From the NCBI RefSeq assembly GCF_004010195.1, contig NC_057726.1:69479774-69543773 (forward strand): DNA of 64,000 nucleotides. Reading direction: 5' to 3'. Position 1 is the first letter of the stretch, and every line of letters begins with the position of its first letter. The stretch is from Chiloscyllium plagiosum (taxonomy: Eukaryota). The notes under the pieces are model-generated. The model was not told where the DNA came from. It saw nothing but the letters and a program-made list of their open reading frames with translations, and ran no database searches. A program made the translations under genes and the position numbers. Below are positions 1-64,000 of the stretch, one piece after another.

Positions 1-1930
1 TCACTCCTCACTTCACTTCACTCCTCCCCAAAGCCCCTCCCTACATAAACCTCAATCTTCCACTGCTTGGTATTTGTTTAAGGACATATTATATTGTTAA
101 GTCCATCTCGCTTCTGATTGCAATGAATTGATTTGAAGTATTCCTACAGCTCCTCTCTCCACTGACTATTCTGATTGTTACATACTTCAAACATTCTCGT
201 GCACTTCCTTTTAATTACAAATTGGTAATATGTCAATTGATGACAAACACTGACAATTTGTAAAGTGCTTTGAATGGTACTAGACTATGAATGCATAGAA
301 ATCCGATACACAAAATAGATATTGCGCCATGCTAATTATAACTATTTTTCCACTCATATATGATAGAATAATAAAACAACTGTGATAAGGGCAGGAAAGT
401 TTTATTTGTTGAGGTTTATTGTGAATCATGTGGTTCAAAAAGGGACATTTCACAAATGGGTACAATTCACGGTCACTCCTCTGGTTTTCTGCTGACATAA
501 GAATAATCTCTGTAATGACGTCATGTATGGACTCAGCCCTTTCTATTTGGAAGATGAAGCCTTGGGGGTTTGTTGTTGGATGAAGATTTGATTTTGGGTT
601 CCCAAAAGGTGGAGAGATCAAACTCTTCTCCATTAGTTCTCGATCTGGGACAGGAGCTACCAGTGGTACAGAATGAAATGCCACCAAACAATGAAAACTG
701 CGTAGGTGTAAGTTTGGACAAATATAATAGTAATTGTCAAAAAATAATAAATACATATAAATAAGGAAACATGAATGCATAAAGCAAAATATGACTGAGT
801 GTGAGGCAGGAAAGTGTCTGATGTTGGGAAATGAGGGGGAGAGATCAATACAATATAATCCATGATACCCAGGACCCAAGTGTAATTGAACGAAATTGGA
901 AAAAAATTCAATTCCTCGCTGGATACAGGAGAGAAGCTGGAGGACTGAAGACAAAAACCATTATTCCATCCCATTCTCCCAGTCCCTTTGCCTATGTCAT
1001 ATCTGTTCAGATGATGCCATCTTCCAAAACAATGCTGTTGACATGGCTTCCTTCTTCCATAACCATGGGTTCCCACCCACCGTGGTTGTCAGGGCACTCA
1101 GCCACATCCGAACTATCACTATTGCTTCCAACATTGCCCCTTTCTATCATTCAGAACAGCGTGGTCGACACCCCACTCCCCAACCCCCTAGTTCTCACTT
1201 TTCATCCCACCAACCTCTACATTCAAGGGATTATCATCTTCCATTTCATACAACTCCAGCAGAATGCCACCACCAATCACATCTTCCTCTCACTCCTCCA
1301 TCTGGAACACTTTTGTCCATTCCTTAACCTCCAACAACACCACCCCCTTTCCACAACACCTTCCCATTTAACCACCAAGTTATAACACCTTCCCCATTAC
1401 CTCTTCCCTGCTCACCAATCAAGGGCCTCAACAGGCTTTCCAGGTGAAGCAGTATTTCACCTGTAGCTCCTGCATTCACTGCACCCAATGTGGTGTACAT
1501 TATGTTTCTCCTCACGTACCTATAGAATATGTTGAAGGTAAAAGGTTAGAGTGATTATTTACAGTCAAAAGGTGGGACTAATGGGACAAGAAAAGAAAGC
1601 AAACTTTGAGTAAAAATTCAAAATATTATTCCCTCAATCCAAGACGCTGCGGTTAAGTTACTCTCCTTTGCAGTTACAGGGTGTCAGCTTTGAAGTGTCT
1701 GGACTCTGGATTGTGCACAAGTATGAGCTCAAATAACCTGTAGCCAGTCATTTTAACACAGCATCCACCTTGCATGCTTACTTTTCTGTTCTTGGCATGC
1801 TGCAATGCTCCAGCGAATCACAGTGCAAATTGGAGGAACAACATCGCGTCTTCAGACGAGGCACTTTTTAACCTTCTTAACTTAATATTGAATTCAACAC
1901 CTTCAGATCATGAACCCACTCCCATTCCTA
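1..1930. repeat. Inverted segmental duplicate of about 26975-30705
   Basis: The reverse complement aligns by eye to 30705-29520, 28155-27970 and 27370-26975, including a shared PLE. Confidence 0.85.
965..1930 (+). mobile_element. Penelope-like retroelement 3' fragment (RT thumb plus GIY-YIG region), decayed
   Basis: IPFSQSLCLCHICSDDAIF..FHNHGFP; FQVKQYFTC..CTQCG; PVASHFN..LEEQH. Confidence 0.75.
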
Positions 1931-2531
1931 CCTGTTGTTTAAACTGGGGCAGCACTGGGGCAGCAAGGTTGGATTCCAGCCTTGGGTAATTGTTTGGAGT
2001 TTACACATTCTCCTCATGTCTTTTGGAGCACCCTCTGGGTGCTCTGGTTTCCAAAGATGTGCAGGTTTGGTGAATTGGCCATGTGAGGTTGCCCAGAGTG
2101 TTCAGGGATGTGTAGGTTACGTGTATTAGTTATGGGTAAATGTAGAGTAATAAGGTAGGGGAATTTTCCCAGCAGCATTTCTCTACTAATTTTAATCTCC
2201 CTCAATTCTTCCCTCTCACTGAATCTTGCAGTCTCCAACATTTCTGGTGTTGGATTTGTATCCTCTTTTGTGAAGAAAGAACCAAAGTCTGTATTCAGTT
2301 GCTCAGCCATTTCTTTGTCCCCTATTATACATTCCCCGTTTGTCTTCACCAATCTCTTTCTCCTCACGTACCTATAGAATATGTTGAAGGTGAAAGGTTA
2401 GAGTGATTATTTACAGTCAAAAGATGGGACTAATGGGACAAGAAAAGAAAGCAAACTTTGAGTAAAAATTCAAAATATTATTCCCTCAATCCAAGACGCT
2501 GCGGTTAAGTTACTCTCCTTTGCAGTTACAG
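1505..2531 (+). repeat. 175-bp near-identical direct repeat (1505-1679 and 2357-2531)
   Basis: Direct comparison shows 2 mismatches. Confidence 0.9.
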
Positions 2532-2897
2532 AATGTAGACTTGCGAAAAATGAGCCATAAATTCTCAGGAGAAAGTGAGGTCTGCAGGACATGTGACAAC
2601 AGCCCTAATACCATGGTGGACAATATTGTGAATTTCTGACTTCAAATAATTATAAAGGGCTAAAATGGATTAATCAACTTGACAGACTTCATCTATAATT
2701 GTCAAATCTCGATCTGCTTTTTACGAGAATAACGCTAAGCATTGCAATGCCCATGGAAAACTAAGCATTGGAGATGAAATGTTGCATTCGGTATTTTTCA
2801 TCCATCAACCACTTACTCTCTCAGATGCAGCTTCGAGAAAATAGTTGATCACGTTTTGCAGAGCGTAACATTAACCACAAAATCACCTTTTTAATTA

Positions 2898-3396
2898 TTA
2901 GATTAGATTACTTACAGTGTGGAAACAGGCCCTTCAGCCCAACAATTCCACACCTGCCCCGCCAAAGCGCAACCCACCCATACCCCTACATTTACCCCTT
3001 ACCTAACACTACCGGCAATTTAGCATGGCCAATTCACCTGACCTGCACATCTTTGGGCTGTGGGAGGAAACCGGAGCACCCAGAGGAAACTCACGCAGAC
3101 ACGGGGAGAATGTGCAAACTCCACACCACACAGACAGTTGCCCAAGGCGGGAATTGAACCCGGGTCCCTGTGAGACAGCAGTGTTCCCCGTGTCTGCGTG
3201 GGTTTCCTCTGGGTGCTCCGGTTTCCTCCCACAGTCCAAAGATGTGCAGGTCAGATGAATTGGCCATACTAAATTGCCTGTAGTGTTAGGTAAGGGGTAA
3301 ATGTAGGGGTAGGGGTATGGGTGGGTTGCGCTTCAGCGGGTCGGTGTGGACTTGTTGGGCCGAAGAGCCTGTTTCCACACTAATGTAATCTAATCT
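2898..3396. mobile_element. Two HE1-type V-SINEs in inverted arrangement
   Basis: Minus copy about 2898-3181 and 5'-truncated plus copy 3183-3396, with V-SINE core and (TAATC)n tails. Confidence 0.85.
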
Positions 3397-3409
3397 AAAA
3401 AAAAACTTA

Positions 3410-5234
3410 TAACATAGCATAGAGTATTTGTTCTTCCAAACATTCTAGTGATATGGAAATCATAAAAGAATGCACTACTGAAGTTGGAGGTGTTTAGATT
3501 CAGAGAAAGTTAATACATGCAACCAACGACCTCTTTCAAGAAGGACTAAAACTGATCAGCTACGTAAATTAACCCTCAATGTAACAGAATAACTTCATAC
3601 AATATGCCAAAGCAAAGACATTTATTATTTGATTGCCTTGGATGAATCCATTGGCATTACTGACTCAGCACAAGTGTTATTTTTTTTATTTGTGTTATAA
3701 CTGTGGATTTTCATTGTTGTGAGGAGGCTTTGGGTATCCTTATGGTAAGGATACATGGAATTGACATCTCTATCTTCAAAACAAATATCATGAAGTGAAA
3801 CTGAATATAGGTAAATGAGTAAGTCTATAAACAGACGGGGCACTTGCCATGAGAGTGAAGTGTGAAGGAATGTTAAACATCACACAACACCAGGTCATAG
3901 TCAACAGGTTTAACTGGAAGCACTAGATTTTAAAGTGCTTCTCCTTCATCAGTTGCTTGTGGAATACATAATTGTAAGACACCGGTTTTTTGCTATAAAT
4001 TCTGTGTCTTACAATTGTGTACTCCGCAACCACCTGATGAAGGAACAGAGCTCTGCAGAAATGTTCCACTTTTGTGTGATATAATGTGAAAGCAAAATTA
4101 TCTGAATATTTTTTCGAATGTAAAACTAAATCTATATATGATGCGAGGCTAAGAATTCAGACATTTCGAAAAAGTTTGACCTTTTTCAAAACTCTCCTTA
4201 CCCGATCAGAACTTTAGCGGAACACATTCCTGAACTGGCAAAGGTAATTAATGAACAGGATACCAGCAAATCATTAAGGATATGTGACATGAAAATGTAC
4301 ACAGCTGTTCTAGACTCCCTGACTGAAGAATAAAATGAAAGGTTTGTAGATTTTGAGAAACCTGATCTCAAACTGAAACGAGCTTTTCAACCACACCTGA
4401 TTGATGCCTGCAAAGTACCTGATGACTTACAGATGGAATTGATTGAGTTCTCAGAAGATAACATTCTGCAGTCACTATTTGACGCTAAGAAGGAACTCAT
4501 TGGAATATGGAGAAATGCAGCTGAATACCCACATCTACATCAACATGCTCATCGAATGCTGTCTTGTTTTGGCACAACATCCTGTTGTGAATCAACATTT
4601 TCACATGAGACACAAAGTAAAACATACTTGAGATCTCAGATGACGGATATTCACCTGGAGGACCAATGACAGCTATGGTCAATAATGTTGGAAACAAATA
4701 TTAAATTCCTTTCACACAATAAGCAATCACAAAAAAGACATTTAGATTTAGATTAGATTACTTTACAGTGTGGAAACAGGCCCTTCAGCCCAACAAGTCC
4801 ACACCGACCCGCCGAAGCGCAACCCACCCATACCCCTACATTTACCCCTTACCTAACACTACGGGCAATTTAGCATGGCCAATTCACCTGACCTGCACAT
4901 CTTTGGACTGTGGGAGGAAACCGGAGCACCCGGAGGAAACCCACACAGACACGGGGAGAACGTGCAAACTCCACACAGTCAGTCAGTCGACATCAAATTG
5001 TTTGTTGTCTAAGTTTTTCACTTATTATTAGTTCAATTGTCAACTTTGCCAAACAAATATAGATGTCTTTGCTGAATGTTTACTCTGTTTACTGTCCTCA
5101 CATAATAGCAGGCTTTATTTAAAATCAGTTCACAAAAATGTAACATTTTGTTATATGTTTTAAATTCTCAGTAGGCAGTCCAATAGGATTTTGGTTAAAT
5201 TATATGTGGCCTTCCAATGTAAAAAGGGGGAGAC
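3410..5234 (+). mobile_element. Fossil hAT DNA transposon (Charlie/Buster or GTF2IRD2-like transposase), interrupted by later insertions
   Basis: IALDES..TDSAQ near 3630, TDGA near 3835, and C-terminal dimerisation motif LSCFGTTSCCESTFS..LRSQMTD at 4433-4669. Contains stops and frameshifts. Confidence 0.8.
4742..4988 (-). mobile_element. HE1-type V-SINE, 5'-truncated
   Basis: V-SINE core and (TAATC)n tail. Confidence 0.9.
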
Positions 5235-6479
5235 TTTATTTTTCACAGCCATGACGTTGGAAATAAGCTTTAAAAAATTCTCCAAAACTATGTTCAGAAC
5301 ATCTGAGTGTAACATGAAATTTCTGCTTTTAGCTTAGTTTTCAGAATGCAGTCGGCAAACATAGCCCTGTGAATTTAACTTAGAGTGCAGATATCTTTGG
5401 TGGTGACCCTTGCCAAAATTTCCATGTTCTCATGAAAAATAGATCCATACATAAAAGCATACACCAAACTCTCAAAATAATGTGTTAGCACACAATGCAG
5501 ACTTCTTCAGGAAAGTACGAATTGCATTGGTTGAATGACCCAGTTGCTAAGATTAACACTATTCGGCGCAAATTTGATGCTGGTCATCCTCCCACATCAA
5601 TCAATTCTGAAGCTCAAATAGTGGCTCATGGACAAGAAGCCAGGATGGCATTGTCAAATTTTCTTAATCTCTCTACTTCAGGATGGTTGCATGAAAGGAA
5701 AATTAGGTCTGATTTATGTTTTCAAGTTTTCCAAAAAAATTTTAACAGACTGGATAGGTAAACCATTAGCTGTGTTGCATTCAGATTTCAGAAGGCATTC
5801 AACAATGTACCTGACAAAAAGTTAAACCACAATATAAGGAGGAGGGAGTATATTGGCGTGAATACAGAATTGGCTAATGGGCAGGAGATAGCCAGTGGGG
5901 GTCTTTCTCAGGCTGGTAATCTGTAATCAGTGGGTTTCCCCAGGAATCAGTGCTGGGGTGCAACTGTTTAATGTTTTATACTGTTAAATGACTGTGAAGA
6001 AAGATGTGAATATACTGTTGCCAAGTTTGCAGATGATACAGAAATAGGTAGAAAGGCAATTTGCAAAAAAAGTTTAGAATTTGATTTTATTGTCGTGAGT
6101 TCTCAACTACAGGGATACAGGCGTACGGTGAAAAATGTACAATATCGCCACTCACAGCACCATCTCAGGTGCAAGGTACATAGGTACAGAATCTGAGGTA
6201 AAGAGTATAAAAATAAAGAAATAAGTTAAGAGTTCAACATTACAGTTCTTGTCAATATAAATTAGTAAATAATAAACAAAAGTAAAAGTTCCAAATTCAG
6301 TCCTTCTATAGCGATAGGCCTGCAGTCATTCCATCCTGGGGCTTTCCCCACGAGGGAACTCGATCTCTCTCCTGCATTGGACTTGATTTCTCGATCACCA
6401 TGCTAATGTTTTGCTGCTGACTGATATCAGTGAGGATGCTCCACAACAATCCCAAGTACTGGCCCCTGTAAGGCTGCTT

Positions 6480-7340
6480 ACACACTCCCTTACTGTACTC
6501 CCTGTATACTCATAACCATGTGGTCAAATTGCATCTGAACCCCATCTACAAGATCACTGGGGTTACCACTGTTGTAGGCCAGATATCAAACATTGATAAG
6601 ATCGAACTAAAGAAAGAGTTACACTGCTTGGTGGTGTGGTGTAAAGATAGCAAACTCTCCCGCAGCATCAGCAAAACTAAAGAGCTGATCATCGACTTTA
6701 GGAAGCAAGGAGGCAGGTATGTCCCCACCTACATGAATCCAATTGACGTGAAGATGGCCAAGTGCAATAATTTCCTCGGAGTGAAAATCACCAACAACCT
6801 TTTCTGGACAGAGATGGTCAAGAAGGCACAACAATGCCTCTTCTTCCTCAGGAAGCTAAGAAATTTCAGGATATCCATAAAGTCTCTCACTAACATTCAT
6901 AGCTGCACCACAGAAAACACTCTATCTGGATATATCACGGCTTGGTATGGCAACTACTTTGCCCAGGATTGTAAGAAACTATAGAGACTTGTAAAAACAG
7001 CCCAATCCATCTGACCCCATCTACACATGTCGCTGCCTCGGAAAGGCAGCCAACATCATCAAAGACCCTCCCATCCTGGTTATAATCTCTTCCAATCTCT
7101 TCCAGCAGAAGATGCAAACTTTTAAACACATGTACCAACAGGTTAAAGAACAGCTTTTCCCCCACTATTATTAGACTTCTGGACCTCTCAAATTTCAAAT
7201 TTAATGTTGATCTTGCCTTTTCTGCACCTCCTTTACAGTTTAGTATTCCTCCCTCTGCTCAATCATCCTATTATACTTCATGCAAAACAAAACCTTTGGC
7301 TGTACCTCGGTAAATGTGACAACAAAAATCAAATCAAATC
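6480..7340 (+). mobile_element. Rex1/Babar-like LINE 3' fragment
   Basis: KTKELIIDFRK..FLGVKIT..KKAQQCLFFLRKLR..ITAWYGN; ends in (AAATC)n. Confidence 0.7.
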
Positions 7341-8619
7341 TTTCTCCCATGCTGAGCTCAATCTCTTGATCCCAGAGCCTCCACGTTGCTGTCTTGCTGC
7401 TGAGGGAATAAAAGCAATTTACACAAAAAAATTGAGATTGGCTAAGTAAGTGGTCTGAAACTGGAAAATGAAATATAATGTGAGGCAATGTGAAGTTATT
7501 TAGTTTGGAAAGGAAAACCAATGAGTAGAATATAATTTAAATGGAGAAAACCTGCAAATATCTGCAAACAGCAAAGGAAAATAGATAATCAGGAAGGTTA
7601 ATGGGATATGAAACAAAATCAGAAATTGCTGGAAAGTCTCAGCAGGTCTGGAAGCATCTGTGGAGACCAATCAGGTCCAGTGACCCTTCTTCGGCATTGA
7701 TGGCAGCTAGGAACACTTTTTTTTATGTAGAAGATAGGGTGGAAGTGGGGGGAGGGGTAAATGGCAGTCTGAGGAACGAGGAATAAATGATAGGTTGATA
7801 GCTGGCCTGTTGCCACACACAACCCATTGTTAACTACTAATAATCCTCATTGACAAGTATTTATTCTCCTAAATTGGTGTTTATCTACTCCTTTGTCTGT
7901 CCAACTCTTTTTTCTCTTTGGGATCTACCAATACATATTCATTTGCCCCTCCCCTCACCTCAACTTCTATGTAAAAACAATTTTTTTTCTGAGACAGAAT
8001 TACAAACAGAATTACAATTACATGTTATTGTCATGTGCCTACAAGTGCATGAGTACAGTGAAAAGAGTACAAAGTTACCATTTCACAACATAATTTTAAA
8101 ATGCAAAATGCAACACCAGAATTTTTAAAAAAAGAGAAAAAAAAAAGAAAGAAAGAGGAAATGAAAAAGACAAATACTCAGATTTTAAAGTCCTTATCCA
8201 AAAGAAAGGGAGAAACAGGGGCCATAGAGTCACAGAGTTATGGAGCACAAAAACAGATCCTTCAGTCTAATGTGTCAATGGGAAATATTTTTCCCAAACT
8301 AAAACAGTCCCACTTGCCTGCTTTTGTCCCATATTCCTCTAAACGTTTCTTATTCACATACCCCAAAACATTAACTTTGATTTCTCCCCACACCAGCTGA
8401 GATTTTCTAACTATTTCTGGTTTTGTTTCACATTTCCAGCATCCACAGTTCTTTTGGTTTTAGGTTTCATGGGATGTGGGCTTTTATTTCAAAGGGGTTG
8501 GAACGTAAGTTTGGGGAAGTCTTACTGCGACTGTACCAAAGATAAATCTGGAGTACCGTGAACAGTTTCAGTCTCCTTATTTAAGGAAACATATTGTTTC
8601 ACTGGAGACAGGACTTTGT

Positions 8620-11230
8620 TCCAGGATACAAATGCTAGAGGAAGGATAGAAATTGGGGCATGAGAGGAAGAGAAGTGGCATTTTTGATGAGGGGAAGTGT
8701 TACGCATGCACTAAGAGAGGATATTTCTGGGAATACATCTTGATATGTTATTTGGGTGGAACTGAGAAATAGGAAAGGGATTATTATGATTGCATTCCAG
8801 ATCCCCCAATAGTCAGTGGTAAATTGAGAAACAAATTTGTAAGGAGATTTAGTTATCTGTAAGAATAATAGGGTATGGTTGGGTAGTTTAACTTTCCAAA
8901 CATAGACTGGGACTGCCATAGTGTTATGGGTTTAGATGAAGAACAATTTTTTAAGTGTGTACGAAAAAAATATTCAATATGTGGATTTACCTACGAGAGA
9001 AGGTGCAAAACTTGACCTATCTTGGGAAATAAGGCAGGGCAGGTAACTAAGGTGTCAGTAGGGGAGCACTTTGGGCCCAGCTACTATCATTCTATTCGTT
9101 TTGAAACAGTGATGGAAAAGGATAGGACGTATCTAAAAGCTAAAGTTTTAAACTGCAGGAAGGCCAATTTTGATGGTATTAGCAAGAAGTTTCAGAAGTT
9201 GATTCGGTGCTGTTGTTCGCAGATAAAGGGATGGCTGGAAAATGGGAAGCTTTCAAAAGTGAGGTAGAGTCCAGAGACAGTATATTCCTGTTAAGGTGAA
9301 AGGCAAGGCTGGTGGTGTACGGATGCTGGATTATGACAGAAATTGATGTTTCCGATAAGAAAAAGAAGGAAACATATGTCAGGTATAGGTAGCAAAGATC
9401 GAGTGAATCCTTCAAAGAGTATCTAGGCAGTAGAAGTGCACCTAAGAGGGAAATGTGGGGCAATAAGGGGACATGAAATGGATTTGACAAATAAGTTTAA
9501 GGACAATCCAAAGAGATTCTATGAGTATATTAAGGACAAAATGGTAACAAGGGAGAGAATAGATCCCTCACAGATCAGAAAGGCAGTCTATGTGTGGAAC
9601 TGCAGGAGATGGGGGAGATACTGAGTACTTTGCACCAGTATTTACTGTGGAAAAGGGCATGAAAGATATAGAATGTGGGCAAATAAGTGGTGACATCTTG
9701 AAAAATGTCCATGCTACAGAAGAGGAGATGCTGGATGTCTTAAAACGTATAAAGGTGGCTAAATCCCCAGGACCTGATCAGGCATACACAAGAACCCTGT
9801 GGGAAGCTAGGGAAGTGATTTCTGGGCCCCTTGCTGAGATATTTGTAACATCAAGAATCAAAGGAAGACTGTGAGGTTGGCTAACATGGTGCCACTATTT
9901 CAGAATGGTGGTAAGGAAAAGCCAGGAAACTATAAACCAGTGAGCGTGACATTGGTGGTGGGCAATTGTTGGAGGGAATCCTGAGGGACAGTGTTTACAT
10001 GTATTTGGAAAGCAAGGACTGATTAGCAATAGTCAACATGTCTTTATGCATGGGAAATCATGTCTCACTAAGGTGATTGAAGTTTTTGAAGAAATAACGA
10101 AGAAGATTGATGAGGGCAGAGTGAAAGACCTGATCTATATGGACTTCAGAAAGGCGTTCAACAAGGCTGTTCATAGTAGACTAGTCAGCAAGGTTAGATT
10201 ATAACCATTTGGATACATAACTGGCTTGAGATAGAAGACAGCGGGTTTTGGTGGAGGCCTGTGATCTGTGGTGTGCCACAAGAATCGTTGCTGGTCCACT
10301 GCTTTTCATCATTTATATAAATGATTTGAATGTGAATATAGGAGGTATAGTTGGTAAGTTTAAATATGGTACCAAAATTGAAAGTGTACTGGACAGGGAA
10401 AAGGAGGAAAATGGGATCTTGATCAGATTGGACAATTGGCCGAAGAGTGGTAAATGGTATTTAATTTAAAGAAATGTGGCTCTGCATTTTGAAAAAGGCA
10501 AATCAGGACAGGACTTATACATTTAATGGGAAGGTACTGGGGAGTGATGCTGAAAAAAGAGACCTTGGAGTGCAGGTTCATAGTTCCCTGACAGTGGAGT
10601 CACAGGTAGATGGGATAATGAAGAAGGTGTTTGGTATGCCTTCCTTCATTGGTCAGAGCATTGAGTATAGGATTGGAATGTCATGCTGCAGCTCTACAGG
10701 ACATTGGTTCGGCCACTTTTGGAATAGTGTGTGCAATTCTGGTCTCCCTCCTATTGGAAGAATGTTGTGAAACTTGAAAGAATTCAGAAAAGATTGACAA
10801 GGACAAAGCTGAATAGGTTGGATCCGTTTTCCCGGGGCATCAGAGGCTGAGTGGTGACCTGATAGAGGTTGTAAAACCATGGGGGGCAAGGATAGGGTAA
10901 ATAGACAAGATCTTTTGCCTGCGTTGGGGGACTCCAGAACTAGAGGCCATAGGTTGAGGGTGAGAGCGGAAAAATTTAAAATGGACCTAAGGGGTAACTT
11001 TTTCACACAAAGGGTGGTGCGTGTTTGGAATGAGCTGTCAAAGGAAGTGGTAGAGGCTGGTACAATTACAATATTTAAAAGGCATCTACATGGGTATATG
11101 TATTGGAAGGGTTTAGAGGGATATGGGCCAAGTGCTGGCAAATGAGATGAGATTAAGTTAGGATATCTGGTCAGCAAGGACAGGTTTGACCAAAAGGTCT
11201 GCTTCCATGCTGTGCATCTCTATGTCTCTA
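8620..11230 (+). mobile_element. CR1/HER1 LINE ORF2 (endonuclease to 3' end), decayed
   Basis: KSPGPD, MDFRKAF, GPLLFIIYINDL, RDLGVQVH, FFTQRVVRVWNEL. Confidence 0.9.
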
Positions 11231-11519
11231 ATAGCGAACAGCCCCACTCCTGATAAAGTTAGGATAAAGGAAATTAACTAATAAAGCAATTGAAGACAAT
11301 TAGGTATCTATACCATCCCATCGAACACGTGCAGAAACATCTTGATTTTGTTATGTTTAGCCTCCAATAAACACAACCATTATATCATGCGAGGTTTTGA
11401 CATTGTTATAGAGTTATGGCATTATAGAGATCCAACTCGTCCGTGCTCACAGGAAATCCTTAATAAACCTTGTCCCATTTGTCAGTACTTGGCCCATATC
11501 CCTCCAAACCCTTCCTACT

Positions 11520-12925
11520 CATAGAAATATAGAAAATAGGTGAAGCAGTAGGCCATTCAGCTCTGTGATTTTGCACCACCATTCAACATGATCATGACTG
11601 ATCATGCAATCTCAGTATCCCATTCCCACTCTCTCTCCACACCTTTTGATCCCTTTCTTCACAAGGACCATGTCCAGCTCCCGCTTGAATAGATCTAATG
11701 GTCTGGCCCCACCAACTTACTGTAGGAGAGAATTCCACAGGTTCAGAACTCTCTGAGTGAAGACCTTCTTCCTCATCTCATTCCTAAATGGCTTACCCTT
11801 ATTCTTAGACGATGATCCCTTGTGTTGGACATCACCAACATTGGGAATATTCTTCCCGCATCTAGCCTGCCCAGTCCCATCAGGATTTTGTATGTCCCTA
11901 TGAGATCCCCATCACTCTTCTAAATTCCAGTGAATACAAGCCCAGTCGATGCAGGCTTTCCTCATATGTCAGTTTTGCCATCCCGGGAATCAATCTGTTG
12001 AACCTTTGTTGGACTCCCTCAATGGCAAGAATGCCCTTCCTCAGACTAGGAGGCTAAAGCTGTACACAATACTCAAGGTGTGGCCTCACCAAGGCCAGGT
12101 AGAACTGCAGAAAGACATCCGTACACCGATACTCAAATCCTCTCACTATGAAGGCCAGCATGCCATTAGCTTTCCATACTGCCTGCTGCACCTGTATGCC
12201 AACCTTCAGCACCTGTTCCACCATGACACACCCATCCCATGGCACCTCACGTTTCCCTAAACTGCCAATATTCAGATAATAATCTGCCTTCCTGGTTTGA
12301 GACTAAAATGGATAACCTGGCATTTATCCACATGGTATTGCATTTGCCAAGTACTTGTCCGCTTAGCCAGTCTGTCCAAGTCACCCTGCAGCCCCTTAGC
12401 ATCCTCCTCACAGCACACGCAGCTACCCAGCTTTGTGTCAGCCACAAATTTGGATATACCCATCTGGATGCCTTTTAACTGTTGCAATTGTACCAACCTC
12501 CACCACTTTCTCTGACAGCTCATTCCATATATACGTACGACCCTCTGTCTGGACAATTACCCCTTAAGTTCCTTTTAAATCTTTCCCCTCTAAACTTAAA
12601 ACTATGCCCTCTAGTTTTGGACTCCCCCACTCCAGAGAAAAGACCTTGTCTATTTATCCTATCCATGCCCCTCATGATTTTATAAACGCCTACAAGGTCA
12701 CCCCTCAGCTTCCTATGCTGTCGGGAAATTAGCCCCAGTTTATTCAGCCTTTCCCTATTCCTCAAGCCCTCCAACTCTGGCAACATCATTATAAATCTTT
12801 TCTGAACCCTTTCAAGTTTCACAACATCCTTCCCAGAGCAGGGAGATAAGAATTGCATGCAATATTTCAATACTGGTCTAACTAATGTCCTGTTCAACTA
12901 CAACATGACCTCCCAACTCCTAAAC
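11520..12925 (-). mobile_element. Two adjoining CR1 3' fragments
   Basis: KFVADTKLG, LVRPHLEYCVQ, LERVQKRF. Confidence 0.85.
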
Positions 12926-13204
12926 TGAGTTCGAGGTGACTTTCCTTTGGATCTTTGTTGATTTCATTTCTTCCAGGGTTCATGATGCCATATGTTGTCA
13001 AGTACTGTTTATTGCAGGGAAATCACTTGCACCTCACCTCATGAGGTCAAAGGTTTTGTGCATTTTTGGAATATAAGTGAAATGATTGGGCATGATAGAA
13101 AATGGTTTGAATCATCAGTCAATGATTTAAACCTGTGCACATGCAGTTTGTGAGCACATCCAAAATACTTTCTCACAGTTTACTGATGATCAAAAATAAC
13201 AAAG

Positions 13205-13312
13205 GTGTGCACATGTGCATGTGCGTGTGCATGAGAGAGAAAGACACAGACAGACAAACAGAGAGACGGAGAGAGTGAGAGAGAGAGAGAGACAGAGTGA
13301 AGGAGAGAGTGC
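13205..13312. repeat. (GT/GA)n compound microsatellite
   Basis: Directly visible. Confidence 0.85.
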
Positions 13313-13499
13313 CTGTATTGTTGTTGTACTGAAGCATGCAGCCTTCCCAGTTGTTGGAGATGGCAAAACCTGTGGCCTGTTCTCTTTTTTTTTCTTTTAG
13401 GACACCCGGGCTCAGGTCCCTGTTTTTTGTTTTTTTTTTGGCCTGTTCTCTTCTGATTAATTGTTCAATTAGTCATCACAAGAAAGTGAGGCATAACTA

Positions 13500-15100
13500 A
13501 AGAGTTTGAATTTGACCTGATATCTCTGATCATGTTTTTGAGATCCTTGAGGGGGAGGGGGAGCAGACCCAAGTCTTGGTCCACATGGGCACCAATGACC
13601 TAGGTAGGAAGAAAGGTGGGGATCTAAGGCAGTAATTCAGGGAGCTAGGGTGGAAGGTCCGAGCTTGAACAAAGAGCTATTATCGGTTTGTTGCCTGTGC
13701 CATGTGTTAGTGAAGCGATGAACAGGGAGTGTGGAACTGAACACATGGCTGCAAGGATGATGCAGGAGGGAGGGTTTTGGATTCTTGGATAATTGGAACT
13801 CTTTCTGGGGTAGGTGGGACCTCTACAAACACGATGGTCTTCACCTGAACCAGAGGAGTGCAATAGCCAATATCCTAGTGGAGAGATTTGCTAATGCTCT
13901 TCCAGGGGGGTTATAAACTAATGCAGCAAGGGGATGGGAACCTGAATTGTAGTTCTAGTGTACAGGAGGTTGAGGGTAATGAGGTCAGGGATAGGTTTAC
14001 AAGGTCACGTTAGGGCACCGGCAATCAAGATGTTGGTTTGAAATGTGTGTACTTCAATGCCAGGAGCATCCAGAGTAAGTTGGGTGAACTTGCAGCATAA
14101 GTTGCTCCCTGGGATTTCGATGTTGTGGCCATTTGAGAGACATGGCTAGAGGAGGGACGTGAATGGTTATTGCAGATTCTGGGATTTAGACGTTTCAGTC
14201 AGAACAGAGATGATGGTAAAAGAGGGGATGGTGGGCATGTCTTTTTTAATCAAGGGTAGTATTACAGCAGCTGAGATAACATTTGAGGACTCATCCACTG
14301 AGGTAGTTTGGGCTGAGGTTAGAAAAAGGAAAGGAGAGGTAACCCTGCTGGGAGTTTTCTATCGGCCACCAAATGTTTCCAGGGATGAAGAGGAGAGGAT
14401 AGCAAAGGTGATTCTTGATAGGAGCGAGAGTAACAGGGTGGTTATTATAGGGGACGTTAATTCCCCAATAGTTCAAGTTCTTAAGATGGGTCAGTTTTTG
14501 GTCAATGTGCGCAGGAGGGTTTTCTGACACAGTATATAGACAGGCCCATAAGGGCAACGTCATATTGGATTTGGTACTTGGGAATGAATCCAGCTAGGTG
14601 TTAGATTTGGAGGTAGGTGAACACTGGTGATAGTGACCACAATTCGGTTATGTTTACAATAGCAATGAGCAGAGATAGGTATATTCTGCAGGGAAAGAGG
14701 TATAACTGGGGGAAAGGCAATTATGATGCGATTAGGCAAGATTTAGGATGCATAGAATGGGGAAGGAAACAGCAGGGGGTGGACACACTTGAAATGTGGA
14801 GTTTATTCAAGAACCAGCTACTGCAGGTCTTTGGTCAGTATATACCTAACAGGCAGGGAGGTAGTTTTCGAGAGAGGGAGCCATAGATTATTAAAGTCGT
14901 TGAAGCTCTTGTCAATTGGAAGAAGAAGGCTTGTGGGAGGCTGAGGCGTGAAGGCTCAGTTAGGGGGCTTGAGAATTATAAGTTAGCCAGAAAAGATCTA
15001 AAGATATGGCTAAGAAGAGCCAGGAGGGGACATGAGAAGTTGTTGGCAGATAGGATCAAGGAAAATCCGAAAAGGCCTTCTATAGGTACATCAGGAATCA
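13500..15100 (+). mobile_element. CR1 5' portion: ORF1 (esterase-like) and ORF2 endonuclease
   Basis: VHMGTNDLG motif near 13580; YFNARSI, GVFYRPP, IGDVN, SDHN. Confidence 0.8.
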
Positions 15101-15599
15101 CTATTCGACCAGTATTGCAATACACACAGGCATAAAGCTGCAGTTTCAAACTTGGAGCATCCATGACACACATTTACAACATAAATGAACTCAAGATTTT
15201 TGTACAAATTAATACAACATCTTTTCACAAATTAATGCACAAATGAATGCAAGTTTATTCCACAAGATCTTGAACAAGCGAACACAAGATGTCTGCATAA
15301 ATGAACACTAAATTAGTACCCAACTGATTTTTGCACAAATTTAATGAAACTAAAACAAACACATGAAGTCAGCAAGCTTAATGGGTGTAAGATTTATACA
15401 AATGATGATAAATGCATTAAACAATTGAACACAAGACTCTTATACAAATGAACATAAATGTATCACAAAATTGAGCAGAAGCATATGATAGAATTGAACA
15501 GAAGAAGATTATTAAACAAACGTACTTCATTCCTAGCAACATATCAAGAAATATTACAAGGCTGTTCCACTTTTTCATCAACAGTTCGTCTCACAATGC

Positions 15600-16457
15600 T
15601 GGGAATCCTGATCAGGTGGGCCAATGGGCTGAGAAGTGGCAGGTGGAGTTTAATTTAGAAAAATGTTAAGTGCTGCATTTTGGAAAAGCAAACCTGAGCA
15701 GGACTTCTACACTTAATGGTAAGGCCCTAGGGAGTGTTGCTGAACAAAGGGACCTTGGAGTGCAGGTTCATAGCTCCTTGAAAGTGGAGTCGCAGGTAGA
15801 TAGGATAGTGAAGAAGGCGTTTGGTATGTTTTCCTTTATTGGTTAGAGTATTGGGTAGAGTAATTGGGAGGTCATGTTGCGGCTGTACAGGACATTGATT
15901 AGGCCATTTTTGGAATATTGCATGCAATTCTGGTCTCCTTCCTATCGGAAAGATGTTGTGAAACTTGAAAGAGTTCAGAAAAGATTGACAAGGATGTTGC
16001 CAGGGTTGGATGATTTGAGCTATAGGGAGAGGTTGGATAGGCTAGGGGTGTTTTCCCTGGAGTGTCGGAGGCTGAGGGGTGACCTTATAGATGTTTATAA
16101 AATCTTGAGGGGCATGGAGAGGGTAGTAGACAGACTATTTTCCCTGGGATAGTGGAGTCCAGAACTAAAGGGCATATGTTTAGGGTGAGAGGGGAAAGAT
16201 ATAAAAAAGACCTAAGGGGCAACTTTATCACACAGAGGATGGTACGTGTGTGGAATGAGCTGTCAGAAGAAGTGGTGGAGGCTAGTACAATTGCAATATT
16301 TAAAAGACATCTGGATGGGTATATGAATAGGAAGGGTTTGGATGGATATGGGCCAGATGCTGGCAGGTGGGACTAGATTGGGTTGGGATATCTGGTCAGC
16401 ATGGATGGGTTGGACCGAAGGGTCTGTTTCGTGCTGTAACTCTCTGTGACTCTATGA
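15600..16457 (+). mobile_element. CR1/HER1 3' end
   Basis: LEYCMQFWSP, RVWNEL and the 3' tail shared with HE1. Confidence 0.9.
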
Positions 16458-16809
16458 TTGTAAGTAGCTGCTCGATACAAATTGTGTTAAAGATGTTTAA
16501 ACTCAAGGTGGTTTCAATTACGGCACACACACCACCAACAGCAATCTCCCCATGCTGGACTCTGTAAATATCATTCCCCCACACTCAGACAATCATAGAA
16601 TGATCCCCCTCGACTGGGATCTGTAAATTATACATACACACTATGGCTGAATTCACTCTGTCTTGGTTCCTATTCTAAGTTTGTTCATATCATGTGTAGT
16701 GAAGGAATTGGCTGAAGAATTGTACCTGTGACGGGGAACTGTGGAGGTGGCTGAGATGTCTCATCCAGTCATTTCTGATTGAAGATTGTTGTAATAGGGG
16801 TAGATCATG

Positions 16810-17360
16810 CTGAAGAAGTGAGGAGGCTACAGAAGGACTTTGACAGGCTAGGAGAGTGGGCAATGCAATGGCAGATGAATACAATGTGGGAAATTGTGAG
16901 GTCGTGCACTTTGGCAAGAAGAATAGAGGCTTAGGTTACTTTATAAACGGGTAAAGGTTTTGGAATTCTGAAGCATAAAGGGTCTTGGAAGTTCTCATTC
17001 AAGGTTCTTTTAATGCTAACATGCAGGTTCAGGCAGTTGGAAGACAAATGCAATGTTAGCACTCATTTCAAAAAAGCTAGAATACAAGAGCAGTGATGTG
17101 CTGCTAAGGCTGCTTAAGGCTCTGGTCAGACTGTACAGGGAATATTGTGTGCTGTTTGGGTTGCATAATCTAAGGAAGGATGTGCTGGTATATGAGGGAG
17201 TCCAGAGGAGAATTACAAGAATGATGCTTGCTATATGAGGAGCAGTTGAGGACTCTGGGTCTGTATTCGATGGAGTTTAGAATGATGAGCGAGGATCTAA
17301 TTCAAATTGACGGTACACTGTCAGGCCTGGATAGAGTGAACATGGAGAAGATGTTTCTAT
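16810..17360 (+). mobile_element. CR1 fragment
   Basis: LEYKSSDVLLRL..EGVQRRITRM. Confidence 0.8.
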
Positions 17361-17764
17361 GAGTACATAATGTGTCACATTATGTTCTGACATTTTTATG
17401 TTTCTTAATAAATGAAACGTGTTTTATAAAATTACATTTGTTTATTTTCTTACATGTCTTCTTCTTAAGTCACTAATACTATGTTGAAATTTTGAAATTC
17501 CTTCACAGCTGCTCACCAAATAATTTCCGTCCACAGATGCTGCCAGGTCTGCTGCAATTCTCTGAGCAATTTCTGTTTTTCTTTTGCTTTTAACAAATAA
17601 TTCACTAGTTTTCCTTCAGCAGAATGAAACTCAATTCCTGAAGGCAGAAAAATTGTCATTAAATGCAAAAGAGCAGGAGCACCACTTCCCCATTTTCCTT
17701 GTTCCAGGACTGGGAAAGCAAAATCTAAACTGCAAATTGCATTTAAAATCCACTGCAAGCTACA

Positions 17765-18047
17765 GTGGGTGGCATGGTGGCACAGTTGTTAGCACTGCTG
17801 CCGCACAGTGCCAGAGGCCTGGGTTCAATTCAAGTCTGTGTGGAGTTTGCGCATTCTCCCTGTGTCTGCATGGGTTTCCTCCCACGGTCCAAAAATGTGC
17901 AGGTTAGGTGAATTGGCTATGCGAAATTGCCCATAGTGTTAGGTGAAGGAGTAAATGTAGGGGAATGGGTCTAGGTGGGTTGCGCTTCGGCGGGTCAGTG
18001 TGGACTTGTTGGGCCCAAGAGCCTGTTTCATACTGTAAGTAATCTAA
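17765..18047 (+). mobile_element. HE1-type V-SINE
   Basis: tRNA-like head, V core and tail. Confidence 0.85.
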
Positions 18048-20169
18048 TAACAAGCAAATTACATTTCTACAAAGTAATATATTTCTACAGACCAACTGAA
18101 ATGATTCAATAATCAGAATCCAATAAGCCATGTTCTTAACATATTAAATACTTTAATTCGTATTTATTCAATACACTCCTAGCTCAAAATTAACATTTTG
18201 TTTTATTCATAATGACACAGGTGTTTCTGACAAAACCTGAAGTTTTCGTCTATCACTAATTCAATCACTTAGTTGGATTTTTTTTTAGCCCAACCCATTG
18301 GTCTAAGTCTGGAGTCACACATAGATGACCAGGTTGGAACATGTGATACAGAACAATCATTACAAGAATCGATGATGCCTTTATGCCCATCCTTATTGAG
18401 ATTAACTTTCAGTTGTAGATCTTACAAGTTAAATTTAGGTTCCATAAGCTGCCAATTATGGATAATGAATCCATGGTCACTCACATGAATTTGGTTTTCT
18501 TGATTAAAAGAGACATGACCACTATGTCCTCATATATTTTACTTTTCAGATGCATGAAAGAGTTACACTGTTTTTCTTTACAAAGGTGTTACATAACCTC
18601 TGAGCATTCCCCCTCCCACAATCGCTTTTTCATTTTCTGCTCTTATTTAAGTTTTTAAACATCTACAATGTTCTGTATTCCAACTGATATAAGTTAAAAT
18701 TTATGTTAGTACAGGAGATAAATTTGTCTCATGATTTCACAATAAAGACATCAGGTCAGGATCTGCAGTCGGCATTGGAAGAAAGATTGTTGGCCTGTCT
18801 CAACAGGAGATGTTCTCAGGTTTTCGGACCAGATTATTTTCTTTTACAATATATCTGTTTTATCTATTAGTTATGTGATGTCAAGTTGATTTCCTGTTTA
18901 TACAACCAACTGGGGACATAAATGCATTTTGTATACACTTTTACTTGTAAAATGTATAAATCTCAACATACAGCGTGAACAACTAGCTGGAGCAATCTAA
19001 TTTTTATTTTCTGAAAAATAAAATACTATAGATTGATTTATGAATAATGCAAAAAATTTTAATGATTAAAGATGGGCTATTCATTTACTCAATCACATTA
19101 ACACTTGTCTGGACAATAATTATCCAAAGACAGCCCAGAACTATATTGTTGATTGTTGATAAGGAGATAACAAGAACATAAAGCAAAATCATGGTCAGCA
19201 AAATAAAAATTAGCCCACTTAAGTTGCATTTCCTCAATTCTTTAACTTCTCTCTATGATTGGTTGAACCATTGGCAATGAACCTGACAGTTTTGAGTTCA
19301 TAGCCCCTCCAGAAGTAATGTTCCAGCCAATGAGTAACCAAGAAATCTAAACATGGACAATTCAAGGGAAGCATTTTTTGGTCACTTAATTATATTTTGG
19401 CTTATGTTAATGCTTGTTGGTTCACTTTTAAATTCCATATTCAATTTTCGAAATGAATAATAACAATGGCAGTTACAATGAATGTATAATCTGATATTGA
19501 ATCCTGGAGGTAAAGTGAGAAGACATATTCAAAGCAATGGGGTAAAAACATAATTGCGATCTGAGACTATTTCCTAAATTCACTTTACATTCTGCAGGTC
19601 TGTAAAGTACACTACATTGTGATTTTAAATGAAATTACATTCACCAAGCTATTAGTGGGTGTCTGTATTCAAGGCATATACCAAAGGATATGGTGAAGCT
19701 AAAAGAACTAAGAGACATGGAGATCATGTGTGAACATGTTGTTTCAGTGTATTATGGGAAGGCAGATGGGAAAGTGAAGTTGAGACTATAACCAGATCAG
19801 TATGATCTTCACAAAGAGTGAATCAGTCTCAAACACCAAAAGGACGATTACTATTCCTAAATTCTGTATGCTTCTGGTCCTAGCATACCTGCTTTCTCTC
19901 CAAAGAAACTTATTTTACATCCATCCCCTGCATCCCTTTTATCTCAATAAGTCATAAGCTTCAAGTTTATAATTGAGGTTGCCATCTTGACAGAACACTG
20001 TGGGTTATGGAACGTCAACATCTTCCCTAATCTAAAGTAGGCATTAATTTTCAGGTTTCCTGAAATCACAGAAAGTTATCTGGCCACACCTTTACCTGTA
20101 GTATTTGGAACCCTGTGGTGTCATTATGATCTGCTTCAATTATTTTTTTTTTTGGAGCCGTTTTGTGTG

Positions 20170-21990
20170 TAGGACTAAGGAAAATCCGAAGGCAATCTAT
20201 GCTTATGTGAGGAACAAGAGGATGAGTAGAGTGAGGGTAGGCCGATCATGGATAGTAGAGGGAACTTGCCCTGGCGTCGGAGGAGGTAGGGGAGGTCCTT
20301 GATTAATACTTTGCATCAGTATTCACCACTGAGAAGGACCTTGATGTTTCTGAGGACAGTGTGAAACAGACTGATATGTGAGAACAGGTTGGTATTAGTA
20401 AGGAGAATGTGCTGAAAATTTTGAAAATCGTGAGGATAGAGAAATCCCCTTGGCCTGACGGGATATACTCTTGGTTACTACAGGAAGTGAGGGAAGAGAT
20501 TGCTGCATGTTTGGTGATGATCTTTGCTTCCTCACTGTCCACTGAAGTAGTGCCAGATGATTGGAGGGTAGCAAATGTTATTCCCTTGTTGAAGAAAAAG
20601 AATAGGGATAATCCGAGGAATTACAAACCAGTCAGTCTTATGTCTGTGGTGGGCAAAGCATTGGAGAGGATTCTGAGAGACAAGATTTAAGATTACTTGG
20701 AAAACCATAGTTTGATTGGAGATAATCAGCATAGCTTTGTGAGGGACAGGTCATGCCTCACAAAACTTACTGAATTTTTTGAAGATGTGACAAAACACAT
20801 TGTTGAAGATCGAGTAGTGGAGGTAGTATACATAGATTTTAGCAAGGCAATTGATAACGTTCCCCATGGCAGGCTCATTCAGAAATAAGGAGACATGGGT
20901 TACAGGGAAATCTGGCTGCCTGGATACAGAATTGGCTGGCTCATAGAAGACAGAGGGTGGTGGTAGTTGGAAATTTTTCAGCCTGGAGCTTGGTGACCAC
21001 TGGTGATCCACAGGGATCGGCTCTGGAACCTCTGCTCTTTGCGATTTTTATAAATGACTTGGATGAGGAAGTGGAAGGGTGGATTAGTAAGTTTGTCGAT
21101 GACACAAAGGTTGGTGGTGTTGAGGATGGTGTGGAGAGCTGTTGTAGGTTGCAACAAGACATTGACAGGATGCAGAACTGGGCTGATAAATGGCAGATGG
21201 AGTTCAACCTGGAAAAGTATGAAGTCATTCACTTTGCAAGATGGAATCTGAATGCAGAATACAGGATTCTTGGCAGTGTGGAGGAACAGAGGAATCTTGT
21301 GGTCCATGTCCATAGATCCTTCAAAGTTGCCACCCGAGTTGACAGGGTCATTAAGAAGGCAGATGGTGTGTTGGATTTCATTAACAGGTGGATTGGGTTG
21401 AAGAGCCACAAGGATTTGCTGCAGCTCTATACAGTCCTGGTTAGATAGCATTTGGAATATTATATTCAGTTCTGATCACCTCATTGTGGGAAAGATGTGG
21501 AAATTTTAGAGAGGGTGCACGGGAGATTTACCGGAATATTGTCTGGACTGGAGGGCATATCTTATAAAGAAAGTTTGAGGGAGCTAGGCTTTTCTCATTA
21601 GAGTGAAGAAGGATGAGACGTGACTTGATAGAGGTGCACAAGATGTTGACAGGCATAGATAAAATGGATAGCCAGAGACCTCTTTCCATGGCAGAAGTGT
21701 CAATCATAATGAGGCATATTGGTAAGGTAATTGGAGGAAGGTTTAGAGGAGATGTCACAGAGAGATAGGTGGGTGCGTGGAATGCACTACCAGCAGTGAT
21801 AGTAGAGTCAGATATATTAGGGACATTTAAGTGACTCTTGGATAAGCACATGTAAGATGGTATAATGAAGGGTATTCAGTTTAGTATGATCTTAGAGTAG
21901 GATAAAAGGCCAGCTCAACATCGAGGGCTGCATTGTACTGTATTGTACTGTTCTATATTCCATGTTCTGTGATCCATGTTCTGTATTCTG
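20170..21990 (+). mobile_element. CR1 ORF2 RT region to 3' end
   Basis: NYKPVSL, IDFSKA, PQGSAL, KFVDDTK. Confidence 0.9.
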
Positions 21991-21994
21991 TGTT

Positions 21995-23685
21995 AGAACA
22001 TAGAACATAGAATAACACAGCACAGAACAGGCCCTTCGGCCCACGATGTTGTGCCGAACATTTGTCCTAGCTTAAGCACCTATCCATGTACCTATCCAAT
22101 TGCCACTTAAAGGTCACCAATGATTCTGACTCTGCCACTCCCACAGGCAGCGCATTCCATGCCCCCACCACTCTCTGGGTAAAGAACCCACCCCTGACAT
22201 CTCCCCTATACCTTCCACCCTTCACCGTAAATTTATGTCCCCTTGTAACACTCGGTTGTGCCCGGGGAAAAAGTTTCTGACTGTCTACTCTACCTATTCC
22301 TCTGATCATCTTATAAACCTCTATCAAGTCACCCCTCATCCTTCGCCGTTCCAACGAGAAAAGGCCGAGAACTCTCAACCTAGCCTCGTACGACTTCCTC
22401 TCNNNNNNNNNNNNNNNNNNNNNNNNNNNNNNNNNNNNNNNNNNNNNNNNNNNNNNNNNNNNNNNNNNNNNNNNNNNNNNNNNNNNNNNNNNNNNNNNNN
22501 NNNNNNNNNNNNNNNNNNNNNNNNNNNNNNNNNNNNNNNNNNNNNNNNNNNNNNNNNNNNNNNNNNNNNNNNNNNNNNNNNNNNNNNNNNNNNNNNNNNN
22601 NNNNNNNNNNNNNNNNNNNNNNNNNNNNNNNNNNNNNNNNNNNNNNNNNNNNNNNNNNNNNNNNNNNNNNNNNNNNNNNNNNNNNNNNNNNNNNNNNNNN
22701 NNNNNNNNNNNNNNNNNNNNNNNNNNNNNNNNNNNNNNNNNNNNNNNNNNNNNNNNNNNNNNNNNNNNNNNNNNNNNNNNNNNNNNNNNNNNNNNNNNNN
22801 NNNNNNNNNNNNNNNNNNNNNNNNNNNNNNNNNNNNNNNNNNNNNNNNNNNNNNNNNNNNNNNNNNNNNNNNNNNNNNNNNNNNNNNNNNNNNNNNNNNN
22901 NNNNNNNNNNNNNNNNNNNNNNNNNNNNNNNNNNNNNNNNNNNNNNNNNNNNNNNNNNNNNNNNNNNNNNNNNNNNNNNNNNNNNNNNNNNNNNNNNNNN
23001 NNNNNNNNNNNNNNNNNNNNNNNNNNNNNNNNNNNNNNNNNNNNNNNNNACCACCCCCGTTGGCAGTGAAGACGAAAAGATCATTGCCAACGTCTGTGCA
23101 ATTTCCTCTCTTGCTTCTCACATAATCCTAGGATATATCCCATCAGGCCCGGGGGGACTTGTCTATCCTCAAGTTGTTCAAAATGTCCAACACATCTTCC
23201 TTCCTAACAAGTATCTCCTCTACCTTACCAGTCCGTTTCATACTCTCCTCTTCAACAATAGGGTCCCTCTCATTTGTAAATACTGAAGAAAAGTACTCAT
23301 TCAAGACCTCTCCTATCTCTTCCGACTCAATACACAGTCTCCCACTACTGTCCTTGATCGGACCTACCCTCGTTCTCGTCATTCTCATGTTTCTCACATA
23401 CGCATAAAAGGCCTTCTGAACCTTGTTTCATCAGCCTTATATAAGCCTCCTTCTTCCTCTTTACTAGGTATTTAACCTCCCTCGTCAACCAAGGTTCCCT
23501 CACACGACCATCTCTTTCCTGCCTGACAGGTACATACATATCAAGGACACGTCGTATCTGTTCCTTGAAAAAGTTCCACATTTCAATGACATCCTTCCCT
23601 GACAGCCTATGCTCCCAACTTATGCTCCTCATATCCTGTCTTGCTGCATCATATTTACCCTTCCCCCAATTGTAAAACCTTTCCT
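21995..23685 (-). mobile_element. CR1 sequence flanking the assembly gap on both sides
   Basis: 3' end at 21995-22402 (RGDLIEVYK, WNALP) and upstream ORF2 at 23050-23685. Confidence 0.85.
22403..23049. other. Assembly gap (647 N)
   Basis: Run of n. Confidence 0.99.
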
Positions 23686-23689
23686 CAAA

Positions 23690-24145
23690 AACTGAGTGAA
23701 TCCATGTAAGATTCTCTCAATCCGTTTTTAAGACTAGAATTAGTCAGATCATTGCGGCACAGACAGCCTGACAGGGAAACTCACACCTTCAATGCATTAT
23801 CTGGGCCAACATGACACCAATTGTTAAAGTTCACTTGAGAATGTAACTTTCAAAAATAGTTTTGCATTTTACATATGAAAGAACTGAAACCAACATGGTC
23901 ATTCTAAAAGAGGAGAGACTTAACAAACAATCCATGTCTTTTTCATTATATAATTTCAGTTACATCACACTGTAAACATTTGCTATAATTTCTGTGTCTT
24001 ACAATCTTATTCTCCACAACCACCTGATAAAGGAGTAGCGCTCTGAAAGCTAATGCTTCCAAATAAACCTGTTGGATTATAACCTAGTGTTGTGCGATTT
24101 TTAACTTTGTACACCCCAGTCCAACACCGGTGTCTCCAAATCATT
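23690..24145 (+). mobile_element. PLE-derived non-autonomous element with degenerate hammerhead motif
   Basis: Same family as 37170-37685 and 47660-48530; cctgataaaggagtagcgctctgaaagcta. Confidence 0.65.
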
Positions 24146-24329
24146 TTCTGCTCGGTACTTTACAGCCTGTAGGAGTCAGTGCTGAGCTGCACCACTTCAG
24201 ACCTTTGAACTCTATTTTCATTGCATCATCTACCAACAATGGCCCGGTCAGGTCTTGCTGCCTTTATTCTCAGTAAGGCAGAACCATTATTTCCACACAG
24301 CGAACAGCTCAACTATCACTGCTCACCAA

Positions 24330-24530
24330 TAGGATAAACAACACACTGAGGAACCTACAAAAAAACGGACAGATAACCAGGTTTGACCTACAGAGAATGA
24401 AACCTGAAAGCAACAACACCCCCAGATTTTATGGACTACCTAAAGTGCACAAACCAGACATCCCACTCAGACCAATAGTATCACTACCAGGGACACCGTC
24501 ACACAAACTGGCTAAAGAACTACAGCAGAA
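24330..24530 (+). mobile_element. Penelope-like RT N-terminal fragment
   Basis: PRFYGLPKVHKPDIPLRPIVS. Confidence 0.85.
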
Positions 24531-24659
24531 AGGAAATGGGACGCATTTAAATGTTTGGTTTATATCTCGTGCCAATGAAGTGATTGAACAATTGTGCTGA
24601 TCCATTCAATTTCCCCACAAATGATGAAGGAACTAATAAAACCATCAACATTTCTGAAA

Positions 24660-26240
24660 ATGTCTTCATGACTGAAACTTCCAGCCCAAGCAACATGCTG
24701 ATAAATCTCCTCTGCACCCTATCTGGTACTAACGCATAGACGTCTGATAAGCATGCTGAAAGGTGGATTTCAGAACTGCACACAGTATTCGTGCTGTTGT
24801 TTATCCAAAGATTTATGCAGTTGCAGCGTAACCTCCTTGCTCTTAAACTCTTTGCCTTGACTGATAAAGGCAAGGATACAAATGGCTTCTTAATCACTTT
24901 ACCCACCTGTCCTGATACCTTAACTGACGAGTGGACATGCATATCAAGGTCCCCCTGATCCTTGGTGCTTCATAGAACATAGTACAAGTGCTTCCTTGAG
25001 CCCAACTTTCATCATGTATTTCTTTGCTTCATTTTTCCTCCCCATTTACCCATTTTGAATTGCATTTGCAACTGATTTGCCATCTGATATGCTCATCTAT
25101 ATCTTTCTGTAATTTAAAGCCATCCTTCTCAATATTTATCACTCCTCCAATTCTCATATCGTGTGCAACCTGTCTGATCAACTCTCCTAATTCATGTCTC
25201 AATAATCTGTATCAACCATAAAGAGCAAGGGCCCTAACAATGACAGGGCACAGCAATGACAGAAAAACACCCGCTGCTCCATGTAACTCAGACAAAATGG
25301 TTCCAATTTGCAAAACTTTGTTGGATCCCATGAGCTCTTACCTTTGCTATCAGTCTCCCATGTGGGACTTTATCAAGAACCACGTAAAATACATTAAAAG
25401 TCTTGCCCTCAGCTACACATCTGGTCACCTCCATAGAACACAGAACGTGGAACATAGAACATAGAATATTACAACACAGTACAGACCTTCGGCCCTTCAT
25501 TTTGTGTCGACCTGTGAAACCAATCTAAAGCCAACATAACAGACACTATTCCATTATCATCCATATGTTTATCAATGGCCTGTTGCAGGCAGGGAATTCC
25601 ATGTCTTTACTATTCTATGAGTAAAGAACCTACCTCTGACACCTGTCCTATATCTATCACCCCTCAACTTAAAACTATGCCCCCTTGTGCTTGCCAACAC
25701 CATCCAAGGAAAACACTCTCACTGTTCACCCCATATGGCTTTATTATGTCGCCACTCAATCTTCTTCTCTCTATCAAAAATAGTCTCAATTCCATCAGAT
25801 TTTCCTCATAAGACCTTCCCTCCATTCCAGGCAACATCCTGGTAAAACCCCTCTGCACCCTTTTCAATGCTTCCACATCCTTCCTATAATGTGGCGACCA
25901 GAACAGTACGCAATACTCCAAGTGCACTCGCACCAGAGTTTTGTGTAGCAATGTGACCTCCTGGCTTCGAAACTCAATCCTTCTACCAATAAAAGCTAAC
26001 ACACCACATGCTTTATCATATCAACCTGGGTGGCAACTTTCAGGGATATATGGAATTGGACACCACTTTGAAAATTTCAATCAAGTTGGTCAGACATGAC
26101 CTCCCCTTCACAAAACCATGCAGGTTGTTCTTGATTAATCGCTGTCTCTCCAGTTGACATTAGTCCTTTCACTGAGAATGGCTCCCATTAGTTTTCCCAC
26201 TCTAAGGTTAGACTGACAGGTCTGTAGTTTCATAGTTTGC
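24660..26240 (-). mobile_element. Nested decayed CR1 fragments
   Basis: DKVPHGRL, HLEYCVLFWSP. Confidence 0.8.
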
Positions 26241-26622
26241 TCCTTTCTTGAGTAATGGTGGAGTAAACTACTGCAGACGCTGGAATCTGTACTGAAAACC
26301 AAAATTGCTGGAAATCACAGGGGCTTAGGGCGCATCCATGGAGAGAGAGCAGCTAACAGTTCGAATTTTGATGACTCTTCATCAGAGCTGGTGTGAAGTG
26401 TGGAGAGGGCAGCATAAGTGCAATATTGGGGGAAGAGAGGATAGATTGCTGGAAGAGAAAGAATGTTGATAGTGCAGATTAAGTGCTGGGAATGTCAGAA
26501 TGGCAGAACAATAATGTATCTAACTTCCAAACTGGAAAGAACAGACAATGTCTGGGGTGGGGGTGGGGGTGGGGCGGCAGTGAAGAGAGGCAATGGCAAC
26601 TGAGAATGCAGCAAGGAAAGAA

Positions 26623-26965
26623 TCATAGAATCCCTACAGTTTGGAAACAGGCTATTTGGCCCAACAAGCCCGCAAAGAGTAACCCACACAGACTCATTCC
26701 ATTCCCCAATTACTCTACATTTATCTCTGACGAATGCACCAAGCCTATATATCCCTCAACACTATGGGCAATTTAGCACAGCCAATTCACCAAACCTGCA
26801 CATCTTTGGGTTGTGGGAGAAAACAGGAGCACCCAGAGGAAACCCACGCAGACACAGGGAGAATGCGCACACTCCATACTGGCAGTTGCCCAAGGCTGGA
26901 ATTGAACATGGGTCCCTGGTACTATGAGGCAGCAGTGCTAACTACTGAGCCACTGTGCCCCCACA
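26623..26965 (-). mobile_element. HE1-type V-SINE (older)
   Basis: V core, tRNA-like head. Confidence 0.8.
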
Positions 26966-27658
26966 GTTAAAAGAAAGGGAAGGAATGGGAGTGGGTTTGT
27001 GATCAGAAGGTGTTAAGTTCAATATTAAGTCCTGAAGGTTGTAAAGTGCCTACTCTGGAGATGAGATGTTGTTCCTCCAGTTTGCATTGTGATTTGCTGG
27101 AGCATTGTAGTCTGCCAACGACAGAAAAGTAAGCATGCAAGGGGAGTGCTATGTTAAAATGACTGGCTACAGGATGATCGAAGTCATACTTGCACACGAT
27201 CCAGAGGTGTACTTCAAAGCTGTCACCCAGTCTTGTTTTGGTTTGCCCAATGTAGCGTATGCCACATTGGGTGCAGTGAATGCAATAGACCAGATTGCAG
27301 GAGCGAAAGGTGAAATGCTGCTTCACCTAGAAAGACTGCTTAGGCACTTGAATGATGAGCAGGGAGGAGGTAAAGGGACAAATGTTGCACGTTTGGTGGC
27401 TATGGGAAGGTAAAAACAATGACTGCAGATGCTGGAAACCAGATTCTGGATTAGAGTGGTGCTGGAAAAGCGGGTCAGGCAGCATCTGAGGAACAGGAAA
27501 GTCGACGTTTTGGGCAAAAGCCATTCATCAGATTACATGGGAAGGTGCTGTGGGAAAGGGGTGATGTTGTTGGTGCTAGAGGGATGGGCGAAGGTGTACT
27601 GGAAGAAATTTTCCCTGTGAAATGCAGATGGGGGAATGAGGGGAAGATATGATGGGTG

Positions 27659-27970
27659 ATTAGATTAGATTAGATTACTTACAGTGTGGAAACAGGCCCT
27701 TCAGCCCAACAAGTCCACACCGACCCGCCGAAGCGCACCCACCCAGACCCATTCCCCTACATTTACCCCTGCACCTAACACTACAGGCAATTTAGCGTGG
27801 CTGCACATCTTTGGAGTGTGGGAGGAAACCGGAGCACCCGGAGGAAACCCACGCAGACACGGGGAGAATGTGCAAACTCCACACAGTCGGTCGCCTGAGG
27901 CGGGAATTGAACCCGGGTCTCTGGCGCTGTGAGGCAGCAGTGCTAACCACTGTGCCACCGTGCCGCCCAC
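27659..27970 (-). mobile_element. HE1-type V-SINE, near full length
   Basis: Head, V core and (TAATC)n tail. Confidence 0.92.
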
Positions 27971-28155
27971 ACGGTGGTGGCATTCTGCTGGAGTTGTCTG
28001 AAATTGCAGAGGATGATCCTTTAAATGCGGAGTCTGGTGGAATGAAAAGTGAGAATGGGGGTGGGGTGGGGGTCCAATCACATTGTTCTGAATGTTAGAA
28101 AAGGGCAAGGTTGGAAGCAATACTGATAGGTCAGATGTGGCTGAGTGCCCTGTCA

Positions 28156-29517
28156 TAGAGTCATAGAGTCATAGAGATGTACAGCACGGAAACAGACCCT
28201 TTGGTCCAACCAGTCCATGCCGACCAGATATCCCAACCCAATCTAGTCCCACCTGCCAGCACCCAGCCCATATCCGGCCGAACCCTTCCTATTCGTATAC
28301 CCATCCAAATGACTCTTAAATGTTGCTATTGTACCAGCCTCCCCCACTTCCTCTGGCAGCTCATTCCATACACGTACCACCTTCTGTGTGAAAACGTTGC
28401 ACCGTAGGTCTCTTTTATATATTTCCCCTCTAACCTATGCCCTCCAGTTCTGGATTCCTCCACCCCAGGGAAAATACTTTGTCTATTTACCCTATCCATG
28501 CCACTCATAATTTTGTAAACCTCTATAAGGTCACCCCTCAGCCTCCGACGCTCCAGGGAAAACAGCCCCAGCCTGTTCCGCCTTTCCCCATAGCTCAAAT
28601 CCTCCAACCCTGGCAACATCCTTGTAAATCTTTTCTGAACCATTTCCAGTTTCGCAACATCTTTCCGATAGGAAGGGGACCAGAATTGCACGCCTAACCA
28701 ATGTCCTGTAGAGCCGCAAAATGACCTCCCAACTCATGTACTCAATACTCTGACCAATAAAGGAAAGCATACCAAACACCTTCTTCGCTATCTTATCTAC
28801 CTGCGACTCCACTTTCAAGGAGCTATGCACCTGCACTCCAAGGTCTCTTTGTTCAGCAACACTCCCTAGGACATTACCATTAAGTATATAAGTCCTGCTA
28901 AGATTTGCTTTCCCAAAATGCAGCACTTCGCATTTATCTGAATTAAACTCCATCTGCCACTTCTCAGCCCATCGGCCCATCTGGTCCAGATCCTGTTGCA
29001 ATCTGAGGTAACCCTCTTCGCTGTCCACTACACCTCCAATTTTGGTGTCATCTGCAAACTTACGAACTGTACCTCTTATCCTCACATCCAAATCATTTAT
29101 GTAAATGACAAAAGGTAGAGGACCCAGCACTGGTCACAGGCCTCCAGTCTGAAAAACAATCCTCCACCACCATCCTCTGTCTTCTACCTTTGAACCAGTT
29201 CTGTATCCAAATGGCTAGTTGTCCCTGTATTCCGTGAGATCTAACCTTGCCTATCAGTCTCCCATGGGGAATCTTGTCGAACGCCTTACTGAAGTCCATA
29301 TAGATCACATCTACTGCTCTGTCCTCATCAACCTTCTTTGTTACTTCTTCAAAAAAAACTCAATCAAGTTTGGGAGAAATGATTTCCCACGCACAAAGCC
29401 ATGTTGATTATCCCTAATCCTGTCCCTCAGGATTCCCTCCAACATCTTGCCCACCACTGAGGTCAGGCTCCCTGGTCTATAGTTCCCTGGCTTGTCCTTA
29501 CCACCTTTCTTAAACAG
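28156..29517 (-). mobile_element. Young CR1/HER1 3' portion
   Basis: YMDFSKAFDK, KFADDTK, FWSPSYRKD and the (ctatgact)n tail. Confidence 0.92.
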
Positions 29518-30769
29518 TCAACCACAGTGAGTGGGAACCCATGGTTATGGAAGAAGGAAGCTTTGTCAACAGCATTGTTTTGGAAGGTGGTGTCATCTAA
29601 ACAGATATGACAAGGCAAAGGGACTGGGAGAATGGGATGGAATAATGGTACCACAGTTTTTGTCTTTAGTCCTCCAGATTCTCTCCTGTGCCCACAGAGG
29701 AATTTATTTTTTTCCAATTTTGTTCAGTTACTGATGGGTCCTGGGGATCATGGATTATATTCTATTGATCTTTCTCCCTTATTTCCCAACATCACTCACT
29801 CTCCTGCCTCACCCTGACTCATAGTTACTAGTCTCATTTGTCCAAGCGTGCACGTACACAGCTTTCATTGTCTGGTGACATTTCATTCTGTACCACTGGT
29901 AGCTCCCGTCCCAGATCGAGAACTAATGGAGAAGAGTTTGATCTCTTCTCCTTACCCAAGATTTTGCCTTTTGGGAACCCAAAATTGATCTTCATCCAAC
30001 AATAAACCACCAAGGCTTCATCTTCCAAATAAAAAAGGCTGAGCCAGTGCATTGTGCTGTTACAGAAATTATTTTTATGTCATCATAAAACCACAGGAGT
30101 GACTGTGAATTGTACCTATTTATGAAATGCCCCTTGTTGAACCACATGATTCACAATAATCCTCAACAAATGAAATTGTCCTGGTCTTATGACAGTTGTT
30201 TTATTATTCTAGCATATATGCGACGAGAAAATAGTTATAATTCGGATAGCATAATTTCTGTTTTCTTCATTGGACTTCTATGCATTTATTGGAGAAAGTG
30301 AGGACTGCAGATGCTGGAGACCAGAGTTGAAAAGTGTGGTGCTGGAAAAGCGCAGCAGGCCAGGCAGCATCCTGGCCTGCTGCGCTTTTCCAGTACCACA
30401 CTTTTCTATGCATTTATCGTCTAGTACCATTCAAAGAGCTTTACAAATTGTCACTGTTTGTCATCAATTACAATTAACCCGACACATTACCAACTTGTAA
30501 TTAAAAGGAAAGTGCACAAGAATGTTAGAAATATTTACAAATCGGAAGAGTCAGTGGATGGAGGAGCTGTAGGAATACTTCAAGTCTATTTATTGTTATC
30601 AGAACCGAGAAGGACTTTGCGATATAATATGTTTTTAAACAAAACCCAGGAAGGGGAAGAGTGAGGTGGTGTGTAGGGAGGGGCATTGGGGCGTGAGGAG
30701 TGATGGCAATAGGTATCTGTGGAGAATAGGAATTTAAAAAAGGTTAATTATATTACAATATGAACCACA

Positions 30770-32500
30770 GAAACATCGAAGATAGGAACAGGAGGAGGCC
30801 ATTCAGCCCTCTGAGCCTGCTCCACCATTCATCATCATCATACTTGATCATCCAACCCTATAGCCTGATCCTGCTTTCACCCCAAATCTTTGATCCCATT
30901 TGCCTCAAGTGCTATATCTAGCTACTTTTTGAGTGTATTCAATGCTTTGGCATCAACTACTTCCTGTGGTAATGAATTCCACGGACTTACCACTCTTTGG
31001 TGAAGAAATGGCTTCATATCTCCATCATAAATGGTCCACTCCGAATCCTCAGACTGTGACTGTTAGTTGATGCACTGATCGTTGGGAACATTCTCCCTCC
31101 ATTTACCCTGTGTATTCCTGTTAGAATTTTACAAATCTCTATTCGATCCCCCCTCACTCATCTGAACTCCAGGGAAAACAATTCTAACTTAGTCAATGTC
31201 TCCTCATGCGTCAGTCCCGCCATTCCTGGAATCAGCCTGTTAAACCTTCACTGCACTCCCTCAAGAACAAGACCATCCTTCCTCCGAAAAGAAGACCAAA
31301 ACTGCACATAATATTCCAGGTGTGGCCTTATCAAGACCCCATATAAGTACAACAACACATCCCTGCTCTTGTACATGAAATCTTTCACAATGAAGGCCAA
31401 CATGGCATTTGCCTTCATTGCCACCTGCTGCACCTACATGCTTAACTTCAACAAAACCTTCTTGTTTTGCTTCCAAAGTGAATAACCTCACAATTATCCA
31501 ACTTGCACTGTCTCTGCCATTGGATTGCCCACTCACCCAACCTGTCCAGATCATGCTGAAGGATCTCTGCATCCTCATCACAGTTCACCCTCCCACCCAA
31601 CTTAGTATCATCAGCAAACTTTGAGATGTTACATTTTGTTCCCCATCCAAATCATTAATAGATATTGTGAATAACACGGGTCCTAGCATCGAGCCCTGTG
31701 GCACCCCACCAGTTACTGCCTGCCAATTTGAAACGGACCCATTAACTCCTACTCTTTACTTCCCCTCTGACAACTAAATTTTCATCCATTTCAAAACACT
31801 TCACCTCATGCCATGTGCTTCAGTCGTACACAATATGCTCTTCTGCGGGACTTTGTCAAGCGCTTTCTGAAAGTCCAAGTATACCACATTGACTGGCTAT
31901 ACCTTGAAAACGCTACTAGTTGCAAGTTTGCAGGATTTCAATAGTGGCTCAGTGGTGCCTCACAGCGCTAGGAACCTGGGTTCGATTCCAGTCCATGGTG
32001 ACTGCATGGAGTATGCAATTCTTCCTGTGTCTGCTTGGCTTTATTTCGGTTGCTCTGGTTTTGTACAACAGTCCAAAGATGTGCAGGTTAGGTGAATTGG
32101 CCATGCTAGATTGCCCATAGTGTTCAGGATGTGTAGGTTGGGTGTATTAGTTACAGATAAATACAGGGTAGGGGATGTGTTTGGTTGGGTTACTCTTTGG
32201 AAGGTCATTTTGGATTTGTTGGGCTGAAGGGCCTGTTTCCACATTGTAGGGATTCAATTCTATTCTACTTGTCAAGAATGACTTCCCCTTCATAAATCCA
32301 TGCTGACTCTGATGCTTTCCATTTGCTCTGCAATATAGTCCTTGATAATGGATTCCCAATTGTTCCTCACTACTGATGTTAGGCTTACTGGTCTAGTCAT
32401 AGTCATAAACTATAATTCCTTGGTTTCTCTCTACCTCACTTTTAGAATGTTAGACTAACATTAGCTACCTTCCAATTTGCAGTAATGTAGCAGAGTCTTC
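30770..32500 (-). mobile_element. CR1 fragment with a plus-strand V-SINE inserted at about 31945-32255
   Basis: RPHLEYYVQFWS, QHGFMKGKS. Confidence 0.8.
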
Positions 32501-33248
32501 AGACTTAAATTGCAATTTAAGCAAAGTTATGCCATGAAAATAGCATTTGAAGAATATCATCACTATGATGAAAACAGCTATACATTCATTATTTTCCATA
32601 GAGAATAACCATACCACAACACACAAAAGCAGATAAATAATAAAGCAGGTGAACCTTTACTTTATGCACATACAGAACAAAATAAGTGTAAAGTTCCAAA
32701 AAAAAAATTTTAAATCGAGACCAGAAAAAGATAAAATAAAACATATTGTGCCAGAATACTGTCCGAATGAAACGCTAGTTTTATACAGCAGCCTTTTCTT
32801 CAGGGTCATACCTACTGCACATACCTTCTGTGTCATAAGAAAGTCGGGTTCTTTTTCCATAAAATAAAATAAATGGATCTCAGATGGGGAAATACAAACT
32901 ACTGAGTCACTCTTTTTATCTAACAACAAAGACTACTGTACCTTAAGTAGAATCAACTTTCAGATTAGTTGCATGTTAATCTTAGAATTTAGTCTTAGTC
33001 GGAAGACGCAGCTACAAGCTTTGCGAAATTCAGTCACGAAAAATCTCACTTATTTACAGCAAAATTTGAAGCAACAAACGAAAAATCTGATTTGAGCCTT
33101 GTATATTTTTTAATTATTTCACACTCCTACATTTCATTTTTTTTTGACCAGGTGAGAGATTTTTTTTGTCTATACACCCACATTTTGCCATTTGGTGCTG
33201 CAATGTCGTTGCTTGTTTTCAATTTACATTTCCGCGGATTAGTTTGTT

Positions 33249-33277
33249 TTAATTTTCTGTGTTTGCAATATTCTTCC
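33249..33277 (-). pseudogene. Gene 2 putative terminal exon (GKNIANTEN*)
   Basis: Homologous to 49397-49425 with the same acceptor and stop positions. Flanks 32500-33530 align to 48700-49660. Confidence 0.4.
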
Positions 33278-33609
33278 CTGTAGGGTTGCGCTAACAAAAA
33301 TAAAAATATTTCAGTTAATGTTTACAGGTTTTGGATTTAATCTCAAATCGGGTAATGTAAACTGCCTTTAGGATATCTGTACACATTATGCATACTGTAT
33401 ATCGATGGGCAAGCATTTCCAAGTTACATTTGAAGTTGTACACAAAGGTAAGTAAAAGAACTATCCTTGGATTTCTGGCTTGTATTTTTAAAGAAAGCGT
33501 AGAAAGTGCACCAGGATCAATGCACTGATTAGATTAGATTAGATTAGATTCTGGATCAGTGCTGCTGGAAGAGCACAGCAATTCAGGCAGCATCCGAGGA
33601 CAGGCAAAA

Positions 33610-33640
33610 TCGACGTTTCGGGCAAAAGCCCTTCATCAGG
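33610..33640 (-). ncRNA. Minimal type-I hammerhead ribozyme motif in PLE-derived element
   Basis: CUGAUGA-A-GGGC UUUU GCCC-GAAA-CG-UC. Stem I is short and imperfect. Confidence 0.65.
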
Positions 33641-34009
33641 AATAAAGGCAGAGAGCCTGAAGCATGGAGAGATAAGCTAGAGGAGGGTGGGGGTGGGGAG
33701 AGAGTACATTTCCGCGGATTAGTTTGTTTTAATTTTCTGTGTTTGCAATATTCTTCCCTGTCCGGGTTGCGCTAACAAAAATAAAAATATTTCAGTTAAT
33801 GTTTACAGGTTTTGGATTTAATCTCAAATCGGGTAATGTAAGCTGCCTTTAGGATATCTGTACACATTATGCATACTGTATATCGATGGACAAGCATTTC
33901 CAAGTTACATTTGAAGTTGTACACAAAGGTAAGTAAAAGAACTATCCTTGGATTTCTGGCTTGTATTTTTAAAGAAAGCGTACAAAGTGCACCAGGATCA
34001 ATGCACTGA

Positions 34010-34291
34010 TTAGATTAGATTAGATTAGATTACAGTGTGGAAACAGGCCCTTCGGCTCAACAAGTCCACACCGACCCGCCGAAGCGCAACCCACACATAT
34101 CCCTACCCCTACATTTACATTTTCCCCCTTACTTAACACTACAGGGAGGAAACCGGAGTACCCGGAGGAAACCCACGCAGACACGGGGAGAACGTGCAAA
34201 CTCCACACAGTCAGTCACCTGAGGCGCGAACTGAACCCGGGCCTCTGGCGCTGAGGCAGCAGTGCTAACCACTCTGCCACCGTGCCGCCCA
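34010..34291 (-). mobile_element. HE1-type V-SINE with internal deletion
   Basis: Head, core and tail. Confidence 0.9.
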
Positions 34292-34459
34292 TTGGTACAG
34301 TATAAAAGGAGACCATTGATGCCATTGTCTGGACTGACTTTCGGAATGAACAACTCGCTAAGTGCAGTTCTTCCACTTCCAGTAACATCACACATCTGTT
34401 TCACAACTTTCACTTTTTAGCTATTTTGTTCATAATGCAGATATTCTCTTTTTGCAATC

Positions 34460-36390
34460 GTCGGGGAACATCCCCACTTCTGACGTTATGACAGAGGGAA
34501 GGTCATTGATGAATCAGCTGTAGATTTTTGGGCCTCGGACACTACCCTGAGGGTCGCCTGCAGAGATGTCCTGGAGTTGAGATGACTGACCATCCACGAC
34601 AATAACCATTTTCCTTTGTGCCAGGTATGACTCTAACCAATGGAGTGTTTGCCCCCAATACCATTGATTCCAGTATGGCCAGGGCTCCTTGATGACATAA
34701 TTGGTCAAATGCGGCCTTGATATCAAGGGATGTCACTCTCACCTCACCTCTGGAATTCAGCTCTTCTGCCAATGTTTAAACCAAGGCTGTAATGAGATCA
34801 GGAGCTGAGTGACCCTGGTGAAACCCAAACTGGGCAATACTGAGCTGGTTTTTGCTGAGTAGGTGTTGCTTGATAGCATTGTTGATGACCCCTCACTTCA
34901 CTTAACTGCTGATGGAGAATAAACTAATTGGGCGGCAATTGGCCAGGTTGGATTTGTCCTGATTTTTGTGTACAGGACATATGTGGCAATTTTCCACATT
35001 GTCGGGTAGATGCCAGTATTGTAACTGTACTGGAAGAGCTTGTCTAGGGGAGTGGCATGCCTTCAGTGTTGTTGCTGGATGCTATCAAGGCCCCTCGCCT
35101 TTGCAGTATACAGTACCTCCAGCTGTTTCTTGATATCACATTGAGTGAATCGAATTGGCTGGAGATTGATAACTCTGATGCTGGGGACCACTGGTCGAGT
35201 CCGAGATGGATCATCCACTTGGCATTTATGACTGAAGATTGTTGTGAACGTGTAAGCCTTATCTTTTGCACTGATCTGCTGAGCTCCTTCATCATTGAGG
35301 ATGGGGATATTTGTGCAGACTCCTCCTGCAATGAGTTGTTTAATTGTCCACCACAATTCATCCACCACTGGATGTCGAAGGACTGCAGAGCTTAGATTTG
35401 ATCTGTTGATTATGGGCTTGTTTAGCTCTGTCTATCAAATGCTATTTATGCCAATTGACATGCAACTAGTCCAGTTTGGTAACTTCACTAGTTTGACACC
35501 TCATTTTCAGGTATGCCTGATGCTGCTCCTGGCATGCCCTACTGCACACTCCATTGAACCAGAGTTGATCCCCTAGCTTGATGGTAATGGTTGAGTGAGG
35601 CATATGCCAGGCCATGAGGTTGCAAACTGTGCTGGAGTACAGTTCTGCTGCTGTTGATGACCCACAATGCCTCATGGATGCCCAGTCTCGAGCTGCTAGA
35701 TTGGTTCAGTGTCTGTCCCATTTAGCACGATGATAGTGTCTCGCAGCATAATGGAGGTTATTCTCAATGTGAAGGTGGGACTTCATCTCCACAAGGACAG
35801 TGTGGTGGTCAATTTTACCTAATTGTCATGGACAGATCCTTCAGAGCTGGCAGGTTAGTAAGGATGAGGACGTGTGTTTTTTTTCCTCTTGTTGGGTTCC
35901 TTCCCTAATGCTGCAGAACCAGTCTAGCCATTATATCCTTTACAGCCCGACCAGCTGGATCAGCAATGCTGCTGCCAAGCCACTCTTGGTGGTGGACATT
36001 GACTTCCCCACCCATTTTGCGCCCTTGCCACCCTCAGTGCTTCCTCCAAATGTTGTTCAACATGGAGGAGTACTGATTCATCAGCCAAAGGAGGACAGTA
36101 CATGATAACCAGTAAAAGGTTTCCTTGCCCATATTTAACCTGAAGCCATGAATCTTAATGGGGTCCTGAGTCAAGGATTCCCAGGGCAACTCCCTACCAA
36201 TAGTATTCCAACCTCTGCTGGGACTGGAGGACAGGACATAGCCAGCAATGATACTGGTGGTGTCTGGGGTGTTATCTGTAGGGTATCATTCCATGAGTAT
36301 GACTATGTCAGACTCTTGGTTGACTGATCTGTGAGACAGATCTCACAATTTCAGCACGAGCTCCCAGATATTGGTAAGGAGTACTTTGCA
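34460..36390 (-). mobile_element. Decayed LINE ORF2 of a distinct CR1/L2-group family
   Basis: VRVTSLDIKAAFD, WLESYL, SAGDPQGSV. Confidence 0.8.
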
Positions 36391-36470
36391 ATAAGCCTTA
36401 ATGATTATTTATTTTAAAACAGGTCATTAAATTTGCAATTTTGCTAAAGTTATCACAAATTCATAGGTTT

Positions 36471-36747
36471 GTGTTGTGGTTCTGTTCACCGAGCTGGGAA
36501 TTTGTGTTGCAGACGTTTCGTCCCCTGTCTAAGTGACATCCTCAGTGTTTAGGAGCCTCCTGAGAAGCGCTTCTGTGATGCTTCCTCCGGCAACAAACCA
36601 CTCTAAATGCCGGAGGAAACATCACAGATGTTGCCAGATGTCACCTAGACAGGGGACGAAACGTCTGCAACACAAATTCCCAGCTCGGTGTACAGAACCA
36701 CAACAACAAGCACCCGAGCTACAAATCTTCTCACAAACTTTGAACAT
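36471..36747. mobile_element. Palindromic PLE-derived element with hammerhead-like motif and target-site duplication tcataggttt
   Basis: Arms 36473-36540 and 36637-36704. Minus strand reads CUGAGGA..GUC/GAC..GAAACGUC. Confidence 0.75.
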
Positions 36748-36784
36748 CATAGGTTTTTTAAAATAGAATTGAAATTAAATTTTA

Positions 36785-36870
36785 ACATTAAAGACAGTGA
36801 GGCAATGAACAGAAAAAATGTTTGAACTATGATATGGAGGTGCTGGTGTTTCATAGGACAAAGTATTTGT
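36785..36870 (-). pseudogene. Possible decayed TM exon of gene 2 (HLHIIVQTFFLFIASLSLML)
   Basis: Hydrophobic frame at roughly the position equivalent to the gene 1 TM exon once repeats are removed. No valid splice sites found. Confidence 0.2.
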
Positions 36871-38953
36871 AAAAGATCAAAGTGTCATACACCTGATGCG
36901 ATGCTTGTGTTTTAGCTGTTGTCTTTTGTCCGGTTCCAAGGTCAGTGGTCTGTCTGGTTTCATTTCTTTGTTATGACTTTCCAGTGATTGAGACAACTGA
37001 GTGACTTGCTATGCTATTTCAGAGGGCAGTTGGGAGTCAAACACATTGCTGTGGCTCTGGAGTCACATGTAGGCCAGACCAGGTATTGATGGCAAATTTC
37101 CTTCCCTAAAGAACATTAGTGAACCAGATGAGTTTTTTTTTCCTGACAATTGACAACTTCTTTCAAGTCACAGCCCCAAGATAACTTAAGATTTTATGAA
37201 ACAAAAGTGACGTCTCAGGTCAGACAATGCAATAAAGATGTGAGGTTAGAGTCTGTCTGCATCCCAAACTTGAGTCAGACTGGTTCTATTTCCATACTAG
37301 GAATTTATAAAATATCACATGGACAGACTGCCTACAGATTATGTGTTTATTGAACAAAATAGAATGTATCTGAAGTTATCTCTGGACTGTGACATGAAAG
37401 AAGTTCTGGGATTTACACATTAATCAATCAAAACCTGCATCCCCATTCTAAGTGATTAAAGACGTACCAGCAATCTAGGTTTGCTCAATACATCACATCA
37501 GTTGTGTGACATTTTGATCTTTTACAAAACATTCTGTGTCCCAAGGTCTTGCCACATTAGTTACCTGACAAAGGAGCAGTGTTCCGAAAGCTTGTACTTC
37601 CAACTAAACCTGTTGGACTAAAACCTGGTGCTCTGGGATTTTTAACTTTGTCCACCCCAGTCCAACACCAGCACCGCCACATCATAGTTCCTCAAGATGA
37701 AACATGTTTCTGTTTGTTAAAATTTAATAGAAGTTCCATTTTAAAATCTATGAAGTTTTGATAACTTCAGTAAAATTGCAAATTTAAGGATCTGATTTAA
37801 AATAAATCATCCTTAAGGCACATTTGTCTGTGTTCTCTGGCTTGTATTCCTCATATTAATGTAAAATAAATTGCACTATAAAATTTAGGAAAATATCACA
37901 ACTATTCCACATGATTTCAGCAAATTGTTCGCAGAAACTGGTCTATTTTCTATGGATCTAAGTAAAATATAACTCAAGCGTAAAATACCATGCCTCATTA
38001 ATGTAAGCTCCATCAATTTGCTCGTGTACTTATTGGAAGTTTTGATTTCACAAAGTGTAATATTTGCTTCAAAAACAGAAATTGCTGGAAAGGCTCAGCA
38101 GGTCTGGCAGCATCCATGGAAAAAAATCAGAATTTACATTTTGGGTTCAGTGACTCATTTGGGTTCAGTGACTTATTTGGTTCTCATTTCTCTTGTCTGA
38201 TGTTGCTCGACCTGCTAAGCTTTTCCATCAATTTCTGTTTTTGTTTCTGGTTTCCAGCATCTGCAGTTCTTTTGTTTTTTATGAAATACCTGCTTGCTTG
38301 TTTTCGATATATCTCCTCATGAATTTGATGAGGAGATATATACCTGCTGCAGAATAATTGATTTTACACGGGGAATATTATGAAAATGCTTACAAGCAGG
38401 TTTTAAATAGAATCTAAGAACTCGGTAATTGTACATTCCCTGCGCAATCAAGACATCCACTAAAAAGTATTATTTATCGAGGGATTTTAAAATTATTATT
38501 AATTTTCTCTGTATCGATTTGGTTGAACGTTTGAAACATATTCCTTTCTTTAGAGTGGAGGTTAGGCTGAGAATTGATTTCTAAAAGAATATCGGGATAA
38601 AAGTGATAATTATGTCAACTAAAAGCATCAGGTCAGAAGTCACAAAACATCAGGTTACAGTCCAACATGTTTATTTGAAATCACAAGCTTTCGAAGCGCC
38701 GCCCCTTCGCAGGTAAACTGTGAAGGAGCAGGGCTGCCACAGCTTGTGATTTCAATTAAACTTGACTGACGATAACCTGGCGTCGTGTGACTTCTGACCT
38801 TGTCCACTTGAGTCTATTACCGACACCTCCACATCATAAAAGCCACCATAAAGAGGTAGAAGTGTGCGCCATATGGTCAATGAAATAAAGGTGAATGATC
38901 AGGCTAGACTGGCGAAATGATGTTGGTGGTAGAAATGATTTTTTAAAATAATG

Positions 38954-39542
38954 CTACGGTGGGCATCGTTTTGGATTCAGGGATAATAATTAAATGTCAA
39001 TGCTCCTTGGATCAATTGTATTTTCAATGTGCTCAATGTTTTTGTCAGGCATGCAAACAGTAAAAAACGTTGTCCACGGCTTTCTGTGAGCATATACAGT
39101 GCGATGGGCAACAAATGCCTATGTAAGGAAAGACATGGTAACAAATATTGCCAATGATGGTTTATCGCAGAAAACAAACCTTGGTGGCTAGAAGTAAATG
39201 AAAATATAGGTTAAGAATGCGGGGAAAGGTGGCATAGAAACAAATCCTCTGGCAAAGTCTGCTATTCAGAGAATTCGGAGTTAGGTGGATTAATTTGTGG
39301 AGGTGCAAGTGACAGGAACTACGGTGGGCATCGTTTTGGATTCAGGGATAATAATTAAATGGTAACAAATATTGCCAATGATGGTTTATCGCAGAAAACA
39401 AACCTTGGTGGCTAGAAGTAAATGAAAATATAGGTTAAGAATGCGGGGAAAGGTGGCATAGAAACAAATCCTCTGGCAAAGTCTGCTATTCAGAGAATTC
39501 GGAGTTAGGTGGATTAATTTGTGGAGGTGCAAGTGACAGGAA
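38954..39542 (+). repeat. Tandem duplication with internal deletion
   Basis: 38954-38996 plus 39137-39318 are repeated contiguously at 39319-39542. Confidence 0.9.
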
Positions 39543-39953
39543 ATGGCATGGGTGCAAATTCGGTTCCCCATTCAAAGCACCACACTGATATGACAGACTA
39601 AATGTGGGTCGATTGCCAAATTTGAGACAAGTTACAAAGTGAGTATCCGTGTGTTTAGTTTGGGAGTCACTTTGCGGTTACCACGCAGTTACAGTCTCTG
39701 TAGTTGGCGGGGCTTGCAATCTGCTGGAAGTTTCATATATTCTAAATTCTATAAGCTCAGCAATTTCGTTTATCCCAACTGTAAATCTTGTGATCGCCTC
39801 CAAACAAATGAAATTGTTCTTTACACGGCATCGAATTTGTGACCAACGAATGTCAAGCAAGAATGTTAGTCGATCATTTTCAGGGAGCTGACATTTTGTC
39901 TTCAGTGGAGTTTATGGATCTAAGAGCTACCGCATGGCAGATACGTTTAGTCA

Positions 39954-40146
39954 GAGAAAAAGTGAGGACTGCAGATGCTGGAGATCAGAGCTGAAAATGT
40001 GTTGCTGGAAAAGCGCAGCAGGTCAGGCAGCATCCAGCATCATTCAGGAATCTGATTCCTGAAGAAGGGCTTATGCCGAAACGTCGATTCTCCTGTTCCT
40101 TGGATTCTGCCTGACCTGCTGCGCTTTTCCAGCAACACATTTTCAG
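39954..40146. mobile_element. Fold-back PLE-derived element with hammerhead motif (40059-40087, +) and 15-bp target-site duplication agatacgtttagtca
   Basis: CUGAAGA..GGC UUAU GCC GAAACGUC, inverted arms and flanking direct repeat. Confidence 0.8.
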
Positions 40147-40627
40147 ATACGTTTAGTCACCCTAGTTTTTAATTTATCACAACTTCAGTGCCCGGGGTTT
40201 CAAATGTGCTTTAAAAAATACATAACAATCGCTTTGAGTATGTTATGAAAAGCCTGTTTAATCAGCATATCCACAGACGATATTCTTAACTCAAAATTGA
40301 GCAATATATTTACAAATGGCAATTTCCTTTTGGGTCCTTCAGGACTCTCACTGATGATAAAATCTTCACTTTGTAAACTTTGTAAAAGACTTTGTAAATG
40401 ACTTTATCATGAATATCGCGAGTGCAATTTCGAGGTTCATGGATGAAAAACTATATTGTGATGACTGTGTAGTGGTCGACTGTGCCGAGTGCTGGAGGTG
40501 ATGTTAAAGCCACACATCCTTAAAATTGCTGTTGATCGCAAATTGCGGATGGACTGCACATTTTGGCGAAACAACTGGGAGAGGCAATAAATTCTAAACG
40601 CACTATTCTGAGACAAATAAGGTAGAA

Positions 40628-40886
40628 CCTCGGGCAACTGTCTGTGTGGAGTTTGCACATTCTCCCCGTGTCTCCGTAGGGTTTCCCGGGGTGCTGCGGT
40701 TTCCTCCCACAGTCCAAAGATGTGCAAGTTAGGTGAATTGGCCGTGCTAGATTACCCATAGCGTTCGGTGCACTAGTCAGAGGGAAATGGGTCTGGGTGG
40801 GTTACTCTTCGGAGGGTCGGTGTGGACTTGTTGGGCCGAAGGGCCTATTTCTACACTGTTGGGAATGTAGTCTAATCTAATCTAAC
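40628..40886 (+). mobile_element. HE1-type V-SINE, 5'-truncated
   Basis: V core and tail. Confidence 0.85.
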
Positions 40887-41609
40887 AAACCTCAAGATGC
40901 ATATTCAGCTGTCTCTGCATTGTATAGTCGATCGTCTGTTGTTTGAGTAACTGTTTAGTTCTGGTGTAGTTTTTTTCTGCCATCTTAGTACCAAGTCAAA
41001 ATGATATGCCTCGGATAAAAAGGAGATGCCGAGTATTTAAACAGCAAGACGATAGGGTGCTATTGTGATGTACCCGCCGACAATCATATTGAACAATAAA
41101 AGCAGAGTTATATGAAACGATTGAATATCACTCATTGGATCTCCATTGCAGTATTAAACCGAATTCTGGCTATCAGAGTTTAGCAATCGTGTCACAAGAC
41201 CGTGAAGAAGATACAGAGAACATTTCCATGAATGCACGCCTTCAGGATTTAGGGAGATTGCAGAAGTTCGGGTTTTAATATGCTGGCGGAGGGAGGTTAG
41301 TGTACTCGAAAAGGAAACTGGAACTGCTTCATCTAAAGACCGCATATGTCGGCCAAAAGCATATGTTTACAATACTCTCAGGGCAAAAAGGAGAGAAAAC
41401 CCATAAAACTACACACGGATTCTAGAAAAACTAAGAATTTGCATAGAAAATGTGGACAACAGACATTGAATATTTTCTTGAATTGTAGTCATTTATAAGT
41501 ATAAATAACAAACTGCGGTAAGGGTCCAAACCACCCAGCACCAGCAATGAAACGGTTCTTGGATCCCGGTCTCAGTGTGCATTATTAAGGACATGGTTCC
41601 AGTAGGATT

Positions 41610-42035
41610 CTAAAACAGACAAGGTTGGGACCTCTTTCCCTGGAGATGAGGAGGTTGAGAGGTTATAAGTTTTTAAAAGCTTATAAAATAATGAGGGGTA
41701 CAAATACGGTGAAGGGTCGTTGTCTTTTCCCGAGGATGGCTGATTTCAAGACTGTGGGGGGAGGGGGGCGCATTTTTAAGGTAAGAGGAGAGAGAATTTA
41801 AAAAGGCATGAGGGGCAATGCTTTTACACAGAAGTTGGTTCGCATGTGGAATAAACTTCCTGAGGAAGTGATGGACGTGGGGACTATTTCAACGTTTAAA
41901 ACACATTTGGGGAAGTACATAAATGGGAAAGGTTTGGCGGGATTACGGACAAGAGCAGGCGGGCGCGACTAGTTTATTTTGGGATAATTTTCGGCATGGA
42001 CTGGGTCGGACCTAAGGGTCCGTGCGGTATCATTC
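41610..42035 (+). mobile_element. CR1 3' end
   Basis: Matches the other CR1 3' ends in the window. Confidence 0.8.
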
Positions 42036-42093
42036 TATTGTATCACAGATTTGATGTGCGTTATTAATGATATGGTTCCAGTAGAATTCTTAT

Positions 42094-42405
42094 CCGGGCT
42101 GCCATTCGTTACGATGTGACTGACCGCGGCTGAACTTTGGAGGGGGCTGTGGGATACCATGCAGGTATAAACAGTTCCGGCTCGGATTGCCTGTGTTTCT
42201 TCCAACCCGCTGGATGCTTCATATACTCTGTCGTCTGTTGTTCGAATGACTGTACTGATTCCTGTTGTAGTTTTACTGCCATCTTTGTACCAAGTAAAAC
42301 TGGTATCCCTCGGGTAAAAGGGAGCTGTGGAGCATAAAACAGCAAGGGTCACGGATGGATCATTTCCAGGCTGCTGAGACAGAATATTCAGTGGAGTCGG
42401 TGGAA
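42094..42405 (-). pseudogene. Gene 2 C1-set exon (open frame, splice donor apparently mutated)
   Basis: Acceptor cttccccctag. VPPTPLNIL..LAVLCSTAPFYPRD..WYKDG..YTCMVSH. The expected donor position reads G|ATAAGA rather than G|GTAAGA. Confidence 0.88.
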
Positions 42406-43989
42406 CTAGGGGGAAGTGAACAGGAAGAAAAAGAAATTACCTCGACATCAGAAGACGATTACAGCCCAATCTTTTGTTTCGGCCCATTGCTGGACAGTTA
42501 CTGTCCAGTTGTGTGGAAGGTGCTCATGGTGGTGAGGGTTGGACAACGCGCGCTGTTGGTGCCGAGACTCGAACATAGAACAGTATCAGCGGGAATATTA
42601 ACTCATCCCCGGACAAAGCACGGGCAAGGAAATGTGGACCGCTGTTGTTACAGATCTCAGTTTTTCTGTTGGAAATAACTGTCGAGAGGCTCCGGAATTG
42701 GATTCATGATTTGCTATCGCCGGTGGTGCAATAAGGCAGCGGTGGAAATGACATAACAACAGAGGAGGTAAAGTAACTGATCCATAACTGACCCGGAAAC
42801 CAACTGAGTCACTTACTTATTGCAAGGCAAAAGCATGTGGAATGTACAGGACGATGGCTCTAGCAGTTTTTAGATTTTAGAAATATCCGCTTTCAAAATT
42901 TTAATATTTACCCATTAAAATCACACCACCGCCCGGAGTGTGGTGCTGGAAAAGCACAGCAGGTCAGGCAGCATTCCTGGTGAAGGGCATTTTGCCTGAA
43001 AAGTCGATTCTCCTGCCCTTTGGATACTGCCTGACCTGCTTTGCTTTTCCAGACTCCTGCCCCTTGGATGGAGCCTGACCTGCTGTGCTTTTCCACTCTC
43101 CTGGGCCTCGAATACTGCCTGACCTGCTATGCTTTTCCAGAACCACACTCTTGATTCTAGCCTACAGCATCTGCAATCCTCGCTTTCGCCTAAAAAGATA
43201 AGCCCGTCAAGAAACGTAATCAACAAAAATGAACAGAAATTGCTGGAGAAACTCAACAGGTCTGGCAGCATCTGTGAAAAAGGCAGGATGGAAACTTGGG
43301 CACCAGGGAACCTTCTTTTCAACTATCAACTTTGAGCAAAGAAAATGTAAAAAATAAATCATCAAATATGATCAAATCTGTGTCACCCGCGACGGGCTAT
43401 TGCTCTTAACCAATGTCGTTGAAATGTCGGAGCAAATTACTCCAGATACTGGAATCTGTACTGAAAGCAACAAATACTGGTGATCACAGCGGGTCAGGCA
43501 GCATCCATGGAGAGAGAGCGATTTAACGTTTGGATGACCCTTGATCAGAGCATGTATCTTTTAATCATATTGCAATAGTACTTGAGATTCCTGTTTATGT
43601 CCCACGGCTGTATAATTCAGGTAAAACTGCTGAGACATCATTCTAAGCTATTGAGCACTGGACATGAAGTACAGCAGTCAGCGATGCAAGTTAAATGTGG
43701 GCATGTATCAGGAATTGTGGAGATGTCTCCAAGGAGCGCACGCACACCGCCTGCCATTCGGACCTGCTTGGACACTATGTCACTCAAAACAAACAGCAAT
43801 GTTGCTGCCTCTCAACAGCTCTCCCAACCGATCAAGGAAACCACTCAGTTCAAAGATAATTAAGGTTGGGCAAAAATGTTAACTTGCCATTGAAGAACGT
43901 ACAACATCAAATACATTTTTAATAAATCCTGTCATGTCAGCTTTTCTAAGCACACTCTAGAATCGTTTAAGTTTTAATTTCATACATAC

Positions 43990-44264
43990 CCCACACTGTT
44001 AAATTGGACCCTGTTCCGTTTCCAATCAATTTGCCTTGACGGACGAATGTGCAATAGTACATTCCTCTGTCCTGTGGCCAGTTACTTTTCGGTCACCTTG
44101 TTCCGCGTGTAGATAATGAGGATCACCTTGCTTCCACCAGGTTACCTTGACAGCTTGGCCAACTTCAAATAAAGTACTCAAGCAATGGAAGGACACATTT
44201 GCACCCACAGTTGTCGTCACGCTCCCTGGTAACTGGGTCACTTTATCCGAGATTACCTCAGAAC
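43990..44264 (-). pseudogene. Gene 2 VJ exon with frameshifting internal deletion
   Basis: Acceptor tctttctgtag, donor G|GTATGT. KVTQLP..VSFHC..VTWWKQGD..RK, then a frame change to [18 protein letters not shown]. 275 nt against 321 nt in the otherwise colinear gene 1 exon. Confidence 0.88.
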
Positions 44265-44343
44265 CTACAGAAAGAGACAGTCACAAACAAACCAGCAAGA
44301 TTAAATAAAAGAGTTAAAGAGTGGAGTTCAGTAATTGACTTAA

Positions 44344-44395
44344 ACTGTCCAAAGAAGCATGAAGCATGATATATTAAATAAAGATTAAATAACAT
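44344..44395 (-). pseudogene. Gene 2 candidate leader exon (MLFNLYLIYHASCFFGQ)
   Basis: ATG plus hydrophobic peptide about 80 nt upstream of the V acceptor. The donor position reads ttaagt, possibly a decayed gtaagt. Confidence 0.35.
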
Positions 44396-44529
44396 CTCCA
44401 CTTTAATGCACAGGGCGTATATCAGTTTGCGTGGCGAGGGTGTGAGGTCGTGGCATGTCCACATCGCATTGTTTGGCTGTTGGCATCTGCAGATGTAATT
44501 GCAGGGATATCCTTTCTTGGCGAAGACAT

Positions 44530-44915
44530 TGTAGAGGTGTTCTTCTCCGCAGGTCAGGAGGACTGCAGTGTGTTGTATCCCTTTGAACAGATTCCTGATG
44601 AAGGGCTATGGTCTGAAATGTCGATTCTCCTGCTCCTCGATGCTACCTGACCTGCTGTGCTTTTCCAACAACACACTCTCGGTCCTTTGAACAGGGTACT
44701 AGTGCAGCTTCTCTTGTGTGTGTTTGAGGGGTCACTGTTGTAGTTCAAGATCTGGTACCTATGTGTGACTTGTTCTTAAACCTTTGCTGTGTATTTATTC
44801 TTCTGTGTTCTTTCTACACGCACATCCAGGAATGGGAATTGGTTGTTGGTTTCCTCTTCTCTCATAAATTTGATCCCCGAGAGCGTGCTGTTGACAATCC
44901 AGTGTGTGTTCTCTG
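44530..44915 (-). mobile_element. Penelope-like RT fragment with nested hammerhead-type element (44591-44680)
   Basis: REEETNNQFPFLDVRVER..LNYNSDPSNTHKRSC; direct repeat cctttgaacag. Confidence 0.7.
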
Positions 44916-45099
44916 ATAAAAGCAAATTACTGCGGATGCTGGAATCTGAAACCAAAAGAGCAAATGCTGGAAAATCTCAGCAGGTTTGGCAGCATCTGTA
45001 AGGAGAGAAAAGAGCTGACGTTTCGAGTCTAACTGACCCTTTGTGAAAGCTTTTCCAGTATTTTCTTGTTTGGTGTGTGCTCTGATCTCTGTTCTCTTA

Positions 45100-47660
45100 A
45101 TTATTACAAATGTATCATCACGTATCTGATCCATCTCAAGGCTCATAGTAGAAGCAGTGTTGCAAAGACTGTAACAAACAGCCCTCCCACAAATCCAACT
45201 CAAACTCTGGATCAGATACATGGATGAAACTTCTGTAATAATTAAGAGTACAGCAGCTTTTGCCTTTTGGGAACAGGAGGACGTATCTCCCTAAACATAA
45301 AAGCCTCCAATATTTCCTCTTCCAGATAGAAAGCGCTGAGCACAACGTGCGTGACCCATTGTAGAATTAGTTGCTTTTATTAACATCAGCATAAAACCAC
45401 GAGAGTGCCAGTGAATTGTATCCACTTATTAAACGACTTCCCCGCCCCCGTCCCCACGACATGATTCATAATAACCCTCACCCTCATAAAAACCCTCATA
45501 ATAAAATCAGGTGGTTACAGTCTTATCACAGCTTGTTTCATTATTCTCTTATATACAAGAGTACCAATTTAGTCTCAATTACAATGGCACAATTTATACT
45601 TTCTCTCATGAATTTTTAATGCATTCATAGTCCAGTCCCGTCTTATGTCACTTAAACTGTTCATCATCAGTTGCAATAGATTGCAAATATTATCAACTTG
45701 TAATTAAAAGGAAAGTGTGCAAGAATGTTGGAAATATATATCTAGTCGGAAGGGTCTAGAACATAGAACAGTACAGCACAGACAGGCTCTTCGGCCCTCG
45801 ATGTTGAACTGACCTTTTATCCTACTCTAAGATCTGACTAATCTACATATCCTTCACTTTACTATCATTCATGTGCCTATGTAAGAGTAGCTTAAATGTC
45901 CCTAATGTCTCTGACTCTACTACCACCGCTGGCAGTGCATTCCACGCACCCACCATACTCTGTGTAAAGAACCAACCTCTGACATGTCCCATAAACCTTC
46001 CCCCGTCACCTTAAAATTATGGTCCCTTTTGATAGCCATTTCTGCCCTAGGGAAAAAGTCTCTGATTATTCACTCTATCTCTGCCTTTCATTATCTTGCA
46101 CACTTCAATCAAGTCACCTGTCATTTTTCTTTGTTCAAATGAGAAAAGCCCTAGCTCCCTTAACCTTTCTTCACTGCTGCGTATAGGCCAGGCAGCATCC
46201 TGGTAAATTGCCTCCGCACCCTCTCTAAAGCTTCCACATCCTTCCTATAACGAGGTGACCAGAACTTAACACAATATTGCAAGTGTGGTCTAACTAAGGC
46301 TCCACAGAACAGCAGCATAACCTCATGGCTCTTAAACTTAATCCTCCTGCAAACGAAAGAATCTTAACAGCTCTATCAACTTGCAGGCAACTTTGAGAGA
46401 TCTGTGGACATGGATCCCAAGATTCCTCTGTTCCCCCACACTGCCAAGAGTCTTGCTTTTAACCCTATATTTTGTATTCAAATTCGACCTTCCAAACTGA
46501 ATCACTTCACACTTTTCCAGGTTGAACTCCATCTGCCACTTAGCAGCCCAGTTCTGCATCTTGTCAATTTTCTGTTGCAACCTAGTATAGCCCTCCACAC
46601 TATCCACAACTCCACCAACGTTTGTGTCATCGGCAAACTTACTAACCCACCCTTCCACTTCCTCATCCAAGTCCTTTATAAAAATCACAAACAGCAGAGG
46701 TCCTAGAACAGATCCCTGTGGAACACCACTGTTCACTGAGCTCCAGGCTGAATACTTTCCATCTACTACCACCCTCTGTCTTCTATGGACCAGTCAATTC
46801 TGTATCCAGACAGCCAGATTTCCCTAAAGAGGTCTGGGGTGAGAGAAGATGTGGCACTTAGTACACTGCTATCAGAACTGAGAGGGACTTAGAGATACAA
46901 TATGATATCAAGCAAATATCAAGAGAGGAAGAGTGGGGCGTGGATTGGGAGGGGCTATGGGGAGACATGGACTGAGATGGGGAGAATGGTATTGGGCATC
47001 GATGGAGAATAGGAGTTAAACATTGGCTAATCATGTTTTATGTGAAAAGCTAAAGTGAAATATTAAAGTGATTATTTACAGTGGAAAGGTGGGACTAAAT
47101 GGCATAAGAAAACAAACCTTAACAGGAATTCAAAAACATTATGCATTCCTTCCAACAGACTATAGATAAGCTTGTAAATGTACCTGTACTTACAAAACGT
47201 GGACTTACAATAAATCAGCATCATGTGCCGGCAGGGGCGAACTGCTGATTTCAGATTGAATCAGAGGTGAATACATTTTTGAGGACAGGATATTTTTCCA
47301 AATCAGACAATGGAATTGCCAGAAGCAGCTCATAAGTTCTCAGAACATAGGATAACAGCTGGAGTAGCACGGGGGACAACATTGTGAATTTCCGGCTTCA
47401 AATAATTCGGACAGCTAAAATGGCTAGTAAAGCTGGTCGACTTCCTCTAGTATTATGACACGTCGATCTGCTATTTACATGAATATTACTAAGCATTTCG
47501 TTAGCCATGGAAATTAAACCAATGGACGTAGAATGTGGCATTCACCACCTTTCATTCTCAAATCTTTTATTGTATCAAATGCAGCTTCAATCATACAGTT
47601 GAACATGTTGACAATGACTCACATTTTACAGAGCGGGGCTCACAAATCAATTTTTTAAAT
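45100..47660. repeat. More diverged third copy of the intergenic/upstream block (interrupted by a CR1)
   Basis: 45290-45750 matches 30000-30550, 46830-47040 matches 30550-30770, and 47065-47650 matches 2400-2890. Confidence 0.75.
45757..46826 (-). mobile_element. CR1 RT to 3' end
   Basis: SGVPQGSVLGPLLF..KFADDT. Confidence 0.9.
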
Positions 47661-48530
47661 AGTTTGGAGGCGCCGGTCTTGGAATGGGGTGCACCCCGTT
47701 AAAAATCACACAACACCAGGTTATAGTCCAATTGGTTTATTTGGAAGCACTAGCTTTCGGAGCGCTGCTCTTTCATCAGGTAGTTGTGGAGTATAAGATC
47801 ATAAGATATAGAATTTAGAGCAAAGGTTTCAGTGTGATGCAACTGAAATTATATGTTGAAAAACAGCTGAATTATTTGTAAAGTCTCTCATCTTTGAGAA
47901 TGACCATGTTGATTTCAGTTCTTTCATATGTAAATCCCAGAACCATTTTTTAGAAGTTACATTTTCAAGTGAACTTTAACAATAGATGCCATGTCAGCTC
48001 AGATTGAAGGTGTAAGGTTAAAGTCTGTCTGTCTGTGTCCCAATGCTCAGACGGGTTAAATTGTTAACTGGTTAATCTGTACAAAATTCACATGCAGAGC
48101 TTTATAAGTAAGTTTCCAAAGAAATAATAAAAAGCTAGACCAGTAAAATATTTTATATCGAACATTGTGCAAGAAAAATAACTGAATGAAATGCCAACTC
48201 ACATCTCAAATAAGTTGGCAGAGCTTTAATTCCATAAAATACAAAAATTGGTTTTTCAGATGAACCACAAACTAATGAGTGTCTCCTTTAAACCAAACAA
48301 TATAGACCACCATACTTTAAGTAGAATCTGCTTTCAATTGTAATTCTTCAAACACAGCAATGCACACAATCTTACATGTATTCATGCAGTTTTTGAGCAA
48401 AATAAGATTAATTCTGCAAGTACAAATTCACCCCACAAACTTCTATGTGTGTGCTTGCATGTAGGTGTGTGCTTGTGGGGGCTGTGAGTGTTTGTGAGAC
48501 ATTATGTCTGTGCTGTGTGATTTTTAACTT
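47660..48530 (-). mobile_element. PLE-derived element with hammerhead motif (47749-47780) containing a captured 300-bp host copy
   Basis: CUGAUGA-A-AGAGC AGC GCUCC-GAAA-GC-UA; 48065-48368 duplicates 48830-49137. Confidence 0.75.
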
Positions 48531-49396
48531 TTAACTGTTAGTTTAAGAAGCTCAGTTCAAACAGATAAGCTAAGACTATAACAAAATTGCTTTATGGTGG
48601 AAAAAGGGAGCATAGGAAGGAAATCACTTTGCAAGCAACAACTTTACTTTATATTAGTTGACACTATTAGAACTTATTGGGTGCTTTCAAAAGATCACAA
48701 TTCAAGCAACGACATGATCTAAATACATGAAAACTGCACTTGAGGACTGTCATCACTATGATGAATGTAACAGTAAAGATGATGTTCACCATTTTTGACA
48801 TGCAAAGGCAGATGAAAAGTAAAACTGATTAACTGATTAATCTGTACTAAATTCATGTGCAGAGCTACATAAGTGTAAGTTTCCAAATAAATAATAAAAA
48901 GCTAGACCAATAAAATATTTTATATAGTACATTGTGCAAGAAAAATAACTGAATTAAATGCCAATTCACACCTGCAAATAAGATGACAGAGCTTTAATTC
49001 CATAAAATATAAAAATTGGTTTTTCAGATGAACCACAAACTAATGAGTGTCTCCTTTGATCCAAACAATATAGACCACTATACTTTAAGCAGAATCTGCT
49101 TTCAGTTGTAATTGTTCAAAACACAGCAATGCACACAGGAAATTGCACTCACAACTTTATGGAAATCGAAACCAAATGAAATCTCATACAGTTACAGCAA
49201 GATTTGAAACAACAAAAGGTAAATTTGATGTACATTGTTTAAATTGGTTTTAAATGTTTTATTACTTCACATTGCTCCATTCTTTTTTCTGACTGAGGTT
49301 GACATATTTTGTGCATAAATCCATTTCTTTCACTGTTATGTGTTGCTGCACTGTCATAGTTTGTTCTCAACTTTTGTTTCCGCAGATCAACTTGTT

Positions 49397-49425
49397 CTAT
49401 TTTTCCACATATGTATTATTACTTC
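49397..49425 (-). CDS. Gene 1 putative terminal coding exon (GSNNTYVEK*)
   Basis: Acceptor ctgtgcag. Acceptor and stop fall at the same positions in the paralogous segment 33249-33277. AATAAA on the minus strand at 49258-49263. Confidence 0.45.
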
Positions 49426-52400
49426 CTGCACAGATTGTATAAGCAAAAATAATTAAAGTTCACAAGTTTTGGATTTAATTCTAAATCAGTCAATGTGTAA
49501 CAACTTTCAATGCTGTACTGATGAATATTACATATTGATGAAATTAACTTCCCATTTTATGTTCAAAGTTCTGCAAACACGGAAAGTAAAATAATTGCCC
49601 TTGGATTTCTGCCTTAATTATTTCAGGAAAGCACACAGAGAACACCAGGATTAATGAATTTCAATATGTAAGAGGAGACCTTTAATGCCTTTGGCAGCAC
49701 TTACTTTTGGAACAACCAAGTCACTTAGTGCAAATCTACTACTATCTGCCAGTAACACCACATGGTCTTTTTTCACAACTTCTATTGTATTTAGCTGATT
49801 AGATCATTATGCAGATATTCTTTTTTTTATCTGTCAGACTGATCAAAACAACATGTTGGAAGGTACAATGTTTGGAACCACCAAGGATCAGACAATGTTG
49901 AGGTATCAGGACAGGTAGATGAAGTGGTTAAGAAGGTATATGGGATACTTACCAATATTAGCTGTGCCATGGAGTTTAAGAACAGGGAAGCTGTGCTGAA
50001 CATATATTAAATGATGATTTGGTCACAGCTAGAGTATTATGTGCAGTTCTGGAATCCACATAATAGGAAGGATAAGCTAGCACTGGAGAAAGTGCAGAGG
50101 GACCTTATTATGATGCTGTAAAGTCTGGATAGTTTCAGTTATGAAGAGAAATTGGAAAGACTGTGATTGATTTCCTTCAATCAGCATAGATTGAGTGGGG
50201 AAATGTTAGTGATGGATAAAACTTCCCCTTGATGGAGTGGTCAATGACCATGTGGACATAGATTTAACATAAAGGGCAGAATGTTTTGAGCGGATGTGAG
50301 GAGAATCTTTTTGGATATAAATAACACTTGAAGTGGTCAAATGTTCATGTCATCCTGCAAAGCCATCAGAAAAAAAAATCAAATCTACCACTCTGATGAG
50401 TCTAGAAGGATCTCAGTAAGGCCTTTGATAAGGCTTCATATGGTCGGCTGCGACGGAAGGTTGGATCACAGGGCAAGCTGACAAACTGAAAACAAAATTG
50501 GCCTGAGGGTAAGAAGCAGAGGGTGATAGTGGAAGGATGATTGTCGGACTGGAGGCCTGTGACTAGTGGAATGTCTTGGGGTTGCTGCCGGGCCCACTAC
50601 TGTTTGTGATCTAGATCAATGATTTGGATGAGAATGTACAAGGCATGATTGGAAAGTTTACTGATGACACGGTATCATGGATACTGAGGAAGGTTATCAG
50701 AAATTGCAGCAGGACCTTGATCAGCTGGGGATGTGGGGTTTAATCTAGATCGGTATGAGGTCTTGCATTTTGGAGAGGCAAATCAAGGTAGGAGTTTTAT
50801 GATGAATGGTAGGACTTAAGGAGTGTAGTGGGATGTTGAAGCTCAGATTCACAGTTCTCATGAATGTGAAGTCAAGGGTAGAGAAGAATGTTTTTGGTAC
50901 ACTGGCCTTCATCAGTCAGGGCATTGAGTATAGAGGTTGGGAAGTTATGTTGTAGTTTTACAGAATGTTGGTGAGGCTGGATTTGAAATACTGTGTTCAG
51001 TTTTGGTCACCTTGTTATGAGAAGGATGTTATTAAACTGGAACAAGTGCAGAAGAAATTTACAAGGATGTTGCCTGAATTATAGGGAGAGGTTGGACAAG
51101 CTCGAGCAGGAGACTGAGCGGGGACCTTAAAGAGGTGTATAGGAACATGAGAGGCATGTATAGGCTGAATGCGTTGTCTTTTTTCCAGGGTTGAAGAATC
51201 GAGGACTAGAGGGTGTCCATTTAAGGTTACAGGGGAAAGAATAAAAGGGAACCTGAGGGGCAACCTTTTTACACAGAGAGTGGTACGTTTATGGATTGAG
51301 CTGCCAGCGGAAGTGGTTGAGGGGGATACATTAACAACATTTAAAAGGCATTTGGTCAAAAAATGGATAGGAAAGGCTTGGAAGGATATTGGTCAAATGC
51401 AGGGAAATGGGGTTAGCGTGGATGGACATTTTGGTCAGCATGAACCGGTATGGGCCAAAGGACAGTTATAGGACTCTACGGTTCTATGACTCAACGAAAT
51501 CTACTGGCAACCTGAGTGAAAAAAAAATGTAAAGTCAGAACTATTTCAGAGTCAGATGTTCTGGAGGCAAATGAATGAAATGAAGAAACCAGGTTGGCTG
51601 CTGTAAAAATCTTGCATCCTTGCTCAGCATTGGATATATTGAAATTTGCAAAACATCCATTTTAATTTACATTTTGCTAGATATTGTGCTCTGCATCCTC
51701 AATATCTCTTGCAATCCAATATTCACAGTATACCAATGGTGGGTTATTAAGTTTAGACGAAAAGCAGAAAATGATAGTCTGTAAGCATTACCTTTCACTT
51801 TAAGATGTTTAGCATAATCAGCAATGATAAGTGTCAGAGCGAGAATCATGAAGAAACCTAATATAAATTGAGGAATCAAAGGAATGTTGAACCTGTGGAC
51901 TAAAATATAGGATTTAGAGTAGTCATTGAATTATTATAGATAGCATGCCCTAACTAAAATTCTATGAAACAAAAAAATTCAATATTCAATAAACAATTGA
52001 AATAAATTGATCCATAATTTCAGTATCACTACCTGCAAAGTGACAAGCATCATGAATATTAGACTGGAGTCCATAGCTAAAAATTGTTCTGTGGATTGTT
52101 TTCTTTACTTTAAACAGGAAAAAAACCTTACAAAATTTAAGGATGTTTCATAACAAACAATTCTGCATGAACACAACAAATTCTTGATGGAAATTGATCT
52201 ACTTTCAACTGAGCTAAGTAAAATATAATTGGAGAGCAAAGTGCAATAAATTATTAATTCAATCTCTTGCAAAAGAACAACATGGCATTGGGCAGCACGG
52301 TAGTTCAGTGGTTAGCACTACTGTCTCATAGTGCTAGGGACCTGAGTTCAATTCCCACTTGGGCAACTGTCTATGTGGCATTTGCATATTCTCCCTGTGT

Positions 52401-55400
52401 CTTTGTGGGCTTCCTCCCACAGTACAAAGATGTGCAGGTTAGGTGAATTGGCTATGCTAAATTGCCCGTAGTGTTGGGGGTGGGGGGTAGTGGAGGATCG
52501 CTTGTGGACTTGTTGGGCTGAAGGGCCTGTTTCCACACAGTAGGTAATCTAATCTTGTCCTGATTTGAAGTTTATCTCTTACATTGCTAATATGATAAAT
52601 CTCCAGGCTAATTTGAACAATACAGCTGCAGAACAATTAATTTTATATGTGAAATATTTTGAAAGTGTCATAATCTACATATAATTTGTGGAGTTATCAG
52701 ATCTTAAAGTCACCTGCACAATCAATACATCCATCACAAAATATTGTTCTTGAAGGGATTTTAATAATTAATTGATTTCATCTGAATGCATTAGATTGGA
52801 AATTTGAAAGATGTTTCTTTCTTTAGGTAGAGGACAATTAGCCCAGATAAAATGATTTTTCAAAAAAAAAAATCAGCATCAAAATGACAGTCATGTTAAT
52901 TAACAACAAGTAAAAAAAGTAGGAGCATTATGTGCATTACCATGAATACAATAAAGTTGAAGGTAAAATCATAGTGAAATTATAGTTGTGGTATGTAAGG
53001 AGTATTTTTAATCATGGTATGATAACCATCCTTTTGCATTGAAGGATAATAATCAAATACCAACATTGAACTGTAATTCCAAGGTGTAAAGATACTTTTC
53101 AGATATGCAAATACCAAAAAAGAGACTTGCCCATAGATTTTTGTATTTACGTACAGTAAAATGCCAATAAATGTCTAATTAAGAAAATACATGGTTATAA
53201 TTATTGCCAAAGATGAATGGTTAAAGTCAATCTTCATAGTTAGAAGTAAGGAGAAAGTGAGGACTGCAGATGCTGGAGATCAGAGCTGAAAAATGTGTTG
53301 CTGGAAAAGTTGCTGGAAAAGCGCAACACGTCAGGCAGCATCCAAGGAGCAGGAGAATCGACGTTTCGGGCATAAGCCCTTCTTCAGGTTAGAAGTAAGC
53401 TAAAACATAGGTTAAAGAGCATAAGTAAGCTACTATAGTAAGAAACCCTCTCGCAAAATCTACAATTCAGAGAATTCGGAAGTAGCTGAAGAAGGAAGTC
53501 TTGATTGAGAGGCAAACAACTATAAATGTTTCCGTAAAGATGTTTTTAAAGTCACAGATCCATGGGCAGTTAGATAATGAATGATTTTCTGACCGTATTT
53601 TTGATGCAGACATACATGCTGCATTGGACACCATAGTTTTCACTAGACATTCAGAAATTTCCAACGATAAAAAAAAGAAACCGAAAAATCATAATCTGTT
53701 GCGAGCTAGTTTCATATCACACAGTGTTACCTACACCACTTGCTCCAAGCCTACTTTTCTTATGCAGGTCAGAAATGTGTAATTGCAAGGATTTAAAAAA
53801 AATTGACATACGGTTAAATGTTTTAAAAATGACGGGAAGCCATGGACAGCTTTGAAAGGAGGCGCTTGCCATTCAATAGCATGTTTGTTAGCATCCTGTA
53901 AAAATAAATCATAAATAAAGGCTCACCTTTCCGATTTGAGACAAAGAAAGTGCTGCGGACTGGAATCGGAAGCGTGCGGTGAGTGACCTGACAGGTAATA
54001 TTGTGGGCAGCACGGGTGACTTCCATGTAGCTGGTAAATTCATAAAGTCCGTTGGAATTCAAGTGCTTCAGAGCCGTTATCCCCTTGGTAACATGAAGGC
54101 CATCCTTGTACCAAGTTAGATTAATACTGTCTGGGTAAAAAGCAGCCGTTTTGCACAAGACAATTAAAGTTCCGGGAACACTGTTCTCAGGTGATTTGGA
54201 GATAATTTTCAATGGAATTGGAGGAACTGCAAAATAAAAACCGCAAAAGAAAATAACATCAGAAGCAGCCATCTGGCAATGTCCAGACGTTTCTTTTCAC
54301 AGTGAAACACTGTAAAGACTGGGCGCTGGTAATTCAGTTGCACATGCGACGGCTCTCCCTGATAATCTGCATCGGGGTTGGCTTTAAATTAACCGTAAAT
54401 TTGGACTAAACCCCTCACAGAATAACTGAGAAAAAATGATTAAGTCAGTGACCGTGCATCTCTTGAAAGCAATTAGGTTACCGTGGAAAATAACAGCCTC
54501 GAGTCTAAGCCACGAAATATTTACTTGCCCATTTATGTATTAAATCAGATTTAGGAAACAAGGCAGAATTAAGGGAAAAAGTAACGGAGGGCGGAAATGC
54601 AAATAACACGATTTGCATTGTTTTATTATTTTTGATAAAATAAGAATAATGAAATACTGAAGGAATGAGCCCCAATGTTATGTTTTTCTGTGCACCAGAA
54701 GGTGTCTGGTAAAACGGCTCTCAGTGCTGCCTCACACAGAGGCCTGGGTTGCATTCCGGCCATGTGTGTCTCTAAGGAGTTTGCACATTCTCCCCACATG
54801 GAGTCCCTCCAGCTGCTCGGTTTCCTCCCCAGTCCAAAGACGTGCAGATTCGGCGGACTGGCCAGTGACCTGCAGGATGGTTGGATTAGCCATGGTAAAA
54901 ACGTAAGGGTTGGGGATGGGTCTTTGTAGGGACGCTCATTGGAAGGTGGGTACAGACGCGATGGGCTAAATAGCCTGCACGGTAGGTATTCCATGATTCT
55001 AAAACTCATCACAAGGCAGACACCAGCCTTACACTGAAATATCAAATCCTGATTGTAGTTGAGCGAGTTTAGTGGGCAACTTTGAGGTCACTACAACAAC
55101 AAATAAACAAATACCGCCCCCCGAATTATTTAAATGGCAAGTGTCTCGATGAGGGGATGTGAATTGTGAGATCGAATCCTTGATTCCTCATTTCATCTCC
55201 ATGTGCCGATTTTATAAATTATTCTCCAATATCCAAAACCTGGTGTTACCGTGCATCATAATCATCATCTGCACAGCGAAACCCAACTCGAAATGGTAAA
55301 GATTCATAGGAGCCTTCTGGATTGATAAAGAGAGACACAAATTAATGTTTTGCTTCAATACACTGGGAATACCATTTCCAAAGGTTGGTGAAAGTAATAT

Positions 55401-56499
55401 TCGATTTTCACCGGACACATTACTATAGATGCTTGGTTCAGGAATAATATTTTATACTTAATTAGATATTTCTTCACATTCGAATCTCAGTTGGATAGTG
55501 CTTTTTATGAAGCATTAAGAGAGCAATTTCTGTGAATTCACATCTATCCCTCAGCAAGGTCTTGAGCGATAGTGGAAAAGGGGTGAAAACAGTTGCTCAT
55601 TATCCAACATTTCTCGTGGTACATTCGTGTTTTTGAGTGGAAATATATATCAGAAGGACACTTTCAATTTGTGATAACAGTGTCTACAATTTAAAGTAAT
55701 TGCAGGGTTTATCGCAAGCGCTTCATCAATTGGGAGATGAAAGGGGTTACATTTCAGTTCTCGGTCAGTTTCTAGGTCAGTCAAAACGGTGTTTAATTTA
55801 AGAGATTATATCAGACGAATCTCCTGTTACACGTTTCTTGTGTGTCCTTTCTGTTATTCAGTGCATCATTTTCAATGACAGTGGATTTATTCAATATTTT
55901 TCAGACCGGAAAGCAGACGCCAATGTTCATGGATCATCTCATTTAAAATAAACGCTTAGTATTGTGTGCTGTTGATATCATGTGAAATAATTTGCTATAC
56001 ATTGTACTTACCATAGATAACAAGCCTTGACCCAGTTCCATTTACAATGGGGCCATCCGGATGTTTTACTCCACAGTAATAGACTCCAGAGTCATCGGCC
56101 TTGACGTTTAAGAGTTGCAGAGAGGCTTCACCTTTCTTCAAAGGGAGAAATCGTTTCCTGCCGTCAGATCCTGACTGCAGAAGTTCGGTATCGCCGAGTT
56201 TCCACCAACTGATAGTCACATTGGATTGATCGCGAAAAAGAGGGAATGCGCAGTAAAAGGTAAAGCTTTCACCTTCGACAGCGTATGCACTTTCGGGGGT
56301 TTGAGACACTTTCATCTGACCATTTGCGACAGCTGTTTGGAACAAAATGGAAACGCCAAATCGGTATATTACATAGCACCAAAGGCAAGGTTGAAATGAG
56401 AAAGGACAAATCTCCAGCGGGAGAGAATGAGAAATGTATACCTGCAGAAATAATGACAAAAATATTTACAACTGGAGACAACACAATGCCGGATACCAT
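49397..56499 (-). CDS. Gene 1: non-rearranging VJ-C1-TM Ig-superfamily receptor (spliced model 56499-56442, 56332-56012, 54226-53927, 51899-51792, 49425-49397; about 271 aa)
   Basis: Manual splicing gives one open frame with GT-AG, phase-1 introns throughout. The domains are leader, V with J-like strand, C1, TM and short tail. The exact orthologue is not recognised; SIRP, NKp30, PRARP and light-chain-like proteins are all candidates. Confidence 0.8.
49830..51495 (+). mobile_element. Decayed CR1 fragments in gene 1 intron
   Basis: LFTQRVVRLWIELP and other RT remnants. Confidence 0.8.
51792..51899 (-). CDS. Gene 1 transmembrane exon (VHRFNIPLIPQFILGFFMILALTLIIADYAKHLKVK)
   Basis: Acceptor tattttag, donor AAG|GTAATG, 108 nt phase 1-1 and in frame with C1. 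A hydrophobic stretch is followed by basic residues. Confidence 0.75.
52289..52555 (+). mobile_element. HE1-type V-SINE
   Basis: Head, core and tail. Confidence 0.8.
53250..53388 (-). mobile_element. PLE-derived element with intact minimal hammerhead core (53358-53388) and direct repeat gttagaagtaag
   Basis: CUGAAGA-A-GGGC UUAU GCCC-GAAA-CG-UC. Confidence 0.75.
53927..54226 (-). CDS. Gene 1 C1-set Ig domain exon
   Basis: Acceptor ttttattttgcag, donor G|GTGAGC, 300 nt. Translation: LIVLCKTAAFYPDSINLTWYKDG..GLYEFTSYM..ITCQVTH, with the C1 hallmarks FYP and CxVxH. Confidence 0.93.
56012..56332 (-). CDS. Gene 1 V-set domain exon with germline-joined J-like G strand
   Basis: Acceptor ttttgttccaaacag, donor G|GTAAGT, 321 nt. 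Translation: KVSQTP..FTFYC..ISWWK..ASLQLLNVKADDSGVYYC..NGTGSRLVIY. Confidence 0.93.
56442..56499 (-). CDS. Gene 1 leader exon (MVSGIVLSPVVNIFVIISA)
   Basis: Kozak-like acaATGg, hydrophobic 19 aa, phase-1 donor CAG|GTATAC and a 109-nt intron before the V exon, like an Ig/TCR split leader. Confidence 0.65.
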
Positions 56500-56734
56500 T
56501 GTGAACAATCAAAATATCAAATCTCAGTCAGGAACGACAGAGCGGATCTTGCTTGGAAATATCACATGGAAGGAACTGCCCAAAGTGATTTCATCTGCTG
56601 GATGTCAACTCGAGACAAAAATTACCAATGGCGGGATGGCAAACCCATCTCAACGTACATCGTCAGCATATTTGAATAATGCATGCATTGAGGCCAAGCT
56701 TTGTTATTGCATTGATCAATCTGACTTCCGACCT

Positions 56735-57832
56735 AGAGTCATAGAGATGTGCTGCACGGAGACAGTTCAACTGGCAATGGGGTACATTTAGGGGTATGCG
56801 TGGGTTGCGCTTCGGCGGGGCAGTGTGGACTTGTTGGGCCGAAGGGCCTGTTTTCACACTGTAAGTAATCTAATCTAATCTAATCTAATCTAATCTAAAC
56901 TGACTATGCCGACCAGATATCCGAAATTCATCCAGTCCCATTGGCCCAGTAGACAGTTCCTATTCATATAGCTGTCCAGATGCCTTTCAAGTGTTACAGT
57001 TGTGCCAACCTCCACCACTTCCATGGCAGTGTATTCCATACATGTACCACCCTCTACATTAAAACGTTGCCCCTTAGGTCCTATTTAAATCTTTCCTCTC
57101 TCACCTTAAACCTATGCCCTCTAGTTTTGGACTCCCCCATTTTAGGGAATAGGCCTTGCCTATTTACTCTATCCTTACCCCTCATGGTTTTGTAAACTTC
57201 TGTAAGGTGCCCCTCAGTCTCCAATGCTCCACTGAAAACAGCCCCAGCTTATTCAGCCTCTTCCAATAGCTCAAACTCTCTAACCTTGGCAACACTCTTT
57301 AAATCTTTTCTGAACCCTTTAGAGTTTCACAACATCCTTCCTATAGCAGGGAGACCAGAATTACACAGTATTCAAAAAGTGGCCCAACCAATGTCCTGCA
57401 CAGCTGCAACATGACCTTCCAACTCCTATACTCAATGCTGTGACCAGTAAAGGTGAGCATTCGAAACACCTTCTTCACTATCCTATCTGCCTGCGACTCC
57501 ACTTTCAAGGATCTATGAATCTGCACTCCAAGGTCTCTCTGTTCAGTAGGATCTGTCGTTAGGTGTATAAGTCCTGTCTTGATTTGCCTTTTCAAAATGC
57601 AGCACCTTACATTGATCTCAATTAAACTCCATCGGCCAGTCCTCGGCCCATTGGCCCATCTGATCAAGATCCTGCTGTCCTCTAATGTAACCTTCTTCAT
57701 TGTTCAGAACACCTCCAATTATGGTGTAGTCTGCAAACTTACTAACTGAACCTCCTATGATCACATCCAAATCATTTATATGAATGACAAAAAGCAGTGA
57801 ACCCAGTACCGATCCTGTGGCACATTGCTGGT
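56735..57832 (-). mobile_element. CR1 3' portion with nested plus-strand SINE tail (56775-56897), about 240 bp upstream of the gene 1 ATG
   Basis: RDLGVQIH, FEYCV and (TAATC)n. Confidence 0.88.
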
Positions 57833-58216
57833 TGAATAATTAAAGGTATTGTCTTAATGTCACACGTGGTTTCATCACAGGCCTAACATTCTTTTGGAAA
57901 TTAATGGCACTTTATAAGAATTTAAATATTCTTCATCTTTATCCTCGGTGATGGGTAATAAAGTGTGGTAGTATAGCAAATATACTGAGCTTTCAGGCAA
58001 CAAATCGTATATAGAAAAATGATCTATATAATACAGTAACAAAACAGCTGGCTGGTCATTAGCAAGATGACTATGAGGTGAAGAGACTTTCTGTCTCTTC
58101 ATAAGTTTATAAAATCCTCCTGAGATAAAAATTGACGGCAAGATCTTTTGCTTGTGTTAAAAAAATGAAAGAAGATAAAGTTGCTAAGCTGATGGACAAA
58201 TGATAATGAAAAATAA

Positions 58217-58382
58217 GGAAATTCCCAAACCCTGAAATAATATTTTGCAATTGCCGTTATGGTCAATGGTATTAAAACGAATCCCAAGAATAATAAAAAT
58301 CAAGTGTCAAAAGTCCGAGGGAACTTTGAGCAATCACTATCACTGAATTTAAAGCAAACATTACACTTCCTAGTGAAAGTGA
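58217..58382. promoter_or_regulatory. Candidate immune-type motif cluster upstream of gene 1 (NF-kB, ETS, IRF-like)
   Basis: GGAAATTCCC at 58217-58226, CACTTCC at 58364-58370 and GAAAGTGA at 58375-58382. Motif matches only. Confidence 0.3.
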
Positions 58383-59559
58383 GGATGAAAGGTCCCTTAA
58401 ACCAATCCTTGAATCATATTGGAAATGATTACAGAAATAGAGGAGGCATGGGTTGCAATATTTAAAAATATGCTATTTTCTGGAAAGGATCCAATAAATT
58501 GGAACACAACAGATTAGATGGAAAGGAAGGAGACAACCATGAGGAAGCTATAGATCCCCAAGTCCGAGGTCTCTCAGTGGGAATATATTATAGTCCATTT
58601 TTAAAGTAGCAGCAGCAGGACATTTAGAAAACCATAGCATGATTATATAAAAGTGAGGAATGTATTGGAGTAGGTGAGGGAAGTATTGGAGCCAATGTAC
58701 TCAAAAGGTCTTTTTTCCTGTTCTGTCATAACTTTATGATTCCATGAAATCGAGTAGGAATGCTGGCATGTAAAGGAAATAGTGTGAAATAGACACTATT
58801 TGTGTGAAAAGCAACAATGTGAACAGGGGGAGACTGTCAAGACAGCGAACTTGGACTTTGAAAGATAATCAGTGTAATGCGTCAGATTAAAAAAAAATTA
58901 GCAAAGTACATCATTGCATTGATAGGGGATTGACTAACAGGAAGCAGAGTGTTATTTTGCGGCTTGACATTAACATCTGAGATGTCAAAAGGTTAAAGGC
59001 TTAAATTATTTAGAATAAATAATACTGTATTAAGTGAATGGCAAGTTTATTTTTATCAGAATTTGTTGTTGCACAGTCACAGATACAAAAATAATTTGTG
59101 AGAAGAATGCAAACCCCTAACAAAATATTAGACCAAGAAGTGAATGAGTCAAAAATGGCAGAAGGAGCATAATACGATAAATTGTGGAGTTGACCACATT
59201 AGTGAGGACAACAGAAAAACAGATTAGTTAAATGGACAGAGGTTGCTGAGTGCTGATGTGGTCCTATTACTCATGTGTTGAATTGCAAAAGGTTGGCATG
59301 ACAAATAGTGTAATTAAAGACTCGATTGGCACATTAGCATTCAAAGGTGAATAGAAATATCCAGAAGAACTATTAGAAAGGCTTAGAACATTAGACTGAA
59401 CACTTCTAGGCTAATATGTACAAATTTCCCACTAATATTTGAGGAGGAACAGTAGCAATAGTTCAGAGAAATTTAACTCAGTTGAGTCATGAGGTGCACA
59501 TTTAGTCATTTAAGGAAGATTTGATTATGTTGGGCTAATGCTCATAGAAATGCCATGAA

Positions 59560-60690
59560 CTTAGACTACCATTTTTATAAGAGCTCCAAATACCATAGTT
59601 ACCTTGACTTCACCTTGTCACATCCTTCTTTCATCCTGTTCTCCGAGTTTCTTCATCTCTGTAGCATCTGTTTCAATGATGCCACCTTCCACTGGGCTGC
59701 CTCCTTTATGCCCTCCCTTTACATCAGCCATGGATTCACCCACCCCATTGTGATTGACATATCCTTTCAGCTGGTCAGAACTACCTCCCAACACTGCTGC
59801 CTTCACTCATTGCCCACCTCCCTGAGCAATGATAGGATTCCCCTCATGTCCTCACCTCCCAGCCCACTATTCTCTGCTTTCAAATGATTATTTCCAACAC
59901 TTCTAGCAGTATGCCACCATTGTGGGCGGCACGGTGGCACAGTGGTTAGCACTGCTGCCTCGCAGCGCCAGAGACCCGGGTTCATTTCCCGCCTCAGGTG
60001 ACTGACTGTGTGGAGTTTGCACATTCTCCCCGTGTCTGCGTGGGTTTCCTCCGGGTGCTCCGGTTTCCTCCCACAGTCCAAAGATGTGCAGGTCAGGTGA
60101 ATTGGCCATGTTAAATTGTCCGTAGTGTTAGGTAAGGGGTAAATGTAGGGGTATGGGTGGGTTGCGCTTCGGCGGGTCGGTGTGGACTTGTTGGGCCGAA
60201 GGGCCTGTTTCCACACTGTAAAGTAATCTAATCTAATCTAATCTAATCAAACAAACCTTCATTTCCTCTCTCTTGTCAGCAATCCACAGGGACTGTTCCA
60301 TGCTTGGCACCCCAGTCCACTCCTTTCACCACTCCTAGTGCTTCCTCACTCCCTCATGGCACACTCCTAGATAATTGCAGAAGGTGTTGCACTTTCCCAT
60401 TGACTTCTATTATCCCGAGTCTCCAAGGCACTAAATGCACCTGATAGGTGAATCAATATTTTACTTGCTTTTCTTTCAATCTAGTCTACTGCATTTCCTG
60501 CTCACTTCTTTACCTGGAACTCCCAGTTGCTTGCTATTTCAATAAACCACCTCAGTCACATGGTAACATTTAGTACTGTCCCAGGTGCAACATTCCAATG
60601 AAGTACAATGGAAGCTCAATGAACAGCATCCCATTTTTCACTTTGCCACTTGACAGCCTTGACTTCTCAATATTGACTTCAATAAGATCT
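59560..60690 (+). mobile_element. Decayed Penelope-like element 3' fragment
   Basis: HSYLDFTLSHP..FSEFLHLCSICFND; remnant FNLVYCISC. Confidence 0.7.
59922..60248 (+). mobile_element. HE1-type V-SINE, full length and young
   Basis: tRNA-like head (TGGCACAGTGG, GGTTCATTTCC), V core and (TAATC)n. Confidence 0.95.
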
Positions 60691-62194
60691 GAAACTGATC
60701 TGTCATCTATTTTCATTACATTCTCTCACCTCCCCCATCTTACACACCTTATTTGAGTCTGGTTTACTTTGCCCTTATTATAAACGACCTGCTTCCTCTC
60801 TTTCGCACTTAAACTTACCCATTTTGCAACACTTTCCCTCCTCCAATGTTAAAGCCTCCTTTCTATTTTATATTGAACCTCTACCTCTGGCAACAGTATA
60901 ACAAAAGTCCATTTTCCTTTCAGTTCTGAAGAAGAGTCATGTCAGACTCGACAGGTTAACTCTGCTTCTGTCTCCATGATTGCTGCTAGACCTACTGCGT
61001 TTCTCCAGCATTCTCTGAGTTTCTATCAGATTCCCAGAAACCTCAGATATTTACCTTTCTTTCACCATTTTGAATGGCATGACTGTGGGAGAGCTGACCA
61101 GTTTCTGTTATGATATCAGAACATCACACTATGATAAAGCTTGATTCGGGACTAGCATATTCTAATTTAACATTAGAAAGAAATGTCATATCCAGGTATT
61201 TACTTGGAGATGAAGACTCAACATTTCATGATTTTGAAACAAAAAGACAGTACTTTACTGTACAAGTTGGAACAGTAATGCAATCTACAGGACATGTATA
61301 ACATATTACTAACAGCAGGAATTAGCATATGATAAATATAATGTAATACCTGTTATATCACCCCAAGGAATACATTAAATGTTAAATGAGACCTGGACGG
61401 GCACTGTGGATTTCTCAGTATTTCCTCTCAGATGCTGAAGCATAATGGGATATTATATTTCATTGTATTTCATATTGGACTGCAAGTCTTTACTTGTATG
61501 AACTACTGTTGAAACCATTTCTCACAGTTTGCCCCACTAAACTCTGCTTCAAGTATTGCTCTTGTTTTGGTTGTTTGACCTCCTGTCCTGAGTTCACGAT
61601 CCAATGGATTCTGAAAAACACTCTGGAGTACCCCTTCACCTGGAATGAGTGAATTGCCTTTTGAGGAAAGGCTACACAGGCAAGGCTATTTTCCTCTGGA
61701 ATTTAGAATAATCAGAGGTGAATTAACTGAAGCATACAAGATCCTGAGAGGCTTGACTGGGTGGATATTGAAAGGATGTTTTCTACTGTGGGTGGATCTC
61801 GAATTAGTGGTCATAATTAGAAAATAAGGGGGCGTTCATTTAAAACAGAAATGGTTTGTGAGTATTTGGAATTCCAATCATCAAAAGGAAGTGGATGCAG
61901 AATCTTTAAATATTTTTAAGCAGAGGTAGATAGATCCTTGATTATTAAGAGACCATGCATGAATGTAGAGTTGAGGCTAAAATCAGGTCAGACTATTGTT
62001 GTTACTGTTCATGTATTCATATGCTCACTGGCACAACTCCAGTAGGTGTACCCTAAAATATATCTGGATGGATATATGAATAGGAAGGGTTCAGAGGGAT
62101 GTGGGTCAAGTGCTGGCAAAAAGGACTAGATAGTTTAGGATATCTGGTCAGCATTGATGAGTTCGACCAAAGGGTCTGTTTCCATGCTGTACTT

Positions 62195-64000
62195 AGAGTC
62201 AAAGAGTCATAGAGATGTACAGCATGGAAACAGACCTTCGGTCCAACCAATCCATACTGACGAGATATCCCAAACCAATCTAGTCCCACCTATAAGCACC
62301 TGGCCCATATCCGTCCAAACCCTTCCTATTCATATACCCATCCAAATGCCTCTGAAATGTTGCAATTGTACCAGCCTCCATCAATTCCTCTGGCAGCTCA
62401 TTCCATACATGTACCAATCTCTGTGTGAAAAAGTTGCCCCTTAGGTCTCTTTTATATCTTTCCCCTCTCACCCTAAACCTATACCCTCTCATTCTGGACT
62501 CCCCAACCCCAGGGAAAAGGCTCTGCCTATTTACCCTATCCATGCCACTCATAATTTTGTAAACCTCTGTAAGGTCACCCCTTGGCCTCCGACGCTCCAG
62601 AGAAAACAGCCCCAGCCTGTTCAGCCTCTCTCTATAGCTCAAATCCTCCAACCCTGGCAACATCTTTTCTGAACCCATTCAAGTTTCACAACATCTTTCC
62701 GATAGGAAGGAGACCAGAATTGCACGCAATATTCCAACAGTGGCCTAACCAATGTCCTGTACAGCTGCAACATGACCTCCCAACTCCTGTACTCAATACT
62801 CTGACCAATAAAGGAAAGCATACCAAATGCCTTCTTCACTCTCCTATCTACCTGTGACTCCACTTTCAAGGAGTTATGAACCTGCACTCCAAGATCTGTT
62901 TGTTCAGCAACACTCCCTAGGACCTTACCATTAAGTGTATAATTCCTGCTAGCATTTGCTTGCCCATATGCAGCACCTCGCATTTATCTGAATTAAACTC
63001 CATCTGCCACTTCTCAGCCCTTTGACCCATCAGGTCAAGATCCTGTTGTAATCTGAGGTAACCCTCTTCGCTGTCCACGACACCTCCAATTTTGGTGTCA
63101 TCTGCAAACTTACTAACTGTACCTCTTATGCTCACATCCAAATCATTTATGTAAATGACAGAAAATGGAGGGCCCAGCACCGATCCTTATGGCACTCCAC
63201 TGGTCACAGGCCTCCAGTCTGAAAAACAACCCTCCACCACCACCCTCTGTCTTCTATCTTTGAGCCAATTCTGTATTCAAATGGCTGGTTCTGCCTTTAT
63301 TCCATGAGATCTAACCTTGCTAATCAGTCTCCCATGGGGAACCTTGTCGAACGCCTTACTGAAGTCCATATAGATCACATCTACTGCTCTGCACTCATCA
63401 ATCTTCTTTGTTACTTCTTCAAAAAACTCAATCAAGTTTGGGAGACATGATTTCCCACGCACAAAGCCATGTTGACTATCCCTAATCAATCCTTGTCTTT
63501 CTAAATACATGCTCATCCTGTCCCACAGGATTCCCTCCAACAACTTGCCCACCACTGAGGTCAGGCTCACCGGTCTATAGTTCCCTGGCTTGTCTTTACC
63601 ACCCTTCTTAAACAGTGGCACTACGTTTGCCAACCTCCAGTCTTCCGGAACCTCACCTGTGACTATCGATGATACAAATATGTCAGCAAGAGGCCCAGCA
63701 ATCACTTCTCTAGCTTCCCACAGAGATCTAGGGTACACCTGATCAGGTCCTGGGGATTTATCCACCTTTCTACATTTCAAGACATCTAGCATCCCTCCTC
63801 TGTAATCTGGACATTTCGCAATATGTCACCATCCATTTCCCTACAGTCTATATCTTCCATATCCTTTTCCACAGTAAATATTTATGCAAAATATTCATTT
63901 AGTATCTCCCCATTTTCTGTGGCTCCACACAAAGGTCACCTTGCTGATCCTTGAGGGGCCCTATTCTCTCCCTAGTTACCCTTTTGTCCTTAATGTATTT
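62195..64000 (-). mobile_element. Young CR1/HER1 ORF2 3' half, continuing beyond the window
   Basis: KSPGPD, NYRPVSLTS, MDFSKAFDK, KFADDTK; a few frameshifts. Confidence 0.95.

What the first reader, a model, noticed from the sequence alone, without database searches (positions are those of the whole stretch)
49397..56499. Apparently intact non-rearranging VJ-C1-TM receptor gene with antigen-receptor architecture in a shark
Seen: a split leader, one exon with a complete V domain including the J-like GxG strand (NGTGSRLVI), one C1-set exon and a TM exon, all joined in phase 1. No heptamer-spacer-nonamer signal was found. Known: C1-set domains are largely confined to Ig, TCR, MHC, b2m, tapasin, SIRP and a few B7-type proteins. 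Germline VJ genes (NKp30, NITR, SIRP, PRARP, shark UrIg) are discussed as relatives of the pre-RAG antigen-receptor ancestor. Inference: this is a member of a poorly characterised chondrichthyan VJ-C1 receptor family. The WWK C-strand and NGTGS G-strand lack the F/W-GxG of true J segments and are shared with gene 2, so they may be a family signature.
Basis: partly seen in the sequence, partly recalled or inferred. Interest (0 to 1): 0.88.

Follow-up and report, generated by a model that had tools for sequence, protein, structure and literature searches.

The report
Expressed shark non-rearranging VJ-C1 receptor gene
This is a real, intact and transcribed shark gene for a membrane protein built like one chain of an antigen receptor but needing no gene rearrangement, and it belongs to a large, little-studied receptor family found across sharks, rays and chimaeras.

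Summary
On the minus strand there are five phase-1 exons: leader 56499-56442, V with a J-like strand 56332-56012, C1-set 54226-53927, TM 51899-51792, and a 29-nt terminal exon 49425-49397. Pfam gives V-set 9e-11 and C1-set 1.8e-12. No RSS was found.

Each exon's translation is an exact substring of RefSeq XP_043563324.1. That is a 271-aa Chiloscyllium plagiosum model auto-named "immunoglobulin lambda-1 light chain-like", so the gene model is already public.

Public run contigs confirm two of the four junctions, C1>TM and TM>last exon.

The gene has one-to-one orthologues in galeomorph sharks. It sits in a large family named in 16 chondrichthyan species, under at least six conflicting automatic names.

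Family signature on 84 proteins: WW[K/R], and N-G-T/S-G-S where a true J has F/W-G-x-G. Of the 84, 29 carry ITIM/ITSM tails, and this gene is a short-tailed member.

It is not SIRP proper, IgL, UrIg, TAPBPL or B7H6 by the tests run. Six literature searches found no description of the family.

Other first-stage notes of this scan, which I did not check, report sister clusters on the same chromosome piece.

The parts
56442..56499 (-). Exon 1: start codon and the first 19 codons plus 1 nt of the split leader
   Evidence: Read. The translation MVSGIVLSPVVNIFVIISA equals P0006 residues 1-19.
56012..56332 (-). Exon 2: end of the leader plus a complete V domain that includes the J-like G strand (VNGTGSRLVIY), all in one exon
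   Evidence: Pfam V-set 9.1e-11. Equals P0006 residues 21-126. No RSS. This junction was not tested with reads.
53927..54226 (-). Exon 3: C1-set Ig domain (FYP...W...CQVTH)
   Evidence: Pfam C1-set 1.8e-12. Equals P0006 residues 128-226. Its donor is joined to the TM exon in run X5. No letter differences are listed in this exon in X5 (table 3).
51792..51899 (-). Exon 4: membrane-proximal stalk, transmembrane helix and start of the tail (HRFNIPLIPQFILGFFMILALTLIIADYAKHLKVK)
   Evidence: Equals P0006 residues 228-262. Joints 51899>53927 (X5) and 49424/5>51791/2 (X1, X5). Aligns with the TM of the orthologues.
49397..49425 (-). Exon 5: last 8 codons (SNNTYVEK) plus the stop codon TAG
   Evidence: Equals P0006 residues 264-271. 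A spliced contig in X1 and X5 crosses into it.
49000..49396 (-). 3' UTR, which continues beyond 49000
   Evidence: X5 contig record 9 (1118 nt, depth 137) covers 49000-49424 and has 582 more letters beyond 49000. X5 depth is about 138 in the bins 49000-49393, 22.6 in the bin 49394-49590 that straddles the exon border, and 0 in 49591-49787.

Best explanation
This is an intact, transcribed, germline-encoded (non-rearranging) gene for a type I membrane glycoprotein. Its parts are a signal peptide, one V domain whose J-like G strand lies in the same exon, one C1-set domain, a short stalk, a TM helix and a 16-19-residue tail with no ITIM, ITSM or ITAM.

It is the bamboo-shark orthologue of a one-per-species lineage conserved in galeomorph sharks. 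That lineage lies inside a large family of VJ-C1 receptors named here only in cartilaginous fishes. Many paralogues in the family carry ITIM/ITSM tails. Others have short tails, often with a basic residue at the outer end of the TM. This is the layout of a paired inhibitory/activating innate receptor family.

Inferred mechanism:
- The V domain binds a ligand that is still unknown.
- The C1 domain acts as a spacer.
- The short-tailed product signals through an associated adaptor chain or acts as a non-signalling or decoy partner of ITIM-bearing relatives. A RefSeq isoform that skips the TM exon would give a soluble form.
- The family-wide N-G-T/S sequon sits where a true J has F/W-G-x-G. This suggests a glycan at the face that Ig and TCR V domains use to pair, so the V domain probably does not form an Ig-like V-V heterodimer.

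Shown: gene structure, domain types, two splice junctions, orthology, the family signature and the mix of tail types.
Inferred: surface expression, ligand binding, adaptor coupling, glycosylation and no V-V pairing.
For: - Exon structure and phases.
- Pfam V-set and C1-set on single exons.
- Exact identity of every exon to XP_043563324.1.
- Spliced contigs at C1>TM and TM>last exon, with exon depth 78-138 against intron depth 0-38 in X5.
- No RSS.
- Orthologues at 94% (Hemiscyllium), 89% (C. punctatum), 60% (Carcharodon, Cetorhinus, Mustelus) and 55-56% (Scyliorhinus) identity.
- These form an 8-row clade with SH-aLRT 100 that follows the species tree.
- Family size: 118 cluster representatives at E<=1e-30.
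- Taxa: 41 of 43 named hits at E<=2e-54 are all Chondrichthyes.
- Signature counts on 84 proteins: four canonical Cys 84/84, WW[KR] 74/84, GxG 80/84, N before GxG 68/84, sequon 70/84.
- Tails: 63 of 84 proteins with a detected TM; 29 of these have an ITIM or ITSM and 34 have none.
- The orthologues carry P/H-R-F at the outer TM border and D/E-H at the inner border.
- TM-less isoform X3 (P0012).
Against: - The L>V and V>C1 junctions were not tested with reads.
- Runs X5 and X1 are not on record as RNA. I infer RNA from the spliced joints and the exon/intron depth ratio.
- The two single-cell RNA runs gave no reads on the exons. X9 had reads on repeats only and X10 had none; only about 2% and 6% of those runs were read.
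- In this species and its closest relatives the TM-border Arg of the orthologues is Gln (PQF instead of PRF). This weakens the adaptor-coupling idea for this particular gene.
- No ligand, tissue or cell type is known.
- Restriction to Chondrichthyes rests on word-seeded searches and on 10+43 named proteins. Most of the 150 listed representatives have no name.
Confidence: 0.78

Rival explanations
1. It is the shark member of the SIRP family proper, meaning orthologous or co-orthologous to SIRPalpha/beta/gamma. On this reading it is a CD47-type 'self' receptor that has lost one C1 domain.
For: SIRPalpha-like is the most common automatic name in the family. The family profile matches SIRPalpha over V plus C1 at 119 bits. 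Paralogue tails pair LTYAxL-type ITIMs with TEYAEI-type motifs, which resembles what I recall of SIRPalpha tails. SIRP is also a paired family with VJ-like V and C1 domains.
Against: There is one C1 domain, not two. P0006 scores 62 bits on SIRPalpha. That is about the same as on single light chains (55-58 bits) and on UrIg2 (68 bits). A true V-C1-C1 SIRP relative from the same search (P0131) scores 182 bits, E=1e-52, on SIRPalpha. P0131 scores only about 120 bits on the family profile, where members score 150-465. ITIM/ITSM pairs of this type occur in many receptor families (my own knowledge).
Confidence: 0.12
2. It is a germline-joined immunoglobulin light-chain gene or a derivative of one, as its RefSeq name suggests.
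For: The RefSeq name is 'immunoglobulin lambda-1 light chain-like'. The best single stretch of the family profile in the PDB is the J plus C-lambda part of a lambda chain, at 71 bits. Sharks are known to have germline-joined IgL genes (my own knowledge).
Against: It has a TM exon and a cytoplasmic tail that are spliced in transcripts. There is no F/W-G-x-G, and none of the 84 family proteins has F or W at the residue directly before G-x-G. It has WWK where, from memory, light chains have WYQQ. No cysteine follows the C domain; the only Cys are at 47, 106, 151 and 205. Similarity to light chains is only 55-58 bits over V plus C. Paralogues carry ITIM tails.
Confidence: 0.02
3. It is a B7-family or tapasin-related type ligand or chaperone (NCR3LG1/B7H6-, CD276- or TAPBPL-like) rather than a receptor.
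For: Orthologues carry these automatic names. CD276 scores 50-78 bits in the PDB searches. The language-model atlas lists tapasin-related and CD80 clusters among its look-alikes at 0.95-0.96. The short tail with no signalling motif would fit a ligand.
Against: The 271-aa product has no room for the N-terminal domain of TAPBP(L). The atlas tapasin-related clusters are 434-440 aa. The G strand has the J-like GxG, which from memory B7 V domains lack. Twenty-nine of the 63 family members with a detected TM carry ITIM or ITSM tails, which marks receptors. Scores on CD276 come from a four-domain chain and are no higher than on light chains.
Confidence: 0.06
4. It is transcribed but has no function of its own: a decaying member of a birth-and-death cluster.
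For: Its tandem neighbour (gene 2) is broken, and a further C1 fragment carries a stop codon. The TM-border Arg of the orthologues is Gln here. X5 holds much unspliced sequence.
Against: The frame is open through all five exons and all canonical residues are kept. One-to-one orthologues are kept across three shark orders at 55-60% identity, in a clade that follows the species tree. No coding differences appear in the laid exons in X5.
Confidence: 0.04

Closest known systems
SIRP family (SIRPalpha/beta/gamma)
   Same: Both have a germline V domain with a J-like G strand followed by C1-set domain(s), a TM, and a paired family logic of ITIM-bearing and short-tailed members. SIRPalpha is among the top PDB matches.
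   Different: This gene has one C1 domain instead of two. It shows no privileged sequence affinity: 62 bits on SIRPalpha against 182 bits for a true SIRP. It has the WW[KR] and N-G-T-G-S signature. SIRP's ligand is CD47; here the ligand is unknown.
UrIg / UrIg2 (elasmobranch non-rearranging antibody-like genes; PMC12227049 section 7 read; PDB 9dmx)
   Same: Both have a split leader, a single-exon VJ domain, C1-type constant domains, no rearrangement, and occurrence in cartilaginous fish.
   Different: That paper (section 7) describes UrIg2 with 9-11 C domains and a V-C1-C2-C3 homodimer. This gene has one C1 domain. The family profile scores 58 bits on UrIg2's V-end plus C1 stretch, less than the 71 bits on a lambda J-C stretch. 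The paper's main text does not contain the word SIRP (0 occurrences).
Immunoglobulin lambda light chain, including germline-joined shark IgL
   Same: Both have V-J-C1 in the same order and size. This is the best single-stretch PDB match (J plus C-lambda, 71 bits).
   Different: This gene has a TM exon and tail, no F/W-G-x-G, no C-terminal Cys, no RSS, and ITIM-bearing paralogues.
NKp30 / NCR3
   Same: Both have a non-rearranging VJ-type V domain. From memory, human NKp30 has a G-N-G-T-R-L-V-V G strand with an N-glycan there and an Arg in the TM. This resembles N-G-T-G-S-x-L-x-V here and the PRF border of the orthologues.
   Different: NKp30 has no C domain. It was not among the 60 best PDB matches of the V exon. 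The NKp30 details are recalled and were not tested here.
PRARP (chicken non-rearranging VJ-C1 genes, Fu et al. 2019) and teleost NITRs
   Same: From memory and from one citing passage (PMC10751288), these are non-rearranging VJ genes discussed as relics of the antigen-receptor precursor. NITRs are a paired ITIM/charged-TM family.
   Different: This could not be tested. The PRARP paper is not held and no PRARP or NITR sequence was available. From memory, NITRs have no C1 domain.

Membership tests
Non-rearranging VJ-C1 IgSF receptor (the kind) | V domain and J-like G strand encoded in one exon, with no RSS | tested here: met
   One 321-nt exon holds the V domain through VNGTGSRLVIY. There were 0 exact RSS matches and 2 weak ones against 0.77 expected, neither at the V exon.
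Non-rearranging VJ-C1 IgSF receptor (the kind) | A C1-set domain follows the V domain | tested here: met
   Pfam C1-set 1.8e-12, 47.8 bits against a cut-off of 21; C2-set_2 reaches only 8.6e-4.
Non-rearranging VJ-C1 IgSF receptor (the kind) | Expressed as a spliced mRNA | tested here: inconclusive
   Two of four junctions were seen in contigs of runs X1 and X5.
Chondrichthyan WWK / NGTGS VJ-C1 family (no published name found) | WW[KR] in strand C and N-G-[TS]-G-[ST]-x-L-x-V in strand G | tested here: met
   This gene has WWK and VNGTGSRLVI. Family counts are 74/84, 80/84 and 68/84.
Chondrichthyan WWK / NGTGS VJ-C1 family (no published name found) | Full-length profile match far above other IgSF proteins | tested here: met
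   Members score 150-465 bits in one stretch. The SIRP-like P0131 scores about 120 bits in two stretches.
SIRP | V-C1-C1 ectodomain | tested here: not met
   There is a single C1 exon between the V and TM exons.
SIRP | Specific sequence affinity to SIRPalpha/gamma | tested here: not met
   P0006 scores 62 bits on SIRPalpha and 55-58 bits on light chains. The true SIRP P0131 scores 182 bits, E=1e-52.
SIRP | CD47 binding and conserved synteny | not testable with these tools
Immunoglobulin light chain | F-G-x-G J motif, secreted chain with a C-terminal Cys, RSS or germline-joined VJ | tested here: not met
   N stands in place of F/W. The TM exon is spliced in. The only Cys are at 47, 106, 151 and 205.
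UrIg / UrIg2 | VJ followed by several C1-type domains | tested here: not met
   There is one C1 domain, and the score on 9dmx is no better than on a lambda chain.
TAPBP / TAPBPL | Large N-terminal domain before the Ig domains | tested here: not met
   The mature protein starts directly with the V domain, and the whole product is 271 aa. This defining feature is recalled.
NKp30 (NCR3) | A single V domain with no C domain | tested here: not met
   A C1-set exon is present. This defining feature is recalled.
PRARP | Sequence relationship to the chicken PRARP genes | not tested
   No PRARP sequence or paper was available.

The most novel reading that the evidence does not exclude
The WWK/NGTGS family is a third, chondrichthyan-wide lineage of non-rearranging VJ-C1 genes. 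It would be distinct from UrIg/UrIg2 and from SIRP, and would date at least to the common ancestor of sharks, rays and chimaeras. On this reading it was expanded into megabase-scale clusters as the cartilaginous-fish counterpart of teleost NITRs or mammalian SIRP/LILR-type paired receptors. Its J strand would have been converted into a glycan site that blocks Ig-like V-V pairing. That would make it an independent sample of what the pre-RAG VJ-C1 gene pool looked like, and gene 1 would be its conserved, non-inhibitory, single-copy member with a fixed ligand.
Probability: 0.35. Interest if true: 0.75.

Novelty: new member of a known kind. Interest (0 to 1): 0.55.

Why it matters
Single-exon VJ domains linked to C1 domains are the gene type thought to have been split by the RAG transposon. 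The few examples so far (SIRP, NKp30, PRARP, UrIg/UrIg2) are each discussed as clues to that event (PMC10751288 passages; PMC12227049 section 7 and passages).

This work shows that cartilaginous fishes carry a large, conserved and expressed family of such genes. Genome pipelines label it with at least six unrelated names, and the papers I could search do not describe it.

A consistent definition is now available: exon plan, the WW[KR]/N-G-T-G-S signature, the tail classes and an orthologous short-tailed lineage. With it, the family can be placed in trees with Ig, TCR, UrIg and SIRP. It can also be mapped against MHC paralogons and tested as a paired innate receptor system in the oldest jawed vertebrates.

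Tried and rejected
Rejected readings:
- A TM exon starting at the nearer AG (ccacag|G) is out of frame. The acceptor 5 nt upstream (tttag|TCCACAGG, exon start 51899) restores phase 1 and is the one seen in X5.
- Read-through of the TM donor would add 43 residues. This is rejected because the spliced form is the one found.
- The AATAAA at 49263 is not the only transcript end. The X5 contig runs at least 582 nt beyond 49000.
- IgL, SIRP proper, TAPBPL, B7H6/CD276 and UrIg membership were each considered and not met (see the membership table).

What led nowhere:
- The literature search for 'PRARP' returned 106 papers; the 15 listed were all on unrelated acronyms.
- Searches found no paper describing this family. 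The search was poorly focused.
- The UrIg J Immunol paper (PMC10530332) and the PRARP paper were not held.
- Supplements of PMC10751288 and PMC12227049 were not opened because they are closed. They may list such genes.
- The protein atlas gave only generic V-C1 look-alikes.
- The single-cell RNA runs X9 and X10 gave no exon reads.
- The rest of the window is LINE reverse-transcriptase fragments plus the broken paralogue, so the window gives no synteny.
- My first motif counts under-counted because of a poor regular expression. I replaced them with alignment-based counts.

Not done:
- A domain-wise phylogeny with reference families, because no reference sequences were obtainable from the tools.
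- Structure prediction and fold search.
- The genomic context of the orthologues.

Rows dropped: the tree and counts used 84 of the 201 stored proteins. I left out proteins over 520 aa, proteins that did not cover both V and C1 in one stretch of the A1 profile (93 passed), and 9 isoform or duplicate rows: P0010, P0012, P0014, P0016, P0166-P0169 and P0172.

Full report
THE OBSERVATION

The gene lies on the minus strand. Reading the reverse complement and checking borders by script gives five exons:
- Leader, 56499-56442 (58 nt; ATG; donor GT).
- V exon, 56332-56012 (321 nt; acceptor AG, donor GTAAGT).
- C1 exon, 54226-53927 (300 nt).
- TM exon, 51899-51792 (108 nt).
- Terminal exon, 49425-49397 (29 nt, ending in TAG).

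The sum is 816 nt, which is 271 codons plus the stop. Every junction is phase 1, with split codons G|CT, G|TT, G|TC and G|GA. The nearer AG before the TM exon gives the wrong frame. The acceptor five bases upstream is the correct one.

Searched one exon at a time, Pfam gives V-set 9.1e-11 for the V exon and C1-set 1.8e-12 for the C1 exon, both above the curated cut-offs. The V exon contains the whole domain, including the G strand VNGTGSRLVIY, so the V and J-like parts are not separated.

No recombination signal is present. There were no exact heptamer-spacer-nonamer matches in the window. A relaxed scan of 49000-57000 found two weak matches against 0.77 expected from shuffles, neither next to the V exon.

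The one slip is that the model has four junctions, not five.

THE GENE IS ALREADY A PUBLIC MODEL

A search with the V exon inside its own genomic ORF found two catshark proteins at 59-61% identity. A search with one of them then returned a 271-aa protein, P0006. This is XP_043563324.1 of Chiloscyllium plagiosum, auto-named "immunoglobulin lambda-1 light chain-like isoform X1".

The translation of each exon is an exact substring of P0006, at residues 1-19, 21-126, 128-226, 228-262 and 264-271. The four missing residues are the split codons.

The full-length searches below used this database protein and its relatives.

RefSeq also lists three other isoforms:
- One that skips the TM exon and would be secreted (P0012).
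- One that uses an internal acceptor in the TM exon (P0014).
- One that lacks the V exon (P0011).

TRANSCRIPTION

I chose that stretch to test the uncertain 3' part of the gene. Two joints fall exactly on predicted exon borders, with GT..AG on the minus strand:
- 49424-5 to 51791-2 (TM exon to terminal exon), in run X1 (depth 3.7) and run X5 (depth 137).
- 51899 to 53927 (C1 exon to TM exon), in run X5 (depth 93).

In X5 the bins holding exons have depth 78-138, and intron bins free of repeats have 0-38. The run has only 1.9 billion letters. I therefore read X5 as RNA with a good deal of unspliced precursor, although its kind is not on record.

The spliced X5 contig continues 582 letters beyond 49000, so the 3' UTR is about 1 kb or more. 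No letter differences are listed inside the three coding exons that were laid.

The two single-cell RNA runs gave nothing on the exons, and only about 2% and 6% of those runs were read. The leader>V and V>C1 junctions were outside the stretch. They rest only on the RefSeq model and on conservation of the junction residues in the orthologues.

THE FAMILY

An alignment of ten relatives (A1) shows strong conservation of WWKLG, DSGVYYC, NGTGS, VPPIPL, CKTAAFYP, TWYKDG and CQVTHRTL.

A profile search of 1.84 billion cluster representatives found 3406 proteins at E<=0.001, 837 at E<=1e-10 and 118 at E<=1e-30. Several tens of these are single-stretch V-C1-TM matches at 150-465 bits.

Ten representatives looked up by name were nine cartilaginous fishes and one turtle protein. 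The turtle protein has three V domains and no C1 domain.

A word-seeded profile search with 40 members (A2) returned 43 named proteins. Forty-one of them, at E<=2e-54, all come from Chondrichthyes. Next come two teleost MUC18 proteins at E=8e-8 and 7e-6.

Over all calls, 16 species are named: sharks of five orders, four batoid genera and the chimaera Callorhinchus milii. The automatic names disagree: SIRPalpha-like, SIRPbeta1-like, Ig lambda light chain-like, tapasin-related protein-like, NCR3 ligand 1-like, CD276 homolog, and one isoform named as an MHC class II beta chain.

In Heterodontus, Heptranchias and Callorhinchus, the named members that carry a contig record all lie on one contig per species.

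FAMILY SIGNATURE AND TAILS

I aligned 84 proteins. These were taken from 201 stored proteins, and the dropped rows are listed under Tried and rejected. The counts are:
- Four canonical cysteines: 84/84.
- WW[KR] in strand C: 74/84.
- GxG of the G strand: 80/84.
- Residue before GxG is N: 68/84. It is never F or W.
- An N-x-S/T sequon overlaps the motif: 70/84.

So the J-like strand is real, but the aromatic residue of a true J is replaced by a likely glycosylation site. This is the basis for my inference that these V domains do not pair as Ig or TCR V domains do.

For the tails, a TM helix was detected in 63 of the 84 proteins. Of these 63, 29 have an ITIM and/or ITSM in the tail; P0009 of the same species, for example, has LTYATV and TEYAEI. 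The other 34 have neither, and many of those have R or K at the outer end of the TM. This is the pattern of a paired inhibitory/activating receptor family.

WHERE THIS GENE SITS

In a quick maximum-likelihood tree of the 84 proteins, the gene groups with seven others. These come from Hemiscyllium, C. punctatum, Carcharodon, Cetorhinus, Mustelus and two Scyliorhinus species. The clade has SH-aLRT 100 and its branching follows the species tree. This is a one-per-species orthologous lineage, nested in a 25-row clade (support 95).

All members of this lineage have short tails of 3-26 residues. All except the three bamboo and epaulette shark proteins have P/H-R-F at the outer TM border; those three have PQF. 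Most have D/E-H at the inner border. The tail of this gene (DYAKHLKVKGSNNTYVEK) has no recognised signalling motif.

COMPARISON WITH KNOWN FAMILIES

Against solved structures, P0006 scores as follows:
- 74 bits on a fused lambda/heavy construct.
- 68 bits on UrIg2, which has four domains.
- 62 bits on SIRPalpha, which has three domains.
- 55-58 bits on single light chains.
- 50 bits on CD276.

As a control, P0131 is a V-C1-C1 protein from the same search, and it scores 182 bits (E=1e-52) on SIRPalpha. On this family's profile it scores only about 120 bits.

The 40-member profile gives 71 bits on the J plus C-lambda stretch, 58 bits on the UrIg2 V-end plus C1 stretch, and 119 bits on SIRPalpha over two stretches.

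The family is therefore about equally distant from IgL, SIRP and UrIg. It is not a member of any of them by the features I could test. The protein atlas gave the same generic set of neighbours.

The UrIg2 paper (section 7 and passages read) and the shark MHC paper (passages read) discuss UrIg, UrIg2, NCR3 and PRARP as the non-rearranging VJ genes. In the main text of the UrIg2 paper, 'SIRP' occurs 0 times. Six searches found no paper on this family. Supplements were closed, and the PRARP and first UrIg papers are not held.

CONTEXT

The window holds a broken tandem paralogue. Its V exon has an internal deletion and a frame change at about 43990-44260, while its C1 exon at 42095-42406 is intact. 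There is also a further C1 fragment with a stop codon at about 41000. The rest of the window is LINE fragments.

Other first-stage notes of this scan report further VJ-C1 clusters on the same assembly piece, from about 8.0 Mb before to 0.69 Mb beyond this window. All of the scan's MHC notes lie on other pieces. I did not check these notes, so they are leads only.

VERDICT

This is a transcribed, non-rearranging VJ-C1-TM gene. It is the conserved short-tailed member of a large cartilaginous-fish receptor family that is publicly modelled but inconsistently named and, as far as I could search, not described in print.

Its function is inferred, not shown. Open points are the two untested junctions, the tissue of expression, the ligand, the signalling partner, the true phylogenetic position and the synteny.

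Noticed in passing
window 41000-44300, minus strand: A tandem paralogue ('gene 2'). Its V exon keeps WWK and [10 protein letters not shown] but has lost the stretch between strand C' and strand F, with a change of frame. Its C1 exon (42095-42406) is intact by Pfam (2.1e-11). A second C1-like fragment near 41012 carries an in-frame stop (TWY*DG).
   Followed up: partly
window 52290-52545 and 53250-53390: Two short interspersed repeats in intron 3 reach summed contig depths of hundreds of thousands to millions in runs X1 and X5, and attract almost all reads of the single-cell run X9. Any read-based test of this gene must mask them.
   Followed up: no
P0012, P0014, P0011 (RefSeq isoforms of this gene): RefSeq predicts three other isoforms. 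One skips the TM exon and would be a soluble V-C1 protein. One uses an internal acceptor in the TM exon. One lacks the V domain and is auto-named as an MHC class II beta chain. None of the shown joints supports or excludes them.
   Followed up: partly
P0108 (turtle, Carettochelys insculpta, 448 aa): A tetrapod protein with three tandem V domains. Two of them end in N-G-S/T-G-T-x-V-T-I, the same glycan-type J-like motif. It also has a TM and a VTYADL tail but no C1 domain. The motif may therefore be older than the cartilaginous-fish family.
   Followed up: partly
P0008, P0003, P0005 (orthologue and paralogue models in other sharks): Several RefSeq models of family members carry N-terminal extensions. 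In P0008 the extension matches LINE reverse-transcriptase fragments of the window. These look like mis-predicted first exons.
   Followed up: no
window 22403-23049: An N run of 647 letters, either an assembly gap or a masked stretch. It was left untouched.
   Followed up: no
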